Shown here piece by piece: positions 1 to 64,000 of a stretch of 64,000 nt of DNA. The number at the start of each line of letters is the position of its first letter. The stretch's first letter is position 1. The notes beneath the pieces were generated by a model. It was not told the origin of the DNA. It did no database searches and saw only the letters and a list, made by a program, of their open reading frames with translations. Source of the stretch: Candidatus Saccharimonadia bacterium (lineage in GTDB: Bacteria > Patescibacteriota > Saccharimonadia > UBA4664 > JBBRNT01); NCBI GenBank assembly GCA_038230095.1, contig JBBRNT010000003.1:9811-73810 (forward strand), read 5' to 3'. A program made the translations under genes and the position numbers.

Positions 1-1
1 G

Positions 2-112
2 GCTACGGCTATCTACGAGGATGACAACCTGGATTTGGAGGCGCTCCAAGAAGCACTGGCCGAGGTCATTTCCGAGCGCCTGCAGGTGACATTCCCCGCT
101 ACCACTTCCTAG
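2..112 (+). CDS. 3' end of an upstream gene (C-terminal fragment ...IYEDDNLDLEALQEALAEVISERLQVTFPATTS*)
   Basis: Open frame running in from the window edge to TAG at 110-112; followed by a hairpin at 129-152. Confidence 0.3.
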   Translation, partial: ATAIYEDDNLDLEALQEALAEVISERLQVTFPATTS

Positions 113-128
113 AACTAGAACAGCCATA

Positions 129-156
129 ACGGCCAGGTATTTGCCTGGCCGTTTAC
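129..156 (+). terminator. hairpin terminator (acggccagg-tattt-gcctggccgt) with weak T-tract
   Basis: 9-bp inverted repeat directly after the partial CDS. Confidence 0.4.
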
Positions 157-238
157 AATTACGATCGGGTGCCTTGAAGCAGAGCGCGTTTTCTGCTAGG
201 ATAGGCCAGTTATTTACGCTACTATTGGCATCTATCCA

Positions 239-250
239 GATCTCATACAA
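239..250 (+). promoter_or_regulatory. tRNA-Asp promoter -10 (atctcaTACAATag)
   Basis: TACAAT at 245-250, 17 nt upstream of tRNA 5' end; same ATCT..TAYAATRG motif found before rnpB and several CDSs. Confidence 0.4.
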
Positions 251-267
251 TAGCGAGTCGACAATTT

Positions 268-344
268 GGGGTTGTGGTGTAGAGGCCTAACATGTCTCCC
301 TGTCACGGAGAAGATCGCCGGTTCGAATCCGGTCAACCCCGCCA
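268..344 (+). tRNA. tRNA-Asp (anticodon GTC), CCA encoded
   Basis: Cloverleaf: acceptor ggggttg/caacccc, anticodon arm tctcc-ctGTCac-ggaga, T-arm gccgg-ttcgaat-ccggt, discriminator G + CCA. Confidence 0.9.
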
Positions 345-346
345 TG

Positions 347-377
347 AAAAGAGCGTCACGAAAGTGGCGCTTTTTTC
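347..377 (+). terminator. rho-independent terminator (agcgtcac-GAAA-gtggcgct + T6)
   Basis: 8-bp stem with GNRA loop followed by TTTTTT; a near-identical copy occurs at 1242-1267. Confidence 0.75.
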
Positions 378-397
378 ATGGCTAGATTCACAGATTT

Positions 398-506
398 GAG
401 AACCGGCGAGGCCGGTTCGGCGTAGCGAGGTGGCACGCAGGAATGTATTCCGAGTACAACCGAGCGGAGAAGGACGCAGTCCGCTACCCGGTCAACCCCG
501 CCAACC
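398..506. repeat. repeat element R3 copy A (gagaaccggcgaggccggttcgg ... gtccgctacccggtcaaccccgccaacc); 3' part duplicates 16 nt of the tRNA-Asp 3' end
   Basis: Shares a 23-nt head and 19-nt tail with 2505-2550; contains ccggtcaaccccgcca identical to tRNA-Asp 329-344. Confidence 0.5.
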
Positions 507-585
507 AGTAATTGGGGTTTTACGAAGCCTCTTTGTTGTTCTCCCCTGGTCCTAACTGTCTTGACGACTCTGCTACGATAGAAGT

Positions 586-1101
586 ATGGAGCACGCACAT
601 CACAACATGGTTGCGAGCGAGCACTCGCCAAAAGAGATAGCCAAGTTCATCCTGGTGCTACTCGGCATTACGAGCGCATCTCTCCTGCTCACTAACTATT
701 TCGGCCCACAGACCTTCAGCGGGTTTATGCGCTGGTTCATGGGTGTATTCTTCCTGGTTTTTGCCGCTTTCAAGTTTCTGGGCTATGCCATGTTCGTCGA
801 GATGTTTGCTGGCTACGACGTTGTCGCCAGGCGGTCATCGCTGTATGCCAAGCTTTATCCTTTCATCGAACTATCACTGGGGTTACTGTATGTTTTCGAC
901 TTGGGTAGCACAGGTCGGGATGTGGTGACGCTGCTCATTATGGCTGTCAGCTCAGTCGGGGTGTACGGTGAAATAAGAAAGCGCAGTGGTATCCACTGCG
1001 CTTGTCTCGGTAACATCATCAAGCTGCCACTTAGCACTGTCAGCCTTGTCGAGGACGCCGGTATGGCCCTGATGGCCATTGCTATGCTGGCGCTACGCTA
1101 A
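586..1101 (+). CDS. small polytopic membrane protein, DoxX/MauE-like (CAC motif in a TM segment)
   Basis: 171-aa ORF, 4-5 hydrophobic helices; ATG with upstream purine-rich stretch. Confidence 0.45.
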   Translation: MEHAHHNMVASEHSPKEIAKFILVLLGITSASLLLTNYFGPQTFSGFMRWFMGVFFLVFAAFKFLGYAMFVEMFAGYDVVARRSSLYAKLYPFIELSLGLLYVFDLGSTGRDVVTLLIMAVSSVGVYGEIRKRSGIHCACLGNIIKLPLSTVSLVEDAGMALMAIAMLALR

Positions 1102-1206
1102 AGTATGAGTAGCATTGGGTATATCGAGACCCATATTGCGGAACACCGATACACAGTTCATATGCAGCCTTGCCAGCACGATAATTAACGCTACAACGCC
1201 GTTATA

Positions 1207-1240
1207 GTTCGAAAATCGTTAACCAGCTCCCGCCAAGAAA
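1207..1240. repeat. degenerate copy of tRNA 3' half (agTTCGAAaatcgttaaccagctcCCGCCA)
   Basis: T-loop-like TTCGAA plus ...CCGCCA end, immediately followed by the same terminator that follows tRNA-Asp. Confidence 0.45.
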
Positions 1241-1241
1241 A

Positions 1242-1267
1242 GAGCGTCACGCAAGTGGCGCTTTTTT
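1242..1267 (+). terminator. rho-independent terminator, second copy (agcgtcac-GCAA-gtggcgct + T6)
   Basis: Near-identical to 347-377. Confidence 0.7.
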
Positions 1268-1301
1268 CTTGGGATAACGACTCACACTAAACGAGAAATA
1301 T

Positions 1302-1330
1302 TGACATATAGGGTAATATATGATTATATA
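1302..1330 (+). promoter_or_regulatory. sigma70-like promoter TTGACA-17-TAATAT
   Basis: Consensus -35 at 1302-1307, -10 at 1325-1330 in an AT-rich spacer upstream of the 1391 CDS. Confidence 0.55.
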
Positions 1331-1390
1331 TTATAACTAATTCTAAAGGATTAGCGATTGGGGGAATCCCCACGACCCTTGAGGAGCATC

Positions 1391-1777
1391 ATGACAACAC
1401 TCTCACTGGACCAAAGCGTGGTCGAGAGCATCTTTCTCGACTGCCTTTTTAAGGATGGCGAGGTCAGCAGCAACCACGTGTTGGCCGAAGGCATCACCAT
1501 GACGGTCGGGTTCAACCCCGGTCGAATCGAAACTCATAAGGCCGAGATTGAGGCTCTCTTGGACGAACTGCCGGATCAATTCCAGGCATCCGGTGGTGGT
1601 GGCTGGTCGTTCCTTAACGCATGCGAGGACAAGCATGGCAACCTGTGGACGGGCCTGCACCGTCGCATGGAGCAGCTCTTCCTGCTTGGCATCGCAATTG
1701 GCAAGGTCGAGTACCAGCTTCCTCGTGACATGTGGGGCGCCCTACCTGGCGGCATGCCCTACCTCGTGGTCAAATAG
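1391..1777 (+). CDS. hypothetical protein (128 aa)
   Basis: ATG 1391 preceded by gaggag (1381-1386); maximal ORF begins at 1358. Confidence 0.5.
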   Translation: MTTLSLDQSVVESIFLDCLFKDGEVSSNHVLAEGITMTVGFNPGRIETHKAEIEALLDELPDQFQASGGGGWSFLNACEDKHGNLWTGLHRRMEQLFLLGIAIGKVEYQLPRDMWGALPGGMPYLVVK

Positions 1778-1863
1778 CCATAACAACCCCGCATGGGGCG
1801 CAGCAACACTAGTAATGGTGTAAGCCTCGCTCCGGCGGGGTTTTCACTTTTATGGCCTAACAA

Positions 1864-1893
1864 TACTTCGAAAATCGTTACCAGCTCCTGCCA
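1864..1893. repeat. second degenerate copy of tRNA 3' half (acTTCGAAaatcgttaccagctcctgCCA)
   Basis: 27/29 nt shared with 1207-1240. Confidence 0.4.
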
Positions 1894-1937
1894 CAGGAAA
1901 TTCCTCACCCCACGATGGGCATTTCAATTCGCCGAGT

Positions 1938-2399
1938 GTGATTGCACTTATGCTGAATACGCACTATATTGTGGCTATGATATTCGTTATCCTTGCTATC
2001 CTCGTCTGCGCCTACGAGTCATTAACCAAGGGCTGGTTCATATTCTACATGATACCCTTGGCCGTCATAGCCTTTCCGCTGACACTCACGCTCCAGGGGC
2101 TATCGTTTCGCTACCAGAGCCGCCTGGCCGACCCAGCTCAACTGATCAAGATGCGCAATATCCAGATCGGGGCTCTCCTGGCTCTCTACGTCTTTACACC
2201 TGGGGTAGGGGACACCAGTGAGGTGCTACTCTTTGGGTTCTATAGCACAGACAGCACAGCTTTGATCGGTATGTCTATGGTGCTTGCCTGGCTCGCCGCC
2301 ATTGCTGCCCTCTATGCCACCATTCGGTTGTTCTATGCGGTAGTTATGGCCGGGAAGCTCCCCGCCAAGCAGAGCCAACCCAAGCTCACAAACCCGTGA
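1938..2399 (+). CDS. hypothetical integral membrane protein (153 aa)
   Basis: GTG start at 1938 (alternative ATG 1950); 4 predicted TM helices; hairpin at 2464-2490 downstream. Confidence 0.5.
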   Translation: MIALMLNTHYIVAMIFVILAILVCAYESLTKGWFIFYMIPLAVIAFPLTLTLQGLSFRYQSRLADPAQLIKMRNIQIGALLALYVFTPGVGDTSEVLLFGFYSTDSTALIGMSMVLAWLAAIAALYATIRLFYAVVMAGKLPAKQSQPKLTNP

Positions 2400-2504
2400 A
2401 ATTATAGGTTGAGCTGAGAAATAGTTCTACCTTAATGCGCTCGAGCCCGCCCACAAAAGTCCGTCACCAGCGTGGTGGTCTTTTCTTTGTAACTCGAATC
2501 GGAT

Positions 2505-2550
2505 GAGAACAGGCGAGGCCGGTTTGGTGGAGTCCGCTATCTGGTTAACC
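2505..2550. repeat. repeat element R3 copy B (gagaacaggcgaggccggtttgg-tgga-gtccgctatctggttaacc); copy A minus its central ~60 nt
   Basis: Head and tail match 398-420 and 479-497. Confidence 0.45.
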
Positions 2551-2595
2551 AGGACGGAAGGCTTGTCGCGGCCGGGCGGCGTTCTCGGAGCCTAG

Positions 2596-4278
2596 TTAGA
2601 GCCTAACTACCACGGCACGACCGTCGGTAAAGAACCGGTCTCCACTGGCATTCTGGCCTAGCTCGGGGGCCACGACTTGCAAGAACTCTGAGTCCTGTGC
2701 GCCCAGGGAGCCAGCAATGTAGCTACGCTCAGCGTCAACATTGGGGTCAATGTGGTGCGTGGGGAGCCTAGCTGGCCCGGCAAACTCTATACCTTCATCG
2801 AAGCTGGCGGTGGCAACCCAGATAGGCCGACCATCGGGCAGGGCAAAATCTGTCCGCCAAATCCGGGTGTGGTGACGCTGGCGGAGGGTATTGCTGGCCG
2901 TGGGTTTCTCAAATGCCAGGTCCTGAGGCTTGGCTAGTAAGTAGGAGGGCGTGACGGGGGCCGATAGGTACTGGCCACCCTGGAAGCCAACAGCTACAGC
3001 CCGAAGGGTATTAAAGAGCGTCGAGGGGTCGGCCTTGGTCCAGCCAGCCTGTTCGTAGCGCTGTTTTATCTGGTCCTCGTAGCCCACGTAGATGAATCCA
3101 ATAGGCTCCATATGCGCGCCAGTCAGGGTCTCACTGTACAGCGGCAGCTGGCTGGTGGTTTGCTCGTTGAGCGCTGCCAGCATCCTGTAGCCTGGCGTGG
3201 CAAGAGATACAGTGGGTCGGATAAATATTGGCGCGAGGATAATGCTAAATACCGCGATCGCGAGAGGCACAAAGAGCAGCTTTCGCGCTGGCACTATTGC
3301 TGTACGCTGCCCCCATAGCTGGTAGCGGGCAGAGAGCTCCAGGCAAGCAATAATAATCGTAAGTAGGAAGCCACCAAAAAGCACACTCGCCAAAACGTCA
3401 CTCGGGTAGTGGACGCCTAGGTAGATACGACTCAGGCCAACGAGAAAGACCACGGTAAGGTACGTCGCAGCAATAACAAGCCGGGCCAGCGTGGATTGAA
3501 GCGACTTGTAAAGAAAATAGGCCAACAGCCCATAGAGGAGCGTGGCGCGGAGCGCGTGGCCGCTGGGGAAGCTGGCACTGCTCTCGTGGATGAGGCTTAG
3601 ATAATTTTCAGGCCGAGTACGGCCAACCAGGTGCTTCAATAGAGTGGCTATGAGTTCCTCGGCGACAAACACCGCGGGCAACAGGGCAGCCAGGTATTTC
3701 TGGCCACATCGCCACAGTACCCACCCGAAAAGCGCAGTGAGTACTATCATGGTTTGCCAATTCGCTAGGAACGTAATAATGCTAAAAAAGCTGGTTTGCG
3801 CGGACGGCCGGGTGCTGGGTACTAGGTTGATCACCCGGGTGTCGATGCGAGTGAGTACCTCTTTGAGAAGCACCTGCCGGGTAATGCCAGCAAAGCCCAT
3901 AAGCCAGGCCAGGGCGATAGCGATAGCTACGGTTAAGCCGGGGCCAGTGGGGGAGGCAATGTCGAACCGCCGACGGAGCCAGCTAACCACTGGCGATTTA
4001 CTGCGCAGTATGGTGCGGATGTAACTATTCTTTTGGATGCCGTCCCAGGCAGAAACCAGAATGGAGCCGACTATTTGCAGTGGTTTCCACAGTATGACGA
4101 CCAGGCTGTGAATGAAGGTGAGTGCGAGGATGAGCTGGAGGAGGATAGCCATAGCGAAGAGCGCCGGGGAACCAAATACGTCCCAAGTTTTGGCTAGGTA
4201 TAGATTGATTGCTGACAAGATGATGGCAAGGGCTGATAGTACTAGGTAGGCTCTGAGCTTGAGGTGGGGTTTGTTCAT
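2596..4278 (-). CDS. membrane-bound PAP2-family phosphatase with large C-terminal extracytoplasmic domain (LssY-C-like)
   Basis: PAP2 motifs KX6RP (GRTRPENY), PSGH (SFPSGHA), SRX5HX3D (SRIYLGVHYPSD); about 8 TM helices N-terminal. Confidence 0.8.
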   Translation of the reverse strand: MNKPHLKLRAYLVLSALAIILSAINLYLAKTWDVFGSPALFAMAILLQLILALTFIHSLVVILWKPLQIVGSILVSAWDGIQKNSYIRTILRSKSPVVSWLRRRFDIASPTGPGLTVAIAIALAWLMGFAGITRQVLLKEVLTRIDTRVINLVPSTRPSAQTSFFSIITFLANWQTMIVLTALFGWVLWRCGQKYLAALLPAVFVAEELIATLLKHLVGRTRPENYLSLIHESSASFPSGHALRATLLYGLLAYFLYKSLQSTLARLVIAATYLTVVFLVGLSRIYLGVHYPSDVLASVLFGGFLLTIIIACLELSARYQLWGQRTAIVPARKLLFVPLAIAVFSIILAPIFIRPTVSLATPGYRMLAALNEQTTSQLPLYSETLTGAHMEPIGFIYVGYEDQIKQRYEQAGWTKADPSTLFNTLRAVAVGFQGGQYLSAPVTPSYLLAKPQDLAFEKPTASNTLRQRHHTRIWRTDFALPDGRPIWVATASFDEGIEFAGPARLPTHHIDPNVDAERSYIAGSLGAQDSEFLQVVAPELGQNASGDRFFTDGRAVVVRL

Positions 4279-4423
4279 ATAAGCATAGTGTAGTACGGAA
4301 CGCTATGAGGAGGAAAGCAGCGAGCCTGGCTTGGGCTCAGGCGTAGAAAAGTGCGTCGTACTGCTGGTGGTTCTTCTAGGCATTGGCCTTTGCAGAGCCA
4401 TCTTTCTCTGGTATCCTTGCCCA

Positions 4424-5029
4424 ATGCCGAACCAAACGCTTCGTATTGTGGTAGTTCCTGGTCTTGATGATGGCAAGTACAACATTCTTGGTCTGGTGTC
4501 CCGCATCTGGAATAGCGACCAGGTTCAGATCTATCCGTTGCCGGTAGGTTGGCGCAATGGTGCCTCCTACAAACGCAAGCTGGCCACGTTGCTGGAGCTG
4601 GTGGATGAGCTACTGGCGACTGGCGATCCGGTGGCGATTGTGGGCATTAGTGCCGGGGCTAGCCTAGCGCTCAACGCTTACACCCTCCGCCCCCGACTCC
4701 TCGGTATGGCCAACCTGTGTGGCACCCTGCGCTTTGGGCTTGCGCCGCCGGCGTCCCTGACGCGCCGTGCCTGGGCTGTCCCGGCCTACCACGACTCGGT
4801 GCTAGCCTGCGAGGTGACCCAAGAGAAACTGACGGTGGAGCAACGCCGGCGAGTGCTCATAATGAAGCCGCTGCGTGACGGCATTGTGCCGCTTGCGACC
4901 ATGACGCTCCGGGGCGCCAAAGAGCACCGGGTGGTGGGAGTGAACCACTCGCAAAGCATTGTGACAGCTCTGCTGCTGTACCGCCGAACTATGGTGGGGT
5001 TCTTCCAAGATCTCCTACAGACTGCATAA
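4424..5029 (+). CDS. alpha/beta-hydrolase fold protein (GISAGAS nucleophile elbow)
   Basis: GxSxG motif and beta-strand IVVVPGLDD at N-terminus; start uncertain (maximal ORF from TTG 4331, first ATG 4424). Confidence 0.6.
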   Translation: MPNQTLRIVVVPGLDDGKYNILGLVSRIWNSDQVQIYPLPVGWRNGASYKRKLATLLELVDELLATGDPVAIVGISAGASLALNAYTLRPRLLGMANLCGTLRFGLAPPASLTRRAWAVPAYHDSVLACEVTQEKLTVEQRRRVLIMKPLRDGIVPLATMTLRGAKEHRVVGVNHSQSIVTALLLYRRTMVGFFQDLLQTA

Positions 5030-5058
5030 GTAAGGCGCCACGTAAGTGGCGCCTTTTT
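5030..5058 (+). terminator. rho-independent terminator (ggcgccac-GTAA-gtggcgcc + T5)
   Basis: Perfect 8-bp stem, GNRA loop, T-run; immediately after TAA 5027-5029. Confidence 0.8.
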
Positions 5059-5091
5059 CAAATGCGTTGCTCACCTCTGACGGCGACAAGC

Positions 5092-5100
5092 TGGTATAAT
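5092..5100 (+). promoter_or_regulatory. extended -10 promoter ctgGTATAAT
   Basis: TGnTATAAT; member of the recurring ATCTGGTAYAAT motif family. Confidence 0.45.
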
Positions 5101-5127
5101 TTGGTTAAGTATAACGATGGGGCGCAG

Positions 5128-5832
5128 GTGGGCGAGAGACCAGAAAAATCAACTCCTGGCGATTGGCAAAGCGGGCAGAATGAATACGCTGAGCTTGGCG
5201 TAGCTGAACCGCATAAGCCTGATCAAACGCTGCGTACCGACAGGACACTAGAGCAGTACCGAACTGTTTTTGGTCAAGAGCTGGGTACTCGCGACGAGCT
5301 CATTCTTGATCTGGGGGCGGGCGATGCAACGATGGCCGACGAGCTGGAGGAGTTGACTAGTCATCGGGCGACTGTGGTGCGCTTCGACCGCGATTATCTG
5401 GACCATCCACCAGATGGTGAGGCGATTGCTATTACCGGTGACGCTACACGCATGCCGTTTGCCAATGACGTCTTTGACAGAGTGGTGAGCCATAATATGA
5501 TGTACTATCTCGGCCGAGATAAGGGCGCCGAGGCATTTGCTGAGACCTTACGGGTGCTGAAGCCTGGGGGCGAGGCGGCAATCTTCCCAGCCAAGCCACT
5601 TTCCCGTGTCGATTCGGATATTGCCCATACGGAAAGGCATGCCGGCGTGCTTTTCCCGACACTCCTCGTGACAAAGCCAGCGGATTTCTCCAGCTGGACA
5701 AATGAGCGCAAGGCGGAGGTATATCGTGAGTTATCTCGTGTGGTCACGCCAGGCGCCACATTGGACCGTCTCATACACTGGAAGATGGCGCGTGCTATCG
5801 GAAAGCGTGGCACGCATAGAAAAAGCCTGTAA
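5128..5832 (+). CDS. class I SAM-dependent methyltransferase (type 11-like)
   Basis: Motif I LDLGAGDA, motif post-I/II; start uncertain: ORF opens at ATG 5062 inside the terminator T-run, first in-frame start after the -10 is GTG 5128. Confidence 0.6.
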   Translation: MGERPEKSTPGDWQSGQNEYAELGVAEPHKPDQTLRTDRTLEQYRTVFGQELGTRDELILDLGAGDATMADELEELTSHRATVVRFDRDYLDHPPDGEAIAITGDATRMPFANDVFDRVVSHNMMYYLGRDKGAEAFAETLRVLKPGGEAAIFPAKPLSRVDSDIAHTERHAGVLFPTLLVTKPADFSSWTNERKAEVYRELSRVVTPGATLDRLIHWKMARAIGKRGTHRKSL

Positions 5833-6100
5833 CATGCCATACATTACTCGGGCATAGCCACTCCGGTAGTTTGGGCTAGTCCCGGCTGCTTACAGCCGGG
5901 AATGGGCGCTTTCTGTATGGGCGTCCAGTGTGCCAAAAAAGCATTTCATAGATGGCTTTTAGTAGCATAAATACTTTTTTAATCGAGAGTAACCTCATGC
6001 GGCTATGGACACAGGCGCATTTTAGTGCTTAAATAAGCCTCATTCTATCCAGAAGTACCTCGTCCGGAACAAACCGCGGCGAATTAGGGAGGAGAGTCCT

Positions 6101-6580
6101 GTGGCATGGTTCAAGAAACGCCCTACCCCCATTCTACCCAGCGCGGCAGCAGCAGCGCGGTGGTGGGCAGACCACCTGCGGCAGGGATATAACCGCTTCC
6201 AGGTGGATGACAGCTCTCCGACTGGGGGCTTTATCACCGCAATGGGGGCCGTGGCACATGCGGGCCGTGGCAACGCACCCACCAAAGACCAGATCGACAG
6301 CTTCGAATTGTGGCTTGCCACGTCCATTAGCCGGGAGCTATTGCGACTGACAAAGGCGTACAACAATCACAACCTTGATTTCGTGCCATACGTGGACCTG
6401 GGTGTCGATTACAGCCCCAAGGGCTTACTGCGTCAAGCGCTGATCGAGAGGGATCTGTTCGACCACTCCATGGTCATGCCCACCAAGTCCCACATGACCG
6501 TGACTCCCACCGGCGTCCAGGTGATTCCTGGCTACAAGGCCAGCCCGATCGAGCTGGTTCTGGCCGAGACCACGGTGTGA
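6101..6580 (+). CDS. hypothetical protein (159 aa)
   Basis: GTG start with gggaggagag RBS 7 nt upstream; palindrome ggcccgggga-gatttc-tccccgggcc downstream at 6613-6640. Confidence 0.5.
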   Translation: MAWFKKRPTPILPSAAAAARWWADHLRQGYNRFQVDDSSPTGGFITAMGAVAHAGRGNAPTKDQIDSFELWLATSISRELLRLTKAYNNHNLDFVPYVDLGVDYSPKGLLRQALIERDLFDHSMVMPTKSHMTVTPTGVQVIPGYKASPIELVLAETTV

Positions 6581-6721
6581 GTGACATGATCTTAAGATAA
6601 TTGTACGTATGCGGCCCGGGGAGATTTCTCCCCGGGCCGTTATCCGTATGATGTGTCCAGCTTGAAGTAACTGATCCCTCGGAATGAGACATGCCTTAGT
6701 TCGGGGATTTTGCTTTGGGGC

Positions 6722-6750
6722 TTGACGCCAGAAATAGCTAGGAATAAACT
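6722..6750 (+). promoter_or_regulatory. promoter TTGACG-17-TAAACT for the ArsR-family gene
   Basis: -35 6722-6727, -10 6745-6750. Confidence 0.45.
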
Positions 6751-6767
6751 TAACCCTAAGGTTAAGT
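6748..6767 (+). promoter_or_regulatory. operator-like palindrome ACTTAACC-ctaa-GGTTAAGT overlapping -10/start codon
   Basis: Perfect 8-bp inverted repeat ending 1 nt before ATG 6768 of the ArsR-family regulator (autoregulatory site by position). Confidence 0.55.
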
Positions 6768-7109
6768 ATGCAAGACAACACCCCACAACCAACGCTCGAT
6801 GCCCTCTTCCTGGCGCTGTCACACGGCAAGCGCCGGGGGATGGTGCATATGCTGGCGCTGCAACCCGCAACGGTGAGCCAACTGGCGCGTGACCAAGGGC
6901 TGTCGCTACCGGCAATGCATAAGCATATGGCTATCCTAGAGGCAGCCCAGCTGGTGCAGCGTAAGAAAGCTGGTCGTACCACCTTCGTGGCACTCAATCG
7001 GCGTTCGTTGGGCCTGGTGTGGGAGTGGGCCATGCAGTACCGAACCGAGTGGGGGAGCGACCAAGCCACACTAGAGAACTACGTAGCTAGCCTCTCTAGT
7101 CCTAGCTAA
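6768..7109 (+). CDS. ArsR/SmtB-family winged-helix transcriptional regulator
   Basis: HTH signature ...VSQLARDQGLSLPAMHKHMAILEAAQLV...; size 113 aa. Confidence 0.8.
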   Translation: MQDNTPQPTLDALFLALSHGKRRGMVHMLALQPATVSQLARDQGLSLPAMHKHMAILEAAQLVQRKKAGRTTFVALNRRSLGLVWEWAMQYRTEWGSDQATLENYVASLSSPS

Positions 7110-7169
7110 CGGACCAGTATGATTAGTGTATTAATTACAATAACAGCTCGAAAGAGTAAGGAGTAACAC

Positions 7170-7469
7170 ATGGGAAAATACGTTTTCGAATATTACGACA
7201 CCAAGAATATGTCCAAAGAGGATTCAATGCCAGCCTGGAATGCCTGGTTTGGCGCAATGGGTGACAAGATTATGGATGGGGGTAATCCATTTGCAGACGG
7301 TGGCCAGGCGGTAGAGCCATCTGGCGTGAGCACCATCGAGAACTGGCCTTGCACCGGCTACACTATAGTGAAGGCAGATAGTATGGACGAGGCCACGGCC
7401 ATGGCCAAGACCTGCCCCGTGGTAGTGAGTGGCGGTACCGTGCGCGTCTATGAAGCCCTACCTATGTAG
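7170..7469 (+). CDS. small conserved protein, possibly YciI-like/dimeric alpha-beta barrel fold
   Basis: 99 aa, strong RBS gtaaggag; fold assignment is a guess. Confidence 0.4.
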   Translation: MGKYVFEYYDTKNMSKEDSMPAWNAWFGAMGDKIMDGGNPFADGGQAVEPSGVSTIENWPCTGYTIVKADSMDEATAMAKTCPVVVSGGTVRVYEALPM

Positions 7470-7486
7470 TCTGGCCTGATTATGCG

Positions 7487-7518
7487 AAAACGCCCCATCA
7501 TACGATGGGGCGTTTTGG
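7487..7518 (+). terminator. rho-independent terminator (aaaacgccccatc-atac-gatggggcgtttt)
   Basis: Hairpin plus flanking A/T tracts; bidirectional shape. Confidence 0.8.
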
Positions 7519-7530
7519 TTATGAGGATGA

Positions 7531-7578
7531 GAAACCCCCGTAGCAGATCGTGGATTCGATGCACTACGGGGGTTTGGC
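7531..7578 (-). terminator. long-loop hairpin (aaacccccgtag ... ctacgggggttt) downstream of the minus-strand gene ending at 7582
   Basis: 12-bp stem. Confidence 0.5.
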
Positions 7579-7581
7579 CTG

Positions 7582-8136
7582 CTAGTAGCCACGGGCGGCC
7601 CGGCGGGCTCGGCGACGGGACCAGCCCTGGGTTCTGAGCCACTTGGCGCCGCGTCGACAGCGTTGCCGTCTGGCCTGGTCCTTCCAGAAGAAGGGGAAGA
7701 GCGGTTCCCTGGCGGAGGCTTGCCAGGCTGCCCGCCGGACGGCGTGGTCTGACTTGCCGCCGAGGAGCCTGCCAAGCGCGAGCACGGTCAGGTTCATTAC
7801 TAGTCGCCAGGCCAGGTAGACCCGGAATCCAAGCCAGTACAGCGACCAGAGCGCCCAGACTGTGTCCCAGCTCTGAAGCACTGCAGCTACCACGGCGATT
7901 ACTGAGTAGGCCACGGTGATAAACGCCAGGTACTCGCGGGTGTCCGGTAGCACCGGGCTCCACCACCGCAGGAAGGCCCGCAGGTGCTCGCGCGGGGTGA
8001 GGCTGCCAAGGGCGGGCTCTTTCGGCTTGTCTACGCCGTCGTCGAACAAGCTGTCGTAGGGTACCGGTGTGGCCAAAGTCATTCGATTGACCTCGTGGCT
8101 GAAGCAGATAGGGCAGAGCCGACTATCCTTTCCCAA
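7582..8136 (-). CDS. hypothetical membrane protein with N-terminal CPICF zinc-ribbon-like motif and Arg-rich C-terminus
   Basis: 184-aa ORF, 2-3 TM helices. Confidence 0.5.
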   Translation of the reverse strand: MGKDSRLCPICFSHEVNRMTLATPVPYDSLFDDGVDKPKEPALGSLTPREHLRAFLRWWSPVLPDTREYLAFITVAYSVIAVVAAVLQSWDTVWALWSLYWLGFRVYLAWRLVMNLTVLALGRLLGGKSDHAVRRAAWQASAREPLFPFFWKDQARRQRCRRGAKWLRTQGWSRRRARRAARGY

Positions 8137-8391
8137 CCCCGAAACTAGCCGGGGTAGCTGGGGATTGTCGGCCGGAAAGGTGTGTCGCCAACCGCAACTG
8201 CGGCAGGTTTCGTATCCGAGAATTAGATCTGTGTTGTAAATGGCCTCCTTGGGGCTTGGGGCGCGTTTGCCTTGTGATAGGTATAGCCCGTGAGGTGATG
8301 GAAGTCAAGATTGGCTGCTGGTTATGCTTGGCGTAGGCCGACAACTATGTCACTATAGGCTCGTTCCTTACCATCGAGACAGGAGGCCACT

Positions 8392-8658
8392 ATGGCCGAT
8401 CATCACCAGCTGGGCACTGCGCAGCAACGAATGGGCCCATTGACGGGCACCGGTGGGGTGAGTGTTGGGTTCCCCGTTGAGTGTGGGAGCTGCAGTGTGC
8501 GGTTCGTGGTGGATGAAAGAAAACTCCGCGGTGCGCACGATGTGCACAATCCATACGTGCGCGAGCTGTGGTGCCCTTGCTGCGGTAGCAAGCTGCCGGC
8601 CAAACCCGTGGGGCATCACGTGATGCGCCCCATGCCATTGTTTGGATTGGACGACTGA
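8392..8658 (+). CDS. small zinc-ribbon protein (CxxC...CxxC)
   Basis: aggagg RBS; ATGA overlap with the next gene. Confidence 0.5.
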   Translation: MADHHQLGTAQQRMGPLTGTGGVSVGFPVECGSCSVRFVVDERKLRGAHDVHNPYVRELWCPCCGSKLPAKPVGHHVMRPMPLFGLDD

Positions 8659-8891
8659 TGCGCAGGGTTGGGGGGCGTACCCCGAGAAGTGGCACAACAG
8701 TACCGGTCCCAGTTGATTCGGGGACCGAGCCGTGCCCATACTGTGAAGACGTGGTAACCGCCCTTGATTTAGCTGCGCAAAAGGCGCATATGGAAGCGTG
8801 CCATCCGGAAGTCATAGAGCGGCGTCTGAGCGAGAATGGATTTACCCGTCTGCCCGACGGTAGCGTCCATGACGACTGGGCGTCCGACTAG
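8658..8891 (+). CDS. small C2H2-like zinc-finger protein (CPYC...H-x4-HP)
   Basis: tgATG overlap with upstream gene; paralogous to 9535-9732. Confidence 0.5.
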   Translation: MRRVGGRTPRSGTTVPVPVDSGTEPCPYCEDVVTALDLAAQKAHMEACHPEVIERRLSENGFTRLPDGSVHDDWASD

Positions 8892-9022
8892 CCCCCAAGC
8901 ATGAGCAAGAGCTTCTGTTTGGGGGCTCTTCTTTTGGGGCGGGTGAAGACGCTATTGCTTGTAGTCTGGACAGAGAAGTTGTATGGTATATTATTCATCT
9001 GAGACCCGTGGAGGCGAAACTA

Positions 9023-9538
9023 ATGAATGTACCCGCAGAAGTAGCACTATCGATCAAGATCGGTGCAGATACGCCCATGGCCGTACGTGAGGCACTGACT
9101 GATCTGTTGCGCGCGTTGCGTGACTCGCCGGACGTGGCAGTTCTGGAGGCCCTACCGACGGTTCCAGAAACCCAATTCTTCGACCACGTAGACCTGTGCT
9201 CCTACTTTCAGTCACAGGGCAGCAATCGTAGCCAGGCACTGGACCAAGCACGCCGCATCCTCTCCAACCTTCTAGTGGTACCCACTGCGCGGTTGGCGAT
9301 GTGTGGGCAGTGCAAACAGTGGCACGGAGTATGTCGGTGCCATGGGCATAAATCCGCTGGTAGGTCGCAGCCAGAAGGCTGGGTATACGACTGGGCTTAC
9401 CGTTACTGCTGGCGCTACAGCGTGCCTGCAACTAAAGCATTGAGCGAGCTAGATCTACGGAACTTCTCCAAAGTGAGTCTAGAGCGACTTCGGGCATTCC
9501 TGGACCAGCTGCAGTGTGAGGCGGTGACAGCGGCATGA
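9023..9538 (+). CDS. hypothetical Cys-rich protein (171 aa)
   Basis: ATG 9023 with ggagg 8 nt upstream (maximal ORF from GTG 9008). Confidence 0.5.
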   Translation: MNVPAEVALSIKIGADTPMAVREALTDLLRALRDSPDVAVLEALPTVPETQFFDHVDLCSYFQSQGSNRSQALDQARRILSNLLVVPTARLAMCGQCKQWHGVCRCHGHKSAGRSQPEGWVYDWAYRYCWRYSVPATKALSELDLRNFSKVSLERLRAFLDQLQCEAVTAA

Positions 9539-9732
9539 TGTCCGAACTGCCTCAGACAATGAAGTGTGGTGGCTGCGACACGCAGTTACCTACGGGGGAC
9601 GCTGCAGCGTTCCAGTCACATCTGGATACAGACCACCCCAGTGCACTGGTGCGCGGCTTGCTTAGGAGTGGCTTTGTCCAAACGCGGCATGGCCAGCCCT
9701 GGACCCTGCCCGGAATCTACCCAGCCCCCTAG
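9535..9732 (+). CDS. small C2H2-like zinc-finger protein (CGGC...H-x4-HP), paralogue of 8658-8891
   Basis: ATGATG overlap with upstream stop; shared motif A-x-Q-x2-H-x3-(C/D)-HP. Confidence 0.5.
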   Translation: MMSELPQTMKCGGCDTQLPTGDAAAFQSHLDTDHPSALVRGLLRSGFVQTRHGQPWTLPGIYPAP

Positions 9733-9895
9733 TAAGAGCGAAAGCTCCCGCTTGGGGGCTTTCTTATGTAGCGGCACCGATGAGGGGTGTCGACAGAAGC
9801 CCTTACGCTTGCAATTCTCGGTGTGCCGTTGCACCATATATCAGTTCAAATGCGTTTGCTGGTGCGCCTCACTAGCCGTACCCAAGGAGAGCACC

Positions 9896-10546
9896 ATGCT
9901 TTCAGATGCCGAGACGGCAAAATTCTCAACCCAGGTGCCGGCGCGAGCTGTTCTGGGTCTGCTGTACAAGTTCACACCGCCAGAGTCGGCGTACAACGAT
10001 ACCATCCGGTTGGTGAAGTTCCTGACTGGTCTGGACGAGCTGCCCGATGATTTGTTTGAGCTCTTTCAGTACGAAGACGCGGAGGTAGACAGGCATCCTC
10101 TCTTGAGGGCCTGTGTAGCGGAGATCCAGCAGCAGCTGGATGAGGACTTCCGAAGAGTAGAGATGCCACGGTCCATCAGTAGCGGTACCAGCGAGGCCTG
10201 GCTGACCTACCAGCTGACGCAGTGTGAGGAAGCGTATGAAGTTATTCCCATGCTGGTCCCTGGTGCGGTCTACGAGCTGTCTGGGCCGACCAACCTGGGC
10301 GTGTCGCCACCGCGCTATGAGCTGGTTGGTCTGGCGCACTACATGACAGACGGAAAGAAGCGGGATGGCACGAAGGTGGTCTGCAGAACCCTGTCTCTCG
10401 GCAGCCTGCTGATCTGGTCGCTGGATGATTTTCTGGGAGAAGTAGCCCCCGTGGTAGACCAGCTGACGAGGGCCCAGAGCGATCCGGCGGCAGATTGGGG
10501 ACCGGTGCGCCGGTTCCACTACATGCTTGAGCAGCCTCGCCACTAA
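9896..10546 (+). CDS. hypothetical protein (216 aa)
   Basis: ATG 9896 with aaggaga RBS; the longer ORF from 9566 overlaps the previous gene and lacks an RBS. Confidence 0.5.
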   Translation: MLSDAETAKFSTQVPARAVLGLLYKFTPPESAYNDTIRLVKFLTGLDELPDDLFELFQYEDAEVDRHPLLRACVAEIQQQLDEDFRRVEMPRSISSGTSEAWLTYQLTQCEEAYEVIPMLVPGAVYELSGPTNLGVSPPRYELVGLAHYMTDGKKRDGTKVVCRTLSLGSLLIWSLDDFLGEVAPVVDQLTRAQSDPAADWGPVRRFHYMLEQPRH

Positions 10547-10561
10547 GCCAGATGTTCTGGT

Positions 10562-10589
10562 AGCGCCCCATGAAAATGGGGCGCTTTTC
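10562..10589 (+). terminator. rho-independent terminator (agcgccccat-gaaa-atggggcgct + TTTTC)
   Basis: 10-bp stem, GNRA loop. Confidence 0.8.
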
Positions 10590-10593
10590 AATT

Positions 10594-10642
10594 GATAAAA
10601 ACCCGCCCCAGGGTACAGAAAGAATCTGTGAACTGGGGCGGG
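10594..10642 (-). terminator. hairpin (cccgcccca...tggggcggg) with A-run on plus strand = T-run for the minus-strand gene
   Basis: 9-bp stem, 23-nt loop. Confidence 0.5.
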
Positions 10643-10668
10643 AGGGGAGAGGAGAGGAGAGGAGAGGC
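10641..10668. repeat. GA-rich simple repeat (GAGAG/GAGGA units x5)
   Basis: gggaggggagaggagaggagaggagagg between convergent genes. Confidence 0.6.
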
Positions 10669-11226
10669 CTACCAGACCTTGCCAGGGAGCCAGTAGTTGA
10701 GCCAAGGCCAGAGCTCATTCCAGCGATTCTCCGAGATGTGGAGCGTGGTATTGAGTCCAGGTAGCCCAAGGCCGGTGGAGGTCTCAATGAGCGCCACATT
10801 GGCTTGCTCACGGATGACCAGTACATTGGAGGTATTCCAGGTGGCCTGGTGCACCCAGCGGTGGCTGGCGGCGTCTCGGAACAGGAGACCACCATAGTGG
10901 TCGTGGTCGCGGAGGCAAGGAATGAAGAAGACCAGCCCGCGCTCTAGCGCGATCAGGACGCCAAGAAACTCCTCATGGCCGCTATCACGCCAGTGGGTGG
11001 GGGTGCGGGCTGCGAAGCCGCCTGTGTGGCCATAGAGCACGACACTACTGCGGCCGGACGATTGCGGACTACTTCTAGCCGAGAGGTGGAAGTGCTCAGC
11101 CAGGAAGAGTATGGCTTGGTGAGCCCACTGCAGGTGGTGATCATGGTTCTCGGCGCAGTGTTCGAGCTCCTCGTTACGCAGTGCGAGCAGGGCTTCGTGG
11201 ACGCCGGTGAGATTGAGTTTGGGCAT
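10669..11226 (-). CDS. hypothetical His-rich protein (185 aa; HDHH..WAHQ motif, possibly a DinB/YfiT-like metal-binding bundle)
   Basis: Start set at ATG 11224-11226 (MPKLNL...), which has a perfect ggagg RBS 6 nt upstream; the longer ORF to 11262 lacks one. Confidence 0.5.
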   Translation of the reverse strand: MPKLNLTGVHEALLALRNEELEHCAENHDHHLQWAHQAILFLAEHFHLSARSSPQSSGRSSVVLYGHTGGFAARTPTHWRDSGHEEFLGVLIALERGLVFFIPCLRDHDHYGGLLFRDAASHRWVHQATWNTSNVLVIREQANVALIETSTGLGLPGLNTTLHISENRWNELWPWLNYWLPGKVW

Positions 11227-11440
11227 GGTAGCCTCCAGGTGGTCTGAAAGAGCGGGAAACAAAAAACGGTCAGGGCCGCTGGGACAGAGTATAGACGAAT
11301 GTGCGGAAATGAAAAGCTGGCTCTCCTGGGAAGCATTGAATACACAATTTATATTAGTCCTAGTACCGGATAATTCTTGATCGAAGGTGGATTACGGCGT
11401 ATAACAGCTAGTGTTCGTGTACCGAGAGAAAGTTGACAGT

Positions 11441-11902
11441 ATGATCATCCTCTTGTTCGACGGGCAGGTCGGAAGCAATCTCCGCTCTGTTGTAATGAAC
11501 GCCCACCCGGCGGGGTCCACGGTCTACTTCGCCCACAGCATGACCGACGCCCGGAATAGCTACATCCAGCTTTATCACAAGCCCAACCTGGTGATTGCGC
11601 ACAGCTCTGTGGAGGCAATGAGTGCACTGGCACAGGGCCTGCGCCAGGATGGCTGCCAGTGTCCCATTCTGGCGCTGGCCGATGATCCTGAAGCTGGCGT
11701 GGGGCTACGAGCGAGCAGTTGTAGCCTTGTGGTGTCCATGGTGGCCTTTATCATGTACTCGTCTCGGTTCTTACGACTGTTTAGGCCGGACCAGACTGTG
11801 GACGACGAGCTTGCCAACAGCCTGTTTTTGCTCAAGATGGATGAAGAGGGTGTGCTGTCGCTGCCCGCGATTGTGAGCCTGCCCCCTACCGTAGGTGAGT
11901 GA
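11441..11902 (+). CDS. hypothetical protein (153 aa)
   Basis: ATG 11441 (MIILLFDGQ...); maximal ORF from 11411. Confidence 0.45.
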   Translation: MIILLFDGQVGSNLRSVVMNAHPAGSTVYFAHSMTDARNSYIQLYHKPNLVIAHSSVEAMSALAQGLRQDGCQCPILALADDPEAGVGLRASSCSLVVSMVAFIMYSSRFLRLFRPDQTVDDELANSLFLLKMDEEGVLSLPAIVSLPPTVGE

Positions 11903-12112
11903 TGGTGCCATAGGGCTGTGCGTCTCTGCGATAGGCATCCTAGGCTTCGTGTTTGCCAAGCTGTCGCTGCCTTCGGTCAAGGTGTCGGTAGTACTGTCGG
12001 CAGTAGGTCTGGGGTGGCGGTATACCACTTGAATTAGATGTGCCAGACGGCCTAGGACAATTGTTCTGGGCCGTTTTACAATCGGGGTGTCGAGGCAAGG
12101 TATACTAGGACT

Positions 12113-12592
12113 ATGAAATATACTCGGTTGCTGGACAATACATTTGAGCTAAGCCTAATTCTAAAGGGGATTGATGGTGTGCTGGAGCTCGTAGGTGCCG
12201 TGCTGCTCGTGGCATTGCCACCTAGTACTATTAGCAGTGTCGCAAGGTTCGTAACCGAGCACGAGCTGTCGCGTGACTCTCGTGACTGGGTTTCGAGGCA
12301 TATTGTTAGTTTGGCACACCACTTGGCTAGTGGGACAAATTGGTTTGGGTTTGCCTACTTACTATCGCACGGTGTGGTTAAGCTGGTGCTAGTGGTTGCG
12401 CTCCTGCGACACCGGCTCTGGGCCTACCCGTGGATGATGGGTTTTATTGGTATTTTTACGTTGTATCAGGTCTATCGTTTGGGTTATTCCTTCTCTATTG
12501 GGCTATTTGTCCTGACACTTTTTGATCTATTTATTATCTGGCTGACCTGGCTTGAGTATCGAAAGGCTCATGGCTCAGGAGCCGCCGCCTAG
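12113..12592 (+). CDS. DUF2127-like small membrane protein
   Basis: 159 aa, 4 TM helices, tatact -10 at 12099-12104. Confidence 0.55.
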   Translation: MKYTRLLDNTFELSLILKGIDGVLELVGAVLLVALPPSTISSVARFVTEHELSRDSRDWVSRHIVSLAHHLASGTNWFGFAYLLSHGVVKLVLVVALLRHRLWAYPWMMGFIGIFTLYQVYRLGYSFSIGLFVLTLFDLFIIWLTWLEYRKAHGSGAAA

Positions 12593-12793
12593 CTACAGGA
12601 CATTCTGTACCCCAGGTACTAATTTGCCAAATAAAAAGCCCCGTGAAGTACGGGGTGGGGCAGGCGGCTTGGGCGGTGGATGAGATGGAGAGGGTAGGCG
12701 GGATACGTCGGGCAGGAGTGAGCTGAGTGTTTCGGTGAACCACGCACGCTGCGGATGGGATAGGCAGTGTGCGTGGTTCACGCGATGTGGTGG

Positions 12794-12907
12794 CTACTTG
12801 CGCTTGGTGTCGTGCGTCTTGCCGGTCTGACGCTTGGCCGGCTTGGGGGTAGCGCGCGTCGCGCTCTTGGCCTTGGCCTGCTTACTTTTGTTGCTGGGTG
12901 TGCCCAC
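12794..12907 (-). CDS. possible small basic protein (37 aa, MGTPSNKSKQAKAKSATRATPKPAKRQTGKTHDTKRK), GTG start
   Basis: gaggag RBS 5 nt before GTG; not in the ORF track (below 60 aa); 13-bp inverted repeat 12735-12784 downstream. Confidence 0.2.
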   Translation of the reverse strand: MGTPSNKSKQAKAKSATRATPKPAKRQTGKTHDTKRK

Positions 12908-13182
12908 GATGACTCCTCGGTCTCGAGATTGGATGGCTGGACGGGTCTATTATTGGGGCGCAGCTAGGAATTGTCAATTCGAGAAAGTGTTGCGGGGAAA
13001 TGAGCGAGATCTAGGCTGGCAATGCTCATGCTGGCACCGCAGCCAGAAAGTGACCAGAAAAGGGCGGATCTCATAGCGGGATTGTAGCTCGACAATACAG
13101 CTCTGGCCACGGGCCCGTGAAGCGGCTGGTATTCTGGAGCTCCTGGCCAGAATTGATATGGCCTTGCAACTGTTTGGCCATA

Positions 13183-13212
13183 GGGTCTCGACGTAGTGTC
13201 GAGACCCTTTTC
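13183..13212 (+). terminator. orphan rho-independent terminator (gggtctcgac-gtagt-gtcgagaccc + TTTTC)
   Basis: Perfect 10-bp stem; no convincing CDS upstream on this strand. Confidence 0.6.
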
Positions 13213-13273
13213 TATTGCATCATAGCCCACTGTGCCTAGACTCCTGTTGCGGTAATGCTATAATACTTGTTAT

Positions 13274-13729
13274 ATGGAGCAACAACGTCAACGTCGCAGC
13301 ATGAGCGACATTCGCCCAGCTCGTCCGATGGACACTATTGTCCGTCCGTCAGCTAAAGCCCGCCCGGCTATGCCGGTTGCTATGCCCGTACCCGCGGTAG
13401 CACCGGCCGTGTCAGAGCCAGTGTACTCCGAGCCTGCCCGCGTAGCAGCTAAGCCGTCGCGTGCTCAGCGCAAGCAAGAGAAGAAGGCCGAGAAGCTATC
13501 TTTGAAGCAGGCTCGTGCCGGACACAGCGACGGCCAGTTTCTGGATAGCGTAGAGCTGCCCCCAGCGCCAGTGGCTATGCCTGCCGAAGATGCGCAAACT
13601 CTGCTAGCTCCTGCCCCCCGCAAACGCAAGAAGAGCCCAGCTATAGCCATTGTTTTGCTCATTCTTATCCCACTGATTGCGGCAGCCGTGGCCTACTACC
13701 TGTTCTTCCTCCGAGTAGTCCCCAGCTAG
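13274..13729 (+). CDS. Pro/Ala-rich low-complexity protein with C-terminal TM anchor (151 aa)
   Basis: tgcTATAAT extended -10 at 13250-13258; C-terminal AIAIVLLILIPLIAAAVAYYLFFL helix. Confidence 0.5.
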   Translation: MEQQRQRRSMSDIRPARPMDTIVRPSAKARPAMPVAMPVPAVAPAVSEPVYSEPARVAAKPSRAQRKQEKKAEKLSLKQARAGHSDGQFLDSVELPPAPVAMPAEDAQTLLAPAPRKRKKSPAIAIVLLILIPLIAAAVAYYLFFLRVVPS

Positions 13730-13853
13730 TCCTTCAACCATTAGCACAAAGCTACAAAACTAGCTGAGGCTGGGTTGCCTAGTTTGTAATATCGGCTAAT
13801 GTTCCTGCTGGCCTGCGGTCGTATAGTGAGCCTAAGTAACGAGGACATCACTA

Positions 13854-14033
13854 ATGGCCCAGTCACGAATGAACAAAATAAAAGCCCTGCACGGCATGGC
13901 CAACGACACTTCATCTGGAGTTTTCTGGATGAGCCTGGAAGAGGCAAAACTGGCAATCGGGGACAAGTACGAGTTCTTGGCTGATCGCTATGAGCGTCGT
14001 TACCAAAAGCCTGTTGTTAAGCGTAAAGCCTAG
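13854..14033 (+). CDS. small hypothetical protein (59 aa)
   Basis: gagga RBS 9 nt upstream of ATG; followed by the terminator at 14060-14092. Confidence 0.35.
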   Translation: MAQSRMNKIKALHGMANDTSSGVFWMSLEEAKLAIGDKYEFLADRYERRYQKPVVKRKA

Positions 14034-14059
14034 CCACACAGCACAACCACAAGTACGGT

Positions 14060-14092
14060 CAAAAGCCCCCTAGCCGCGGGGTTTTTGAATTT
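14060..14092 (+). terminator. rho-independent terminator (aaaagcccc...ggggttttt)
   Basis: G/C stem flanked by A- and T-tracts. Confidence 0.6.
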
Positions 14093-14156
14093 TTGTCAGC
14101 CCACCTGTTACGGTTATGGCTTGACAAGGCAAAACTGGCATAGTATTGTGACTGCC

Positions 14157-14249
14157 ATGAATCGTCCTACTACAACAAGCTGTCCCAAGCATTGGTTTAC
14201 CTACTTTATGCATGCCAAGAGGCAGGCCAGTTTGTTGTTGTCGCAGTAA
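14157..14249 (+). CDS. candidate leaderless micro-ORF (30 aa, MNRPTTTSCPKHWFTYFMHAKRQASLLLSQ) or small RNA
   Basis: TTGACA (14121-14126) -17- TATTGT puts the transcription start at the ATG; strong terminator 14275-14304. Confidence 0.2.
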   Translation: MNRPTTTSCPKHWFTYFMHAKRQASLLLSQ

Positions 14250-14274
14250 CGTCCTAGACAATTTCGAAACCCCT

Positions 14275-14304
14275 AGACCTCTCGGCAGCGAGAGGTCTTT
14301 TTTG
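14275..14304 (+). terminator. rho-independent terminator (agacctctcg-gcagc-gagaggtct + T6)
   Basis: Perfect 10-bp stem + TTTTTT. Confidence 0.8.
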
Positions 14305-14331
14305 TAATAGTAAATAATAAGGAAATACGCC

Positions 14332-14784
14332 ATGACCACCCCTAGTCAGAGTAAACCAACAAAGATAATTGTTTTTGATTTCAACCGTACCCTGTATGAC
14401 CCAGAGGGACATCAGCTGTTTCCTGGTGCCCGCCAGCTGCTTGATCTGGCTGCAGAGCGGGGATACCGGCTAGTCTTGCTCAGCCAGGCGGTGGCCAGCC
14501 GGGCGGAGTTAATCCGCGAGCTAGGACTGGCTAGATACTTTGTGGAGATCCAGCTGGTGGAGCGTAAGGGGATGCAGCTGATAGCTGGCATTACCGAACG
14601 GTACCGGCCCAATCTAACACAGAGCTATGTGGTGGGTGACCGCGCGCTGGGTGAGGTCCGGCTGGGCTACCAGGCGGGTTGGCAGACTATCTGGCTGAAA
14701 GCCGGTCGATTTGCCGATGAGCTCCCAGGGTTTAGCCCAACGCATACGGTCACAAGCCTGTCCGACATTGAAAACCTAATCTAA
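14332..14784 (+). CDS. HAD-superfamily hydrolase
   Basis: Motif I FDFNRT (DxN variant), motif IV VGDR; 150 aa. Confidence 0.7.
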   Translation: MTTPSQSKPTKIIVFDFNRTLYDPEGHQLFPGARQLLDLAAERGYRLVLLSQAVASRAELIRELGLARYFVEIQLVERKGMQLIAGITERYRPNLTQSYVVGDRALGEVRLGYQAGWQTIWLKAGRFADELPGFSPTHTVTSLSDIENLI

Positions 14785-14874
14785 GGCCTCCGCTGTGTTT
14801 CATGGCCACCAGCCGGCAGTATTACTGCAGTAGCTGCCGGCAACCGCCATGAAACCACAACCAAAGGGGTAGAA

Positions 14875-16146
14875 GTGACTACATACCAGGAACTAGAGGC
14901 CATTGTCTATGAGACAGGACTCTGGCATGGGGGCCGTCGTGATAGCCACGGCTTCGTACTGTCGCCAGAAGCGTTCGAACTGCCCGCTGCCGATGTGGGC
15001 GAGCTGGATGCTCTGGCCAAGTCCGTCCACAACTGCCTGCTTGGCGTAAGCCGACTTATGGCAATAGCGGCCAATTCGGCGCTGCACGGCTCAAGCGATG
15101 GCTATAGCCAGCTCTACAGGGCACTTACGAAGGGCTCGGCTTACAAGCTGCCGACGGTGCGTCCGGCTAATATCCCCCTGCTCGCCAAGGTGGATCTCAT
15201 GGTAGACCGGCATGGCTGCTACAAGATTGCCGAAATTGATGCAACCAATCCACGGAGCCTCGGGTACTCTGTTCTGGGGCGCAAGCTAGTAAGCCACCTA
15301 ATGCCCAGTAGCCGGCAGCTTCCGGGGGTAGTGGAGTATCTGGCCAACCACCTGCATAGCCAGAAGACGACGGAGATTACCTTCCTGTATGGTGACACTC
15401 AGCGGTTCTATGAGCCCGAGTTTCGAATTCTGGCGCAAGCATTGGCGCTTTGCGGTATTGCCATGAAGGTCATAAACGAGACAGAGGTGGCCGTGAGGGA
15501 CGGTGTTGCGGTGGTGCGCCGTACAGGTGAGCCACTACCGGGCTGGTATATGGATCTGCCACTAATGAACAAGAACCCCGAGTTGATTAAGTGGTTACGG
15601 GAAATGGCCAGCCAATCAGCTATCCAATTCGTAGTACCCCCAAAGCACTTCCTGAGTTCCAAGGCACTACTCGCCATGCTCAGCAACCCGGGAGGTGATC
15701 GGCGACTTGAGGCGTTGCTCGAAACCCAGATTGCAGAAAGTGATCTAGGGCGGGTACGGCAAGCGCTGCCGACAACCTGGCTCATGCATCCGGGGGTGGG
15801 TGAGATAGCGCTCTCGCCTTCGGGGCACGTACTGAAGAGAGTGGTGGCGTCGGGCATGAAGGGTGTGTGGCTCGCCGGTGACCCCGGTTTTGACGAGGCG
15901 CTTCAGGCTTCGACAACCAAGGCCGAGGAGGGGAACTACGTGCTTCAAGCTCGAGTCCTGGGCCGGGAGCTGGCCTGGACTACGCTGTCCGCGCCTGCAC
16001 AAGCCGAACGCCACGCCGACTACCAGTTGCGTCTGACGGCCTATTGCACCCGAGAGGGGCTGAAGGACCTGGCGGTGACAGCCTGTCGAGGTCCCCGAGT
16101 ACACGGCGGTAAGGCTGCCATCCTGACGGGTACGGTGATTGTGTAG
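14875..16146 (+). CDS. hypothetical protein, possibly ATP-grasp / glutathionylspermidine-synthase-like ligase
   Basis: 423 aa, GTG start with aagggg RBS; fold assignment from weak motif resemblance only (KVDLMVDRHG..KIAEIDATNP). Confidence 0.45.
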   Translation: MTTYQELEAIVYETGLWHGGRRDSHGFVLSPEAFELPAADVGELDALAKSVHNCLLGVSRLMAIAANSALHGSSDGYSQLYRALTKGSAYKLPTVRPANIPLLAKVDLMVDRHGCYKIAEIDATNPRSLGYSVLGRKLVSHLMPSSRQLPGVVEYLANHLHSQKTTEITFLYGDTQRFYEPEFRILAQALALCGIAMKVINETEVAVRDGVAVVRRTGEPLPGWYMDLPLMNKNPELIKWLREMASQSAIQFVVPPKHFLSSKALLAMLSNPGGDRRLEALLETQIAESDLGRVRQALPTTWLMHPGVGEIALSPSGHVLKRVVASGMKGVWLAGDPGFDEALQASTTKAEEGNYVLQARVLGRELAWTTLSAPAQAERHADYQLRLTAYCTREGLKDLAVTACRGPRVHGGKAAILTGTVIV

Positions 16147-16243
16147 AATTTTGACCCCGACTGGGCGCTTGCCTAGTCGGGGTTTTACCTGTAGCTGGAT
16201 TGAACATGCATAGTGCGGTAAAATCAGAGTCGTCGATCGTATC

Positions 16244-16319
16244 CGCCGATGTAGCTCAGTTGGTAGAGCAGTGCTTTCGTAAAGCAAAGGTCAGCGGTTC
16301 AACTCCGCTCATCGGCTCC
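16244..16319 (+). tRNA. tRNA-Thr (anticodon CGT), CCA encoded
   Basis: gccgatg acceptor, D-arm gtagctcagttggtagagc, anticodon loop ttCGTaa, T-arm agcgg-ttcaact-ccgct. Confidence 0.9.
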
Positions 16320-16393
16320 AGCGGGTATAGTTTAGTGGTAGAACGCGACCTTCCCAAGGTTGAGATGCGGGTCCGATTCCCGCTACCCGCTCC
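16320..16393 (+). tRNA. tRNA-Gly (anticodon CCC), CCA encoded
   Basis: gcgggta acceptor, anticodon loop ttCCCaa, T-arm gcggg-tccgatt-cccgc; abuts tRNA-Thr with no spacer. Confidence 0.9.
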
Positions 16394-16431
16394 AAAACAA
16401 ATGGCTCACCTCCGGGTGAGCCATTTGTTTT
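16394..16431 (+). terminator. rho-independent terminator (aaacaaatggctcacc-tccg-ggtgagccatttgttt)
   Basis: 16-bp stem with T-run. Confidence 0.85.
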
Positions 16432-16683
16432 GGTAAGACTTATGAATTGTGGATATTTGACCGCTTTATTCATGACTTTGGAATTAACGTGATTAAAATA
16501 TGTAGATATATTTCTGGCATTATGGGCGGCGTAGTCAGATGCCATTATATGAAACACTGCGGTGCTAAACCTGTTGAGACTGAACACATGGATTGTTCGA
16601 GTAACCTATTTTGACAATTGAGGCCTGTAAAGCACTCACTGGTGCTGGGTGCGCTGGCATTACCCAGCAGGAATGCGCCGTTC

Positions 16684-16692
16684 TGGTATAAT
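16684..16692 (+). promoter_or_regulatory. extended -10 promoter cTGGTATAAT, leaderless transcript
   Basis: -10 ends 6 nt before ATG 16699. Confidence 0.5.
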
Positions 16693-16698
16693 AAGTGC

Positions 16699-17097
16699 AT
16701 GAAGCGCTTATCGCTCGCCACTTGGCGCCACAATCTAGGCGGAGGGTTTACCAGGCTGTTTAAACAACGGCTATTTAGTGACCGGCTGTCCCTCGGGGTG
16801 CTTGTCTCTAGCACTGTGCTAGTAGCGGTGAATATTGTAATCCTAGCCGCCAAGGTCCACCCCACCGACTACCAGGTGCCAGTCCAGTACAGTAGCCTCT
16901 CTGGCTCTGTGCTTGGCTCCTGGTATGAGCTCTATAAGATTGGTATTTTCAGTTTTGTCATATTGGTGGCCAATACGTTGCTGGCGCTGAAGAGCTTTAG
17001 TCGTAGCCGCATTACCAGCTTTTTTCTTCTGGGGAGTACGTTTGTGGTAAATCTACTATGCCTCTGCATAAGCCTGGCCTTCGCGAGGTACCTGTAA
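16699..17097 (+). CDS. hypothetical membrane protein (133 aa)
   Basis: ATG 16699 directly downstream of -10; TAAATG overlap with the GT2 gene. Confidence 0.5.
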   Translation: MKRLSLATWRHNLGGGFTRLFKQRLFSDRLSLGVLVSSTVLVAVNIVILAAKVHPTDYQVPVQYSSLSGSVLGSWYELYKIGIFSFVILVANTLLALKSFSRSRITSFFLLGSTFVVNLLCLCISLAFARYL

Positions 17098-18798
17098 ATG
17101 AGCGAGAAAGCACCCACGTCCAGCTATACCGACTTGGCAGATAGGGCTTGGTTTAAGCGGCTTTTCGAGATACTACCAGGAGCCATTACCTGGGTATTTC
17201 TGTTATCACCAATCATACTGAGCATTTTCGAGCCCATTGTAGTAGCCTACTTTATTATTGCCTTCGATCTGGTATGGCTAGTGAAGTCGCTTCGTCTTAG
17301 CTTCTACCTTATTCTCGGCTACACCCGACTAAGACATGCCCAACAGGTAAACTGGCAGGATCGCCTTACTGATCTAGACAATCTTGATGCGGCGATTGAG
17401 CGTGAGCAGGCAGCGCTGGACCTGTTCGTGGAACGCAACCACCATATACCGAGCCGACTGGCTATCTCCAAGACTAAGCGCCATATATATAGCAAGTATC
17501 GTAAGCGGGTACTGTACCTTCGTGAGCTACGTGATCATAAGGCGAAGGACAAACTAATTCTGGCGCCAAAAGACTTATACAACGTTGTAATAGTGGCAAC
17601 ATATAATGAGACAATAGACATTCTAGAACCCTCAATACAAGCTCTGGCAGATGTGGCTTATCCGCTGAACCAGCTTATCTTGGTTATTGCCTACGAAGAG
17701 CGGGGTGGACCCGGTACCAAGGCCAATGCCGACCTGTTGATTAAGAAATATGGGCACTTGTTTGGCCATGCCATGGCGATTGAGCATCCCGATGGTATTC
17801 CTGGGGAAGTACGTGGTAAGGGCGGTAATATTTCCCACGCTGCTAGGAAGCTAGTAGAGTACCTTGATACAAAAAATATCGATCCTATTAATGTAATTGT
17901 TACAACATTCGATAGCGATCATAGGGCGGATCCAGGCTACTTTGCCTATCTCACTTACGCCTACGCTATTAACCCCAATCGTATTTATAAGTCCTTCCAG
18001 CCGGTGCCCATGTTCTATAACAATATTTGGGACGTACCGGCGCCTATGCGCGTGATTGCCACCGGCAACTCCTTCTGGATCATCATGGAAGCAATGCGCC
18101 CACACCGCTTGCGGAACTTTGCAGCTCACGCCCAGAGCCTGAAGACCCTGATAGACACCGATTTCTGGAGTGTGACCTCTATCGTAGAGGATGGGCACCA
18201 ATACTGGCGTACGTATTTTGCCTACGATGGGAACCACGAGGTAGTACCACTCTTTATCCCAGTCTACCAAGACGCTGTGCTTGCGAGCACCTACCGCCAA
18301 ACGTTGAAGGTCCAGTACCTGCAGCTGCGCCGCTGGGCTTGGGGTATATCTGACTTTACCTACGTGGTGTCACAATCGGTGAAGAACCCGCAGATAAAAC
18401 TGAGCGATAAGCTAGTACACTTGTGGCGGCTATTTGAGGGGCACTTTAGTTGGGCGACAGCGCCACTAATTCTGACCTTTGTAGCGTGGTTACCCCTGTA
18501 CCTGAACGGCCGGTTTGCCGACCAGCTGATTGCACACCAACTACCAATTATTGCCAGCCGTATCCTAAACTTTGCGCTTGTTGGTATCTTTACGACGGTG
18601 GTGATTAGCCTTATCTCGCTCCCGCCCCGCCCTGCCCGGTATAAGCGGAGTAAGCACGTGTTTATGGTACTGCAGTGGCTACTGCTCCCGGTGATAGCGA
18701 TTATCTTCAGTGCTTTTCCAGCTATAGACGCGCAGACGCGGCTCATGCTTGGTAAGTACCTGGACTTCCGGGTAACGGACAAGTCGAGAAAGCAGTGA
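17098..18798 (+). CDS. integral-membrane family-2 glycosyltransferase (cellulose-synthase-like fold)
   Basis: GT-A core with D..DxD..(Q/R)xxRW-like regions (VVIVATYNE, TTFDSDHRAD, QLRRWAWG) flanked by N- and C-terminal TM bundles. Confidence 0.75.
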   Translation: MSEKAPTSSYTDLADRAWFKRLFEILPGAITWVFLLSPIILSIFEPIVVAYFIIAFDLVWLVKSLRLSFYLILGYTRLRHAQQVNWQDRLTDLDNLDAAIEREQAALDLFVERNHHIPSRLAISKTKRHIYSKYRKRVLYLRELRDHKAKDKLILAPKDLYNVVIVATYNETIDILEPSIQALADVAYPLNQLILVIAYEERGGPGTKANADLLIKKYGHLFGHAMAIEHPDGIPGEVRGKGGNISHAARKLVEYLDTKNIDPINVIVTTFDSDHRADPGYFAYLTYAYAINPNRIYKSFQPVPMFYNNIWDVPAPMRVIATGNSFWIIMEAMRPHRLRNFAAHAQSLKTLIDTDFWSVTSIVEDGHQYWRTYFAYDGNHEVVPLFIPVYQDAVLASTYRQTLKVQYLQLRRWAWGISDFTYVVSQSVKNPQIKLSDKLVHLWRLFEGHFSWATAPLILTFVAWLPLYLNGRFADQLIAHQLPIIASRILNFALVGIFTTVVISLISLPPRPARYKRSKHVFMVLQWLLLPVIAIIFSAFPAIDAQTRLMLGKYLDFRVTDKSRKQ

Positions 18799-19856
18799 TG
18801 TACGGATTTGGATTTCTTCTAGCGGCGCTGCTTTCTATGCTGTTGGTGCCGCTGGTAGAGCGCTTTGCGCGACGGATAGGGGCCATAGATGAGCCAGTGG
18901 GCGGTCGCAAGATACATAAGCGAGCCGTGGTACGGCTGGGTGGTCTGGCGATGGCGGGTGCATTTATACTGACCGTGCTCTATGCGCTTGGTGCTAGCCG
19001 GCAGCTACTGGGATTGCTGGGCGGCATTGTGGTACTGGTGACGGTGGGGGTAGTCGACGATATTCATAGCCTGGGGCCGTGGACTAAGCTAGGGTGGCAG
19101 GTAGTGGCAGCCGGCGTGGCGCTGGCGGGCGGCATTGGCATTACGAGCCTGACCAATCCGCTTGGGGGTGTGATCAATCTGCAAATTGGACGGTTTGCGC
19201 TGGACTGGGGGAGTCTCCACTTCCACATTTCGCCAATTGCCAATATCCTGAGCCTGCTGTGGATGGTGGCATTGATAAATGCTATCAACTTTCTGGATGG
19301 CCTAGACGGTCTGGCGGGTGGTGTGTCGGCTATAGCAGCATTTATCATGTTCCTGCTGGCGGTGGGCCCCCGGGTGCACCAGCCAGAGGTGGCTCTGCTA
19401 GCTATTATTCTCTGCGGGGCGGCAGTCGGCTGGCTGCCAGCTAACTTCTACCCGGCCAAGATGTTTATGGGTGATTCTGGCGCGTATTTTCTGGGACTCA
19501 CTCTGGCAATGCTTGCGATCTATTCGGGAGCCAAGCTGGCTACAGCCGCACTAGTATTAGGTATACCGTTGCTCGACATGGGCTGGGCAGTAATCCGCAG
19601 GTTGTCACAGCACCGCTCTCCGTTCAGTTCGGATAGGGGACACCTGCATCACCTCATGCTGGACGCGGGCTTGTCACAGCGCCAGGCAGTGGTCATTTTC
19701 TACATTATTGCCGCTGTGTTCGGTGGCGCTGCCCTGTTTAGCAATAGTTTTGCCAAGCTGATAGCCTTCGTCTTACTCGTGGTGGTCATGGCGGTATTGA
19801 CTATGGTTCTTGCTCGGGCCGCTGCCCGCAATAAGGCCGGTATGAGCCAGTCCTAG
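18798..19856 (+). CDS. polyprenyl-phosphate N-acetylhexosamine-1-phosphate transferase (MraY/WecA/TagO family)
   Basis: VVDDIHSL and NAINFLDGLDGLAGG signatures; about 10 TM helices; tgATG overlap with the GT2 gene. Confidence 0.85.
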   Translation: MYGFGFLLAALLSMLLVPLVERFARRIGAIDEPVGGRKIHKRAVVRLGGLAMAGAFILTVLYALGASRQLLGLLGGIVVLVTVGVVDDIHSLGPWTKLGWQVVAAGVALAGGIGITSLTNPLGGVINLQIGRFALDWGSLHFHISPIANILSLLWMVALINAINFLDGLDGLAGGVSAIAAFIMFLLAVGPRVHQPEVALLAIILCGAAVGWLPANFYPAKMFMGDSGAYFLGLTLAMLAIYSGAKLATAALVLGIPLLDMGWAVIRRLSQHRSPFSSDRGHLHHLMLDAGLSQRQAVVIFYIIAAVFGGAALFSNSFAKLIAFVLLVVVMAVLTMVLARAAARNKAGMSQS

Positions 19857-19912
19857 CATTGCGTCTACTCCAGATAACTGCTATAATGCGGACATTGTAA
19901 GCGGGGTGCACT

Positions 19913-20260
19913 ATGAGTCGTAAATTTTTGCAGGAATTAATCAAAAATTTGCAGGAGTTCTATAAGTGCCCTACGTGCGATACCAACTATCACTTTGACG
20001 ATATCAAATTCCTCGGTAACCTCGATAACTACTGCTTTGTTCAGCTCACCTGCCATAGCTGCTCACTGCCGGTACTAGCTACTGTCTCCGCTGGAGACAA
20101 GAAGCTAGCTGGCCGTAAGCGTCGCAGTGATGCTACCACCAAGGAGCAGACGCAGTTCAAGGCCCGCGGAGAGATTACCGCCAACGAGATAGCCGGTTTC
20201 CACAGCTTCATTCGAGATTTTTCGGGAAGCCTATCTTCCATCACTCGTTCCGGTCATTAA
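19913..20260 (+). CDS. zinc-ribbon hypothetical protein (CPTC...CHSC)
   Basis: 115-aa ORF. Confidence 0.5.
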   Translation: MSRKFLQELIKNLQEFYKCPTCDTNYHFDDIKFLGNLDNYCFVQLTCHSCSLPVLATVSAGDKKLAGRKRRSDATTKEQTQFKARGEITANEIAGFHSFIRDFSGSLSSITRSGH

Positions 20261-20291
20261 ATAGTTCGTTCTAGAAAGGATCGCATAGATC

Positions 20292-20957
20292 ATGGATAAA
20301 ATCGTATTAGCGTTGTCCGGACGCAAAGAGAAGGGTAAAGCTAACGCTGCGCTCCGCGCCCAGGGTCTAACCCCAGCCGTAGTCTACGGTCACGGCGTAG
20401 AGTCTGAGTCCGTTTCGGCATCTACCAAAGAACTGACCAAGGTGTACTCCGAGGCCGGAGGAAACAAGATTATTAGCCTGAAAGTAGACGGTGCAAAAGA
20501 AACCAACGCATTGATCCACGACGTGCAGCATGACGTGCGCACTGGCGAGCTTACCCACGCCGACTTCTACATTGTCCGTATGGACGAGAAGCTAACGACC
20601 GCTGTACCACTGTACTTTGTTGGTGAGTCTACGGCCGTATTCCAGATGGAGGGCGTACTCCTCAAGGCACTGGAGACTGTGGAAGTCGAGGCTCTGCCTG
20701 GCGACCTTCCTGACCACATTGAAGTCGATATCTCTGTTCTTGACGACTTCGAAAAGGCCATCCACGTATCTGACCTAAAGGCACCGAAGGGTGTTGAGAT
20801 TCTTGACGAGGCCGACTCACTCGTGGCCCGCGTTGAAGAGCCTCGTAGCGAAGAAGAGCTAGCCGAACTAGAGACGGAAGTAACCGAAGTACTGCCTGAG
20901 GGCGTAGCTGAGGAAGCGCCCGCTGGCGACGCAGCCGATACCAAGAAGACTCAGTAG
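20292..20957 (+). CDS. rplY: 50S ribosomal protein L25 / general stress protein Ctc (long form)
   Basis: L25 N-domain (LRAQGLTPAVVYGHGVE, HADFY) plus Ctc C-domain and acidic tail. Confidence 0.9.
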   Translation: MDKIVLALSGRKEKGKANAALRAQGLTPAVVYGHGVESESVSASTKELTKVYSEAGGNKIISLKVDGAKETNALIHDVQHDVRTGELTHADFYIVRMDEKLTTAVPLYFVGESTAVFQMEGVLLKALETVEVEALPGDLPDHIEVDISVLDDFEKAIHVSDLKAPKGVEILDEADSLVARVEEPRSEEELAELETEVTEVLPEGVAEEAPAGDAADTKKTQ

Positions 20958-21016
20958 TTAATCTGCCTTGCGAAAATAGCGCCCCACATGGGGCGCTATT
21001 TGGTTATAATGATGGC

Positions 21017-21487
21017 ATGAAACCAACTATTCGCCTGGCGCTAGCGGCTGATCTAGAGAATGTGCAACGCCTGAACGCAGCATTATTTGCAGTGGACGGG
21101 CCACATGACGCCCATTTGGATGCCGCCTGGCCCATGGGGGCCGGGGCAGAGTACTTTGGCGGCGCCATAGCCGGCGAGACCGGTGTATGCTTTGTGGCCG
21201 AAGTAGATGAGACCATTGCTGGCTACCTGGTGGGCGCCATGCATGAAGAGACAGTAGCGTACCGCCCCGTCGTGGTGGCAGAGCTGGAGAATATGCTAGT
21301 GGATGAGCAGTATCGCGGGTTTGGGCTGGGGTCGCTTCTGGTAGAGTTCTTTAAGAGCTGGGCGAGGCAGAATGGGGCCGAGGCTATACAGGTGTCTGCC
21401 TATGCGGGTAATACACGGGCTCAGCACTTCTACCGCAAGCACGGCTTTAGTGACTATGCGCTGACACTGGAAGCACGGCTGGACTAG
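21017..21487 (+). CDS. GNAT-family N-acetyltransferase
   Basis: Acetyl-CoA binding motif QYRGFGLGSLLV... Confidence 0.75.
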   Translation: MKPTIRLALAADLENVQRLNAALFAVDGPHDAHLDAAWPMGAGAEYFGGAIAGETGVCFVAEVDETIAGYLVGAMHEETVAYRPVVVAELENMLVDEQYRGFGLGSLLVEFFKSWARQNGAEAIQVSAYAGNTRAQHFYRKHGFSDYALTLEARLD

Positions 21488-21624
21488 GTAGGAGCCGGAC
21501 ATTCGCAATTACCATACTCTCTCAGATGGATTTGGAGCGTATCTCAGAGGCATGGAGGCCGTTTCGAACCTGGGCAATGGTACTCATACGGGCGGTAGGG
21601 CCGCAGCTGCTGACCTAGACCCGG

Positions 21625-22071
21625 CTACTGGTACTTCTTAAGCTCGCGTTGTAGCTGAGCGTCGCTACCAAGGTCTGTCTGGTAGGCCAGGTAGCGTAGG
21701 AAGGCCGTAGTATTATAGTGCTTGAGTGTGACAAGGGTAATACGTGCGATCTCGGATGTGGCGATTTCGCGTTGCTTGGTGTCCAATAGCTTGGCCTCTA
21801 CCGTGTCTGTAACGCCGTCTACGGTAGTTTCCTTGGCCGGAATGGATAAGAATGCCCCATAGATACCGGAATAGAGCTTGGCACGCGAGTAGCGTTCCTT
21901 CTTCCCGGTCATTTTGATTACCTTCAGAAAGCCCAGGTCTACGGCCTCGTAGGTGGTAAATGACTCTTTGCAGGATAGGCAGCGTCGTCGCCGCCAGATT
22001 TGGGTACCAAAACGGGTGGGGCGGGAGTTGAAAACATCGGTACTGTCTGCGCGGCAATATGGGCATTTCAT
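21625..22071 (-). CDS. nrdR: transcriptional repressor NrdR
   Basis: MKCPYC...C..C zinc ribbon followed by ATP-cone; 148 aa. Confidence 0.9.
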   Translation of the reverse strand: MKCPYCRADSTDVFNSRPTRFGTQIWRRRRCLSCKESFTTYEAVDLGFLKVIKMTGKKERYSRAKLYSGIYGAFLSIPAKETTVDGVTDTVEAKLLDTKQREIATSEIARITLVTLKHYNTTAFLRYLAYQTDLGSDAQLQRELKKYQ

Positions 22072-22229
22072 GTATACATGTTGTCATATGACTGGTAATT
22101 TTCCTAGTGGAAAACTGGCACCAAATGGGGATAAGCGGGTATTGGGATACCCGCTATGGGCATATGTAGCGCTATGAATCCAGAAAGGCTGTTGTATGCT
22201 TGACCTAGTCCGAGAGAACGGAGCGACCA

Positions 22230-23039
22230 TTGAAAACCCGACCATATATTGGCGTTACTGGCTTTACGAGGCGGGTGGAGGTGGTGCAGCTACTGAACCA
22301 CCTGACGGCCTGTGAGTTTCCGGCTACCCGCCGTCTGATGGTGGGTATACTGGTCTCAAGCAAGAGTATGCAGGGTGAGGCCCTGAAGCCGGAGTGGGCG
22401 GCGCAGTACCCTGAACCTACTGCCATTGCTGGCTTGATTGTGCCGGATCGGCGAGCCATTTATCTGGCACACTATAACACCAAGAGCCTAGAACTTGCCG
22501 ACGAGCTTTGCAGGGTTCTGGAGCTAGCGCCTGAGCTAGATGGCTTTCAGTTAAATGTGTCCTGGCCACATCCTGGGCAGCTCGAGAAGTTTCGGAAGCT
22601 GTACCCGGATAAGCTGATGGTCGTACAGCTGGGTAGTAAGGCACTTGCCGCCGTAGGGTGCAGTGAGGACGAACCAAGAAATGTATCTGGCATACGAAAC
22701 CGCCTAGCTATCTACGTAGGGCTTGTCGACCACCTTTTGCTCGATCGATCGGGTGGACTCGGGCACGCGTTCGATCCGCTCGCAGCGGCCGAGACTATTT
22801 CTGCGGTCAATGCCGAGGCAGATTTCCAGATAGGCATGGGTATTGGTGGCGGTCTTTCTTGCCAGACCGTTGGCACACAGATCATGCCGTGTCTACGGGT
22901 GTATCCAGAGCTGAGCTGGGATGCCCAGGGCAAGCTCCTGGGTGAGGGTGGGCACTTGGATATTGATCTCGCCGCTAGCTACCTGACGGCCTCGGCACAA
23001 GCTCTGCGCGATCTGGACCGGGTAACTCCCATTGTCTGA
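22230..23039 (+). CDS. hypothetical TIM-barrel-like protein, weak resemblance to phosphoribosylanthranilate isomerase (TrpF) family
   Basis: TTG start with ggag RBS; motifs IGVTGFT and LLLDRSGGLGHAFD resemble TrpF signatures; low certainty. Confidence 0.4.
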   Translation: MKTRPYIGVTGFTRRVEVVQLLNHLTACEFPATRRLMVGILVSSKSMQGEALKPEWAAQYPEPTAIAGLIVPDRRAIYLAHYNTKSLELADELCRVLELAPELDGFQLNVSWPHPGQLEKFRKLYPDKLMVVQLGSKALAAVGCSEDEPRNVSGIRNRLAIYVGLVDHLLLDRSGGLGHAFDPLAAAETISAVNAEADFQIGMGIGGGLSCQTVGTQIMPCLRVYPELSWDAQGKLLGEGGHLDIDLAASYLTASAQALRDLDRVTPIV

Positions 23040-23042
23040 CCG

Positions 23043-23074
23043 GCCGCTCCTCCTTTATGGAGGAGCGGCTTTTT
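23043..23074 (+). terminator. rho-independent terminator (ccgctcctcc-tttatg-gaggagcgg + CTTTTT)
   Basis: 9-bp stem + T-run. Confidence 0.85.
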
Positions 23075-23179
23075 ACTACTCTCTTAATTATTCTCATGCT
23101 TGAAAAAAATGGCCAAATCTGTTAGAGTACGCGACAACCCAATCCAAGAGTAATCTCTGGAAGCAAGGATGTACCTAAT

Positions 23180-23842
23180 ATGATGGCTGTACCGAATACC
23201 CCCCTCGAAGTTCTCGATGTTGAGTTGGCCCATATCCGAGGCTGGCTTGGAACTGGCGCGATCAACATTTTTGGATTGCCGTATGCCGGTAAGGACACTC
23301 AATGCACTCGTGTTGCTACGGCCTTGGGTGGTGCAGTGATTGATGGTGGCGGACTTCTCCGTCGCAATCCGCACATGACCGAAGATGAGCGCAAAATCAT
23401 GGAGGCCGGTGAGCTACTACCCATTGACGTCTACCTGCGACTGGTCGTTCCAGTACTCGGTAACCCGCTACATGGGGGAAAGCCCCTGGTTCTGTCATCG
23501 GTTGGTCGCTTTTTTGGGGAGGAAGGTGCGGTTATGCGTGCCTCGAAAGCTGCAGACCACACCTTGCGAGTAGTGGTTCTGCTGGAAGTTTCAGATGACG
23601 ACGTCCTACAGCACCAGGCTGAGGCTGCGGCGAACGAAGATCGTGGAATTCGTGCTGACGATGACCCGGGTAAGTTGACGCGGAGAATCGACGAGTTTCA
23701 CACCAAGACGGCGCCGGTAATTGATTTCTACCGTCAATCAGGAAAGCTGGTTGCCATTCAGGGAAGTGGAACCAAAGACGAGGTGTTTTACCGCATCGTT
23801 CACGCTATATATGATTTTGCCGTGACTCATCCTCGCCGCTGA
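23180..23842 (+). CDS. divergent adenylate-kinase-family nucleoside monophosphate kinase
   Basis: P-loop GLPYAGKDTQ, NMP-binding VIDGGGLLR, LID-like R-x-DD..GKLTRRIDEF; P-loop Gly to Asp substitution. Confidence 0.6.
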   Translation: MMAVPNTPLEVLDVELAHIRGWLGTGAINIFGLPYAGKDTQCTRVATALGGAVIDGGGLLRRNPHMTEDERKIMEAGELLPIDVYLRLVVPVLGNPLHGGKPLVLSSVGRFFGEEGAVMRASKAADHTLRVVVLLEVSDDDVLQHQAEAAANEDRGIRADDDPGKLTRRIDEFHTKTAPVIDFYRQSGKLVAIQGSGTKDEVFYRIVHAIYDFAVTHPRR

Positions 23843-23889
23843 CCGCCCGCTACCTTGCCGCCACCCCATCTGGGGCGGCGGTTCTTTAT

Positions 23890-25131
23890 TTAATCAGGTA
23901 TGTCCATTGTCACATGATGGGAGTTACCAAAACCGACCCGGTCCTTCATGATGGGGGCAAGCAGCTGACGGGCGGGGAGTATGCTGCGCCGACCGAAGCG
24001 TGACTCTATGAGGTCTACGGCCTGGCTAATACGGTCATCTCGACTCGACAGATCAAACAAGGTGCCGGGCAGGGCAGCATTAGGCACTAGATCAAACGCC
24101 GTGACGCCGACAAGACGAACTGGCTTATCTAGCGGTGCGCGTTCGAGAATGCGGCGGACATGGGCGTAGAAGCTAGCAGTGTCAGTGAAGGCCAGCTTGC
24201 CACGATGGTGGCCCTCCCAGTGGGTGCGGTCGGTGTAGCGCAGATGGACGGCGATGCCACGCGCCCCGAAACTAGCTCCGCGCAGACGGGTAGCCGCCTT
24301 GCTTACAAGCTGGCTAGCTGTACTGAGTACCTGGTCTAGGCTGCGAGCGGGGGCAGGGACTATAGTGGTCTCATGTCCAATAGTCCGGCGTATGGTGGGC
24401 CGCTGATCCACTTCATAGCCACGTAGGCGTAGGTACCAGGCCTGGCCATTGGCACCAAAGGCCCTAGCAAGCTTCGCGTAGGGTGCCTGGAAAAAATCGA
24501 CCGGCGTGTAGATGTCCAGCTCGTGTAAGCGCTGAGCCATACGCGAGGCAACACCATGGAGGTCAGTCAGGCGTAGTTGGCTGTAGAAGTGTTCCAGCTC
24601 CTCAGTACGGATGATGGTAAGGCCGTTGGGCTTCTTGAAATTGGAGCCCATCTTGGCCAGGAACTGATTGGGGGCAATACCAATAGAGCAGCTCAGCTGG
24701 CTCCCAATACTCCAGACGCGGGCCTTAATGTCGTGCGCTAGGCTGACGGCGTCGCCCCGCAGGTCCCTGGGTACTACTAAGAAGGCCTCGTCGATACTCT
24801 TGGGGTGTACCCGGCAGCGCGTGTCATTGAGGGCTTCCATAATGCGCCGGTGGTAGTCGCGGTAGTTGGCGGGATTATCACCTAGCAAGATTATGTCGGG
24901 ACAGAGCTGACGGGCCTCGGGTATGGGGGTACCGGTCTTAACACCGAAACGTTTGGCTTCGATGGAAGCGGCAATAATGCAGGTATTGTCGTTGATGAAT
25001 GGGCAGACGCCAACGGGGCGTCCGCGCAGCTCCGGGTGCTCTTGCTGCTCTACTGAAGCAAAGAACGAATTCATATCCACAAAGAGGGCCGCCCCCTCTT
25101 GTGGTTGAGCTGCAAGCATACCCTCTAGCAT
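23890..25131 (-). CDS. dinB: DNA polymerase IV (Y-family, DinB)
   Basis: FVDMNSFFASVE, SIDEAF..D motifs; 413 aa. Confidence 0.9.
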   Translation of the reverse strand: MLEGMLAAQPQEGAALFVDMNSFFASVEQQEHPELRGRPVGVCPFINDNTCIIAASIEAKRFGVKTGTPIPEARQLCPDIILLGDNPANYRDYHRRIMEALNDTRCRVHPKSIDEAFLVVPRDLRGDAVSLAHDIKARVWSIGSQLSCSIGIAPNQFLAKMGSNFKKPNGLTIIRTEELEHFYSQLRLTDLHGVASRMAQRLHELDIYTPVDFFQAPYAKLARAFGANGQAWYLRLRGYEVDQRPTIRRTIGHETTIVPAPARSLDQVLSTASQLVSKAATRLRGASFGARGIAVHLRYTDRTHWEGHHRGKLAFTDTASFYAHVRRILERAPLDKPVRLVGVTAFDLVPNAALPGTLFDLSSRDDRISQAVDLIESRFGRRSILPARQLLAPIMKDRVGFGNSHHVTMDIPD

Positions 25132-25134
25132 GGG

Positions 25135-25587
25135 CTAAGAGGTACGGGCGGCCACGAGCTCATCAGCGGCCTTAGTTGAAGACCTGGTTGTGACGCTTGT
25201 TTGGCGGCCTTTAATGTACTTAATCAGCCCCCAGCACTGCTTAATCACACCAGTAGCTTGCTCGAGCTGATCGGCAGTCTTGCCGTAGCCAGTCTTCTCA
25301 TACTCAGTGAGTAGCTTCTTGGCTTGCTCCGACTAGGCTATGGCTGCGTGCAGGCTATCGAGCTTAATAGCGTAACTATAGCGGCGATGGGCCTCATAGA
25401 TATGGTGGGCGATAGCGGCTGTACTGCGGCGCAGATCATTGGCTAGGCCATAGGTCTCCGTTTCTGGTAGGGCAGAGGAGAGGGCTATACCCTGGTCTTC
25501 GAGCTGGCGAGCGAGCGCATAGACGCGGAGGTCCCCGATGGAGGAGGCACTACGACTGCTGACGGTTGGTTTGGTTTGGTTGGTCAT
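25135..25587 (-). pseudogene. four-helix-bundle protein (23S rRNA IVS protein / Avd family) interrupted by an in-frame TAG at 25330-25332
   Basis: Both halves match the family (YGLANDLRRSTAAIAHHIYEA... and ...KLLTEYEKTGY..QATGVIKQCWGLIKY); 84 aa + stop + 65 aa in one frame. Confidence 0.55.
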
Positions 25588-25705
25588 GAAAATCCCCTTA
25601 CATTAGTTGGCATCCCTTAGCCGCATCTACTGCGTGCGTCCGAGGGTGCTTGCTCACAGCGCGACTATATACGAACAAATACCGAACAGTCAAGCTAAAA
25701 AAATA

Positions 25706-25909
25706 CTAATCTGGTAAATTGGCCGGAAAGCTGTTGAGGGGATCGGTCAGGTCCTTCGCTAGTAGTGAGACTTGCTCTTCGCTGAGGGATGGAGCCGTCT
25801 GTTCTGGACTGTGCCCTAGGGTGTCTTGATCACTAGATGTAGGAAATGTTTCTGATGAGCCTGGTAGGCGTTCAAAAAAACACTCCTGTAAGCTATGGTA
25901 TTTGGTCAC
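25706..25909 (-). CDS. questionable small acidic ORF (67 aa)
   Basis: ORF only; lower-GC region. Confidence 0.2.
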   Translation of the reverse strand: MTKYHSLQECFFERLPGSSETFPTSSDQDTLGHSPEQTAPSLSEEQVSLLAKDLTDPLNSFPANLPD

Positions 25910-26063
25910 ATGGCCTCGCGATAGTTAAGACATTGATTCAGATTGGTAGCTGAACTAGTTTTTTGATTAGTGCTAGTTTAGCCCTTCACGGAGTGAGCGT
26001 CAAAGTGCTAAATGGCAATTTCGGATGAGAATAGTACTGATTATTTGTGTAAAAAGCGCTAGC

Positions 26064-27236
26064 TTAGGATTGATAGAACATGAGGCCAAGCTTAATCTGG
26101 AGGGCGTCTTCGAAGTGGCGCGGATCTAGCCCAATCAGCTTCTTAGTTTTCTCAAGGCGATAGATGAGTGTATTGCGGTGTACGTGGAGCCCGAGTGCCG
26201 CCTCGGTCAGGTTTAGGTTGGACCCAAGAAAGGCCTGGACGGTTCTGAAGAGCTGATCGTCGGCTACAAGGGGAGATAGGATCTGGTGAGCAAGCTCAGT
26301 TTTGCGGTCAGCGCCAACATGCGCCAAGGTAATAAACATGCCGACGTCCTTAATGTGGTAGGGCCGCCCCGCACCCCAGACTTTAGTACCAATATTGAGC
26401 GCCAGAATAGCATCCTGATAGCTTTTACGTAAGCCTGACAGATCGGGATAGTACTGACCTATGCCAATAGTGACAGCTCCTTGATGTAGTTTTGACAACG
26501 TATCGTGTACGAACTTTCCCCGTTCCTTCAGGAACCGAATGGTGTTGCTTAGGCTCAGGCTCTCTCCACCAATACCTTTGAGTAGGATGAAGGTATTGGA
26601 GTGGGCGTAGACAATAATATTATCCTGATAGTTCTGGAAAGCCGAACGGATGGCAGCGCAAATAACTTCGGCTGAGGCCATGACGGCGAGACGATACTCA
26701 CTGGAATCGGGGGCAAGACCTTCGGTTCCAACGTCTTCAAAGCCAGCCAGGTGCAGGAGCATGACGGACTGGGGGAAATGGATATTAATTTTGAGAATAT
26801 CGGCCTGCTGGTTGGCCTGGTCATTGGTCATAGAGGCATCATCCAGGAGGAGCTTAATGAAGTCTGCTCGTAGCGCATCGGCTGAGTTTAGCTTGCCCAT
26901 GACAAAGTGTTGGTGGATGAGCACTTCGGCCAGTCCTTGGAGTAAGCTGATGGTTTCGCCGGTGGTAGCGCGTCCAGTTTCGATGAGCCCAAACACACCA
27001 ATGACCCGGCCCTCATAGACAAAGGGCTCCCAGCGGACGTTGAGGCCGCCAGTGCGTGACTCTATGGGCCGATTGGTCTGACAGGCGGCGAGTGCCTCCG
27101 GGATGGTCTTGCCGACCAGCACGCCGCCAGCCATGACCTGGCCATGAAGATCCGCCACCAGAAGGTCTCGGCCGAGTACGCCGGTGACTTGGGACGCGAG
27201 CTGGTTAGCTAGTTCAGGCCCGATAAGCATAGTCAT
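26064..27236 (-). CDS. CdaR/PucR-family transcriptional regulator (sugar-diacid-regulator-like)
   Basis: C-terminal PucR HTH (NLTEAALGLHVHRNTLIYRLEKTKKLIGLDPRHFEDALQ). Confidence 0.75.
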   Translation of the reverse strand: MTMLIGPELANQLASQVTGVLGRDLLVADLHGQVMAGGVLVGKTIPEALAACQTNRPIESRTGGLNVRWEPFVYEGRVIGVFGLIETGRATTGETISLLQGLAEVLIHQHFVMGKLNSADALRADFIKLLLDDASMTNDQANQQADILKINIHFPQSVMLLHLAGFEDVGTEGLAPDSSEYRLAVMASAEVICAAIRSAFQNYQDNIIVYAHSNTFILLKGIGGESLSLSNTIRFLKERGKFVHDTLSKLHQGAVTIGIGQYYPDLSGLRKSYQDAILALNIGTKVWGAGRPYHIKDVGMFITLAHVGADRKTELAHQILSPLVADDQLFRTVQAFLGSNLNLTEAALGLHVHRNTLIYRLEKTKKLIGLDPRHFEDALQIKLGLMFYQS

Positions 27237-28359
27237 CCTCCATAAACTTGCCGTAGAGCATGGCCAGCTTTATCTGAACTGCATCCTCAAACACCCGCGG
27301 ATCTAGACCCAGTGCGTCATTGATGCGGTCTAGGCGATAGACTAGGGTGTTGCGGTGAATACCGAGGCGGTTGGCGGTGGCGGTAAGAGCCATATCTAGG
27401 TCGAAGAATGCCTCCAGCGTGACGAGAACCTCGCTATTGGTATCAATCTTGTCGAGAAGATCGCGACTAAAGTAGATATTATCTTGGTCAACGCCAGACA
27501 GTAGGGGAGCAACTACGCCAAAGTCGTCAATATGGTAGATGCTATTGCCGTCCCAGCGCTGGCGACCGAGCTCTATGGCCGAGCTAGCCTCGCGAAAGCT
27601 ATGGGCTAGGCCGCCACGGCCATGGTGGTAGTTGCCAACCCCAATGATGGCGGGTAGCTTCACCTCGGCGTGGACAATGTCGTAGAGAGTGGGGATGGAC
27701 TTCTTGAAGCCGGCCAAACTGTCTTCTAGCTCGCTGCTACCACCTTGTATGTCCTTGAGAATAACAAATTTATTTTCGCCAATGTAGGTCACAATATTGT
27801 CTCGGCTGGTAGTGTAGAACGAGCTTAGCGCCCGCGCAATGCCGGACTTGTAGCGGCTAATGCGAGTGTCTCGGTCGGAAGAGGGAGTTCGCATAATAGT
27901 AGTGAGCACCGGATCGTCTATGGCCACTAGCACAGCTACGCGCGGCCTGGTGAGGTCTAGGTCGTGGATAGCGGCCTCTGTGGATACTGAGGTAGGGTCC
28001 AGGGTGTCGTCTTGCAGTAGGTCGTAGATAAACTTGTCGGTGCGTTCCTCGACGCGGGGCATTTGGTCGATGAGTAGCTGCTGGTGGAGGATGAGCTCGG
28101 CAATTGAGCGGATAAGTGGCTCAAGCTCCTCAGCGCTGCCCAAGGCAGGGCTAGTGACAATGAAGCCGGCTGGCTGGCCGGCGTAGTTGAAGCTAATTGA
28201 AGTGGGCTGCTGAGTAACGACGAGTACTTCCTCGACGCCGATTTGGTTGGTGGCAAGGACAGTGCCCGAGGGGTCGACAACAGAGATAGGTTGTCCTACT
28301 AGTCCTGCCACCTTATGCTGGATCTTTTCGGCGATCTGAAGATTGAGCACCACGGTCAC
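27214..28359 (-). CDS. CdaR/PucR-family transcriptional regulator, paralogue of the downstream gene
   Basis: Same C-terminal HTH (NRLGIHRNTLVYRLDRINDALGLDPRVFEDAVQ); 23-nt overlap with the paralogue. Confidence 0.75.
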   Translation of the reverse strand: MTVVLNLQIAEKIQHKVAGLVGQPISVVDPSGTVLATNQIGVEEVLVVTQQPTSISFNYAGQPAGFIVTSPALGSAEELEPLIRSIAELILHQQLLIDQMPRVEERTDKFIYDLLQDDTLDPTSVSTEAAIHDLDLTRPRVAVLVAIDDPVLTTIMRTPSSDRDTRISRYKSGIARALSSFYTTSRDNIVTYIGENKFVILKDIQGGSSELEDSLAGFKKSIPTLYDIVHAEVKLPAIIGVGNYHHGRGGLAHSFREASSAIELGRQRWDGNSIYHIDDFGVVAPLLSGVDQDNIYFSRDLLDKIDTNSEVLVTLEAFFDLDMALTATANRLGIHRNTLVYRLDRINDALGLDPRVFEDAVQIKLAMLYGKFMEDDYAYRA

Positions 28360-28661
28360 CCCGCATTCAGCCTATCTGAAAATCGCGTCATTGGCTGACT
28401 GCGATACAGATAGGCGTTTTTGTAATTTCGTACAATTATAGTAAGCCTGTAGTTGTAGGAACTGCAAGCTTAAGCGGAATATATTTACTTGATACTAGCA
28501 TAAGAATAATGTAGTTTTTACAACAATTCGGTAATGCTTTTTGAGTAAGTGGTGGTGTGGGAGGTGCCGTCTCAGGCTTATTTGCTCTATATGCTTCGGG
28601 GTGAACGGAGATAGGTTGATCTGAGCAGTGTTTTAGGGTATATTCATGAACGTTCATTCGT

Positions 28662-28738
28662 GGGTCCTTAGCTCAGTTGGCTAGAGCGCTTCCTTGACGT
28701 GGAAGAGGTCAGAGGTTCGACTCCTCTAGGACCCACCA
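28662..28738 (+). tRNA. tRNA-Val (anticodon GAC), CCA encoded
   Basis: gggtcct acceptor, anticodon arm cttcc-ttGACgt-ggaag, T-arm agagg-ttcgact-cctct. Confidence 0.9.
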
Positions 28739-28746
28739 AAGCAAAC

Positions 28747-28768
28747 ACCAGCATTCGCTGGTTTTTTG
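28747..28768 (+). terminator. rho-independent terminator (accagc-attc-gctggt + T6)
   Basis: Immediately after tRNA-Val. Confidence 0.75.
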
Positions 28769-28789
28769 TTTTCAAGCTATAATCTGGGT

Positions 28790-30184
28790 ATGAAACCAGG
28801 AAGCCATCTACACTTTATTGGCATTGCCGGCCATGCCATGCGCGGGATTGCGCTGGCAGCCGTGGACCTGGGCTACAAGGTGACTGGCTCGGATGAGGCT
28901 GGCGGCCCACCCGGGACGGATTGGCTAGACGCCAAGAGTATTACGTGGTGGCGAGAACCCGATACTAAGCGGATGGAGGGCGTTGACGCCGTGATCATCA
29001 GTGGCGGTACTAAGCCAGACTTTGTAGAAATTGCCTGGGCCCAGGAGCGACAGGTACCGGTGCTGTCATTTGCAGAGCTGGTGGGGGCTATGGCGGCCGA
29101 GAAGCGACGGATTGTGGTGGCAGGTACACATGGAAAGACGACTACTAGCTCACTTATTACGTGGCTGCTGGAGTCGGCGGGGCGCCACCCAGACTTTCTG
29201 ATAGGCATTCAACCACGCAATTTCGACTCGAGCTCACGCTTGACGACAGATAGCGATGTCATAGTGTTTGAGGGCGATGAGTACACTGCTAGCCAGATAG
29301 ACCCCCAGCCCAAGTTCAACTACTATAAGCCGGATAATCTGGTGGTAACGGCGCTTGAAATGGACCATCCGGATGTGTTTAAGAACGTGGAAGAGATTGC
29401 CGAGCACTTTACTAAGCTAGTAGCAGGAGTGCCGGCCGATGGCCAGGTGAGTTACTGGGTAGGGGCTGAGCGGCTAGCGGCATTGATGAGCGAGGCCAGG
29501 CCCGACGCGCTGAGTTATGATCTGGATAATGCCCACTGGACAGCCTCGGATATTGCATACATGCCAGCTGGCCTTGAGTTTACCGTAAACTATGAGGACA
29601 ATGAGTTGGGCCGCGTGCGGGTGGGGCTGTATGGCGAGCATAATGTCTTGAACACCCTAGGCGCCGTGTCGGCGGTCATGGCGGAAGCCGTACCGTTTGA
29701 GGAGATAGCCGATGGTATGCAGAGCTTTCTGGGTGCCAGCCGTCGTTTTGAGCGCGTAAGTGCGGACGGCGCTGCGGTAACGATCATAGACGACTACGCG
29801 CACCATCCTACTGAGGTTGCGGCGACGATAGCCGCTGCCAAACGGCACTTCCCCGACGGCAAGGTGATAGCGTTGTTCCGGCCTCACACGTATTCCCGCA
29901 CGGCCCAGTTGCTTGCCGAGTACCACGAGGCCTTTGCCCTGGCCGATGTGACCTTTGTGACAGATATTGAAGCCGCACGTGAAGGCGGACAGGAGGAACA
30001 GTACCACGTATCTGGAGAGGACGTGGTGACAGGTGCCAAAGGCGATGTGCGGTATGCTCCAGACCGCTCAAAAATTGTTGACTTAATTACAACAGAAGCC
30101 AAGCCGGGCGATCTGGTGTTGTCCATGACAGTGGGTAGCTACGAGAACATAGTGAAGGAGCTAAATACGCGGCTCAATGGCTAG
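28790..30184 (+). CDS. mpl: Mur ligase of the MurC/Mpl type (closest to UDP-MurNAc:tripeptide ligase Mpl)
   Basis: HFIGIAG..GSD N-terminus, AGTHGKTTT P-loop, EGDEY and KF.YY.P..L....LEMDHPDVF matching the Mpl pattern; leaderless ATG 7 nt after a TATAAT (28778-28783). Confidence 0.75.
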   Translation: MKPGSHLHFIGIAGHAMRGIALAAVDLGYKVTGSDEAGGPPGTDWLDAKSITWWREPDTKRMEGVDAVIISGGTKPDFVEIAWAQERQVPVLSFAELVGAMAAEKRRIVVAGTHGKTTTSSLITWLLESAGRHPDFLIGIQPRNFDSSSRLTTDSDVIVFEGDEYTASQIDPQPKFNYYKPDNLVVTALEMDHPDVFKNVEEIAEHFTKLVAGVPADGQVSYWVGAERLAALMSEARPDALSYDLDNAHWTASDIAYMPAGLEFTVNYEDNELGRVRVGLYGEHNVLNTLGAVSAVMAEAVPFEEIADGMQSFLGASRRFERVSADGAAVTIIDDYAHHPTEVAATIAAAKRHFPDGKVIALFRPHTYSRTAQLLAEYHEAFALADVTFVTDIEAAREGGQEEQYHVSGEDVVTGAKGDVRYAPDRSKIVDLITTEAKPGDLVLSMTVGSYENIVKELNTRLNG

Positions 30185-30230
30185 CCAGAGCCTAGATCTG
30201 TTATAATCGGTCGGTCCTTGTGCGCAATAT

Positions 30231-30307
30231 GGGTAATTAGCTCAGCTGGTTAGAGCGCTTGATTCACATTCAAGAGGTCACAGGTTCGAATCCTGTATTA
30301 CCCACCA
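30231..30307 (+). tRNA. tRNA-Val (anticodon CAC), CCA encoded
   Basis: gggtaat acceptor, anticodon arm cttga-ttCACat-tcaag, T-arm cacag-gttcgaat-cctgt. Confidence 0.9.
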
Positions 30308-30320
30308 GGATTTATTTGAA

Positions 30321-30346
30321 ATACCGCCGCAGGGCGGTTTCTTGTT
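30321..30346 (+). terminator. rho-independent terminator (ccgcc-gcag-ggcgg + TTTCTTG)
   Basis: After tRNA-Val(CAC). Confidence 0.6.
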
Positions 30347-30429
30347 GCCTAGCACAAGTAGTTGATTGACGAATGTGGCTGGATCATTAATACTGTCTGC
30401 GACAGTTCTACCGACGCCGAGGAGGCAAT

Positions 30430-30889
30430 TATGACTGTAGTAATTGAAGGAATCGATGCGGCTTATGCGCGGAACCGCAATCGGCCGAGGCTTCACTGGC
30501 GAGCAAAACAAACGAAAGGCAGGCTGTCCCACGTCCTCGATGGCATAGGACAGCAACAGTATGGCGGACGGGTGGATAGCCTGTTTGCAGGCTCGCTGAT
30601 CTGGCTGATCGAGGTGCTCGAGCCGCTGGTGAAACTGCCTCGCGATGTAGTGGGACGAGCCATGGTCTGGGACGGCCTTCTGACTGATGGCGAGGAGTCC
30701 TACTGGCTGGTCCTGAGCTGGGCTACCCCATGGGACACTTGGCGTGACACAGAGCTAGCCATCCGGCGCCAGCACAAGACAGTGAAAGATCTGGCCGAGG
30801 GTGGTACGGTGAGCCTTCGACGATTGTCGGCACTGGCCCAGTTCCTAGCCCCATACGCAGAGTTTCTCGATCGTCTAGCGGAGTTCTGA
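30430..30889 (+). CDS. hypothetical protein (153 aa)
   Basis: ATG with gaggagg RBS; maximal ORF from TTG 30362; ATGA overlap with the MOSC gene. Confidence 0.45.
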
Positions 30890-31470
30890 TGGACGACGAA
30901 GTAGCTATGCCGAGGCGGCTGACGGGGACGGTGACAGGCTGTTGGATTGTAGAGGGCGAGGGCGTAGAGTCAACGCATCGCGAAATGCTCACACTCAACC
31001 TGAAAGGCATTGTCTGCGACCGCCACTCGGGGTTTACCAGGTACTCCGGCGCCCGCGAGGCGCCGTTCTACCCCATTGGCACCCAGATACGCAACGACCG
31101 GCAGGTCTCGCTGGTATCAGCCGAAGAAATGGCCGAGATCCAAGCTGCACTCGGTGTGGGCGAGATACTGCCCGGGTGGTTGGGAGCCAATATTCTGATC
31201 GCGGGTATTCCAGGCTTCACCGCACTACCAGCAACTGCTCGCTTGCAGTTCTCGCGCGGCACTGTCCTAGTGGTGCACCACGAAAACTACCCCTGCGGTG
31301 CCCCCGGTAGAGTCATTGGAGAGCAGCGGCCGTTTTTGATTGATCCGCGGTCCAGTTTCAAGCGTGCAGCGGCCGGCCGGCGAGGTCTGGTGGGCTGGGT
31401 GGAGCGAGCAGGGCAGATCTGGCTAGGTGATACGGTCGAGGTGTATGAGCTGGATGAGATAATCAAGTAG
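30889..31470 (+). CDS. MOSC-domain protein
   Basis: MOSC beta-barrel features (LNLKGIVCDRH...conserved Cys in ENYPCGAPG). Confidence 0.65.
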   Translation: MDDEVAMPRRLTGTVTGCWIVEGEGVESTHREMLTLNLKGIVCDRHSGFTRYSGAREAPFYPIGTQIRNDRQVSLVSAEEMAEIQAALGVGEILPGWLGANILIAGIPGFTALPATARLQFSRGTVLVVHHENYPCGAPGRVIGEQRPFLIDPRSSFKRAAAGRRGLVGWVERAGQIWLGDTVEVYELDEIIK

Positions 31471-31475
31471 CAAAC

Positions 31476-31503
31476 GGGCCGGAGCGTAAGCTCCGGCCCT
31501 TGA
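31476..31503 (+). terminator. hairpin terminator (gggccggag-cgtaa-gctccggccc)
   Basis: 9-bp G/C stem, short T-tract. Confidence 0.5.
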
Positions 31504-31691
31504 ATTTCTGGCTATCTGGTGCTACATTTGGCCTAGGTTAATAAAGCGTTGAGTGGCCTACCAACCCACGAGCTTCGTCCGCCAGTAACGCATATTGGCA
31601 AAGAGTGGCCGCAATGGCAATCCAAGTGGAACCGTCCGAAAGGACCTTGGAGTAACCAGGCGGTTTTTGTTATACCGCCGAAGGAGATACT

Positions 31692-33557
31692 ATGGCACAG
31701 AAAAGTAAGCAGGCTCATACGGTAGACACCGATCAGCTCTATGCAATGCGGCACTCGCTGGCGCATATTATGGCGACGGCTATTCAGAAGCTGCACCCAG
31801 ACGCCAAGTTTGGTGTGGGCCCGGTAGTGGATAATGGCTTCTACTATGACGTAGACGTAGCACAGCCTATTACCGAAGAAGAGTTGAAGGCGATTGAGAA
31901 GAAGATGGCCGAAGTTATTAAGGCCAACTACCCATTTGAGCGGCGCGAGCTGGGGCTGGATGAAGCTATCGCTAAGGTAACGGCCGAAAAACAGGATTAT
32001 AAGATTGAGCTGCTCAATGATTTGAAAGTCCATGGTACAACGAGCGCTAAGGATATTGCTGGTGACACCCTAGAAGTGACCAGAAATGATGTAGATGTAA
32101 CAACGGTATCGTTCTACAAGGATGGTCCGTTTGAAGACCTTTGTCGCGGCCCACACCTGGAATCCACAGGTAAGGTCGGTGCATTTAAGCTTATGCGCGT
32201 ATCTGGCGCCTACTGGCGCGGTGATCAATCCAAGGCCCAAATGCAGCGGGTATACGGTGTAGCATTTGCGACTCGTGATGAGCTAAAGGCTCACCTCACC
32301 ATGCTGGAAGAGGCTGAACGGCGCGACCACCGCAAGCTTGGCCAGGAACTGGATCTATTTGTCTTCAGCGATCTAGTAGGCCAGGGCCTCCCACTATGGA
32401 CGCCACGCGGCACCATCCTGCGTCGCCAACTGGACAACTTTGTCCAGGAGATGCGTGACGAGTACGGCTTCCAGGAAGTGGCAATTCCGCACATTACCAA
32501 GAAAGAACTCTACGAGAAGAGCGGACACTGGGGTAAGTTTAAGGACGATCTGTTCCGCATCAATACCCGCGAGGGCCATGAGTTTGCCATGAAGCCCATG
32601 AACTGTCCGCATCATACCCAGATCTACGCTTCTCGCCCGCGTAGCTACCGTGACTTGCCTATCCGCTACCGTGAGACGACTATGGTCTACCGTGATGAGC
32701 AGAGTGGCGAGCTCGGCGGACTGTCACGCGTGCGTTCTATCACCCAGGATGACGCGCACGTGTTCTGCCGCCAGCAACAGATTCAGGTTGAAGTGCTCAA
32801 GCTATGGGACATAGTGGAGCGGTTCTACGGTGCGTTTGATCTGAAGCTGCGGCTGCGTGTTTCTACCCACGACCCCGAGAAAATGGAGGCGTATACAGGC
32901 TCGGCAGCAGCTTGGGAAAGCTCCGTTGCACAGCTAGAGGCCATAGCCCAGGGGAAGTTGGGTGACGACTACGAGATTGGTGTTGGCGAGGCAGCGTTCT
33001 ATGGTCCCAAACTAGACTTCATGGCGAAGGACGCAATTGCTCGGGAGCATCAGGTAGCTACGATCCAGCTCGACTTCAACCAGCCTGAGGGCTTTGATCT
33101 GACCTGTACCAATGAGCAGGGTGAGGGCGAGCGGATTGTGATGATCCATTGCGCAATTATGGGCAGTATTGAGCGATTTCTTTCGGTTCTTATTGAACAC
33201 ACGGCTGGCCGGTTCCCAGTCTGGCTGGCGCCGGAACAGATCCGGGTAACCACCGTGAACGACACAGACGAGCTTAGCGACTTTGCCGGGGAAGTAGTAG
33301 CCGACATGAAGCTACTGGGGCTCAGGGCACACCTCGACAACTCCAGCGATAGCGTGGGTAAGAAGATTCGCTCGGCTGAACTGGCCAAGGTGCCCTATAC
33401 CATTGTAATTGGCGAGAAGGAAGTGCGGACGCGCGAGGTAACACCACGTATTCGTAAGGATCTGAGCGTGAAAGAACCGGTGGCTATGGATGTAGACCTG
33501 TTCAGTAAGAGCGTGGCTAATGAAGCCAAGAGCCGCACTATGCGGTCATCGCTCTAG
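31692..33557 (+). CDS. thrS: threonine--tRNA ligase lacking the N-terminal TGS domain
   Basis: RHSLAHIMATAIQKL...GVGPVVDNGFYYDVD editing-domain signature, class II motifs, C-terminal anticodon-binding domain; begins directly at the N2 domain. Confidence 0.92.
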   Translation: MAQKSKQAHTVDTDQLYAMRHSLAHIMATAIQKLHPDAKFGVGPVVDNGFYYDVDVAQPITEEELKAIEKKMAEVIKANYPFERRELGLDEAIAKVTAEKQDYKIELLNDLKVHGTTSAKDIAGDTLEVTRNDVDVTTVSFYKDGPFEDLCRGPHLESTGKVGAFKLMRVSGAYWRGDQSKAQMQRVYGVAFATRDELKAHLTMLEEAERRDHRKLGQELDLFVFSDLVGQGLPLWTPRGTILRRQLDNFVQEMRDEYGFQEVAIPHITKKELYEKSGHWGKFKDDLFRINTREGHEFAMKPMNCPHHTQIYASRPRSYRDLPIRYRETTMVYRDEQSGELGGLSRVRSITQDDAHVFCRQQQIQVEVLKLWDIVERFYGAFDLKLRLRVSTHDPEKMEAYTGSAAAWESSVAQLEAIAQGKLGDDYEIGVGEAAFYGPKLDFMAKDAIAREHQVATIQLDFNQPEGFDLTCTNEQGEGERIVMIHCAIMGSIERFLSVLIEHTAGRFPVWLAPEQIRVTTVNDTDELSDFAGEVVADMKLLGLRAHLDNSSDSVGKKIRSAELAKVPYTIVIGEKEVRTREVTPRIRKDLSVKEPVAMDVDLFSKSVANEAKSRTMRSSL

Positions 33558-33560
33558 GCG

Positions 33561-33932
33561 ATGGAGCAGCTGCCGCCAATGTTTGCCGACCGGGTCTACG
33601 CGCTGGTAGCGCGGATCCCACGGGGGCGCGTCATGACCTATGGGCAGATTGCAGCACTGTGCGGGAGCCCACGAGCAGCCAGGCAGGTGGGCCAGGTGGC
33701 GCACTGGGGGCCGATGGATCTGCCCTGGCAGCGTGTGGTAAATAAGCAGGGGGGACTGGCTGGTGGCTACACTACAGGTGGGCGGGCGGCGCACAAAGCA
33801 GACCTGGAGGCCGATGGGGTGGCCGTGAGTGACGACTACAGTGTAGATATAGCGCGGCTTACCTGGTGGCCGCAGGACTTGACGCCCGAGCACCAGCCCC
33901 TACCGCTGCCCAAACAAGATAATCTTTTGTAA
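33561..33932 (+). CDS. alkyltransferase-like (ATL) protein: MGMT DNA-binding domain with Trp in place of the active-site Cys (PWQRV)
   Basis: YGQIAALCGSPRAARQVG helix-turn-helix + PWQRVVN instead of PCHRV. Confidence 0.75.
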   Translation: MEQLPPMFADRVYALVARIPRGRVMTYGQIAALCGSPRAARQVGQVAHWGPMDLPWQRVVNKQGGLAGGYTTGGRAAHKADLEADGVAVSDDYSVDIARLTWWPQDLTPEHQPLPLPKQDNLL

Positions 33933-34858
33933 TGAACATGATGGTAAATACTACGGAACCCAAGCTGGTTATTATTCTCGGCCCCACGGCATCGGGCAAA
34001 TCTGATCTTGGCATGGAACTGGCCAGACGGTTTAATGGCGAGATAATAGCGGCCGATTCACGGACGGTATACCGTGGGATGGACATTGGCACTGCTAAGC
34101 CTAGCCTCGGTGATCAGACTGAAATACAGCACTGGGGTCTAGACTTGGTTGAGCCGAATGAGCCGTTTAATGCTGCACAGTTTAAGGCCTATGCTAATGC
34201 TGCGGTTGCTAATATTGCCGGCCGAGGGAAACTGCCAATAATGGTAGGTGGGACTGGCTTGTACATAGATGCTGTACTTTATGACTATCGGTTTCCGACT
34301 GGCGACGACATTGCAAAACGCAGCGAATATGCGGCGATGGGCGTGGGGAAATTGCTTGAATTGCTGCAAATAAATAATCCCGATAAATACGCTGTAATTG
34401 ACCATGCGAATAAACGACGAATTATTCGGGCCTTAGAAAATAATCAGAATAATGAAAACAAATCGGGCAGTCCCAGACCGCAGACACTGGTGCTGGGGCT
34501 GGAATTGAACAAAGAAATTATTCAATCTAGGATTGAGCTAAGAGCCAAAAAAATGCTTAGCAAAGGCATAATCGAGGAAGTACGCAGGACTGGCGAAACA
34601 TTTGGATGGGACTCTGAGGCCATGTCTGGAATTATTTATCGAGTATTTAAAATGATTGCCCAGACGGGTGAAAATAATCCTGAAATAATCGAAGCTGCAC
34701 TGGCGGAGTTTATAGCCAGCGACAAAAAATTGGTGAAAAAACAGTTGACATGGTTTCGGCGAAGCCCACACATAACGTGGCTAAACGCAGCCGATCCGGC
34801 CGTGCTGGTTGCCCAGGCGGACGGGCTAGTTCGGACATTTGTAGCCACTGACTTATAA
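33932..34858 (+). CDS. miaA: tRNA dimethylallyltransferase
   Basis: P-loop GPTASGKS, conserved AADSRTVYRGMDIGTAKP and VGGTGLY motifs; TAATG overlap. Confidence 0.9.
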   Translation: MNMMVNTTEPKLVIILGPTASGKSDLGMELARRFNGEIIAADSRTVYRGMDIGTAKPSLGDQTEIQHWGLDLVEPNEPFNAAQFKAYANAAVANIAGRGKLPIMVGGTGLYIDAVLYDYRFPTGDDIAKRSEYAAMGVGKLLELLQINNPDKYAVIDHANKRRIIRALENNQNNENKSGSPRPQTLVLGLELNKEIIQSRIELRAKKMLSKGIIEEVRRTGETFGWDSEAMSGIIYRVFKMIAQTGENNPEIIEAALAEFIASDKKLVKKQLTWFRRSPHITWLNAADPAVLVAQADGLVRTFVATDL

Positions 34859-34865
34859 TAGAGCT

Positions 34866-36242
34866 ATGAAAAAGCGACTGACAATTGCAGCGGCAAAAAG
34901 CGCTCGAATGGCAACGCGGCTGCTGGGCCGTGGTACTGGCTCGGCCTTGCCGGGGTACGTGGCCGAACGGCTCGATGGACATATTCTAGCCAAGCTTGGT
35001 CGTGAGCTACCGCAGGGTAGTGTGCTTGTCACTGGCACCAACGGTAAAACTACCACAACCAAGCTGCTACGGGAGATGGTCGATACGCTAGGCATCCGTG
35101 TAATTAATAACCGAGCTGGATCCAACCTGTACCGGGGCATTGTGTCCACTCTGATTGCGGCAACAGATTGGCGCGCTCGGGTGCGGGGCGATATAGGTAT
35201 TTTCGAAGTGGACGAGGCAGCTATGGTGGAGGTAGCGCCGGCGCTACAGCCAAAGCTGATCGTAGTGCTCAACCTGTTCCGGGACCAACTGGACCGGTAC
35301 GGGGAACTAGATACTACGGCTAAGCTCATTGGTAAAGCCATAGCGAGCACGCAGGCAGAAGTGTGGCTGAACGCGGACGATCCGCTCGTGGCTAGCCTGG
35401 CCAGCTATTGCAGCGACCCAGCGCGAGTGCACTACTTTGGAGTTGAGGCGGCCTACCGATCTAAACTGGCTCACGACTACACGGCCGACTCTATCCATGA
35501 TCCGGCCAGTGGTGAGCTTCTAGAATACTCTCAGGTATTCTATGGCCACCTGGGTCACTACTCCAGCAAGGCTACCAAGCGGCCGACGCCGGCAGTAGCA
35601 CTGACGCAGTACACGCCACATGATCTAGCCAGTACGCTCAAGCTTAGGTTAGCTGGAGGGGAAGGGCTGGAGGTAAGCCTGGCATTGCCAGGACTCTATA
35701 ATGCCTATAACGCCCTAGCAGCAGTAGCATTGAGCCAAGTACTTGGGGTGAATTCGGCCCGGATGTCGCAGGTGCTATCTGTAACTAACCCAGCATTTGG
35801 CAGGGTTGAGAAGCTACATCTGGCTGGCCGAGAAGTACGGCTGCTGCTTATTAAGAATCCTACAGGCTTTAACCAAATAATCGAGACATTCCTGTTGCAA
35901 AAAATACAACAAAAAGTATTGATTATCATCAATGATAACTTTGCGGATGGGCGTGACGTGTCTTGGCTCTGGGACGTGGCCATAGAGGATCTAGCCAGCT
36001 TAAACCACGAGATATATCTGTCGGGTGTTCGCCGATACGATATGGCCCTGCGTCTGAAGTATGCGAATATGCCAGTGGCCGGCATAGATGCGACGCCGGC
36101 CGACGTATTGCAGCGCTTGGTGCACCAAGAAACCAAGCCTGGTGAGGTTATCTATGTACTGCCTACCTATACTGCGTTGCTGGAGCTGCGGAGTGGTCTT
36201 GAAAAAATGGGTAAGCTGGCGCCGCCGGGGGAGGACGTATGA
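34866..36242 (+). CDS. murT: lipid II isoglutaminyl synthase, Mur-ligase-like subunit MurT
   Basis: Mur-ligase central domain (VTGTNGKTTT) + C-terminal DUF1727-like domain; translationally coupled (ATGA) to a GatD-type amidotransferase. Confidence 0.8.
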   Translation: MKKRLTIAAAKSARMATRLLGRGTGSALPGYVAERLDGHILAKLGRELPQGSVLVTGTNGKTTTTKLLREMVDTLGIRVINNRAGSNLYRGIVSTLIAATDWRARVRGDIGIFEVDEAAMVEVAPALQPKLIVVLNLFRDQLDRYGELDTTAKLIGKAIASTQAEVWLNADDPLVASLASYCSDPARVHYFGVEAAYRSKLAHDYTADSIHDPASGELLEYSQVFYGHLGHYSSKATKRPTPAVALTQYTPHDLASTLKLRLAGGEGLEVSLALPGLYNAYNALAAVALSQVLGVNSARMSQVLSVTNPAFGRVEKLHLAGREVRLLLIKNPTGFNQIIETFLLQKIQQKVLIIINDNFADGRDVSWLWDVAIEDLASLNHEIYLSGVRRYDMALRLKYANMPVAGIDATPADVLQRLVHQETKPGEVIYVLPTYTALLELRSGLEKMGKLAPPGEDV

Positions 36243-36955
36243 AGCAATCATTAACTATTCTGTATTTGTACCCCACAGAGATGAACATATATGGGGACCG
36301 AGGAAACGTTCTGGCCCTGCAGCGCCGGCTGGAGTGGCGGGGTATTGAGGCACGGGTAATAGAAGCCGGAGTCGGTGAGACCGTAGACTGGACCGAAGTA
36401 GACCTGGTGTTTGCCGGTGGCGGGCAGGACCGCGGACAGATAGCAGTGGGCCTGGACCTCGGTAAGCGATCCCCGCAAATCCACGATGCCGTACGCCGGG
36501 GCGTGGTCTTCCTGACCATCTGTGGAACATACCAGCTATTTACGCGTGGGTTCCGTACGGCGACTGGTGAGCATATTCCGGGTATTGGAGTATTTGATGC
36601 TGAGACTGTGGCCGGACCGAAGCGCCTGATTGGTAACACTACGGTGGAGTCACCATGGGGTGAGCTAGTGGGCTTTGAAAACCACAGTGGGCTGACCTAC
36701 CTGGACCGAGGCAAAGATAGCCTGGGTTACACCAAGGTAGGTGGTAATAATGGCAGTACCGGGGACGAAGGTGCTATTGCCCATAACTGTTTTGGCACGT
36801 ACCTACATGGACCTGTTTTACCCAAGAACCCCGAACTGGCGGACCACCTACTCAGCCTAGCTCTGGAGCGTAAATATCCCGGTAGTTTACTTGGCAAGCT
36901 AGACGATGCGCTAGAAGACCTGGCTCATCAGATTGCCAGTAAGCGGCCGCGCTAG
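36239..36955 (+). CDS. gatD: lipid II isoglutaminyl synthase, glutamine amidotransferase subunit GatD
   Basis: CobB/CobQ-type GATase (catalytic Cys in ICGTYQLF, His in YLHGP), 238 aa. Confidence 0.8.
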   Translation: MKQSLTILYLYPTEMNIYGDRGNVLALQRRLEWRGIEARVIEAGVGETVDWTEVDLVFAGGGQDRGQIAVGLDLGKRSPQIHDAVRRGVVFLTICGTYQLFTRGFRTATGEHIPGIGVFDAETVAGPKRLIGNTTVESPWGELVGFENHSGLTYLDRGKDSLGYTKVGGNNGSTGDEGAIAHNCFGTYLHGPVLPKNPELADHLLSLALERKYPGSLLGKLDDALEDLAHQIASKRPR

Positions 36956-36965
36956 ACCTGAGTAA

Positions 36966-37004
36966 CAAAAAACGCACCCGTGGCCGCCCGCGGGTGCGTT
37001 TTTA
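36966..37004 (+). terminator. bidirectional rho-independent terminator (aacgcacccg...cgggtgcgtt + T5)
   Basis: Between convergent gatD and the minus-strand membrane gene. Confidence 0.8.
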
Positions 37005-37015
37005 CTATAATCCGA

Positions 37016-37735
37016 CTAGTCGCGCTTGTCGCTACCTAAGCCGACCCGCAGGTTGGCTACAGCTGAATTAATAGACTTTTCGGCGGCACTTTTACCACCC
37101 AGGCCAAAGGCCAGGCCACCGGCCAGCGCTAGCATGGCGACAATGGCGGTAAACAGGCGGTCTAGGAATAGCGTATTTACGCCAAGCTGAGCCAGGGTCG
37201 TAAAGGCAACAATGGTCAAAATGGCGTACTTAGCTAGGTTCGAAAGGAATACCGAGGCGCGAGCGCCCACGGCGACGGCGCCGCTGAGTACTAGGCGGCT
37301 GGTCAGATCTGCGACCACAAATCCTACTAAGACGAGTACTGCAGCGACCAGAACATTGGGAACATATCCAAGGAGCTTGGAAATGACATTATTGACGTCC
37401 TCTAGGTGGGCAATTGTGAGGGCCTGGAGTAGAAACACGATTACAAAGAACCACTTCACAAGGTCCCCTATGAAACCGGCAATATCAAACTTACCAGGGA
37501 ATACTTTGCCAAGGCCTACACGGTCCGTGAGGCCCTTGAGCTTGATCGCGCGTAGGACGCGCACCACCACCGACTTGAGTACGACACCGACGACCACACC
37601 GACGAGCAGGACAATTAGAGCCGCCAACAGATCTGGCAGGAAACTAAATACTTTGCTGAGCGAATTGCCGACACCGGTAGATACCGAATCGGCCCATCCG
37701 CCTACAGAATTTGATTGCACACAACCTCCACTCAT
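37016..37735 (-). CDS. membrane protein with conserved-TM-helix repeats (mechanosensitive-channel N-terminal-like)
   Basis: 239 aa, 4-5 TM helices; family call tentative. Confidence 0.45.
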   Translation of the reverse strand: MSGGCVQSNSVGGWADSVSTGVGNSLSKVFSFLPDLLAALIVLLVGVVVGVVLKSVVVRVLRAIKLKGLTDRVGLGKVFPGKFDIAGFIGDLVKWFFVIVFLLQALTIAHLEDVNNVISKLLGYVPNVLVAAVLVLVGFVVADLTSRLVLSGAVAVGARASVFLSNLAKYAILTIVAFTTLAQLGVNTLFLDRLFTAIVAMLALAGGLAFGLGGKSAAEKSINSAVANLRVGLGSDKRD

Positions 37736-37807
37736 TATTACTTAATCCTGTCATACTCCTTATGGCGCCTGATTGTCAAATTATGCTACTTGCCGATAGG
37801 AGACTTC

Positions 37808-39166
37808 ATGCTTATGCTTATGCTGATGCGTGCAAGGAAACCAAAATTTGTGAAACACGGCCCGCGGGTAGTTACGCGTGAAGGCCAGAAGGGTATTGGC
37901 GGTCTGCTCCGTATCCTCGGTCCTGGCATTATTACTGGTGCTGCCGATGATGATCCGTCGGGTATAGCAACGTACTCGCAGGCCGGTGCCCAGTACGGCT
38001 TCCATATGCCATGGACTATGCTTTTCACCTACCCACTCATGACAGCGGTCCAGGAGGCCTGCATGCGCATTGGCGCGGTCACGGGCAAGGGGCTGGCGGC
38101 GATTGTGCGCGAGAACTACTCACGGCGCATCCTGTACCCGGTGGTACTGCTGGTGGTGCTGGCAAATACGCTCAATATTGGCTCGGACATTGGCGCTATG
38201 GCAGCGAGCGCTAAGCTGGTACTACCAGGCCTACCATTCTCGCTCCTTGCGGTGGCATTCTCGCTCGTCATGCTCATACTCGAGGTGTTTGTGTCCTACC
38301 GCACTTATGTGCGCATACTGAAGTGGCTGGCGCTGGCGCTGTTTGCTTACTTTATTACTGCTTTTCTAGTGGCGGTGCCGTGGGCGGAGGTGCTGCGGGC
38401 TACCCTGGTGCCTCACGTGGAATTTACTAAGGAGTACCTGTACATAATTGTGGCCATATTTGGTACCACTATCTCCCCGTACCTATTCTTCTGGCAGACG
38501 AGTGAGGTGGTGGAGGACGAGATAGCGGAGCACCGGCTACCGCAGAAGGGTGGTATCCCTAGGCTCACTAAGCCCTACCTGCGACGGTTACGCATAGACA
38601 CCTGGGTGGGTATGCTGTTCTCCAATGTGTCTGCCTGGTTCATGATTGTGGTTGGCGCGGTGGTACTGAACCATGCTGGTATTACCACTATTAATTCTGC
38701 GGCTGATGCAGCAAGGGCACTGGAGCCGCTGGTGCACACGTTCCCGAACGCTGGGGCGCTGGCCAAGCTTATCTTCGCGGTAGGAGTTGTAGGTATTGGA
38801 CTCATGAGCGTGCCGGTATTGGCTGGCTCCTCGTCCTACGCTATTGCTGAGACCTTTAGCTGGAAGGAAGGTCTGTCGCGCAAGTTCACCCAAGCACGCG
38901 GATTCTACCTGGTGATTATATTTGGAACCCTGGGTGGATTGCTATTTAACTTTGTAGGCTTTGATCCGATTAAGGCACTGGTGTTCACGTCAGTGTTCAA
39001 TGGTATTGCCGCCGTGCCACTCATCTTCTTGATTGCACGGGTCTCTAGCAGGGCGGACATTATGGGTGAACACAAAAGTGGCAAGTACTCTAAGGCTGGT
39101 CTATGGATAGCATTTTCGGTGATGGCAGTGTTTGCTCTGGCTCTCCTGGCCTCCTTTGTTATCTAG
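37808..39166 (+). CDS. mntH: NRAMP-family divalent metal transporter
   Basis: GPGIITGAADDDPSGIATYSQAGAQYGF and MPWTMLF signatures; 11 TM; start at first ATG of an ATGCTT ATGCTT ATGCTG ATG run with aggaga RBS. Confidence 0.85.
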   Translation: MLMLMLMRARKPKFVKHGPRVVTREGQKGIGGLLRILGPGIITGAADDDPSGIATYSQAGAQYGFHMPWTMLFTYPLMTAVQEACMRIGAVTGKGLAAIVRENYSRRILYPVVLLVVLANTLNIGSDIGAMAASAKLVLPGLPFSLLAVAFSLVMLILEVFVSYRTYVRILKWLALALFAYFITAFLVAVPWAEVLRATLVPHVEFTKEYLYIIVAIFGTTISPYLFFWQTSEVVEDEIAEHRLPQKGGIPRLTKPYLRRLRIDTWVGMLFSNVSAWFMIVVGAVVLNHAGITTINSAADAARALEPLVHTFPNAGALAKLIFAVGVVGIGLMSVPVLAGSSSYAIAETFSWKEGLSRKFTQARGFYLVIIFGTLGGLLFNFVGFDPIKALVFTSVFNGIAAVPLIFLIARVSSRADIMGEHKSGKYSKAGLWIAFSVMAVFALALLASFVI

Positions 39167-39273
39167 GCTCGCAAATGGTGACTGTCAGTAAGTGATTGTG
39201 GCTGTTTCGCAAAGTCTGCTATAATTTTGTTCGAATACCAGGTGGTGTTTCTAACCCGCAACGGGAGTACTAC

Positions 39274-39969
39274 ATGTTCGAGCAATTGTTTGGTTCAAAA
39301 ACCCGGGTCAAGCTGCTGAGCCTATTTCTGAATAATCCAGAACGGCCATACTACGTGCGCGAAATAACTCGCAAGATTGACGAGCAGATTAACTCCGTCC
39401 GTCGTGAGCTCTCCAATATGCTCTCAATCGGTATCATCAAATCTGACTCGGCCAATAACCGACTGTATTATCAGGCCAATACCAAGTACCAATACTATCC
39501 AGAGCTCCAGAAAATATTCTCAACAATCCCAATTAAGAGCCGCGTAGCCAAAGAAACCAAGGAAGAGGACCAGATAGCTACCAAGCTGCGTAGTACGGGC
39601 TCAATAGAGCTGGCCTTTCTGACGGGTAGCTTTGTCCGCGAGGACTATGTGAACATAGACCTGCTCATTGTAGGCGATGTTAACCGTGCGAAGGTAGGTA
39701 AGGTGGTGGGGGAGATAGAAAAAGAGCTGGCGCGCGAGGTAAACTACGCCATATTCACGCCAGCAGACTTTAACTACCGGATGACGCTGAATGACCGGTT
39801 TCTGGCTACGGTTATGGATGCCAAGCGCATAGTACTCATAGATGCCAAGGCTAATGACAAACCGGCGGCTATTGTGGGCCCTGACATGGAGCCTGACGAC
39901 GGATGGGGTGCGCCTGCCTTTGCGCCGATTAGCGATACCAATTTTACTGAAGATGAGGAGTTGATCTAA
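39274..39969 (+). CDS. winged-helix DNA-binding protein with C-terminal nucleotidyltransferase-like domain
   Basis: N-terminal HTH (TRVKLLSLFLNNPERPYYVREI) and C-terminal LAFLTGSFVRED..DLLIVGD region; gggag RBS. Confidence 0.45.
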   Translation: MFEQLFGSKTRVKLLSLFLNNPERPYYVREITRKIDEQINSVRRELSNMLSIGIIKSDSANNRLYYQANTKYQYYPELQKIFSTIPIKSRVAKETKEEDQIATKLRSTGSIELAFLTGSFVREDYVNIDLLIVGDVNRAKVGKVVGEIEKELAREVNYAIFTPADFNYRMTLNDRFLATVMDAKRIVLIDAKANDKPAAIVGPDMEPDDGWGAPAFAPISDTNFTEDEELI

Positions 39970-40580
39970 TGGACATTACTTACCTAGGAGCTGGTTCAGT
40001 CCGGCTGGCTGCACGCGGGCTTAGCATTGTGTGCGACCCGGCTGCCGGGACCAAAGTGACAGGGGAGGTGGTAACCATCTCGAGCCCAGACGTGAAGGCC
40101 GCTACAGCTGGCGCTAAGATGGTGCTCGAGACCCCTGGCGAGTTTGAGATAGCCGGCAGCCTGGTTGTCGGTATACCTACTAGACTGCACGTAGACGAAG
40201 CCGGTGAGCGCGGGACGGCCTACACTGTAACTATCGAGGGCGTACGGGTAGCAGTTCTGGGCAACATTGCCCCTGAGCTGACGGGCGAACAGCTTGAGGC
40301 GATCGGTGAAGTGCATGTACTGGTAATCCCAGTCGGTGGTCACGGCCTTACCCTTGACGCTGAGGCCGCTGCCGCCCTGGTTGGCCAGCTGGAGCCACGC
40401 TATGTTATACCAGTCCACTACGACGACGGCGTTACCGTCTATCCTATTCCCCAAGACAAGCTAGACACATTCCTGTCAGCTGTGGGTATGCACTCCGAGC
40501 CAGTAGCAAAGCTAAAAGTGACGGAGAAGGATCTGCCAGCCGAGACGACGGTGGTGGTACTTGAGCCTCAGATGGGCTAG
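39969..40580 (+). CDS. metallo-beta-lactamase-fold hydrolase (UlaG-like / Lactamase_B_3)
   Basis: ITYLGAGSVRL...VCDP start and HYDD...motifs; TAATG overlap. Confidence 0.65.
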   Translation: MDITYLGAGSVRLAARGLSIVCDPAAGTKVTGEVVTISSPDVKAATAGAKMVLETPGEFEIAGSLVVGIPTRLHVDEAGERGTAYTVTIEGVRVAVLGNIAPELTGEQLEAIGEVHVLVIPVGGHGLTLDAEAAAALVGQLEPRYVIPVHYDDGVTVYPIPQDKLDTFLSAVGMHSEPVAKLKVTEKDLPAETTVVVLEPQMG

Positions 40581-40610
40581 CCGTCCGGCGAACTTCTGTA
40601 GCAGACATAT

Positions 40611-40642
40611 ACTAAAAAGCCCCCTGAGTAGGGGGCTTTTTA
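40611..40642 (+). terminator. bidirectional rho-independent terminator (aaaagccccct-gagt-agggggctttt)
   Basis: Serves convergent genes 39969-40580(+) and rpmB(-). Confidence 0.85.
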
Positions 40643-40656
40643 GTAGCTGATTGAGA

Positions 40657-40953
40657 TTAGGCTTGGGCGGGGGCTTTGGTCTTGCTTGTAGTCTTATTCC
40701 CAGCCTTAGTTTCGGTCTTGGTTTCCGCCTTGGCGGCTGTCTTTGCAGCAACGGCTTCGCCGGCCTGCTTCTTGTACTTGGCTAGAGTGCGGAGGCAGCT
40801 AGTGCAGATCTTGATCTGCAGGCGTGTTCCGTCGACCTCTAGCGTTTGACGCTGGAGGTTTGGTTTCCAAACTTTGTTGGTCTTGCGCTGTGAGAAACTC
40901 ACATTGTGACCAAACTGTTTTCCTTTTCCGCAGATTTCGCAGGCATATGCCAT
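40657..40953 (-). CDS. rpmB: 50S ribosomal protein L28 with Lys/Ala/Thr-rich C-terminal extension
   Basis: MAYACEICGKGKQFGHNVSFSQRKTNKVWKPNLQ matches L28; about 35-aa basic tail. Confidence 0.9.
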   Translation of the reverse strand: MAYACEICGKGKQFGHNVSFSQRKTNKVWKPNLQRQTLEVDGTRLQIKICTSCLRTLAKYKKQAGEAVAAKTAAKAETKTETKAGNKTTSKTKAPAQA

Positions 40954-41027
40954 AAAGCACCGAATTAACTCTCCGATATTAGCTTATCTAGAGAGAAATG
41001 TCAATCTGATCGTAGGTGAGGTAGAAT

Positions 41028-41660
41028 ATGAGCATGATTCTGGGTTTCGTGTACATATTTGTGGCGCTACTACTGGCGATTGTACTGCATGAGTTCGCGC
41101 ACGCCCTCGTAGGGCACTGGCTTGGCGATGGCACGGCCCAGGCGCATGGTCGGCTCACGCTGAACCCGCTGGCCCATATAGACCCGCTGACAACCGTTCT
41201 GATGCCTCTGTTGCTCATCATTGCCCACTCACCGGTGGTATTTGGTGCGGCGAAGCCAGTGCCGTTCAACCCCTGGGCGGTCCGCTACGGTAAGTGGGGG
41301 GTGGTGATGGTGTCGCTGGCTGGTCCAGCTACGAACTTTCTCATTGCCGCGTTCTTTGCACTCTGGCTGCGGGTGGGGCTGGTGGCGCCGGCTGGGTATG
41401 AGCTATTTATCCGGATTATTATTACCAATGTGGGGTTTGGGTTTTTTAATCTTATTCCGTTTCCGCCGCTCGATGGCTCACGTCTGCTATATGCCGTGGC
41501 GCCGCATGGGCTGCGAGACGTTATGGACCGGATTGAGAAGGCGGGGCTTGCCGCGGTGTTTGTGTTCCTGTTTATCTTGGGCCCATTTGTACTGCCGTAT
41601 CTAAATGTACTTATTGGCTCAGTGGTTCAGTTCCTGATCCCGGGTCTCACTAGTCTATAG
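41028..41660 (+). CDS. site-2 protease family (M50) zinc metalloprotease
   Basis: HEFAH zinc motif inside TM helix, LDGS motif. Confidence 0.85.
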   Translation: MSMILGFVYIFVALLLAIVLHEFAHALVGHWLGDGTAQAHGRLTLNPLAHIDPLTTVLMPLLLIIAHSPVVFGAAKPVPFNPWAVRYGKWGVVMVSLAGPATNFLIAAFFALWLRVGLVAPAGYELFIRIIITNVGFGFFNLIPFPPLDGSRLLYAVAPHGLRDVMDRIEKAGLAAVFVFLFILGPFVLPYLNVLIGSVVQFLIPGLTSL

Positions 41661-41884
41661 TCGACAGGCGGCTCGCCCGGTATACTAGAAGGGTCTCTGC
41701 CTCATTCGCTGATGGCTGCTTATTTTTCTCTGTTATATTCTTTTTGGGAGCCTAAGATTGCTCCTGGCCTTGGCCTGGATGCTGCGGGCACCCACCTGCT
41801 ACTTGGCAGGGAAAGAATGTGCGGTCGGGCGGTGAAGCGGAGCGCAATTATTTGACGGCTATGGCCGTCCTTCTCGTTGGCGAT

Positions 41885-41912
41885 GACAAACGGGTCCTGA
41901 GTCCTTATAATG
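41885..41912 (+). promoter_or_regulatory. promoter TGACAA-16-TATAAT for tRNA-Pro
   Basis: Near-consensus hexamers; -10 ends 12 nt before the tRNA 5' end. Confidence 0.55.
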
Positions 41913-41924
41913 TGACAGTTGCTA

Positions 41925-42000
41925 CAGGGTGTAGCTTAGTTGGTAAAGCGCTGGGCTGGGGGTCCAGAGACCGCAGGTTCAAGTCCTGTCACCCTGACCA
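41925..42000 (+). tRNA. tRNA-Pro (anticodon GGG), CCA encoded
   Basis: cagggtg acceptor, anticodon arm ctggg-ctGGGgg-tccag, T-arm gcagg-ttcaagt-cctgt. Confidence 0.88.
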
Positions 42001-42002
42001 AG

Positions 42003-42066
42003 TCAAAACCTGCCTTTCAGCTTGCATCTCTCAGACACGAGATTTCAGCTCAGGGCAGGTTTTTGG
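42003..42066 (+). terminator. long hairpin terminator (aaaacctgcc...gggcaggttttt)
   Basis: 10-bp terminal stem + T5. Confidence 0.6.
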
Positions 42067-42137
42067 TTCCTGGGCAGCACGGGGGAGCTGTTTGTGACGT
42101 GGTTTTGTTTGGTGAGCGGCTGCGATAGACTAGTCCT

Positions 42138-42689
42138 ATGATTACGTTCCAACCCTACGACGAGCGGCACCACGCCGAGCAGCTGCGAGACTGGCTGAAC
42201 ACCCCCCATGTCTACGCCTGGTGGGGCAGGGAGCGCCTGCCTGAGTCTATTGGCGGGGCGGGGAAGGCCGCGGCCACGCTAGATGAGGTGCACCGAGACT
42301 TCGGAGTGGGTGATGCTGATACACACTATTACATGACGCTACTTGATGGCCGGCCAATAGGGCTTACACAGTGGTGCCGGGTGGATGACTATGCGGGCTA
42401 CCCAGAAATGTTAGGCGTGGTGGACGCTGTAGGGATTGATCTGCTGATTGGCGAGGAGGGGGCTACCGGTAGGGGTATTGGTACGCGGATAATCCGCCAA
42501 TTCACCCAGAAAGTGGCTATGCCGGGCTCGGGCTTGAACGTAGCTGTGGCGGACCCGGAGGAGGCCAATGTGGCGTCCTGGCGGGCATTTGAGAAAGCTG
42601 GCTACAGGCACATTAAGACATTTGAGGGTGAGCGCGGGCATGTGACACGGCTAATGATGTTCAGCGAAGAGCCTGCTTCTAGTAATTAA
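42138..42689 (+). CDS. GNAT-family acetyltransferase (aminoglycoside-N-acetyltransferase-like)
   Basis: 183 aa; RGIGTRIIRQF acetyl-CoA-binding region. Confidence 0.65.
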   Translation: MITFQPYDERHHAEQLRDWLNTPHVYAWWGRERLPESIGGAGKAAATLDEVHRDFGVGDADTHYYMTLLDGRPIGLTQWCRVDDYAGYPEMLGVVDAVGIDLLIGEEGATGRGIGTRIIRQFTQKVAMPGSGLNVAVADPEEANVASWRAFEKAGYRHIKTFEGERGHVTRLMMFSEEPASSN

Positions 42690-42734
42690 CCAGTAACATG
42701 GTTATGCTTGAGACAATTAACTGGAGCGCGTGCT

Positions 42735-43457
42735 ATGATGCGCCGTTTGCTGAATATTCGCCTGAGCTTCTTCTACCCAATTGTATTTATTGCTTTCCTG
42801 CTTATCCTGACACACATAAAACGAGTGACACTGACGAGCGGGCAGTTAACGCTCTTCTCGGTAAACTCCTTCCTATATGCCTACTATCTGGGGCCTATTC
42901 TAGGGGCTCAGAAAGCGCGCGTGGACGACCTGAGTAATACCGTACGATCAGAGAACATGGTCATGCTGGACATACTAGCGCAGGCCCATCTGCTGCCAGC
43001 AGCCGACCGCAAAGCGTTGAAAACCAGGGTGGCGGCCTACTTAGACAGTATTATTGGCAATCCAGATGTGGGGGCTGAGAATGAACACTATGATGCCTTG
43101 CTTCAGTTCCTGACTCAGGAGAAGTACAGGAGTAACTCGACTATGGGTACAATTCTTGCTCGATTCACGAAGACCCAAGAAAACCGCGATAAAATCTCTT
43201 TGCAGCTAGCACGCCGCATGTTTAGCCATGAGTGGATGGTGCTGCTGGTACTCTTCATGATTACCATCTACTTTATCGTTCAGGTTGACTATGGCAAGTC
43301 GCTGTTGTTTACAGTAATTGCAGCGCTCCTGTGCACTGGACTAAGCTTACTTATATTTATTTTGGCTAAATACGCTACACTTACCCATAAACAGGCTAAA
43401 CAGATCTGGAAGCCTCTCGAAAAGTTGCGCGCATCCCACTTTACGGATATTGCCTAG
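42735..43457 (+). CDS. hypothetical membrane protein (about 240 aa)
   Basis: ATGATG start; 2 N-terminal and 2 C-terminal TM helices. Confidence 0.5.
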   Translation: MMRRLLNIRLSFFYPIVFIAFLLILTHIKRVTLTSGQLTLFSVNSFLYAYYLGPILGAQKARVDDLSNTVRSENMVMLDILAQAHLLPAADRKALKTRVAAYLDSIIGNPDVGAENEHYDALLQFLTQEKYRSNSTMGTILARFTKTQENRDKISLQLARRMFSHEWMVLLVLFMITIYFIVQVDYGKSLLFTVIAALLCTGLSLLIFILAKYATLTHKQAKQIWKPLEKLRASHFTDIA

Positions 43458-43602
43458 ACTGGTAACTATCGTTAGCATTGTTGTTTTAAATACAACAAAA
43501 GTTAACTCAATTCCACCTGAAAACACCAAGTAGGCGTTTTGAGGGCTGAGACTTGGGGGATGGCGTTGGTGAGTCTTCACATAGCTAGCACCTAGGACCA
43601 GA

Positions 43603-43634
43603 AAGATTGAAAAATATACTCGTATCTGGTATAA
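43603..43634 (+). promoter_or_regulatory. rnpB promoter TTGAAA-17-tcTGGTATAAT
   Basis: Extended -10 of the recurring motif; TSS about 43641. Confidence 0.6.
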
Positions 43635-43640
43635 TAGATA

Positions 43641-44041
43641 AGCTAGATTGCTAGATGATCGCTTAGGCTGCAAGGCCTGGGAGGAAAGTCCGGACAGCAT
43701 AGAGTAGGACGGTTGCTAACGGCAACCGGGAGTACGTTCGACCATTCTTTCTCTCGAGAAAAGACCGGTCGAGCCAAGCCTAGGGAAAGTGCCACAGAAA
43801 CGAAACCACCCAGCGTAAGCTGGGAACGGGTGAAACGCGCGAGGTAAAAGCTCGTAGTCGCCATGGGTGACCATGGTGGGAGGCAAACCCCGTCCGCTGC
43901 AAGGCAGTTAGTCTACCCCAAGGGGCGTTACTCGCGTCGACTAACGGGTGTCCGCACGAGACTATTGGCAACAATAGTCCCAGATAGATGATCATCGCCC
44001 TGCAAGGGGAGACAGAATCCGGCTTACCGGCAATCTGGCAC
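43641..44041 (+). ncRNA. rnpB: RNase P RNA, bacterial type A
   Basis: GGAAAGTCCGG (P4 5' strand), gccacAGAAA, ACAGAATCCGGCTTA (P4 3' strand), P1 pairing agattgc/gcaatct; about 400 nt without ORFs. Confidence 0.85.
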
Positions 44042-44045
44042 TAGA

Positions 44046-44078
44046 ATACTCACTCCTAGGAGAGAGTATTTTTGTTTT
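44046..44078 (+). terminator. terminator hairpin after rnpB (atactc...gagtat + TTTTGTTTTG)
   Basis: 6-bp stem + T-rich tail. Confidence 0.55.
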
Positions 44079-44112
44079 GAGCTATACTGCATTCAAAGTA
44101 TGGAGACGTGTA

Positions 44113-45105
44113 ATGAGTGCCCTGGAGCATGAAGGTAGCGAGCAGTCTGCAACAAGCATAGATACAGCACAACAGCTGAGTAGCGAGCTAGAGGCTATTC
44201 ACACTGTGGCAGAGGTAGCTGATGACAGTAGCGAGTCCGCTCCCCTCATGCCCGAGCGCGAAGCGGTGGAGCATGGCCACTGGTCCGAGCCATTTCCAGA
44301 TTGGATGGAGAAAATGCGAGATCCGGAAATGGGCTTCTATCCGGCAAAAGTGGCTGAGCTGAAGCGCATATTTGCCTTACTAGACCATGCCAGTGACGAT
44401 GAGTTGCGCATTGGTTTCGGCACCATCGGACTGCCGCCGGATGTGATTGCTACTATACCCGGGGACGAGCGCGAAGCATTTTGTCACCTAGATGACCTAG
44501 AGCTCCAACTCCCATTAGGATCTAAGAAGAGAATGGAAGAGGGGAGCTGGGAGTCGGGGGTTATGGCTCGACTCACCGAAAGGCTGCCGGATACATTTAC
44601 GCTCATTCGAGCAGATATGAAGCGGCTGGGAATAGAGGAGTGGGGCCTGGAACCGGTAGCTATTCGTGCAAATCATACCTACATGGTAAAGCCGCCGGGC
44701 GGTAACCCAGGATGGCACCTGGATAACCTCAACTCCGAATACGATCCTAGGACCGTACGGTACCTTATGACGGATAATCTGCCGACTATGTCGCGAGTTG
44801 GGGAGGCCCATGTCGATCTAGGTGATCATATGGCTCGTATCTATGATGAATTTACCGGGGCACCAATACCGGAAACAGTTAGGCCTATGCACTATAAGCC
44901 GGGTACCGGGCTTTCAAATCACCTGATGGTTAATCCTGGTACGGCTGTCGTTGGCACTGCGGGAGATAATTTTGATATTATGCGATTCGGTTTAGCGGAT
45001 GAGCATGTGGCACCTTTTCTTGAAGGTGCTGGTGCTGATACACCTCAGCAGGAGATAACCCGGACGTTTGTATTCTTACAGGCGGTACCACCAAGGCCAG
45101 CCTAA
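44113..45105 (+). CDS. hypothetical protein, paralogue 1 of a tandem pair (possible HxD...H Fe(II)/2OG-oxygenase-like core)
   Basis: ATG 44113 with ggaga RBS (maximal ORF from TTG 44077); about 35% identical to the next gene over about 300 aa. Confidence 0.55.
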   Translation: MSALEHEGSEQSATSIDTAQQLSSELEAIHTVAEVADDSSESAPLMPEREAVEHGHWSEPFPDWMEKMRDPEMGFYPAKVAELKRIFALLDHASDDELRIGFGTIGLPPDVIATIPGDEREAFCHLDDLELQLPLGSKKRMEEGSWESGVMARLTERLPDTFTLIRADMKRLGIEEWGLEPVAIRANHTYMVKPPGGNPGWHLDNLNSEYDPRTVRYLMTDNLPTMSRVGEAHVDLGDHMARIYDEFTGAPIPETVRPMHYKPGTGLSNHLMVNPGTAVVGTAGDNFDIMRFGLADEHVAPFLEGAGADTPQQEITRTFVFLQAVPPRPA

Positions 45106-45124
45106 GACTTCGGATTCCGGCATC

Positions 45125-45133
45125 TGGTACAAT
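45125..45133 (+). promoter_or_regulatory. extended -10 promoter atcTGGTACAATgg
   Basis: Recurring motif; precedes paralogue 2. Confidence 0.5.
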
Positions 45134-45169
45134 GGCTGCAAAAATCTATGCACAAGAAAGGCAATATAC

Positions 45170-46210
45170 ATGCAAGACACTACTGAACTACCGCAAAAAG
45201 ATGAACGAGCAGATTTCTCAGGTGCTTCGCTTGCATTGGAGCTCGAGGCCTCATCTAGCGCTAACCCTGATAGTGACGGGCTCCTGGTGCTCACCCATGA
45301 AGATGAGCTATCGCCAGAGTCCCAGAAATCTGCTGAGGAACAGGCGTTGGACCTGCAGAGCCCGCATTGGTCTGCTGAGTTCCCGGATTGGGTAGAGCGC
45401 CTATCCGATCCCGAGCTGGGCTACCACCCCGCCAAGGTCAAGGAGATCAGGCGAATTCTACATTTGATCGAGAATGCCGATGAAGACTCGTTGAGAGTGG
45501 GCTTTGGTACGGTATCTTTGCCGGCCGATGTGGTCGGACGAGTTCCGCAGTCGGAGCAGCAGGCGTTTCGGGAACTTGATGATCTAGAATTGGAACGGCC
45601 ACTTTCTCCAGATAGAAAGCGCCTAGATTCAGAGTATGGGCGCCGCGTCATGCAAGAACTAGAAGCACGATTACCTGAAACTATCGCTGTAATCCGGGAG
45701 GATCTTCAAAGGCTAGGGCTAGCTGATTGGACCATCGGCCTGTTAGCAATTCGAGCCAATCATCCAACAGATGCGAAGGGTTTTGGATGGCATATTGATG
45801 ATCTAAGTAGCGAATATGATCCTCGGACGCCGCGCTGGCTGATAGCGGACAGAGTAGCAACCAACTCCATGGTTGGCGAGAACCATATCTCATTTGGCGG
45901 CGTCCATGACAACCCATATGATCAGTACACCGGGAAGATTCGGTCTCTTAAGCTAACCCCTGCGACCTATAAGCCGGGTGACCCGCTAGCCAATAGATTG
46001 GGGAGCCCACAAGGAGCGGTTGTAGAGGGTAGTGCAGGAGGAAATTATGATATTCAGCGCTTTGGCTTAGCAGATGTACACTGTGGTCCGTATACTAATG
46101 ATCCTGCGGTTGAAGCGGCACTGAACACTGAGAAACGTACGTTTATCTTCCTACATGCCTTGCCGCCAGATCAGTTACCAGAAGTTTCAGTAGACTGCCC
46201 AAGCTCTTAG
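45170..46210 (+). CDS. hypothetical protein, paralogue 2 of the tandem pair
   Basis: ATG 45170 downstream of its own promoter; shares HWS.EFPDW...GFGT..LP.DV...LDDLEL...AIRANH...WH.D.L.SEYDPRT...RFGLAD blocks with 44113-45105. Confidence 0.55.
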   Translation: MQDTTELPQKDERADFSGASLALELEASSSANPDSDGLLVLTHEDELSPESQKSAEEQALDLQSPHWSAEFPDWVERLSDPELGYHPAKVKEIRRILHLIENADEDSLRVGFGTVSLPADVVGRVPQSEQQAFRELDDLELERPLSPDRKRLDSEYGRRVMQELEARLPETIAVIREDLQRLGLADWTIGLLAIRANHPTDAKGFGWHIDDLSSEYDPRTPRWLIADRVATNSMVGENHISFGGVHDNPYDQYTGKIRSLKLTPATYKPGDPLANRLGSPQGAVVEGSAGGNYDIQRFGLADVHCGPYTNDPAVEAALNTEKRTFIFLHALPPDQLPEVSVDCPSS

Positions 46211-46221
46211 AGCCTGGTATC

Positions 46222-46230
46222 TGGTACAAT
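46222..46230 (+). promoter_or_regulatory. extended -10 promoter atcTGGTACAATag
   Basis: -10 ends 14 nt before ATG 46245 (very short leader). Confidence 0.5.
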
Positions 46231-46244
46231 AGCCACATCATTCT

Positions 46245-47699
46245 ATGCGCAAGAAAAGCGAACTCATCCTCAACCTATTGCTCCTGCCGATAGACGGTCT
46301 GGCTGTGCTGTCGGCATTTGTGTTGGCCTACATTCTACGCGTTAAGCTAGATGGGCGGCCGGTGGCATACCCGATCGGAGCCATGCTATTTCTGAAGATT
46401 GTGCTCTTTGCGGTACCGGTCTGGATTATTATTTTTGCACTGGCCGGTCTATACAACATGACGAGCATTAATCGCCGATTTGCCGAGCTGGGTAAGATTG
46501 TGGTGGGCGTGTCCGGTGGCGCTATGACCCTGATACTGCTCGATTTTTTCAGCCGCCAGCCGATATTCCCATCGCGAGCCATCCCGGTCTACGGCTATGG
46601 CCTAAGCCTAGTGCTGGTAGTGCTGGGACGAACAATCTGGCGCGCGTTTGTCCGGTCGCTGAATAGATATGGGATTGCGGTGCAAAATGCGGTGGTGGTG
46701 GGGAGTGGCCCAATTGCACGAATGATCATCGCAGACCTCACACGAAGCCCTAAGACTGGCTACCAGGTAGTGGCTGTGCTAGAGACGGCGAGGCACGCCG
46801 GAAAGCAGCTGCGACCAATACCGGTCTACCGCAGCATAGAGTCGTTGGTCAAAGCCCACGGACTGGATATTCAGGTGGTTATACAGGCGGACTCGGCACT
46901 AACACCCGGCGAGGTACAGAACCTGGTTAACTATGCTAGCAGTCACCATTGGCGTTACCGGTTTGTACCTAACCAGTTCGGCATGTTTGCGACTAACGCA
47001 GAGTTTGCCACGATAGCTGGGCTGCCAGTGATTGAGATATGTCGCACCCCGCTCGATGGCTGGGGGCGGATTGTGAAGCGTCTCTTCGATGTATTTGGCG
47101 CTTTAGCGGGTATGGTAGTACTGTCTCCGTTATACCTGGTAATAGCTATTATCTCAAAGCTGACGGACCCTGGCCCGGTGTTCTATAGCCATAAGCGAGT
47201 GAGTCGTAGTGGTGCGCCAATCCAGGTGTACAAGTTCCGAACTATGACCTACAAGTGGTCGCCACGGCCCGGGTACAAGTACACCACAGCCGAAGAGGCC
47301 TTGATTGGTATGGGTAGGCCCGATCTGGTTGAGGAGTTCAAGAAGTCGCAAAAACTGGAGCATGATCCTCGAGTAAATGCCTTTGGGAGGTTCCTGCGTC
47401 GCAGTAGCCTAGATGAGCTCCCGCAGCTCTTCAATGTACTGCGTGGTGAGTTGTCGCTGGTAGGCCCACGGCCTGTGGTAGAGGCTGAGCTAGAGCGCTA
47501 TGGTGACCAGGCTGCGGCGTTCCTATCCCTGAAACCAGGTATTACGGGTATGTGGCAGGTGTCGGGCCGGAGCGACATTGGCTATGATGAGCGGGTGAAG
47601 TTAGACATATACTACGTAGAGAACTGGTCGTTGCTGCTGGACATTCAGATCCTCATTAAGACCTTTGTAATAATCCTACGTGGGCGGGGAGCCTACTAG
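46245..47699 (+). CDS. polyprenyl glycosylphosphotransferase (bacterial sugar transferase, WbaP/EpsL-like)
   Basis: N-terminal TM bundle + C-terminal sugar-transferase domain with SLVGPRP and DIYYVENWS motifs. Confidence 0.85.
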   Translation: MRKKSELILNLLLLPIDGLAVLSAFVLAYILRVKLDGRPVAYPIGAMLFLKIVLFAVPVWIIIFALAGLYNMTSINRRFAELGKIVVGVSGGAMTLILLDFFSRQPIFPSRAIPVYGYGLSLVLVVLGRTIWRAFVRSLNRYGIAVQNAVVVGSGPIARMIIADLTRSPKTGYQVVAVLETARHAGKQLRPIPVYRSIESLVKAHGLDIQVVIQADSALTPGEVQNLVNYASSHHWRYRFVPNQFGMFATNAEFATIAGLPVIEICRTPLDGWGRIVKRLFDVFGALAGMVVLSPLYLVIAIISKLTDPGPVFYSHKRVSRSGAPIQVYKFRTMTYKWSPRPGYKYTTAEEALIGMGRPDLVEEFKKSQKLEHDPRVNAFGRFLRRSSLDELPQLFNVLRGELSLVGPRPVVEAELERYGDQAAAFLSLKPGITGMWQVSGRSDIGYDERVKLDIYYVENWSLLLDIQILIKTFVIILRGRGAY

Positions 47700-48817
47700 T
47701 GGACGGCTTACGGGTAGCATTGGTACACGACTGGCTTACTAACCAGGGCGGGGGTGAGCGAGTCCTGTGGTCGCTGCACTTGGCCTTTCCGGATGCGCCC
47801 ATCTACACCTCGGTGTTTGAGCCGGCAGTGATGACTCAGTTCGCTGATCTAGACGTGCGGACGTCGTTCTTGCAAAAGTGGCCTCTGGCGCGTAAGAAGC
47901 ATCAGCTGTTTCCGGCCCTACGTACTATGGCTTTTGAGTCATTTGATTTCTCGGAATACGATGTAGTTATTAGTACTAATTCTGCCGAATCGAAAGGCAT
48001 TATTACCGGTCCTAAAACCCTACATATTAACTACATTTTCACCCCTACTCGCTACTACTGGAGCGGCTACCATGACTACTTGGCTCAGCCAGGAATGGGG
48101 CGGCTGAACGGGTTGGTGCGTAGAGTAATGCCTCGCGTAGTTAGCCGGATGCGTCAATGGGACTATGCGGCGGCCCAACGCGCAGATATGGTTGTTGCTA
48201 TCTCCGAGTATGTAGGTGCGCGAGTAACTAAGTACTACCGCCGCGATTGGGGTGTGGTATACCCGCCAGTAGAGGTAGACCGCCTCAAGCCAGCGGCTAA
48301 GCGTGGAGACTTCTACCTGGTGGTGTCACGGCTCATACCATATAAACGGGTAGATCTGGCTGTGGCCGCCGCAAGGGAGCTTAATCTACCGCTGATTGTC
48401 ATAGGCGACGGGAGTGAACGAAGCCGTCTAGAGGCCATGGCTGGCCCAAAAACCCAGTTCCTCGGCCGACGTAGCGACGCGGAGGTGGCAGAGTACTATG
48501 GAAAAGCCAAGGCCTTCCTATTTACCGCTGATGAGGATTTTGGAATAACACCCCTAGAGGCCATGGCAGCCGGCGCGCCGGTAGTGGCGTTTGGCCGGGG
48601 TGGCGCATTAGAGACGGTGGTGCCAGGTAAGACGGGCGTGTTCTTCTCGGAGCAGACGCCGTCATCGCTGATCCAGGCGCTGAAGCACCTGGATACGCTT
48701 AAGCTTGATACGCTGACTATTCGTAAGCAGGCCGAGCGCTTTAGCGAGCGCCGGTTTATCGTGGAAATGCAGCAGCTGGTGAGACGGGCTATAGCAAGCC
48801 GGCAGTCAGACAACTAA
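47699..48817 (+). CDS. family-4 (GT-B, group 1) glycosyltransferase
   Basis: EDFGITPLEAMAAGAPVVA... E-x7-E motif region; ATGA-type overlap with upstream gene. Confidence 0.85.
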   Translation: MDGLRVALVHDWLTNQGGGERVLWSLHLAFPDAPIYTSVFEPAVMTQFADLDVRTSFLQKWPLARKKHQLFPALRTMAFESFDFSEYDVVISTNSAESKGIITGPKTLHINYIFTPTRYYWSGYHDYLAQPGMGRLNGLVRRVMPRVVSRMRQWDYAAAQRADMVVAISEYVGARVTKYYRRDWGVVYPPVEVDRLKPAAKRGDFYLVVSRLIPYKRVDLAVAAARELNLPLIVIGDGSERSRLEAMAGPKTQFLGRRSDAEVAEYYGKAKAFLFTADEDFGITPLEAMAAGAPVVAFGRGGALETVVPGKTGVFFSEQTPSSLIQALKHLDTLKLDTLTIRKQAERFSERRFIVEMQQLVRRAIASRQSDN

Positions 48818-48845
48818 AAAACCCTGCCTCATGCAGGGTTTTTTA
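48816..48845 (+). terminator. bidirectional rho-independent terminator (aaaaaccctgc-ctcat-gcagggttttt)
   Basis: Between GT4 gene (+) and rplT (-). Confidence 0.85.
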
Positions 48846-48860
48846 GTAAGCACACAGAGA

Positions 48861-49211
48861 CTACTTAGCTTTGGCGGCAGTATCTACGACGGCCGTGAAG
48901 GCCTTGGGCTGGTTGGTGGCTAGTTCGGAGAGGATCTTGCGATCTAGAGTAACACCAGCTACCTTGAGGCCATGGATGAACTTGCTGTATGACAGGGCTG
49001 TGCCTTCGAGGCCAGCATTGATACGGGTAATCCACAGTGCGCGGAAGTCACGCTTACCATTACGACGGTCGCGGTACTGGTAGCTGAGGGCTTTGAGTAC
49101 AGCTTGACGGGCCAGCTTAACACTAGCCTGACGGGAAGCGGTCATACCCTTCGTCTGGGCCTTGAGTCGCTTGTGTTTGGCGTGGGTTGTAACGCCTCGT
49201 TTAACGCGCAT
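48861..49211 (-). CDS. rplT: 50S ribosomal protein L20
   Basis: MRVKRGVTTHAKHKRLKAQTKG... canonical L20 N-terminus. Confidence 0.92.
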   Translation of the reverse strand: MRVKRGVTTHAKHKRLKAQTKGMTASRQASVKLARQAVLKALSYQYRDRRNGKRDFRALWITRINAGLEGTALSYSKFIHGLKVAGVTLDRKILSELATNQPKAFTAVVDTAAKAK

Positions 49212-49412
49212 TTATTTGTAGCTCCCTAGCATTTTCTTTACGTTAGCAGCATCACCGTGGGCAACCTGGAATTCGTTGACATAGGTCCGCTTGGTTGAAG
49301 CCGACTTATGACTAAACATGTGATTGCGATTGGCCTTACGACGAAGCATTTTGCCAGTGGCAGTCAGCTTAATCCGTTTGGCCATTCCTTTGTGTGTCTT
49401 CATTTTTGGCAT
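49212..49412 (-). CDS. rpmI: 50S ribosomal protein L35
   Basis: MPKMKTHKGMAKRIKLTATGK... canonical L35. Confidence 0.9.
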   Translation of the reverse strand: MPKMKTHKGMAKRIKLTATGKMLRRKANRNHMFSHKSASTKRTYVNEFQVAHGDAANVKKMLGSYK

Positions 49413-49917
49413 CTTTGTTCTGTCCTATTATCATATTGAGATCGCGGCCGGTGAGCTGGGGTTTCTGTTCTACGGTGCCTACGTCCGAGAGCATCTCAGT
49501 AACGCGGGCTAGTATAGCATGGCCAAGAGCGGGGTGGGTTATCTCTCGTCCGCGGAAGAGGAGACTAATCTTCACCTTGTGGCCTTCCCCGATAAACTTT
49601 CGGGCGTGTTTGAGCTTGGTGGCCAGGTCGTGCTCGCCAATCTTGAGTCCCAATCGAACTTGTTTAACCTCGACGAGCTTCTGATTCTTTTTAGACTTCT
49701 GAAGCTGCTTGGTTTGCTCGTACTTGTACTTGCCCCAGTCGAGTATTTTGGCTACTGGAGGCTGGGCGGTTGGGGAGATTTCTGCAAGATCATATCCGGC
49801 GGCATCAGCGGCGGCGAGGGCCTCTCTGAGGCTGACGATGCCAAGCTGCTCCCCGTCCAATCCGATAAGACGGACGGTAGAAGCAGTGATTTCATGATTC
49901 AGGCGGATACGATTGAT
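49369..49917 (-). CDS. infC: translation initiation factor IF-3, probable AUC start codon
   Basis: Conserved N-terminus INRIRLNHEITASTVRLIG lies upstream of the TTG used by the ORF track; an in-frame TAA 4 codons further up leaves only ATC (49915-49917) 8 nt after an AAGGAG RBS; C-terminus overlaps rpmI by 44 nt. Confidence 0.8.
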   Translation of the reverse strand: MNRIRLNHEITASTVRLIGLDGEQLGIVSLREALAAADAAGYDLAEISPTAQPPVAKILDWGKYKYEQTKQLQKSKKNQKLVEVKQVRLGLKIGEHDLATKLKHARKFIGEGHKVKISLLFRGREITHPALGHAILARVTEMLSDVGTVEQKPQLTGRDLNMIIGQNKDAKNEDTQRNGQTD

Positions 49918-50000
49918 GCGGTCATCTCCTTAAGCTCTTGCAGGATTCTAGCAAAAAACCGCTATTCGGTCAAATAATTTCCTACCTAGAGCCCAGATCA

Positions 50001-50903
50001 CTAGCTAAGGTCTTTTTTTCGAGGCGTCTTTTCCGTCGGCCGGAAAGCGTTTTCGGGCTTATCGCAAATGAAACGGATCTCCTGATCGGTGAGTCTGATA
50101 GCAATGGGCGTTCGGCCAGATACCTTGCTATCGATCATAATACCAGCCGCTGGACTAGTCTCTACTACCAGGCGTTCTGCATAGAGACGAGTGGTTATAT
50201 GGTCCAGAGGAGCGCCAGAGGTGGCCGTGCGCTGCCATAGGTAGGATGTAAGCTGACGGCGATTGGGTGAATCAGCAAGGCTTATGAGCAGGCGATCGTC
50301 GGCAAGGGGATCGAGAAATTTCTGGTTGGCTACCGAAAGTGTAAAGAACTCACAGTCTACCTCGTAATCATCATCTATCTTTAGGTGAGCCGCCAGAGTC
50401 TGGTATTTGCGGGCCTGGCGCCAGCTATTGCGAAAGTGCTTGGCGCGGTCCCGAAGCTTACTACCCGCTACATCCACCGTCTTGTCTTGGTCGGTTTCGA
50501 AACCAATGGTGAGCTCGGAAAGGAAGTAGTGCTGGCCGGCCGCGAGTAAGCGATAGGTGGTAATACGACGCGCCGCAAGCAAGGGCAGACTCTGTTGCCA
50601 GGTGCTAATACCAAGCTGGTTAGCAAGCTTATTGGTACGACCAATCGGAATAATTCCAACAGCCGCGGTGTGGCCGACTACACCATTCATGACCTCGTTA
50701 ACAGTTTCGTCGCCGCCTACTGCTACGATTGTCTGGAAACCCTTCTCTACAGCCAGCTGCGCTAGGCGAGTTGCGTCGCCGGGTCCCGTTGTCTTCACAA
50801 ACTCGCCGGCAATACCGAGCTGCTCAAGGCTGTCCCGAAGCTTGTCCTGAATGCCATTGATGGCGCCGCGACCAGAAGTAGGATTCGTTATGTAGTAGTA
50901 CAT
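50001..50903 (-). CDS. diacylglycerol/lipid kinase family protein (YegS/DagK-like)
   Basis: DAGK catalytic-domain signature TIVAVGGDETVNEV. Confidence 0.8.
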   Translation of the reverse strand: MYYYITNPTSGRGAINGIQDKLRDSLEQLGIAGEFVKTTGPGDATRLAQLAVEKGFQTIVAVGGDETVNEVMNGVVGHTAAVGIIPIGRTNKLANQLGISTWQQSLPLLAARRITTYRLLAAGQHYFLSELTIGFETDQDKTVDVAGSKLRDRAKHFRNSWRQARKYQTLAAHLKIDDDYEVDCEFFTLSVANQKFLDPLADDRLLISLADSPNRRQLTSYLWQRTATSGAPLDHITTRLYAERLVVETSPAAGIMIDSKVSGRTPIAIRLTDQEIRFICDKPENAFRPTEKTPRKKDLS

Positions 50904-50912
50904 GGTGGGTTC

Positions 50913-51305
50913 CTAATGGCTGGCGGAAGCTTCCGCGGGAGCATCAGTTGTTTCGGGTAAACTGGTGCGGCAGGAGCCAACGAAGGCGGCTCCTGAGCTA
51001 ATGCCGAGCGTACCAGTTTTGAGATCGCCCTCTAGGCGACCGGCTTCGGTAATGACGGTTTCTCCCTCGGCTGTGACATTGCCAAAGACCTGGCCGCCAA
51101 GAGTGACATTAATAGCGGTAATATTACCGTGGATAACAGCATTGGCGCCAATCGTGACATTGCCGGCAGCTTTCAGATCACCCTGCAGAGCGCCATCGAT
51201 GGCTATGTCACCATCGCTGCGCAGATTGCCACGTATTTTGACGCCGGCGGCTATAAGAGTCTCACTGGTAGCCATGGTGGCAATATGGGTTGTGCGTCGG
51301 GCCAT
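50913..51305 (-). CDS. bactofilin-family polymerising protein
   Basis: Beta-helical repeat G-x-I/V-x-G-x-V pattern throughout (GNVTIGANAVIHGNITAINVTLGGQVFGNVTAEG). Confidence 0.8.
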   Translation of the reverse strand: MARRTTHIATMATSETLIAAGVKIRGNLRSDGDIAIDGALQGDLKAAGNVTIGANAVIHGNITAINVTLGGQVFGNVTAEGETVITEAGRLEGDLKTGTLGISSGAAFVGSCRTSLPETTDAPAEASASH

Positions 51306-51307
51306 GA

Positions 51308-51790
51308 TTATTCCTTTCCAGTTGGTGGTTTGGGCGGAGTGGGCTTAATGGCTATAGCTAGGGCCTGAGTCTCTTCTTTGGCGAGTGGGTAGGTGGAGTG
51401 GCCTTGGTCGACTGGCTTCATATAGATACGTGTGCCTTCGCGGCCATGGATACTGGTGAGAACGTAGCCACTGTCTTGGTTGTTTATAACCGCTAGAGAG
51501 AAGCTCTGGTCGCCGCCAGTGTCGCCAAATGGGTTGTATCGGACAATACCTACCTTGCCAAGAGCACGCTCAGACATGCCCGTAATGCGGTCGTAGCTAG
51601 CACGGAGCTCATCTAGATTGGCTGCAACGGTTTGGACGCGCTTGTAGTAGCCATGGACGGCCGACTCCAGGTTCTCGGACTTGGCGCCACCCATTAGTAC
51701 TGTCAGCCGGTTGCGCACGGCTAGTACCTCTCGTACGAGAAGACCAACGGCAAGGCATAATAGGCCGATAAATATATAGGCAATAGTCAT
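51308..51790 (-). CDS. DUF4446-family protein with N-terminal TM anchor
   Basis: YNPFGDTGGDQSF signature. Confidence 0.6.
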   Translation of the reverse strand: MTIAYIFIGLLCLAVGLLVREVLAVRNRLTVLMGGAKSENLESAVHGYYKRVQTVAANLDELRASYDRITGMSERALGKVGIVRYNPFGDTGGDQSFSLAVINNQDSGYVLTSIHGREGTRIYMKPVDQGHSTYPLAKEETQALAIAIKPTPPKPPTGKE

Positions 51791-51887
51791 AAAATGAGTT
51801 TCTCCATGGGACTATCCTAGTATAGGGCCGCTAGCACTGGTATTCAACCTACACAGCGAATCTGGTCTGTGATACGATAGACCTGAT

Positions 51888-52178
51888 ATGAGTAAGAAGA
51901 AATCACGCAAGAAACAGCAATTCAAATACGGCCAATCTGGCGCTAGTCAGAACATTTCCCAAGCGACCACCGAGATGGGCGCTGGGGTAGTGACTGCTAA
52001 GGTGCCTAGTAAGCAACAGCAGGCACTGGCCGGAGTCGATGACTTCAGCTACGTACGTAGCGATCTTATGCGCGTCGCAGTATTCGCGGCTATCTGTATT
52101 GGCCTCGAGCTCGCGGTCTGGATTGCTTTCAATAAGACCGGTCTGGGCGTAAAAGCCTACAGTCTCTTTAAGCTGTAG
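51888..52178 (+). CDS. small Lys-rich protein with C-terminal TM helix (96 aa)
   Basis: ORF with basic N-terminus; weakly supported. Confidence 0.35.
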   Translation: MSKKKSRKKQQFKYGQSGASQNISQATTEMGAGVVTAKVPSKQQQALAGVDDFSYVRSDLMRVAVFAAICIGLELAVWIAFNKTGLGVKAYSLFKL

Positions 52179-53667
52179 GACGGTACTGTAGGGCCTCGGC
52201 CAGATGTCCCGGCTCAATCTCGGTGCTGCTAGCCAGATCCGCTATGGTTCTGGCTACTTTTATTACCCGGAAGTAGGCTCTGGCGGATAGAAGCAGTCGG
52301 CTAAGCGCCTGGTCGGCCAGGGCCTTGGCTTCGGTCGTTAGGCTGGCCCACTTACGGATATCGGCGGTGGTGAGCGTGGCGTTGGTGCGCGTCGTGGTTC
52401 CGAAGCGCTCCTGTTGCCTAGCGCGGGCAGCAGCTACTCGCTGGGCAATGTCGAACGATGCCTCGGACCGGTCCGCACGCGCCATCTCGTCACGACGGAT
52501 GGCTGACAGGTGTACTACCAGATCGATCCGATCAAGTAGGGGACCTGAGAGCTTCTTCTGATAGCGGGTAATAGCCCCTGCAGTGCAGCTACAGTTCTTG
52601 GTTGCGTCGCCAAAGTAGCCACAGGGGCAGGGGTTCTGGGTGGCAATTAGCATGAACCGGGCCGGATAGGATACTGCACTGTGCGCCCTGGCTATACTGA
52701 TGGTTCCGTCCTCCAGTGGCTGCCTGAGGGCTTCGATGATGACACGAGGAAACTCCGGCAGCTCGTCTAGGAATAGTACGCCATTGTGGCTCAGGCTAAT
52801 CTCGCCAGGACGAGGCCAGCTCCCGCCACCGATGAGTGCTACGTGACTGGCGGTGTGGTGCGGCCCACGCCAGGGGCGCTCGCCGTTTAGCCCATACTCG
52901 AGGCCAGCAAGACTATAGAGCTTGGCTGTCTCAACTCGCTCGGCGCTTGAGAGTAGGGGAAGTATGCCGGCCGCTGCTTTCGCAAGCATGGTTTTGCCGC
53001 ACCCGGGTGGGCCGGACATGAGTATATTGTGTCCACCAGCAGCAGCTATCTCCAGCGCCCGCTTGGCCTGTATTTGACCATAGACGTCGGCCATATCTGT
53101 AGTAATTTTAACAACAATATTAGATATGTTTCTGGAGATGATCGGTGTTATTTCTGCTTCGCCCAACAGATGTAAGTACAGTGTTTTAAGGTCCGGTATG
53201 GCAATTATTGGAATACCTTCAATGTTACTGGCTTCCTCGGCATTGGCGGTCGGTATATAGACGCATTTCAGCGCCTTCTCACGGGCAAGCTCGGCTGTTG
53301 CAAGGACACCCTTGGTGGCGCGGAGCGAGCCATCGAGCCCTAGTTCGCCCCAGAATAGACTGTTCTTGGTGGCCTCATGGCCGATCTGCTCGGTGGCCAC
53401 TAGCATGGCTACGGCAATAGCCAGATCGTAGCCTGAACCGTCCTTTGGTAAGTCTGCTGGCGCAAGATTGACGGTAACCTTCTTAGGCGGAAAGGTGAGC
53501 CCACTATTGCGAATAGCGCCACGGACACGTTCCCTGGCCTGGTCCACAGCTTTGTCACCGAGGCCAACGATAGCAAAGCCGGGTAGACCGTTGGCCAGGT
53601 CGCACTCCACGGTGACGAGCTGGCCTTCAAAGCCAATGTGGGTCGCAGCGTAGGTTGTTGCTAGCAT
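52168..53667 (-). CDS. comM: YifB/ComM-family Mg-chelatase-like AAA+ ATPase
   Basis: ChlI-type Walker A MSGPPGCGKTMLA, N-terminal Lon-like domain, C-terminal ComM domain. Confidence 0.88.
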   Translation of the reverse strand: MLATTYAATHIGFEGQLVTVECDLANGLPGFAIVGLGDKAVDQARERVRGAIRNSGLTFPPKKVTVNLAPADLPKDGSGYDLAIAVAMLVATEQIGHEATKNSLFWGELGLDGSLRATKGVLATAELAREKALKCVYIPTANAEEASNIEGIPIIAIPDLKTLYLHLLGEAEITPIISRNISNIVVKITTDMADVYGQIQAKRALEIAAAGGHNILMSGPPGCGKTMLAKAAAGILPLLSSAERVETAKLYSLAGLEYGLNGERPWRGPHHTASHVALIGGGSWPRPGEISLSHNGVLFLDELPEFPRVIIEALRQPLEDGTISIARAHSAVSYPARFMLIATQNPCPCGYFGDATKNCSCTAGAITRYQKKLSGPLLDRIDLVVHLSAIRRDEMARADRSEASFDIAQRVAAARARQQERFGTTTRTNATLTTADIRKWASLTTEAKALADQALSRLLLSARAYFRVIKVARTIADLASSTEIEPGHLAEALQYRPTA

Positions 53668-53781
53668 AATACCTCCTTTGATAGGCGATATTACCGAACA
53701 TAAACCGTACTGTCAAGCGCAAGGTGGTGGATACCGGCGCGGTGCAACGTGCCTGGCTGCTATAGTCTGGACAAGTTCAAG

Positions 53782-54783
53782 CTAGAGCTTGTCCTGGTAC
53801 CAGAGCGAGGCATACTCGGGGGAGATAGGGTTGATGATAACGCCGGTGGAGAGCTCGAAACCAGCCCAAATATTGGGCCTGGGCTCTAGTTTGAGGTGGA
53901 AATGCTGGTGCTCACCGGCCAGAGAGTCCTGGAGAAAGTAATTGTAGTCTATGTTCACGCTATCAAGCTTACCGGTCAGTTTTTTAAGCATTACCGCAAA
54001 CGAGTGGCGCTCGGAGTCCGTAAGATCCGCAAAGCGAGCTCGCTGCTGCTTCGGTAATATCCAGACCCCAAAGGCCTCACGGACGGCGTAGGGCGAGAGC
54101 GCTATAGCGTGTTCGTCCTCGAATATAATGCGCTGTTTCTCGCCGAGCTCCCACTGGATAATGTCCTGGAATGGTGAGCTCCCGTGCGCTCTGACGTATT
54201 CATCGTAGGCTGCAGCTTCTAGCTCGACCGTGGGCGGGATAAACGGTATGGCAACAATCTGGGAGTGGGAGTGAGCGATGCTGGCGCCAGCGTTGGGGCC
54301 GCTGTTCTTGAAAACCACCACGTAGCGGATGCCTTCAAGCGCCTGTAGCGCCTTGGTGCGGCTCATATAGGCTTCGAATATTCGCTCTATCTGCGCTACG
54401 GGTAGGTCGGAGAAGCGGGACTGGTAGTCAGGAGTATCAACGACAATTTCTTGGCTTCCGTAAGCCCTAGGATTGTCGAGAGACAGGGCCGAGTACAAAT
54501 TTTTGATCACCCGCACCTGCCAGTCCCCATGACTGTTTTTTAGTTCAAATATGCTTTTGTCGGCTTCAAACGCCGGCTGGGTGGCGACCGGTCGATCCGG
54601 CTGAGTGGTTTTGCTAAAGCTATCCGGGCGTAAGCTACGCTTGGGTGCAATGACCACATAGCGTTCAAGGAAGTAGTGCTTGCGAATCTCAGACTGCGAG
54701 CTGACGTCACGCATGGTACGCGTAGAGTTGGCCAGAGAGTGGCGGTGGACATGCAGATTAGCAGCTGATCGTGGATCATTCAT
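53782..54783 (-). CDS. galactose-1-phosphate uridylyltransferase-like HIT-superfamily nucleotidyltransferase
   Basis: HxHxQ-type motif ASIAHSHSQIVA in second half-barrel; 333 aa tandem HIT-like halves. Confidence 0.55.
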   Translation of the reverse strand: MNDPRSAANLHVHRHSLANSTRTMRDVSSQSEIRKHYFLERYVVIAPKRSLRPDSFSKTTQPDRPVATQPAFEADKSIFELKNSHGDWQVRVIKNLYSALSLDNPRAYGSQEIVVDTPDYQSRFSDLPVAQIERIFEAYMSRTKALQALEGIRYVVVFKNSGPNAGASIAHSHSQIVAIPFIPPTVELEAAAYDEYVRAHGSSPFQDIIQWELGEKQRIIFEDEHAIALSPYAVREAFGVWILPKQQRARFADLTDSERHSFAVMLKKLTGKLDSVNIDYNYFLQDSLAGEHQHFHLKLEPRPNIWAGFELSTGVIINPISPEYASLWYQDKL

Positions 54784-54854
54784 AGACTAAGCGTAACAAC
54801 TTTGTTCTAAAACGGCTAGCGCAAGATGGTTCCAGTTTTGCTATACTACAAATA

Positions 54855-56027
54855 ATGAGTACCAAAACCCAGGTCACACCAAGAAAACGGCGCATACTAG
54901 TCCTTACTGCGCCTGTTGGTGGCGGCCATATGGCAATAGCTAAGGTACTCACAGAGAAGCTGACCGAGCGCTACGGTAAGGACTACGATGTAAGCTTCTG
55001 CGATGTGTTTGAAGAAGTTGCACTGCCGATGCAGTTCCAGAAAATGCTCGGACCGGGCTACGCTCTGTCAGTGAAGGCACTCAAGTCCTACCCCTACCGC
55101 CTATTTTTCGATTTCGCGAACTCTAATCCGGATATGGTCAATAAAGTGTTCACTGCCATGTTCCAGTCTGGTGCCATCGAGATAATGCACAAATACAAGC
55201 CAGACATTGTAGTCTCGACGTTCCCAATTATTAGCTATATTGCGGCGCGAACTGTGAAAGAGAGTATTCGGCAGAATGTACCGGTTATTAGTATCGTGAC
55301 TGATGCTGGCGACGTACACCGGCTGTGGTTGATGGGAGTGGAGGACGCAATCCTAGTCTCCACCCCTGAGACAATGGACTATGCGGTAAAGCTGGGTGTG
55401 CCGCGAGACAAGCTGCACTACCTGGGCTTTCCGGTGGGCAAGGAGTTCTACAATCTACGGCCACAGGCGGAGGCTCGTAAGCTGCTAGGCCTCAAGAATA
55501 TACCTACGGCGTTGTTTACCAATGGGGGTTTGGGTCTGAGCCCCGCCAAGTTCGTGCGTATGGCCAAGATAGTTGCGAAGCTAGGTGCGAACCAGCAGTT
55601 TATCTTTATTTGCGGCAAGAACCAGCAGCTCCAGGACAAGCTCATAGCGATGGATCTGCCCAAGAATGTGCACGTCTATGGGTTTGTGAACAACATCTAC
55701 GACTTTATCGCGGCTAGCGATATTGCCATCCAGAAAGCTGGCTGGTTATCACTGTATGAGGCCATGGTAGCGCGTAAGCCGACTATTGTTTTTGACGTGG
55801 TTCCTGGTCAGGAAGAGCCTAACGCGGAGTTTATTGAACGCCATAAGGTAGGCGAGCTCATTACTAAGCCCCAGGATGTGGTGGACAGAGTATTGTATTA
55901 TTTACAACAGCCGCAAGCCCTGCAGGCCTTCCAGAAGAATTTCGACATTCTAAACTTAGATGAAAAAGCCGGTGAGAAGATTGCCGACTTTATCGTTGAT
56001 AACTTCTCTAACACGAAGATAAAGTAA
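54855..56027 (+). CDS. MGDG-synthase-like (UgtP/GT28-type) diacylglycerol glycosyltransferase
   Basis: N-terminal ILVLTAPVGGGHMAIAKVL motif typical of the MGDG_synth family; GT-B C-domain. Confidence 0.75.
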   Translation: MSTKTQVTPRKRRILVLTAPVGGGHMAIAKVLTEKLTERYGKDYDVSFCDVFEEVALPMQFQKMLGPGYALSVKALKSYPYRLFFDFANSNPDMVNKVFTAMFQSGAIEIMHKYKPDIVVSTFPIISYIAARTVKESIRQNVPVISIVTDAGDVHRLWLMGVEDAILVSTPETMDYAVKLGVPRDKLHYLGFPVGKEFYNLRPQAEARKLLGLKNIPTALFTNGGLGLSPAKFVRMAKIVAKLGANQQFIFICGKNQQLQDKLIAMDLPKNVHVYGFVNNIYDFIAASDIAIQKAGWLSLYEAMVARKPTIVFDVVPGQEEPNAEFIERHKVGELITKPQDVVDRVLYYLQQPQALQAFQKNFDILNLDEKAGEKIADFIVDNFSNTKIK

Positions 56028-56063
56028 GTTGTTCTGTTCGCCGTGACGTGGCATAATGTGCTT

Positions 56064-57101
56064 ATGCTAAAAAAATCGGGTCAAACCCACCCTCGACTCA
56101 AGAAATTTGCTACTGGACTGGCCTTCGTCATAGCCGGATTTGGACTCATATTGGCTAGCTTGGTCTGGTCTTTCTGGGGTAGTTCTACCAAGCTGCCAAT
56201 TGTAGACGGAGTGACATTCTCGGCCAAGTATAGCCGCGAGCTAGATCTAGACCCCAAAGCAGTCTTAACTGCATTGATCAATGACCTAGGGATCCGTCAC
56301 TTCCGGATGATGAGTTACTGGGACATACACGAGCCTGCAGACGGTACATTTGACTTTAGTGAGCTCGACTGGCAGATGAAGATGGCTGAGGAGTCTGGCT
56401 CCAAGGTAACGCTGGCTGTAGGGCTGCGCCAACCCCGTTGGCCAGAGTGCCATACTCCCGGGTGGGCCAAGACCCTGCCTGACGCAGATAAGCGTATTAA
56501 GCTGTATGAGTACATGACGAAGACTATTGAGCGCTACCGCTTTAGTCCGGCTCTGGAAAGCTACCAGCTGGAGAATGAGGCCCTGAATACTGCCTTCGGA
56601 GAGTGTCATGACTTTGATCGGGCCCGACTGGTATATGAGTACAATCTAGTGAAGGGCCTTGACGCTAGCCACCCGATTATTATTAGCGTTAGTAATGAGT
56701 TTGGGATACCTATTGGGGCGCCACGTGGGGATGAAGTGGGCTTCTCTATCTACCACCGCGTCTACGATGCGCATGTCACCCACGGCTACTATGAGTACCC
56801 CATACCGGCGTGGTACCACGGCTTGCGGGCTGCTGTTATTGAGCGCATTACACATCGCCAGACTGTTATCCATGAGCTGCAGGCAGAGCCATGGGGTCCT
56901 AGAGCCACTAAGGACCTCAGCATAGAAGAGCAGAACAAGTCTATGGATGCGGCCAATCTACTCGGACGCTACGGCTATGCCAAGGCTACAGGTATACGTC
57001 AGTTCGACTTCTGGGGCGCCGAGTGGTGGTACTGGCGTTTGACGCAGAAAAATGACCCTTCACTGTGGAACACTGCCAAGCAAATCTTCGGCAAGAACTA
57101 A
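56064..57101 (+). CDS. clan GH-A-like TIM-barrel glycoside hydrolase with N-terminal signal anchor
   Basis: YQLENEALN (acid/base-like NE) and ...HELQAEPWG (nucleophile-like E) spacing typical of retaining GH-A enzymes; leaderless ATG 7 nt after tgGCATAAT. Confidence 0.5.
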   Translation: MLKKSGQTHPRLKKFATGLAFVIAGFGLILASLVWSFWGSSTKLPIVDGVTFSAKYSRELDLDPKAVLTALINDLGIRHFRMMSYWDIHEPADGTFDFSELDWQMKMAEESGSKVTLAVGLRQPRWPECHTPGWAKTLPDADKRIKLYEYMTKTIERYRFSPALESYQLENEALNTAFGECHDFDRARLVYEYNLVKGLDASHPIIISVSNEFGIPIGAPRGDEVGFSIYHRVYDAHVTHGYYEYPIPAWYHGLRAAVIERITHRQTVIHELQAEPWGPRATKDLSIEEQNKSMDAANLLGRYGYAKATGIRQFDFWGAEWWYWRLTQKNDPSLWNTAKQIFGKN

Positions 57102-57123
57102 CAGCCAGGCTACTCGGGCTTCT

Positions 57124-57969
57124 ATGACAGCAGCACTACGAACCTGGCGCGAGCTTACGCACAACGTTAACGGAACGGTGGTGCACTATGCCCATACTGG
57201 TAGTACCACACAGCCAGTACTAGTGCTCCTGCATGGCTTTCGGAGTAACCGCCATGGGCTAGATGCACTTACTGAGCAGCTGAGGGGGTACCAGGTCTTT
57301 GCTCCAGACATCCCCGGTTTTGGCCAGACTGAGCCTGTCAGCCCACCTATTACACTGGAGCGTCAGTCGGCCGTTCTAACGGCATTTATAGAACAAGTTG
57401 TGGCTGGGCCATTTACACTGATTGGCCACTCGCTAGGGGCATCCATTGCACTTCTCATGGCAGGCTCGTTTGGGGCGGAGTTGCAATCGGTAGTGCTCAT
57501 AAGCCCGGTTACCAAGCCCACACGCTTGTTGAGCGTTTTTATCCATATCTACTTTAGGATGGCATTGCTGCTTCCGGATAAGATAAAGCAAATGTGGTTT
57601 GGTAACAAGACAATGGTCTGGCTCGTAGACCGCTGGATGTTTCGCACCGGGACCAAGCACGCTCAGAACCGGATCATATCCCAGGATTGGAGTAACATTA
57701 ATGAGAACCGTCCCGAAATTCTTATTCGGACGACCTTAAGCTACGAGTCTACACGTTTCGAACGCGCAGCCAAGCAAATACTCATGCCAGTCTACTGCAT
57801 TGGTGGTGACAGTGATCCGCTTGTTCCAGTTCGCAAACTCAGGCGCGTGGCGCGCACTATACCGCATGCCAAACTTGAGCTACTACCGGGCAGGGGACAC
57901 CTGTTCCCGGTAGAAGAGCCGCAATACGCTGGTAAGCTTATACGTACCTGGTTCGAGGCTCAGGACTAG
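57124..57969 (+). CDS. alpha/beta hydrolase
   Basis: HGFRSN oxyanion region, GHSLG nucleophile elbow, C-terminal His in GRGHLFPVEEP. Confidence 0.65.
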   Translation: MTAALRTWRELTHNVNGTVVHYAHTGSTTQPVLVLLHGFRSNRHGLDALTEQLRGYQVFAPDIPGFGQTEPVSPPITLERQSAVLTAFIEQVVAGPFTLIGHSLGASIALLMAGSFGAELQSVVLISPVTKPTRLLSVFIHIYFRMALLLPDKIKQMWFGNKTMVWLVDRWMFRTGTKHAQNRIISQDWSNINENRPEILIRTTLSYESTRFERAAKQILMPVYCIGGDSDPLVPVRKLRRVARTIPHAKLELLPGRGHLFPVEEPQYAGKLIRTWFEAQD

Positions 57970-58160
57970 TCTGCGTAGGGCTTACTTCGGAGCTCGCTAA
58001 GGTATTGGTTCACAGCCGCTAGGTCATGAGTGACATAGTCTGGCTTGACCGCAAACGCGGCCTCATATGCTCGTTCGAACTGTTCACGCTCAGATTTACT
58101 CTGAATGCGCTCGCCAAACTGTTGTGATTTTGGCTTCGATCTAATAATTTCTTTTGCCAT
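57966..58160 (-). CDS. small hypothetical protein (64 aa)
   Basis: ORF only. Confidence 0.3.
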   Translation of the reverse strand: MAKEIIRSKPKSQQFGERIQSKSEREQFERAYEAAFAVKPDYVTHDLAAVNQYLSELRSKPYAD

Positions 58161-58339
58161 AACCCCTCCACAAGATTATGAGACTATACTAATACACATT
58201 TGTCTATATGCCAATACCCTTATGACTAATATTCTTGCCTTAGCCAAGGCATTTTTTGTGAGAATGGAGCAAGTGGTGAGGGGACAAGGGCGGGAGGACT
58301 ACGCCCATTGCGCCAATTAACATCTATGACTACTCGGCT

Positions 58340-58445
58340 TAGCTTAGAATTTCTTTCTCCTCTTTCTTGGTACTTTTGTTTCGGCAAAAGTACCCAAAAC
58401 CATGCGAGACTACGAGCCGCCTTCCGGCGTACTCATGCTCGCTGA
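58340..58445 (+). repeat. structured repeat element, copy 1 (hairpin ggtacttttg-tttcgg-caaaagtacc + second stem-loop)
   Basis: About 95% identical to 63453-63556 over about 105 nt; not protein-coding in a common frame. Confidence 0.6.
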
Positions 58446-58586
58446 AGCTGTATTTTTTCGATGCTCAGGAGTGGCTGGAGGAGGCGGAAGGAGGGCAGCG
58501 AGGGCGTGGGAGGGTAGGTGGGAGGTTGAAGGAATGATCGGTAGGAGCTAGAATGATGGTTGTTCTTGGTTAATTACAGTATGACG

Positions 58587-58965
58587 CGGGGCTGACCAGC
58601 TTTGACGTTTGGACTTTTACAACCTAGCTTGCAAGCCGTAGGTATGCGTTAAATCCACCAATCAATAGATGCAAACTCTATCGTATCGCGCGTGAAGGCT
58701 CTGTTCGCAGCTCCTTCATTCGCACCAGCTTTCGCCTAATCGCCTAAGCCATCGACCTCCTGACGCCAGATAGGGGCCGGCCGGTGCCAAATTATCTGAC
58801 TGCTTTACAACTGAGATATGCGTTGTAATTAAGACTACAATCTGCTCCTCATTCTTATTTCGTTTACTTCAAGAGGATGGGGCTAAGACAACAAAGTAAA
58901 CTACGCTTGTAGACGGCTGGGTTGTATCCAGACGGACCCGGGTGCAATTCCCGGCAGCTCCTCCA
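58587..58965 (+). ncRNA. ssrA: tmRNA (SsrA)
   Basis: 5' GGGGCTGA + ctttgacg (cf. E. coli GGGGCUGAUUCUGGAUUCGACGGG); 3' ggacccgggtgcaattcccggCAGCTCCtCCA (cf. E. coli ggacgcggguucaacucccgcCAGCUCCACCA); G3:U wobble in acceptor; resume site aatagatGCAAAC (cf. AAUAGUCGCAAAC); tag ORF 58670-58738. Confidence 0.9.
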
Positions 58966-58998
58966 AAAGCGCCTCAGCTCTTGCTGGGGCGTTTTTGG
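58966..58998 (+). terminator. terminator after ssrA (agcgcc...ggggcg + T5)
   Basis: Weak stem, clear T-run. Confidence 0.45.
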
Positions 58999-59019
58999 AG
59001 GGATTAGAAAGTAACAGCC

Positions 59020-59044
59020 ACTCACGAGTGAGTGGCTGATTTCT
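59020..59044 (-). terminator. hairpin cagccactca-cgag-tgagtggctg downstream of the minus-strand gene ending at 59064
   Basis: Perfect 10-bp stem. Confidence 0.55.
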
Positions 59045-59063
59045 CCTGTTAAGGAGGAGGTTA

Positions 59064-59582
59064 TTAGCAGTAGTTGGGGTGGACCCCCATCATTTGGTTC
59101 CAGCTGGCCGTCTGGCTGCGGATGATCCCATTGAGGCGCCGGGCGACGTCACCAAAGGTGATTGAGTCGAAGAGCACACCCCGGGCGGCCTCTTGGCTTG
59201 CTAGGGTCTCGAACCGAGCCAGGTGCACCAGGACTTCGGGGTTGGTGACGGGCAGCTGCACTGCACGCCTCCGGGGCTCGTGGTGGGTGCAGACAATTCT
59301 CGACTGCTCGTGCCAGGCTGCCGGCCAGCTTCGCATGAGCTGCTCCAGCTCAGTTGCCCAGCCGTGGGTAGCGTCCGAACTCAGCCAGTGCAGGGCGAGT
59401 GGGTGGTGTACCTCGCCAAACGAGCGGTATGTCACCTCTGCCCCCATGTATTGGGCATCGTCGAGCCAGTAGTGATAGGCCTTGGCAGTGACATCGGTCG
59501 TGCCGCGGGTCCGGACAATGTCCATCCGCAGCGCCAGCTTGCTACTGCCCATTGCTTCGAAAAGCCATCGTGTGTCGGTCAA
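59064..59582 (-). CDS. hypothetical protein (172 aa)
   Basis: ORF; pair of 25-nt direct repeats in its upstream region (59600-59680). Confidence 0.45.
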   Translation of the reverse strand: MTDTRWLFEAMGSSKLALRMDIVRTRGTTDVTAKAYHYWLDDAQYMGAEVTYRSFGEVHHPLALHWLSSDATHGWATELEQLMRSWPAAWHEQSRIVCTHHEPRRRAVQLPVTNPEVLVHLARFETLASQEAARGVLFDSITFGDVARRLNGIIRSQTASWNQMMGVHPNYC

Positions 59583-59983
59583 GGTACTTCCTCCAGTTGC
59601 CTAGGCCTAGGCCATCGGCTATGTGTTGGGTGTGGGGTACTGCGCCAATTGTCTAGGCAGGGCCATCGACTATGGACTTGATGCTGCTGCAATCCCATTC
59701 AGGATTGGGCCCATGATACCACAGATTGTTTGGAGGGAATTCGATCGACAGGTGCTTTTGTTGGCAAATACGTAAATGCAGACATGGCTGAAGCTGGTAT
59801 AGCGGTGTAAAACGAATTAATCCCGCATACTACTCTGGGGGAGTGGTGTAGAACGTGCGACGGGGCTAGTAGACCGAGAGCACTATCATGGCGCTTTACT
59901 TTGGCGGTAACGCTTGTATGGGGGGCGGGTTACTGGTAATACTGTAGCTACACGCCCTACGGCCAGTTCCTTGAGGAGATAGT

Positions 59984-60559
59984 ATGCGCTCACTACATTT
60001 GCTTGAACAGAACAGCGTCTGCGACCATGTCGCAGTGCTGAACGATTCCGCTATCCCCGGCGGAAGCGGAAGCTGCCCGCTCCTGGCCGACTGTACCGCC
60101 GGGCGGGTAGTGGGACACGGTGGGCTTCAATGCGTTCCCAGGACGGCCCAAGAGGTGGCGCGTAATGTTCTGAGCGGACGGGTGGCGCCCGAGGTAGAAC
60201 TGCGCGAACTGCGCCAATCGCCCTTGTTTCGGCCGGGTCAAGTGCGGTTCATTGACCCATATGCGGGGCAGGTGCCCGGTGAGGCTACCATTGACGCCAG
60301 CTTGGTTATGTCCCAGATTCGACAATGGGTGGCCGTTCTGCTGGATACACCCGTGCCCGAACCGGTGGCCCCCGCTGACCACTGCAAAAGGCACAGTGAG
60401 TACACCGAAGGCTGCTCCAACTGCGGTATGGCCCGGCTGGTCATGCTGGACCGGACGGACGTGGTCTGGCCAGGCGGCCGTCCCGCTCGAGTCCCGCGTG
60501 ATCAGTGCCGCTGCCCAGTACTACGCGTGGGTGACTTCTGCCCGGTTCACGGCGGATAG
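59984..60559 (+). CDS. hypothetical Cys-rich protein (191 aa)
   Basis: gaggag RBS 59965-59970. Confidence 0.45.
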   Translation: MRSLHLLEQNSVCDHVAVLNDSAIPGGSGSCPLLADCTAGRVVGHGGLQCVPRTAQEVARNVLSGRVAPEVELRELRQSPLFRPGQVRFIDPYAGQVPGEATIDASLVMSQIRQWVAVLLDTPVPEPVAPADHCKRHSEYTEGCSNCGMARLVMLDRTDVVWPGGRPARVPRDQCRCPVLRVGDFCPVHGG

Positions 60560-60714
60560 CCACACAGCGCTCAGTTGTCTTCGGATGACTGGGCGCTTTC
60601 ATTTGCCTTGAATAATTTCTAATCTAGAGTACTATTGCTGTCATCTGGCAATCGCCAGGGTACACGCCACCAATAAGGGTTCGCCATGAGGTGCACAGAT
60701 AGAAAGGTAGGCTC

Positions 60715-61413
60715 ATGGACTCGTCTACGGCCACTTTATCAGAAGCAGATACCGACCTCCTCAATGCCATTCAAGGCGGTATACACCCGGACCGACTGTC
60801 GACGGGGGTTAAGCTGGAGGTACTCCGGCATGCGATTGGCGTACTCACCAAAATGGGTGGCAAGTCGCCTGGCTTTCGGCCCCTGTCAGGCCGGTACCCC
60901 GAGACCGGATCGTTCTCGCCCTACGTAGACTTGCTGTACCCAGCCGGCCTTGGTGAGACCACGAAGGTCAATCAGATCTTTCGTATGGAGTCTGTCGAAA
61001 TAGGCGGTTTCAAGAAGGGTAAGCGAGCGCCGCACAAGTACGTGCGCAAGCATCATGCTCAGGATGACGTCCGTTGGGTGACGCACGACCACTACCTGGT
61101 AACTCAGGACGGCCTCATGTTGCGGGAAAGCCAGACGATCTACCTACGGCGCGTAGGTGATGAACAGGAAAATATCTGCGCCGCCGTAGATATGACAGTC
61201 ATGGACGATGCGGCGATCCTGGCATTCTTGGAACTGCCATACACGAGTGATTTCGGGGTGCTGTCATCGTGCCTCAAGAGCATCCGAATCAGCATTCGTG
61301 CCAGCATCGCAGAATCTCGTGACCGGCTTGCTAGCCTGGAGGCGATGCACGCTCAGATCGACGCTGTCTGGCACCGAGCTGGCGGGCCCACCGGTAGCTT
61401 GCCGAGGTACTGA
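60715..61413 (+). CDS. hypothetical protein (232 aa)
   Basis: ORF with good coding periodicity. Confidence 0.45.
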   Translation: MDSSTATLSEADTDLLNAIQGGIHPDRLSTGVKLEVLRHAIGVLTKMGGKSPGFRPLSGRYPETGSFSPYVDLLYPAGLGETTKVNQIFRMESVEIGGFKKGKRAPHKYVRKHHAQDDVRWVTHDHYLVTQDGLMLRESQTIYLRRVGDEQENICAAVDMTVMDDAAILAFLELPYTSDFGVLSSCLKSIRISIRASIAESRDRLASLEAMHAQIDAVWHRAGGPTGSLPRY

Positions 61414-61593
61414 CCAATGCAGCACCCCCAGTAATGGGGGTGCTTTTACGTATAACCTAAAAACCCCGCAGACTGCAGGGGTGCAAGAGCGATTGGGAGG
61501 TATTATCTCCAGGTGGTGGAGCCGCGTTAGTGGCGGCAATACTCATTATCTCTCGAAATACTATTGTATTAAGCACAACAACTATGGCCACCA

Positions 61594-61830
61594 TTGACCA
61601 ATCCCTATGGCCCGGCCATTATAGAGCCAGTGAATAATTTTGACGCCTACACTCAGGAGCGAAGGGTGCTACCGTGCGCGGATAAGCTGAGCTTTGCGAC
61701 AAACGAGCTAGCAGCAGCAGCCGCGAGCTATGCGGTTTGGCAGAGGGGGAGTGAGAGTGCCAATGTGCGGTCCTATAAGTGCCGTTACTGTACGAGCTGG
61801 CACCTAGGCACGGACTATGAGGCGGAATGA
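61594..61830 (+). CDS. small hypothetical Cys-containing protein (78 aa; CRYCTSWH)
   Basis: ORF abutting the convergent nuclease gene. Confidence 0.3.
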   Translation: MTNPYGPAIIEPVNNFDAYTQERRVLPCADKLSFATNELAAAAASYAVWQRGSESANVRSYKCRYCTSWHLGTDYEAE

Positions 61831-63348
61831 CTACGTGGCGTAGTGTGGCTCGGCCGTGTTGCTTAGCTGAGCAAGCTCGGTAGGGCTGAGGGGCCGGAGC
61901 TCTATCTGGGAAGGGCGCTGCTCAAGTACTTGACGCAGTATTTTGTACACGTCCATATCGAAGCCCAGATCTAGTTTTTGGTACTCTGGATCACCAAATT
62001 CTGATTCAAGGAGGAGGGCCGTAACGCGCCATTGGTCGATAATAAAGCCATCGACCCGCTCTAGGTCGGCGGAACGCTCTAGCAGAAGGGCGGCTCCAGC
62101 AAAGGGCCATTTGCTCAGACGTTGGTCTGAGAGTGCCTGGGTAAGTAGCAGGTTGTAGCTGGCGGGGGAGATGGTACCCAGGCAGGCGCCCGAGCACTTG
62201 CCCAGTTGCTGGGCAAAGCAGGTACCTCGGGACTTATCTAGCCCCATGAGGCGGGGGCACAGGTGGTGCTCGGCAGTAATGCCTTCTAGGGTCTCGCGAG
62301 CCTCTTTGCGTGAGCGGTAGCCAATATGGATGGTATCTGGCGATAGTTCCTCGGAGTAATCACCAATATGGCCGGTAAGATAGCCTACAGCATTAGTTGT
62401 AAACTCTACAACAAATAAACGTTCTGCACGCCGCAGCTTACGGTTGTGGAGTGGCTGAAGCTCCTTAACCAGGCGTGACTCCAGGAGCAAGGCGCCAATC
62501 TCCCCGGCGGTTTTGATGGTGCGAATGTGGTGGGTTTGCTGAGCCAGGCGGAGCTCGCGGTACTGGCGATGGTCGTCGGACAGGTGGGACAGGACTCGCG
62601 ACCTAATATTAACGCTCTTGCCGACGTAGAGAGGTAGTGCTTGATCGTCTTCGAATACGTAGACACCTGGAGACTCGGGTAGGGTCTGGATAAGACTAGC
62701 GTCTAGATGAGGCGGTAGCGACTGGCGCTTGAGCTGCTGGGCTATTGCGGTGTTGAGGCTGTCTAGATCGTGGTCTGCTAAGATGCGATGCCAGAAATCC
62801 CAGAGCACCTTGGCATCGTCTAGGGCGCGGTGTCGGCGGGCCGTCTCAAAGCCAAAGCGCTGAATTATCTTCTCTAGGCTATGGCCGCGGTGCTCGGGGT
62901 AGAGCCAGCGGGAGAGTCGAACGGTGCAGAGTAGCTCTGGTTCAAAGCCCTGGCCAAGGCGCTTATACTCTTGCTTGATAAACGAATAGTCGAAGCGGAC
63001 ATTGTGCGCTACGAACAGCGCTCCATCAAGGATAGCCCTCAGCTCATCTGCCATGTCGGCAAAATGGGGGGCAGTGCGTAAGTCTGCATCTGTGAGGCCG
63101 GTGAGCTGGGTGATAAAGGCCGGAAGGCGGCTATCTGGGTTAAGCAGCGTATGGAAGGTGCGGACAACCCGGCCGCCCTCGACACGCACTACGCCAATCT
63201 CGGTAACCTTGCCGTAGTGGTAGTTGGCACCAGTAGTTTCAATGTCTATGAAGGCCAATGGCTGGTTGTAGTGCTTGGCTGCTATGGTACCCCTCCTTGC
63301 CGGACATGCTATGGACTTAATCATAACGCGAACAAAAGCCGTAATCAA
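61831..63348 (-). CDS. DnaQ-like DEDDh 3'-5' exonuclease fused to a GIY-YIG (UvrC/Cho-like) nuclease domain
   Basis: Exo I AFIDIETTG, Exo II HNVRFDYSFI, Exo III HRALDDAKV; GIY-YIG GVYVFEDDQALPLYVGKSVNIRSRVLSHL. Confidence 0.8.
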   Translation of the reverse strand: MITAFVRVMIKSIACPARRGTIAAKHYNQPLAFIDIETTGANYHYGKVTEIGVVRVEGGRVVRTFHTLLNPDSRLPAFITQLTGLTDADLRTAPHFADMADELRAILDGALFVAHNVRFDYSFIKQEYKRLGQGFEPELLCTVRLSRWLYPEHRGHSLEKIIQRFGFETARRHRALDDAKVLWDFWHRILADHDLDSLNTAIAQQLKRQSLPPHLDASLIQTLPESPGVYVFEDDQALPLYVGKSVNIRSRVLSHLSDDHRQYRELRLAQQTHHIRTIKTAGEIGALLLESRLVKELQPLHNRKLRRAERLFVVEFTTNAVGYLTGHIGDYSEELSPDTIHIGYRSRKEARETLEGITAEHHLCPRLMGLDKSRGTCFAQQLGKCSGACLGTISPASYNLLLTQALSDQRLSKWPFAGAALLLERSADLERVDGFIIDQWRVTALLLESEFGDPEYQKLDLGFDMDVYKILRQVLEQRPSQIELRPLSPTELAQLSNTAEPHYAT

Positions 63349-63452
63349 GATGGGGCTGGGTGGTTGGATTTGTGTTGCGTGCAGGTTGCTAGCGAGGGAA
63401 GAATTCTATCCCCAATACATCCATTTCAGTTATGGCCTATACTGCTAGTCCG

Positions 63453-63556
63453 AGAATTTCTTCGTTTCTTTCTTGGTACTTTTGTTTCGGCAAAAGTACC
63501 CAAAACCATGCGAGACAACGAGCCGCCGTTCCCGGCATACTCATGCTCGCGGATGA
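63453..63556 (+). repeat. structured repeat element, copy 2
   Basis: See 58340-58445; the inner stem of the second stem-loop differs by 4-bp-stem-preserving changes (cgcc/ggcg vs gccg/cggc). Confidence 0.6.
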
Positions 63557-63643
63557 GTGAATTGGATGGTGGTTAAGCAAAGACTGGGGTCAACTGTTAC
63601 TCCTATTTGCCAAGCACGAGTAGCATACTGGTCCCCATAGTTT

Positions 63644-63686
63644 GAGAAGAAAGGGAAACACCCTGCCGGGAGCCCGGCAGGGTGTT
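63644..63686 (-). terminator. hairpin aacaccctgccggg-agc-cccggcagggtgtt with A-tract on plus strand (T-tract for the minus-strand gene)
   Basis: 14-bp stem. Confidence 0.55.
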
Positions 63687-64000
63687 AGGACTCGAAGAGG
63701 CTTGGGTGGGGGTATGGGGCGAGGAGGGTGGGTTCGGCGGCTAGCACTGAAACGTCGCGGAGACGGATGTTGCTGTCAGCCGGCTCGAAGAGACGGATCT
63801 GAGGGTCATCCAGCCGGCGACCCCGGCGGATTAGCTTGCCCTGCACGTAGTACATGCCGGCGGGGATATTCCAGCTACAGGTGCTTCTAACAGCGCAGTG
63901 GCCACAGGAGCGGCTGTAGCTATTGCGTTGGCCGGTGCTCCAGGTGACCGGGATGGCGTTGACCTCGCGGGCACGAGCCACCAGCCGATTGCCTTCTGGG
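63685..64000 (-). CDS. 3' part of a gene continuing beyond the window end (hypothetical)
   Basis: Open frame to the window edge on the minus strand; high GC, so could be a shadow ORF. Confidence 0.25.
   Translation of the reverse strand, partial: PEGNRLVARAREVNAIPVTWSTGQRNSYSRSCGHCAVRSTCSWNIPAGMYYVQGKLIRRGRRLDDPQIRLFEPADSNIRLRDVSVLAAEPTLLAPYPHPSLFES

What the first reader, a model, noticed from the sequence alone, without database searches (positions are those of the whole stretch)
58340..63556. About 105-nt structured repeat in two copies brackets a 5.2 kb segment that starts with ssrA and carries uncharacterised genes
- Copies at 58340-58445 and 63453-63556 are about 95% identical and lie in the same orientation. 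They cannot be coding: the shared sequence translates in different frames in the two places.
- Each copy has a perfect 10-bp hairpin, ggtacttttg-tttcgg-caaaagtacc.
- Each also has a second stem-loop with a 4-nt loop (TTCC; GGAA on the other strand, a GNRA tetraloop). Its stem differs between copies but stays a 4-bp stem (CGCC/GGCG vs GCCG/CGGC), which is weak covariation.
- Between the copies lie ssrA, a G-quadruplex-type motif, four hypothetical genes (59064-59582, 59984-60559, 60715-61413, 61594-61830) and the exonuclease/GIY-YIG fusion.

tmRNA genes are classic integration hotspots. This looks like a decayed island or mobile-element remnant without an integrase. Alternatively the repeat is a cis-regulatory RNA motif shared by two promoters: both copies sit 100-170 nt upstream of minus-strand gene starts.
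Basis: seen in the sequence. Interest (0 to 1): 0.65.

Follow-up and report, generated by a model that had tools for sequence, protein, structure and literature searches.

The report
Dispersed hairpin-pseudoknot repeat, two copies
The two ~100-nt repeats are not the borders of an island at the tmRNA gene; they are two compact copies of a structured, non-coding repeat (a conserved hairpin with a pseudoknot) that is scattered through the genomes of many bacterial phyla and is absent from the Rfam RNA-family database.

Summary
There are exactly two direct copies in 64 kb (58346-58445 and 63453-63553), about 90% identical rather than 95%. Each has a perfect 10-bp hairpin and a second stem-loop kept intact by a compensatory G/C insertion.

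The island reading fails:
- ssrA lies inside the bracket, and its 3' end is not duplicated.
- There is no integrase.
- The exonuclease/GIY-YIG gene is a core Saccharibacteria gene.
- The GC-rich orphan ORFs do not coincide with the repeat boundaries.

The unit belongs to a very widespread family. Its invariant core is N4-CUUUUG-loop-CAAAAG-N4'-CAAAA followed by 2-7 nt complementary to the loop. Covariation supports both the outer stem and the loop-flank (pseudoknot) helix (score 0.358 versus 0.085 ± 0.009 in shuffles).

Family members are:
- intergenic and in either orientation, with no conserved neighbouring gene;
- often multi-copy, tandem or at contig ends;
- in one genome bounded by inverted repeats and TA.

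Rfam 15 has no model for the core. In Pseudomonas-type loci the TwoAYGGAY motif lies 40-70 nt away on the opposite strand.

The best reading is a selfish or mobile "repeat-sequence" element whose structured core acts in single-stranded form. A family of small RNA genes is the main rival. Which strand functions is unresolved.

The parts
58346..58445 (.). Repeat copy 1: the whole ~100-nt unit. It consists of a pyrimidine-rich leader, hairpin P1, the CAAAA linker, the loop-complement, the P2 domain and a tail. The functional strand is unresolved.
   Evidence: the repeat finder and BLAST self-comparison; alignment A1; covariance model hit of 53.3 bits.
58369..58394 (+). P1 hairpin of copy 1: GGTACTTTTG / TTTCGG / CAAAAGTACC. 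The inner CUUUUG/CAAAAG half is fixed by the search patterns used in every scan, so its invariance is assumed here and was not tested. The outer 4 bp covary across the family.
58395..58401 (+). CAAAA linker plus CC. The CC is complementary to the last two loop bases (GG). In this subfamily that makes a minimal 2-bp pseudoknot contact, which covaries with GC/GC in L105 and L010.
58404..58442 (+). P2 domain of copy 1: GCGAG...CTCGC encloses GAG-C-CGCC-UUCC-GGCG-UA-CUC. It ends in the tail CTCATGCTCGC, which resembles the family tail CCCUGCGAUGCUC.
   Evidence: MFE folds; comparison with L105, L058, L012 and others.
63453..63553 (.). Repeat copy 2: the whole unit.
63475..63500 (+). P1 hairpin of copy 2, identical to that of copy 1.
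63501..63507 (+). CAAAA linker plus CC of copy 2.
63510..63550 (+). P2 domain of copy 2. Its apical stem is GCCG-UUCC-CGGC. Relative to copy 1 a G-C pair has been inserted next to the loop and the basal pair is lost, so the stem length is preserved.

Best explanation
**What it is.** The two repeats are separate copies of a compact (~100-nt) member of a widespread, uncurated family of dispersed non-coding elements. They do not mark the ends of anything.

**The family core (about 41 nt).**
- A 10-bp hairpin. Its inner half CUUUUG/CAAAAG was fixed in every search pattern. Its outer 4 bp covary.
- A CAAAA linker, also fixed in the search patterns.
- Then 2-7 nt that pair with the 3' part of the hairpin loop, giving H-type pseudoknot topology.
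- Around this core, lineages add a UCGC...GCGA hairpin, a P2 hairpin with a conserved tail, long hairpin domains (in Pseudomonas-type loci the TwoAYGGAY domain), or a MITE shell.

**How it most likely works (inferred, not shown).** The element behaves as a selfish 'mobile/repeat sequence'. It is copied to new intergenic sites by a factor encoded elsewhere. That factor would recognise the folded core in single-stranded RNA or DNA. The constant A/U tract and linker would be the recognition surface, and the variable helices would only need to pair.

**In this window.** One copy landed, or was duplicated, upstream of ssrA and the other upstream of the Cho-like gene. Any effect on the neighbouring genes would be secondary.
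For: **Shown**
- The window holds exactly two copies. A 50-nt stretch is identical in both, and the differences in P2 are compensatory.
- Logan contigs of the same organism break inside the hairpin on both sides. This fits a repeat, though the two window copies alone would be enough to cause such breaks.
- The exact hairpin occurs in more than 118 genome loci from many phyla. The relaxed core occurs in more than 120 metagenome contigs and more than 120 viral or proviral contigs.
- Loop-flank pairing: the mean helix is 3.81 bp against 2.28 ± 0.11 in 2000 shuffles, with 53 distinct helices. On 68 gap-free sequences the covariation score is 0.358 against 0.085 ± 0.009 (0 of 500 shuffles reach it) and 0.05-0.10 when partners are slid.
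- 27 different perfect outer stems were found in the unbiased set.
- No neighbouring protein family recurs and no transposase is adjacent.
- Orientation relative to flanking genes: ++ 20, -- 19, -+ 7, +- 6.
- 14 of 100 loci have 2-3 copies within 8 kb, 7 of them direct and 7 inverted. L084 is a tandem array of ~950-nt units. Copies often sit at contig ends.
- The repeated units are 250-700 nt long depending on the genome.
- Pseudoflavonifractor copies are about 680 nt long, with 14-15-nt inverted ends and TA on both sides in 4 of 5 complete copies.
- No Rfam 15 family covers the core.
Against: - Mobility is not demonstrated. I found no empty-site versus filled-site pair, no trans-acting enzyme, and no target-site duplication or inverted ends on the window copies.
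- The window copies are much shorter than most family members. Their pseudoknot is only 2 bp.
- The element also occurs in tiny Patescibacteria genomes, and as a single conserved locus in A. baumannii and in Pseudomonas-type genomes. That pattern fits a cellular RNA gene as well as a selfish element.
- The functional strand is unresolved. The short pseudoknot connectors fit only the hairpin->CAAAA strand. The A·C:G·U ratio of 16:1 in the outer stem and the better consensus fold (-127.8 versus -112.3 kcal/mol) favour the other strand.
- The genome-wide copy number in the source organism is unknown.
Confidence: 0.55

Rival explanations
1. The unit is a gene for a small structured RNA, present here as two paralogues. 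It would act in trans, for example by binding or sequestering a protein, or through its variable or C-rich segments. Multi-copy genomes would then reflect gene-family expansion or capture by MITEs.
For: - Structure is conserved with compensatory changes between the two window copies and across phyla.
- The element is present in reduced Patescibacteria genomes.
- It is a single conserved locus in A. baumannii and in about ten Pseudomonas-type genomes.
- There it is physically joined to TwoAYGGAY, an Rfam motif proposed to bind CsrA but never tested.
- Orientation independent of neighbouring genes is also what an independent sRNA gene would show.
Against: - No convincing promoter or intrinsic terminator flanks either window copy on either strand (and inspection).
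- Tandem arrays, contig-end positions, and inverted ends with TA flanks are more typical of selfish repeats.
- The polarity cannot be assigned.
- Sequence outside the 41-nt core is not conserved across the family.
Confidence: 0.27
2. In this genome the unit is a shared cis-acting control element for the two minus-strand genes downstream of it: the 64-aa gene at 57966-58160 and the Cho-like exonuclease at 61831-63324. It would act either as a 5'-leader RNA or as a palindromic operator for a common regulator.
For: - Both copies lie 129-186 nt upstream of minus-strand gene starts in the same orientation.
- On the minus strand P2 is capped by a GGAA (GNRA) tetraloop.
- Several indicators favour that strand: A·C:G·U of 16:1, the better consensus fold, and the better minus-strand MFE in the window.
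- Cho-type nucleases are damage-inducible in other bacteria. This comes from general knowledge and was not tested here.
Against: - Across the family there is no conserved downstream gene and no orientation bias.
- The promoter-like sites predicted for both genes lie between the repeat and the gene. That would leave the repeat outside the transcripts, though this evidence is weak.
- A protein operator would not require the loop-flank covariation that is seen.
- Relatives' Cho-like loci that I fetched lack the module.
Confidence: 0.1
3. The two copies are the direct-repeat boundaries (att-like) of a decayed genomic island or mobile element that inserted at the tmRNA locus.
For: - The repeats are direct and 5.1 kb apart, with ssrA between them.
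- The ORFs next to the ssrA 3' end are orphans with raised GC3: 0.78 (172 aa), 0.68 (191 aa) and 0.67 (232 aa), against 0.60 ± 0.05 in the rest of the window.
Against: - The repeat is 5' of ssrA and does not duplicate its 3' end.
- No integrase or other mobility gene is present.
- The Cho-like gene inside the bracket is a core gene with typical composition.
- Deviant composition also occurs outside the bracket.
- The same unit occurs singly, inverted or tandem at unrelated loci in many phyla.
Confidence: 0.03

Closest known systems
TwoAYGGAY RNA motif (Rfam RF01731; Weinberg et al. 2010, PMC2864571)
   Same: - The taxonomic spread is the same: Gammaproteobacteria, Clostridiales and human gut.
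- The function is unknown.
- In Pseudomonas-type loci and other gammaproteobacterial loci it lies inside the same repeated or conserved element, 40-70 nt from the hairpin/pseudoknot module.
   Different: - TwoAYGGAY is defined by two hairpins with AYGGAY loops. The window copies have no such domain, and most family members lack it.
- Rfam's orientation for it is opposite to the hairpin->CAAAA direction.
- The module described here is not part of the Rfam model, and it is far more widespread.
Mobile/repeat sequence candidates (MRSC) of the Breaker-lab surveys, for example MRSC-65-2 (PMC11109978)
   Same: - Covariation-supported structure.
- Many copies per genome in some species.
- Inconsistent orientation relative to neighbouring genes.
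- Diverse phyla.
- The authors note that the structure may matter in DNA form.
   Different: MRSC-65-2 is described as a single long stem with UYCCGG repeats, sometimes near a transposase gene. The present core is a hairpin plus pseudoknot with a CUUUUG/CAAAAG/CAAAA signature, and no transposase was seen nearby. I compared it with the text only, because the consensus figure is not available.
MITEs of the IS630/Tc1-mariner type and REP/REPIN-type extragenic repeats
   Same: - Short, non-coding, intergenic and multi-copy.
- They cause assembly breaks.
- In Pseudoflavonifractor the ~680-nt unit has 14-15-nt inverted ends flanked by TA.
   Different: - The window copies have no inverted ends or target duplication.
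- MITE and REP families are usually lineage-specific, whereas this core is shared across phyla.
- REPs are simple palindromes without a loop-flank helix.
- No RAYT or transposase link was found.
Classical H-type pseudoknots with an A-rich third loop (for example the preQ1-I riboswitch aptamer or viral frameshift pseudoknots)
   Same: The topology is the same: a hairpin, an A-rich linker, then pairing of the 3' tail with the hairpin loop, joined by very short connectors of 0-2 nt.
   Different: - Here stem 1 is 10 bp and constant in sequence, while stem 2 is free to vary. No conserved unpaired pocket exists.
- There is no gene association.
- A 5-nt linker is short for spanning a 10-bp stem.
- This comparison is from general knowledge of those structures and was not tested here.
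Genomic islands integrated at ssrA (tmRNA gene)
   Same: An ssrA gene with orphan, GC-deviant ORFs immediately 3' of it.
   Different: - No integrase.
- No duplicated ssrA 3' end.
- The repeats bracket ssrA itself plus a core gene.

Membership tests
tmRNA-associated genomic island | Direct repeats formed by duplication of the 3' end of ssrA at the distal island boundary | tested here: not met
   The 22-nt and 16-nt ssrA 3'-end probes, with up to 3 mismatches allowed, find only ssrA itself in or near the segment. The actual repeat lies 143 nt upstream of ssrA.
tmRNA-associated genomic island | Integrase or recombinase, or other mobility genes, inside the segment | tested here: not met
   Pfam and PHROGs find nothing of that kind in the ORFs between the copies. 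The only annotated gene is the RNase_T + GIY-YIG (Cho-like) gene.
tmRNA-associated genomic island | The segment is absent from relatives, leaving one repeat copy | not testable with these tools
   The closest database relatives of the Cho-like protein are only 45-51% identical and show no shared synteny.
TwoAYGGAY RNA (RF01731) | Two hairpins with AYGGAY terminal loops that match the Rfam covariance model at or above 43 bits | tested here: not met
   No TwoAYGGAY hit in the window at the gathering score, nor around copy 1 at E <= 10. Relatives L101, L017, L110, L123, L139, L203 and L133 do have it (43-59 bits) next to the module.
MITE (non-autonomous DNA transposon) | Terminal inverted repeats | tested here: not met
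   The window unit ends (AGAATTTC... / ...CTCGCKGA) are not inverted repeats. Pseudoflavonifractor relatives do have 14-15-nt TIRs.
MITE (non-autonomous DNA transposon) | Target-site duplication flanking each copy | tested here: inconclusive
   None at copy 2, and only a possible AGCT at copy 1. Four of five complete Pseudoflavonifractor copies have TA on both sides, but this cannot be distinguished from a TIR that includes TA.
MITE / REP-like dispersed repeat | Many copies per genome at unrelated intergenic sites, in either orientation | tested here: inconclusive
   This is met for the family. For the source genome only 2 copies in 64 kb are known, plus assembly breaks at the repeat. The rest of that genome could not be scanned.
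REP/REPIN | Association with a RAYT (TnpA-REP) transposase in the genome | not tested
   No transposase-like neighbour appeared in 100 loci. Whole genomes could not be searched.
H-type RNA pseudoknot | Two interleaved helices, each supported by covariation | tested here: met
   - Family level: P1 outer pairs have 3-5 pair types. The two pseudoknot pairs nearest P1 are paired in 82% and 94% of sequences, with 5-6 pair types. Overall score 0.358 against 0.085 in shuffles.
- In the window copies the second helix is only 2 bp (GG/CC).
cis-regulatory leader / riboswitch | Consistent position upstream of, and co-oriented with, a particular gene class | tested here: not met
   No recurrent neighbouring family. 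Orientation classes are ++ 20, -- 19, -+ 7, +- 6.

The most novel reading that the evidence does not exclude
**The structure.** The CUUUUG-loop-CAAAAG-N4-CAAAA hairpin/pseudoknot may be a previously unrecognised class of structured nucleic acid that is extremely widespread. It occurs in Patescibacteria, Bacteroidota, Bacillota, Pseudomonadota, Gemmatimonadota, Melainabacteria and proviruses.

**What it may do.** It may act as the common functional core of many lineage-specific repeat elements, and of the orphan TwoAYGGAY RNA.

**Both strands.** Each strand shows its own structural constraint. That would point to a life cycle with single-stranded intermediates of both polarities, or to a bidirectionally used module.
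Probability: 0.35. Interest if true: 0.75.

Novelty: new variant of a known kind. Interest (0 to 1): 0.55.

Why it matters
**Annotation.** These repeats should not be used to call an island at ssrA in this Saccharibacteria genome. The Cho-like gene and ssrA are resident.

**The family.**
- The finding exposes a compact 41-nt hairpin/pseudoknot signature shared by non-coding repeats in at least ten bacterial phyla and in proviruses.
- Rfam has no model for it.
- It gives a genomic context to the orphan TwoAYGGAY motif.
- If the core is the recognition structure of a trans-acting enzyme or RNA-binding protein, it identifies a widespread and unstudied system. That system could be a mobility mechanism or an RNA-protein partnership.
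- The 100-nt Saccharibacteria version would be a minimal natural form to test.

**Practical use.** The signature explains assembly breaks in several MAGs. It can be masked or annotated with a simple covariance model.

Tried and rejected
- **ARAGORN for tmRNA:** missed it; Rfam found it.
- **Rfam:** gathering or permissive thresholds on the window, on 16 + 18 + 11 + 2 + 6 loci. Nothing covers the module; the only hits are TwoAYGGAY next to it.
- **Literature search for the sequence strings:** only unrelated primers. TwoAYGGAY papers give no function. The Breaker-lab surveys contain a category that fits but, as far as the text shows, not this motif.
- **Clustering flanking ORFs to find a partner gene:** only housekeeping families such as SDR epimerase, ABC/ABC-F and RecQ. 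The 3-kb contig flanked by two copies holds a sigma factor and a SpoVA-like gene, with no transposase.
- **Annotated collections:** no match in E. coli. The A. baumannii hits carry no annotation.
- **RNAalifold on a MAFFT alignment of the window-like subfamily:** recovered only P1, because the other helices were not aligned in register.
- **Strand assignment:** tried by tetraloop counts (UUCG 7 versus CGAA 1, too few), by MFE differences (confounded by G-richness), by non-Watson-Crick pair types, and by consensus folds of orthologues. The results conflict.
- **Synteny test for the island:** impossible, since no close relatives exist. The exact-protein look-up of P0001 was not on record.
- **Considered and dropped:** CRISPR repeat, group II intron domain V, pistol or other small ribozymes, IS200/IS605 guide pairing, IS110 bridge RNA, type III antitoxin repeats, and LexA or other operators. 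In each case a defining feature is absent, such as tandem array, conserved catalytic core, adjacent gene, or spacing. These comparisons rest on my own knowledge, not on tests.

Full report
**1. The observation**

The window contains two direct copies of a ~100-nt unit at 58346-58445 and 63453-63553.
- Identity is 90.2% over 102 aligned columns, including a 2-nt indel. A 61-nt core is 98% identical.
- The 26-nt hairpin GGTACTTTTG-TTTCGG-CAAAAGTACC occurs exactly twice with up to 3 mismatches allowed, against none in 100 shuffles.
- A covariance model of the core, run without filters over both strands of the 64 kb, scores 53.3 bits at the two sites. The next best hit is 10.5 bits.
Copy 2 has a G inserted 5' and a C inserted 3' of the UUCC loop and loses the basal pair, so a 4-bp stem is kept.
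- Both strands of both copies fold better than all 200 shuffles, with z between -3.5 and -4.5.
- ssrA is at 58588-58965 on the + strand (Rfam, 108 bits). ARAGORN did not call it. Copy 1 is therefore 143 nt upstream of ssrA, beyond a promoter-like site at 58526-58554.

**2. The island reading fails**

- Islands at tmRNA genes normally sit 3' of ssrA and are bounded by a duplicated ssrA 3' end (general knowledge). Here ssrA is inside the bracket, and no partial copy of its 3' end exists in the window.
- Pfam and PHROGs find no integrase or other mobility function among the enclosed ORFs.
- The largest enclosed gene is an RNase_T exonuclease fused to GIY-YIG, UvrC_M and Cho_C domains. It has 7234 homologues at E <= 1e-20, at 45-51% identity. 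Sources name them from Candidatus Saccharibacteria, Saccharimonadales and Patescibacteria. This identifies the organism and shows that the gene is resident.
- The 232-aa ORF is an orphan.
- GC3 is raised in the 172-aa ORF (0.78, about +3.3 SD) and only mildly in the 191-aa (0.68) and 232-aa (0.67) ORFs next to the ssrA 3' end. The Cho-like gene is typical (0.62). An ORF outside the bracket is just as deviant (0.76). The background is 0.60 ± 0.05.
- Some foreign or fast-evolving DNA may therefore lie 3' of ssrA, but it is not delimited by the repeats.
- The presence/absence test in relatives cannot be done. The nearest relatives are too distant and share no synteny.

**3. The repeat belongs to a large family**

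- Two Logan contigs of the same organism end and start inside the hairpin.
- In most hits the hairpin is followed by CAAAA and then by bases complementary to the 3' part of the hairpin's own loop. Examples are CTTGAT/ATCAAG, CTTGAC/GTCAAG, GGCGGC/GCCGCT and AAGGC/GCCTT.
- The mean contiguous pairing is 3.81 bp against 2.28 ± 0.11 when loops and flanks are shuffled among sequences (maximum 2.72 in 2000 shuffles). There are 53 distinct helices of 3 bp or more.
The outer four pairs of the hairpin showed 27 different perfectly paired combinations.
- On 68 gap-free sequences with a 6-nt loop, including the window's:
  - the covariation score for P1 plus pseudoknot is 0.358 against 0.085 ± 0.009 (0 of 500 shuffles reach it), and 0.05-0.10 when partners are slid;
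  - there are 156 double-sided changes against 57 ± 5;
  - the two pseudoknot pairs nearest P1 are paired in 82% and 94% of sequences, with 5-6 pair types.
- The window copies belong to the commonest subtype: loop UUUCGG, then CAAAACCAU. There the loop-flank contact is only GG/CC. It switches to GC/GC in L105 and L010.

**4. Behaviour of the family**

- No protein family recurs next to the motif. The few shared neighbours are housekeeping genes.
- There is no orientation bias relative to flanking genes: ++ 20, -- 19, -+ 7, +- 6.
- The repeated unit is 250-700 nt long depending on the genome.
- The core is usually preceded by a UCGC...GCGA hairpin. It is followed by a C-rich stretch, a P2 hairpin and a tail resembling CCCUGCGAUGCUC, after which long hairpin domains follow. 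The window unit stops exactly at that tail (CTCATGCTCGC), so it is an unusually compact version.
- 14 of 100 loci hold 2-3 copies within 8 kb, 7 direct and 7 inverted. Two direct copies 5 kb apart is therefore ordinary for this family.
- L084 is a gene-free tandem array of ~950-nt units.
- Many hits lie at contig ends.
- In Pseudoflavonifractor phocaeensis the ~680-nt unit has 14-15-nt inverted ends with TA on both sides in 4 of 5 complete copies. That is the signature of IS630/mariner-type MITEs, although a TIR that includes TA cannot be excluded. No transposase is nearby.
- The element is also present as a single conserved locus in A. baumannii, where P1 is CCTAC.../...GTAGG, and in about ten Pseudomonas-type proviral or chromosomal loci.

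**5. Relation to known families**

- Rfam 15 has no family for the core at gathering or permissive thresholds.
- TwoAYGGAY (RF01731) is found 40-70 nt from the module in gammaproteobacterial and Pseudomonas-type elements at 43-59 bits, always on the opposite strand. Its reported taxa match. Its function is unknown, and CsrA binding has been proposed but not tested.
- The Breaker-lab category 'mobile/repeat sequence candidate' describes exactly this behaviour. The example given there, MRSC-65-2, is a single long stem with UYCCGG repeats and appears to be a different motif.

**6. Unresolved: which strand functions**

For the hairpin->CAAAA strand (the window + strand):
- The connectors of the pseudoknot are 0-2 nt, 0-1 nt and 5-6 nt. 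This fits classical H-type geometry only in this polarity (the geometry argument is from general knowledge).
- C(UUCG)G loops outnumber their complement 7 to 1.
- A hairpin with compensatory changes carries an invariant G·U on this strand.

For the opposite strand:
- Among unbiased hits with one non-Watson-Crick pair in the outer stem, A·C outnumbers G·U 16 to 1. Thirteen of the 16 are at one position, in several different stem contexts. On the other strand this is a U-A/U·G alternation.
- The consensus fold of ten orthologues is -127.8 against -112.3 kcal/mol, with P1 unbroken.
- Rfam orients TwoAYGGAY this way.

Both strands may be used, or P1 and the loop helix may be alternative states.

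**7. Verdict**

- The island interpretation is not supported.
- The element is a compact member of a widespread, apparently uncurated hairpin/pseudoknot repeat family.
- I favour a selfish repeat whose structured core is recognised in single-stranded form by a factor encoded elsewhere (confidence about 0.55).
- A family of small RNA genes is the main rival (about 0.27).
- A local cis-regulatory role is a minor possibility (about 0.1).
- Mobility, polarity and partner remain to be shown.

Noticed in passing
window 338-381 and 1229-1272: A 44-nt direct repeat (93% identical). Its first copy starts in the last 7 nt of tRNA-Asp (268-344) and runs into the 3' flank. This looks more like a classical tRNA-end att duplication, bracketing about 0.9 kb, than the repeat under study does.
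   Followed up: no
window 58588-58965: The tmRNA gene is found by Rfam (108 bits, full length) but not by ARAGORN. The Rfam alignment has a long insertion in the tag-coding region, which suggests an unusually long tag.
   Followed up: partly
window about 58470-58535 (+): A G-rich tract between repeat copy 1 and the ssrA promoter-like site. It is not shared with copy 2.
   Followed up: no
window 59064-61413: Three ORFs immediately 3' of ssrA have no Pfam or PHROG match and raised GC3: 0.78 (172 aa), 0.68 (191 aa) and 0.67 (232 aa). The 232-aa protein matches only itself among 5.8 billion proteins. This may be foreign or fast-evolving DNA at the ssrA 3' side, independent of the repeats.
   Followed up: partly
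window 63657-63686: A perfect 14-bp inverted repeat (AACACCCTGCCGGG/CCCGGCAGGGTGTT) with a T-rich tail on the minus strand. It is probably the terminator of the 98-aa ORF at 63685-63981, and it separates that ORF from repeat copy 2.
   Followed up: no
window 41691-41847, 41925-42000, 43643-44042: A 6S RNA (53 bits), tRNA-Pro and RNase P RNA class A (247 bits) lie within 2.4 kb of each other, forming a small cluster of stable-RNA genes.
   Followed up: no
L023, L025, L048, L057, L071 (Pseudoflavonifractor phocaeensis): A ~680-nt non-coding repeat with ends AATTTTAGTTTAT...ATAAACTAAAATT, flanked by TA. It looks like a MITE of IS630/mariner type and carries the hairpin/pseudoknot module about 70 nt from one end. 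One 395-nt internally deleted copy is in L057.
   Followed up: partly
L084 2700-5500 (Algoriphagus aestuarii): A 2.8-kb gene-free stretch made of tandem ~950-nt units, each with one copy of the module.
   Followed up: partly
L123 3723-3909; L139 8470-8540: A C4 antisense RNA with its a1/b1 target (P1/P7-phage type) lies about 0.9 kb from the module in a Pseudomonas-type provirus. A type II hammerhead ribozyme lies in another provirus-like locus that also carries the module.
   Followed up: no
L011, L024, L094, L055 (Mucilaginibacter), about 60-110 nt upstream of the module: The repeated unit in these genomes also contains a conserved hairpin, CGTCATTGCGAGGAACGAAGCAATCC. This seems to be a separate, common Bacteroidota repeat module.
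   Followed up: no
L364 14083-16970 (Saccharimonadales relative): A Ro60/TROVE gene followed by a small ORF and RtcB. This is a Ro/Y-RNA-type RNA-repair cluster in a Patescibacteria genome, unrelated to the finding.
   Followed up: no

What the first reader, a model, noticed from the sequence alone, without database searches (positions are those of the whole stretch)
58587..58965. Unannotated tmRNA (ssrA) with a 22-residue tag ending ...APAFA
No ORF, yet the segment has all the tmRNA hallmarks. The acceptor arm is tRNA-Ala-like (GGGGCUG/CAGCUCC with a G3:U wobble). The D-analog is cuuugacg. The T-arm/acceptor/CCA end is nearly identical to E. coli ssrA. The resume context is AAUAGAUGCAAAC. From the GCA at 58670 the tag reads ANSIVSRVKALFAAPSFAPAFA, stopping at TAA 58736-58738. 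That tag is long and ends in AFA rather than the common LAA/VAA, which could mean a divergent protease adaptor.
Basis: partly seen in the sequence, partly recalled or inferred. Interest (0 to 1): 0.6.

Follow-up and report, generated by a model that had tools for sequence, protein, structure and literature searches.

The report
Ordinary tmRNA gene of a Saccharibacterium
This is a genuine ribosome-rescue RNA gene (tmRNA/ssrA) from an uncultured Saccharibacteria (TM7) bacterium; its long tag ending in AFA is typical of that lineage, and the only real oddity is a rare U where tmRNAs normally have an A next to the CCA end.

Summary
Window 58588-58965 (+) is a full-length one-piece tmRNA (Rfam RF00023, 108 bits against a threshold of 47). 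ARAGORN finds the same gene and the same tag, ANSIVSRVKALFAAPSFAPAFA, once its threshold is lowered to 95%. ThrRS homologues place the window in Candidatus Saccharimonadales. Five syntenic relatives and six other CPR tmRNAs carry the same tag family (21-31 codons, consensus ...VSRVKSLF.APSFAPA[FLI]A). The nearest relative ends in the same AFA, and substitutions in the tag fall mostly on third codon positions. So the tag is typical of the lineage and under selection. Long AFA-ending tags also have a precedent in Mollicutes, where Lon reads them. Covariation supports the acceptor stem, P2, helix 5, PK2-PK4 and the T-arm; PK1 is weak. Two lineage features, G55 in the T-loop paired with AG instead of GG in the D-loop, together with a U discriminator unique to the window, push ARAGORN below its default threshold, which may explain the missing annotation. 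U73 is rare and unexplained. Which protease reads the tag is unknown. Verdict: a new member of a known kind, of low interest.

The parts
58588..58965 (+). tmRNA (ssrA) gene, one-piece, 378 nt, with the CCA encoded
   Evidence: Rfam RF00023 at 108.1 bits over the full model. ARAGORN -ps gives the same coordinates. Orthologues sit at the syntenic position in five relatives.
58588..58594 (+). Acceptor stem, 5' strand GGGGCUG (G3 of the G3:U70 pair at 58590)
   Evidence: Pairs with 58955-58961. All 7 pairs are invariant in 9 sequences, including G:U at position 3.
58595..58605 (+). D-loop analogue ACCAGCUUUGA, with AG where most tmRNAs have GG
   Evidence: AG accompanies G55/C55 in all Saccharibacteria-type tmRNAs. 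GG accompanies U55 in 59 of 62 other tmRNAs.
58606..58636 (+). P2 helix, 5' strand (pairs with 58905-58934)
   Evidence: 24 pairs in three segments, 16 of them with compensatory changes, 88-100% of cells paired.
58637..58659 (+). PK1 region: a 4-bp hairpin CGUA/UGCG plus a possible 2-3-bp second stem
   Evidence: The hairpin is 75% paired with no double-sided changes. I could not establish the second stem, so support is weak.
58671..58739 (+). Tag reading frame: resume codon GCA 58671-58673, 22 codons (ANSIVSRVKALFAAPSFAPAFA), stop TAA 58737-58739
   Evidence: ARAGORN -ps. The 22-codon frame is conserved in six clade members, with differences by codon position of 87/50/148.
58728..58749 (+). 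Helix 5, with the stop codon in its loop
   Evidence: 6 pairs, 3 with compensatory changes, 87% paired.
58750..58800 (+). Pseudoknot PK2 (stems 58750-58757/58779-58786 and 58765-58773/58792-58800)
   Evidence: Helices 7 and 8: 83% and 90% paired, with 4 and 5 pairs showing compensatory changes.
58805..58843 (+). Pseudoknot PK3
   Evidence: Helices 9 and 10: all 8 pairs of the hairpin show compensatory changes. The crossing 4-bp stem is 72% paired.
58847..58901 (+). Pseudoknot PK4
   Evidence: Helices 11 and 12: 89% and 87% paired, with 8 of 9 and 5 of 6 pairs showing compensatory changes.
58938..58954 (+). T-arm CCGGG-UGCAAUU-CCCGG, with G (58944) at the position of the usual U/pseudouridine 55
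   Evidence: Sequence. The stem is 100% paired with 2 covarying pairs. G55 is shared by the Saccharibacteria tmRNAs.
58955..58961 (+). Acceptor stem, 3' strand CAGCUCC (U70 at 58959)
58962..58962 (+). Discriminator base U (normally A)
   Evidence: Sequence. Identical in a second assembly, L131. All ten A73 relatives differ here. One distant metagenomic tmRNA, L121, shares it.
58963..58965 (+). Genome-encoded CCA 3' end
   Evidence: Sequence; Rfam model positions 372-374.
58966..58996 (+). Intrinsic terminator: 13-bp hairpin with a UCUU loop and a U-run
   Evidence: RNAfold gives -21.3 kcal/mol. The consensus scan also finds a terminator-like site at 58977-58990.
58526..58554 (+). Possible sigma-70-type promoter TTGAAG-17-TAGAAT, 34 nt upstream of the mature 5' end
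   Evidence: A consensus match only, 9 of 12. Not evidence of function.

Best explanation
This is the chromosomal ssrA gene of an uncultured Candidatus Saccharimonadales (Saccharibacteria/TM7, candidate phyla radiation) bacterium. It encodes a conventional one-piece tmRNA. The following steps are inferred from what is established for the family. The precursor is transcribed as its own unit and ends at the terminator directly after the CCA. Its 5' leader is removed by RNase P, whose RNA is also in the window. AlaRS charges the tRNA-like domain with alanine through the G3:U70 pair. With SmpB and EF-Tu, the RNA enters the empty A site of ribosomes stalled on broken mRNAs. Translation resumes at GCA (58671) and appends A-ANSIVSRVKALFAAPSFAPAFA, then terminates at UAA in the loop of helix 5. 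This frees the ribosome and marks the protein for an ATP-dependent protease. What is shown here is the gene, its structure, its conserved genomic position and coding-type selection on the tag. Charging, SmpB dependence and proteolysis are inferred. The long tag and its A-hydrophobic-A ending are traits of the lineage. So are G55 in the T-loop and the matching A in the D-loop analogue. The U discriminator is a derived single change in this organism that is probably tolerated, perhaps at some cost in charging efficiency.
For: Identity: RF00023 at 108 bits over the full model; ARAGORN -ps gives the same gene and tag. Organism: the ThrRS hits that carry a name are all Saccharimonadales or Saccharibacteria, at 66-73% identity. 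Orthology: tmRNAs lie at the same place beside the conserved YifB / GalT-like / MGDG-synthase / GH block in L124, L125, L127, L128 and L129. Structure: 90 pairs are 89.4% paired against 32-43% for slid controls; 53 pairs show compensatory changes; 0 of 500 shuffles reach the observed values. Tag: the 22-codon frame is conserved and differences by codon position are 87/50/148. L124 shares the last 12 residues, LFAAPSFAPAFA. The tag family appears in all 12 CPR tmRNAs examined, the window included. Independent transcription unit: a -21.3 kcal/mol terminator follows the CCA. RNase P RNA lies at 43643-44042. smpB sits next to a tmRNA of the same tag family in L056. The G55 change has a matching D-loop change: AG with G55/C55 in every case, GG with U55 in 59 of 62. 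U73 is present in two assemblies and in an independent, distant tmRNA, L121.
Against: The discriminator is U. Reviews name an adenosine discriminator together with G3:U70 as the keys to AlaRS recognition (PMC3968760), and only 9 of 136,846 bacterial tRNA-Ala genes have U73 (PMC6097841). All ten relatives that were not selected for U73 have A73. PK1 has little support. smpB is not in the 64 kb window. There are no expression, processing or aminoacylation data. Both assemblies that show U73 probably come from the same read set.
Confidence: 0.9

Rival explanations
1. The gene is a recently disabled or decaying tmRNA. Under this reading the A73-to-U change cripples alanylation, and ARAGORN's sub-threshold score reflects real degeneration.
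For: U73 is unique among the clade's tmRNAs and extremely rare in alanine acceptors. ARAGORN only calls the gene below its default threshold, with a 'p' suffix in batch output.
Against: Everything else is intact. G3:U70, all helices and the 22-codon frame are preserved, and the last 12 tag residues are identical to L124's. The ARAGORN penalty comes mostly from lineage-wide features: changing the D-loop AG to GG alone rescues detection, while U73A alone does not. An unrelated, full-length tmRNA (L121, 107.6 bits) also has U73. From my own knowledge, G3:U70 is the dominant AlaRS determinant and position-73 variants of alanine acceptors are still charged, only less efficiently. tmRNA-SmpB was found in all bacteria surveyed (PMC4131195 abstract).
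Confidence: 0.06
2. The gene is a functional tmRNA whose tag family (long, ending in A-hydrophobic-A) directs substrates to a protease or adaptor other than ClpXP/SspB, as in Mollicutes where Lon reads the ...NYAFA tag. This concerns the downstream mechanism only and is compatible with the best explanation for the gene's identity.
For: The tags are 21-31 residues long, against about 10 in most bacteria (PMC3968760). A VSRVKSLF / PSFAPA core is conserved and under purifying selection. The tags end in AFA, ALA, AIA, VLA or VYA and not in LAA. There is a Mollicutes precedent (PMC9382460). Both lineages have reduced genomes.
Against: TM7x has an annotated clpP, so Clp is not generally lost in Saccharibacteria. 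A hydrophobic C-terminus ending in Ala is still the generic ssrA pattern. No protease or adaptor gene lies in the window, and none was found in the few loci I hold (uninformative).
Confidence: 0.3
3. The gene is a tmRNA copy carried by, or duplicated through, a mobile element integrated at ssrA.
For: The 2.4 kb directly downstream (59064-61413) is a GC-rich block of ORFs with no homologue in any relative. In relative L129 a large serine recombinase abuts the tmRNA 3' end.
Against: The tmRNA sits at the conserved syntenic position. No integrase lies nearby. The tmRNA 3' end is not repeated within the window. Only one tmRNA is present in the window.
Confidence: 0.02

Closest known systems
Canonical one-piece bacterial tmRNA (SsrA; Rfam RF00023), e.g. 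E. coli SsrA
   Same: It has the same overall architecture: a tRNA-Ala-like acceptor stem with G3:U70, a reduced D-loop, a T-arm, an encoded CCA, the long P2 helix, a tag ORF between PK1 and helix 5 with the stop codon in the helix 5 loop, and then PK2-PK4. It gives a full-length covariance-model match.
   Different: The tag has 22 encoded residues, against 10 in E. coli, and ends in AFA rather than LAA. The T-loop has G at position 55, so no pseudouridine 55 is possible. The D-loop analogue has AG rather than GG. The discriminator is U rather than A. PK1 appears reduced.
Saccharibacteria/Patescibacteria tmRNAs in public genomes and metagenomes (L124, L125, L127, L128, L129, L054, L072, L046, L067, L056, L121)
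   Same: They share the tag family (...VSRVKSLF.APSFAPA[FLI]A and variants). Most also share the G55 T-loop and the AG D-loop (L067 has C55; L056 has the canonical U55 and GG), and five share the genomic position. L124 is 84% identical overall and ends in the same AFA.
   Different: All except the distant L121 have an A discriminator. Some use non-alanine resume codons: AGC in L124, GAC in L125 and UCC in L072.
Mollicutes ssrA tags (Mesoplasma florum ...NYAFA, recognised by Lon)
   Same: The tag is long and its last three residues are AFA. The host has a reduced genome (PMC9382460).
   Different: There is no sequence relationship beyond the ending. Most relatives of the window end in ALA, AIA or VLA. 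Loss of ClpXP, the reason for the Mollicutes switch, is not shown here, and TM7x has an annotated clpP.

Membership tests
tmRNA (SsrA), one-piece; Rfam RF00023 | Covariance-model score above the curated gathering threshold over the full model | tested here: met
   108.1 bits against a threshold of 47, model positions 1-374 of 374, E = 2.8e-41.
tmRNA (SsrA), one-piece; Rfam RF00023 | tRNA-Ala-like acceptor stem with a G3:U70 wobble pair and a 3' CCA | tested here: met
   GGGGCUG/CAGCUCC with G3:U70, invariant in 9 sequences, and an encoded CCA.
tmRNA (SsrA), one-piece; Rfam RF00023 | T-arm with a 5-bp stem and 7-nt loop, plus a stemless D-loop analogue able to contact it | tested here: met
   CCGGG-UGCAAUU-CCCGG is 100% paired with 2 covarying pairs. 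The loop sequence is atypical (G55), but it covaries with the D-loop change GG to AG.
tmRNA (SsrA), one-piece; Rfam RF00023 | Adenosine discriminator. This is a typical AlaRS identity element, not part of the family definition. | tested here: not met
   U at 58962. A second full-length tmRNA, L121, also has U73. I treat this as an anomaly within the family and not as grounds for exclusion.
tmRNA (SsrA), one-piece; Rfam RF00023 | Short internal tag ORF with a resume codon after PK1, a hydrophobic C-terminus, and a stop codon in helix 5 | tested here: met
   GCA at 58671, 22 codons, UAA at 58737 in the helix 5 loop. The frame is conserved with a third-position excess of substitutions, 87/50/148.
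tmRNA (SsrA), one-piece; Rfam RF00023 | Four pseudoknots: PK1 before the tag and PK2-PK4 after it | tested here: inconclusive
   Both stems of PK2, PK3 and PK4 are supported by covariation. PK1 is supported only as a 4-bp hairpin with no compensatory changes.
tmRNA (SsrA), one-piece; Rfam RF00023 | Partner protein SmpB encoded in the genome | not testable with these tools
smpB lies next to the tmRNA in the patescibacterial locus L056.
tmRNA (SsrA), one-piece; Rfam RF00023 | Expression, 5'/3' processing, alanylation and tagging activity | not testable with these tools
   These need RNA-seq or northern blots, in vitro charging, and proteomics.
Lon-directed long ssrA tags (Mollicutes type) | A long tag whose C-terminus (...YAFA) is recognised by Lon in a genome that lacks active ClpXP | not tested
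   Only the resemblance (22 residues...AFA) was seen. The protease repertoire of this genome is unknown, and TM7x has an annotated clpP. I do not file this tmRNA under that type.

The most novel reading that the evidence does not exclude
Saccharibacteria and related Patescibacteria may have a distinct trans-translation set-up. One part would be a long tag with a conserved VSRVKSLF...PSFAPA-hydrophobic-A degron that is read by a protease or adaptor other than the classical ClpX/SspB pair, which would parallel the Mollicutes switch to Lon. The other part would be a remodelled tRNA-like domain (A18/G55, hence no pseudouridine 55) that in this organism even tolerates a U discriminator. That would imply an AlaRS with relaxed dependence on position 73, or escape from DTD proofreading, which in bacteria is disfavoured by U73.
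Probability: 0.25. Interest if true: 0.45.

Novelty: new member of a known kind. Interest (0 to 1): 0.22.

Why it matters
For this genome the result is routine: a housekeeping RNA gene that should be annotated. It has some wider practical value. ARAGORN at default settings missed 6 of the 12 CPR tmRNAs examined here, although Rfam scores them at 82-120 bits. The causes I could pin down are the lineage's T-loop/D-loop variant and, in L124, a non-alanine resume codon. Pipelines that rely on ARAGORN will therefore under-report tmRNA in Patescibacteria and could wrongly suggest that trans-translation has been lost. The conserved CPR tag family and the rare U73 discriminator are small but testable leads on how proteolysis targeting and AlaRS recognition work in these reduced genomes.

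Tried and rejected
1. Default ARAGORN on the window and on the local region found nothing. This is explained by in-silico reversion and is not evidence against the gene.

2. The genome-collection scan with GGGTNCAATTCCCNNCAGCTCCNCCA was too permissive. It stopped at 120 rows and included ordinary tRNA genes. The six 'G73' matches that I first took for tmRNAs are tRNAs, and the L032, L022 and L094 matches are not tmRNAs by Rfam.

3. An exact look-up of the YifB protein found nothing on record. The cluster look-up returned no names.

4. A homologue search with the adjacent alpha/beta hydrolase gave only two hits, on contigs that stop short of the tmRNA.

5. Genomic island at ssrA: there is no integrase, no repeat of the tmRNA 3' end and no phage-family hit for the downstream ORFs. 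I rejected this for the window, although that region is variable.

6. A search for smpB, clpP and clpX in the window and in the CPR loci I hold found only smpB in L056. The negative results are uninformative because so little of any genome was sampled.

7. Literature searches for tmRNA or trans-translation in Saccharibacteria, Patescibacteria or the CPR found no description of these tags.

8. I could not establish a second stem for PK1 from the alignment.

Full report
**Observation.** Rfam's tmRNA model (RF00023) matches window 58588-58965 on the + strand from the first to the last model position. The score is 108.1 bits (gathering score 47, E = 2.8e-41). ARAGORN at default settings reports six tRNAs in the window and no tmRNA. 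With its threshold lowered to 95% it reports a tmRNA at exactly the same coordinates, with resume context AAUAGAU|GCA and the tag ANSIVSRVKALFAAPSFAPAFA*. The gene starts at 58588, the resume codon GCA is at 58671-58673, and the stop codon TAA is at 58737-58739.

**Organism.** The window's ThrRS (31692-33557) has thousands of strong homologues. Every one that carries a name is 'Candidatus Saccharimonadales' or 'Candidatus Saccharibacteria', at 66-73% identity. Identical proteins lie on an NCBI contig of 132,368 bp and in Logan assemblies of run SRR19962015. The window is therefore a piece of a Saccharibacteria (TM7, candidate phyla radiation) genome from a sparsely sampled branch.

**Relatives.**
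- A pattern scan of the genome collection with the tmRNA 3' end returned mostly canonical sequences, together with several Saccharibacteria tmRNAs.
- The GalT/HIT-like gene upstream (53782-54783) served as a synteny anchor. It led to contigs in which the YifB, GalT-like, MGDG-synthase and glycoside-hydrolase block is conserved.
- Five of those loci (L124, L125, L127, L128 and L129) have a full-length tmRNA at the corresponding position, scoring 90-120 bits. L126 and L130 repeat the same gene block (L126 that of L125, L130 that of L129), but the stretches held stop short of the tmRNA position.
- The nearest, L124, is 84% identical to the window's tmRNA.
- This shows that the window's gene is the vertically inherited chromosomal ssrA.

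**The tag.** Read in the aligned frame, the tags are:

| Source | Tag | Note |
|---|---|---|
| window | ANSIVSRVKALFAAPSFAPAFA | |
| L124 | SNSILSRLKSLFAAPSFAPAFA | resume codon AGC |
| L125 | DNSFVSRVKSLFAVPSFAPALA | resume codon GAC |
| L127 | AKSFVSRVASLFSSPALAPVLA | |
| L128 | AKSFVSRVKSLFEAPSFAPAIA | |
| L129 | ANNLVSRVKSLFQAPSFATALA | |
| L072 | SNFFARVKAAFSMPQLAPALA | more distant; resume codon UCC |
| L054 | ANFFSKVKAAFSMPSFAPVYA | more distant |
| L056 | ANNVMAMIKNALRVPSFAPVLA | more distant |
| L067 | ATLTQRVASAWNSLKAAFTVPAFAPAVA | more distant |
| L046 | ANVTKMKEALEEKVANVADAFRLPALATVTA | more distant |
| L121 | ANSLVNKVKNAFASLSPALSVA | more distant |

- Among the six clade members the frame is always 22 codons. 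Pairwise differences fall 87, 50 and 148 times on codon positions 1, 2 and 3, which is the pattern expected of a translated sequence under purifying selection.
- The long tag and its A-hydrophobic-A ending are therefore traits of the lineage. The exact AFA ending is shared with the nearest relative.
- ARAGORN's built-in tag list recognises none of these tags. I found no paper that describes them.
- A long tag ending in AFA is not unprecedented. The Mesoplasma florum tag ends in NYAFA and is recognised by Lon, because Mollicutes lack active ClpXP (PMC9382460).
- For Saccharibacteria the parallel is only a resemblance. The TM7x transcriptome preprint lists clpB and clpP among TM7x genes, and the window contains no Clp, Lon or FtsH gene.

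**Structure.**
- RNAalifold on nine sequences predicts 78 nested pairs, 45 of them with compensatory changes.
- I added candidate crossing stems for the pseudoknots and counted pairs. Of 90 pairs in 13 helices, 89.4% of cells form standard pairs, against 32-43% when the 3' partners are slid by 1-3 columns. Fifty-three pairs show changes on both sides. None of 500 shuffles reaches the observed values.
- The acceptor stem is invariant, including G3:U70. P2, helix 5, the T-arm and both stems of PK2, PK3 and PK4 are supported. PK1 is supported only as a 4-bp hairpin with no compensatory changes.
- The tag frame lies between PK1 and helix 5, with the stop codon in the helix 5 loop.
- A 13-bp hairpin with a U-run (-21.3 kcal/mol) starts directly after the CCA, and a weak promoter-like site lies upstream. 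Both fit an independent transcription unit.

**Atypical features of the tRNA-like domain.**
1. *T-loop and D-loop.* The T-loop is UGCAAUU, with G where tRNAs and most tmRNAs have U55. In E. coli tmRNA that U is converted to pseudouridine (PMC3968760). The Saccharibacteria tmRNAs share G55. The exceptions are C55 in L067, and L127, which has C at position 54 beside its G55. The D-loop analogue changes in step. AG replaces the usual GG in every G55/C55 tmRNA, whereas 59 of 62 U55 tmRNAs in the sample have GG. Contacts between the D-loop and T-loop are needed for SmpB binding (PMC3968760). I read this as a compensated change in the lineage, though it probably reflects only one or a few evolutionary events.
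2. *Discriminator.* The discriminator is U (58962).
   - All ten relatives that were not selected for U73 have A. L124's last 32 bases are identical to the window's apart from this position.
   - A Logan assembly of the same run, L131, has U over 4,369 identical bases, so this is not an artefact of one assembler.
   - A scan of the metagenome collection for G55 together with U73 found a single contig, L121. It carries a full-length tmRNA (107.6 bits) from a distant, AT-rich organism with a related tag.
   - An adenosine discriminator is cited with G3:U70 as a key to AlaRS recognition. Only 9 of 136,846 bacterial tRNA-Ala genes have U73 (PMC6097841).
   - Everything else about the gene is intact and a second U73 tmRNA exists. 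I therefore judge U73 to be a tolerated variant and not a sign of decay, but this remains unexplained.

**Why the gene may be unannotated.** In-silico reversion shows the cause. Default ARAGORN finds the window's gene after the D-loop AG is changed to GG, or after U73A and G55U are made together. Neither U73A nor G55U alone is enough. L124 is missed only because its resume codon is AGC. Overall, default ARAGORN found 6 of the 12 CPR tmRNAs.

**Surroundings.**
- smpB is not in the window. It does lie next to the tmRNA in the patescibacterial locus L056.
- The three ORFs directly downstream (59064-61413) are GC-rich. They have no Pfam or PHROG match and no counterpart in any relative, although the Exo/GIY-YIG gene beyond them is conserved in L124.
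- There is no integrase and no repeat of the tmRNA 3' end. This is a variable region with no recognisable island. In L129, by contrast, a large serine recombinase abuts the tmRNA.

**Verdict.** This is a real, ordinary tmRNA gene: a new member of a known family in an under-sampled lineage. Its tag is typical of that lineage. The remaining points of interest are minor. They are a rare U discriminator, a compensated T-loop/D-loop variant, systematic under-detection of CPR tmRNAs by ARAGORN, and the open question of which protease reads the CPR tag.

Noticed in passing
window 43643-44042: Bacterial RNase P RNA class A (247 bits) with an insertion of about 45 nt in one hairpin. The same RNA lies near the conserved gene block in relatives L125, L128 and L129.
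   Followed up: no
window 41691-41847: 6S RNA match just above threshold (53 bits against a gathering score of 46.4), directly upstream of tRNA-Pro (41925-42000).
   Followed up: no
window 16245-16394: tRNA-Thr(CGU) and tRNA-Gly(CCC) abut with no spacer: one ends at 16320 and the next starts at 16321.
   Followed up: no
window 59064-61413: A block of three ORFs (172, 191 and 232 aa) directly downstream of the tmRNA. GC reaches 64%. They have no Pfam or PHROG hit and no homologue in any syntenic relative, although the flanking genes are conserved. No integrase or att repeat is present.
   Followed up: partly
L129 2609-4499: [quoted passage not shown] A mobile element is probably integrated at ssrA in this relative.
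   Followed up: partly
L124 2984-3361; L125 4354-4742; L072 6818-7199: The resume codons are not alanine codons: AGC (Ser), GAC (Asp) and UCC (Ser). The tag frames are otherwise conserved. Changing L124's codon to GCA in silico restores ARAGORN detection; the same change did not rescue L125 or L072.
   Followed up: partly
L121 1119-1498: An AT-rich metagenomic contig carries a full-length tmRNA that also has G55 and a U discriminator. It lies immediately upstream of infC-rpmI-rplT. It was the only G55+U73 hit in the metagenome collection.
   Followed up: partly
L125 11050-11698; L127 10993-11610; L128 7757-8501; L129 10990-11612: Gaps of 620-740 bp with no called gene lie between the GalT-like gene and a TrmB-family regulator gene, and Rfam finds nothing in them. 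The TrmB gene and the gap are absent from the window and from L124.
   Followed up: no
window 58468-58560: A purine-rich, G-rich tract (GGAGGAGGCGGAAGGAGGGCAGCGAGGGCGTGGGAGGGTAGGTGGGAGG...) lies just upstream of the tmRNA and overlaps the promoter-like site.
   Followed up: no
window 34866-36955: A MurT/GatD-like pair (lipid II isoglutaminyl synthase), a feature typical of Gram-positive-type cell walls. murC lies nearby at 28766-30184.
   Followed up: no
window 26064-28359: Two adjacent paralogous PucR-type regulators, each with a GGDEF-like domain and an HTH_30 domain.
   Followed up: no
12 CPR tmRNAs (window; L046, L054, L056, L067, L072, L121, L124, L125, L127, L128, L129): Default ARAGORN v1.2.41 detects only 6 of 12 tmRNAs that Rfam scores at 82-120 bits, so tmRNA is likely to be under-annotated in Patescibacteria by ARAGORN-based pipelines.
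   Followed up: yes
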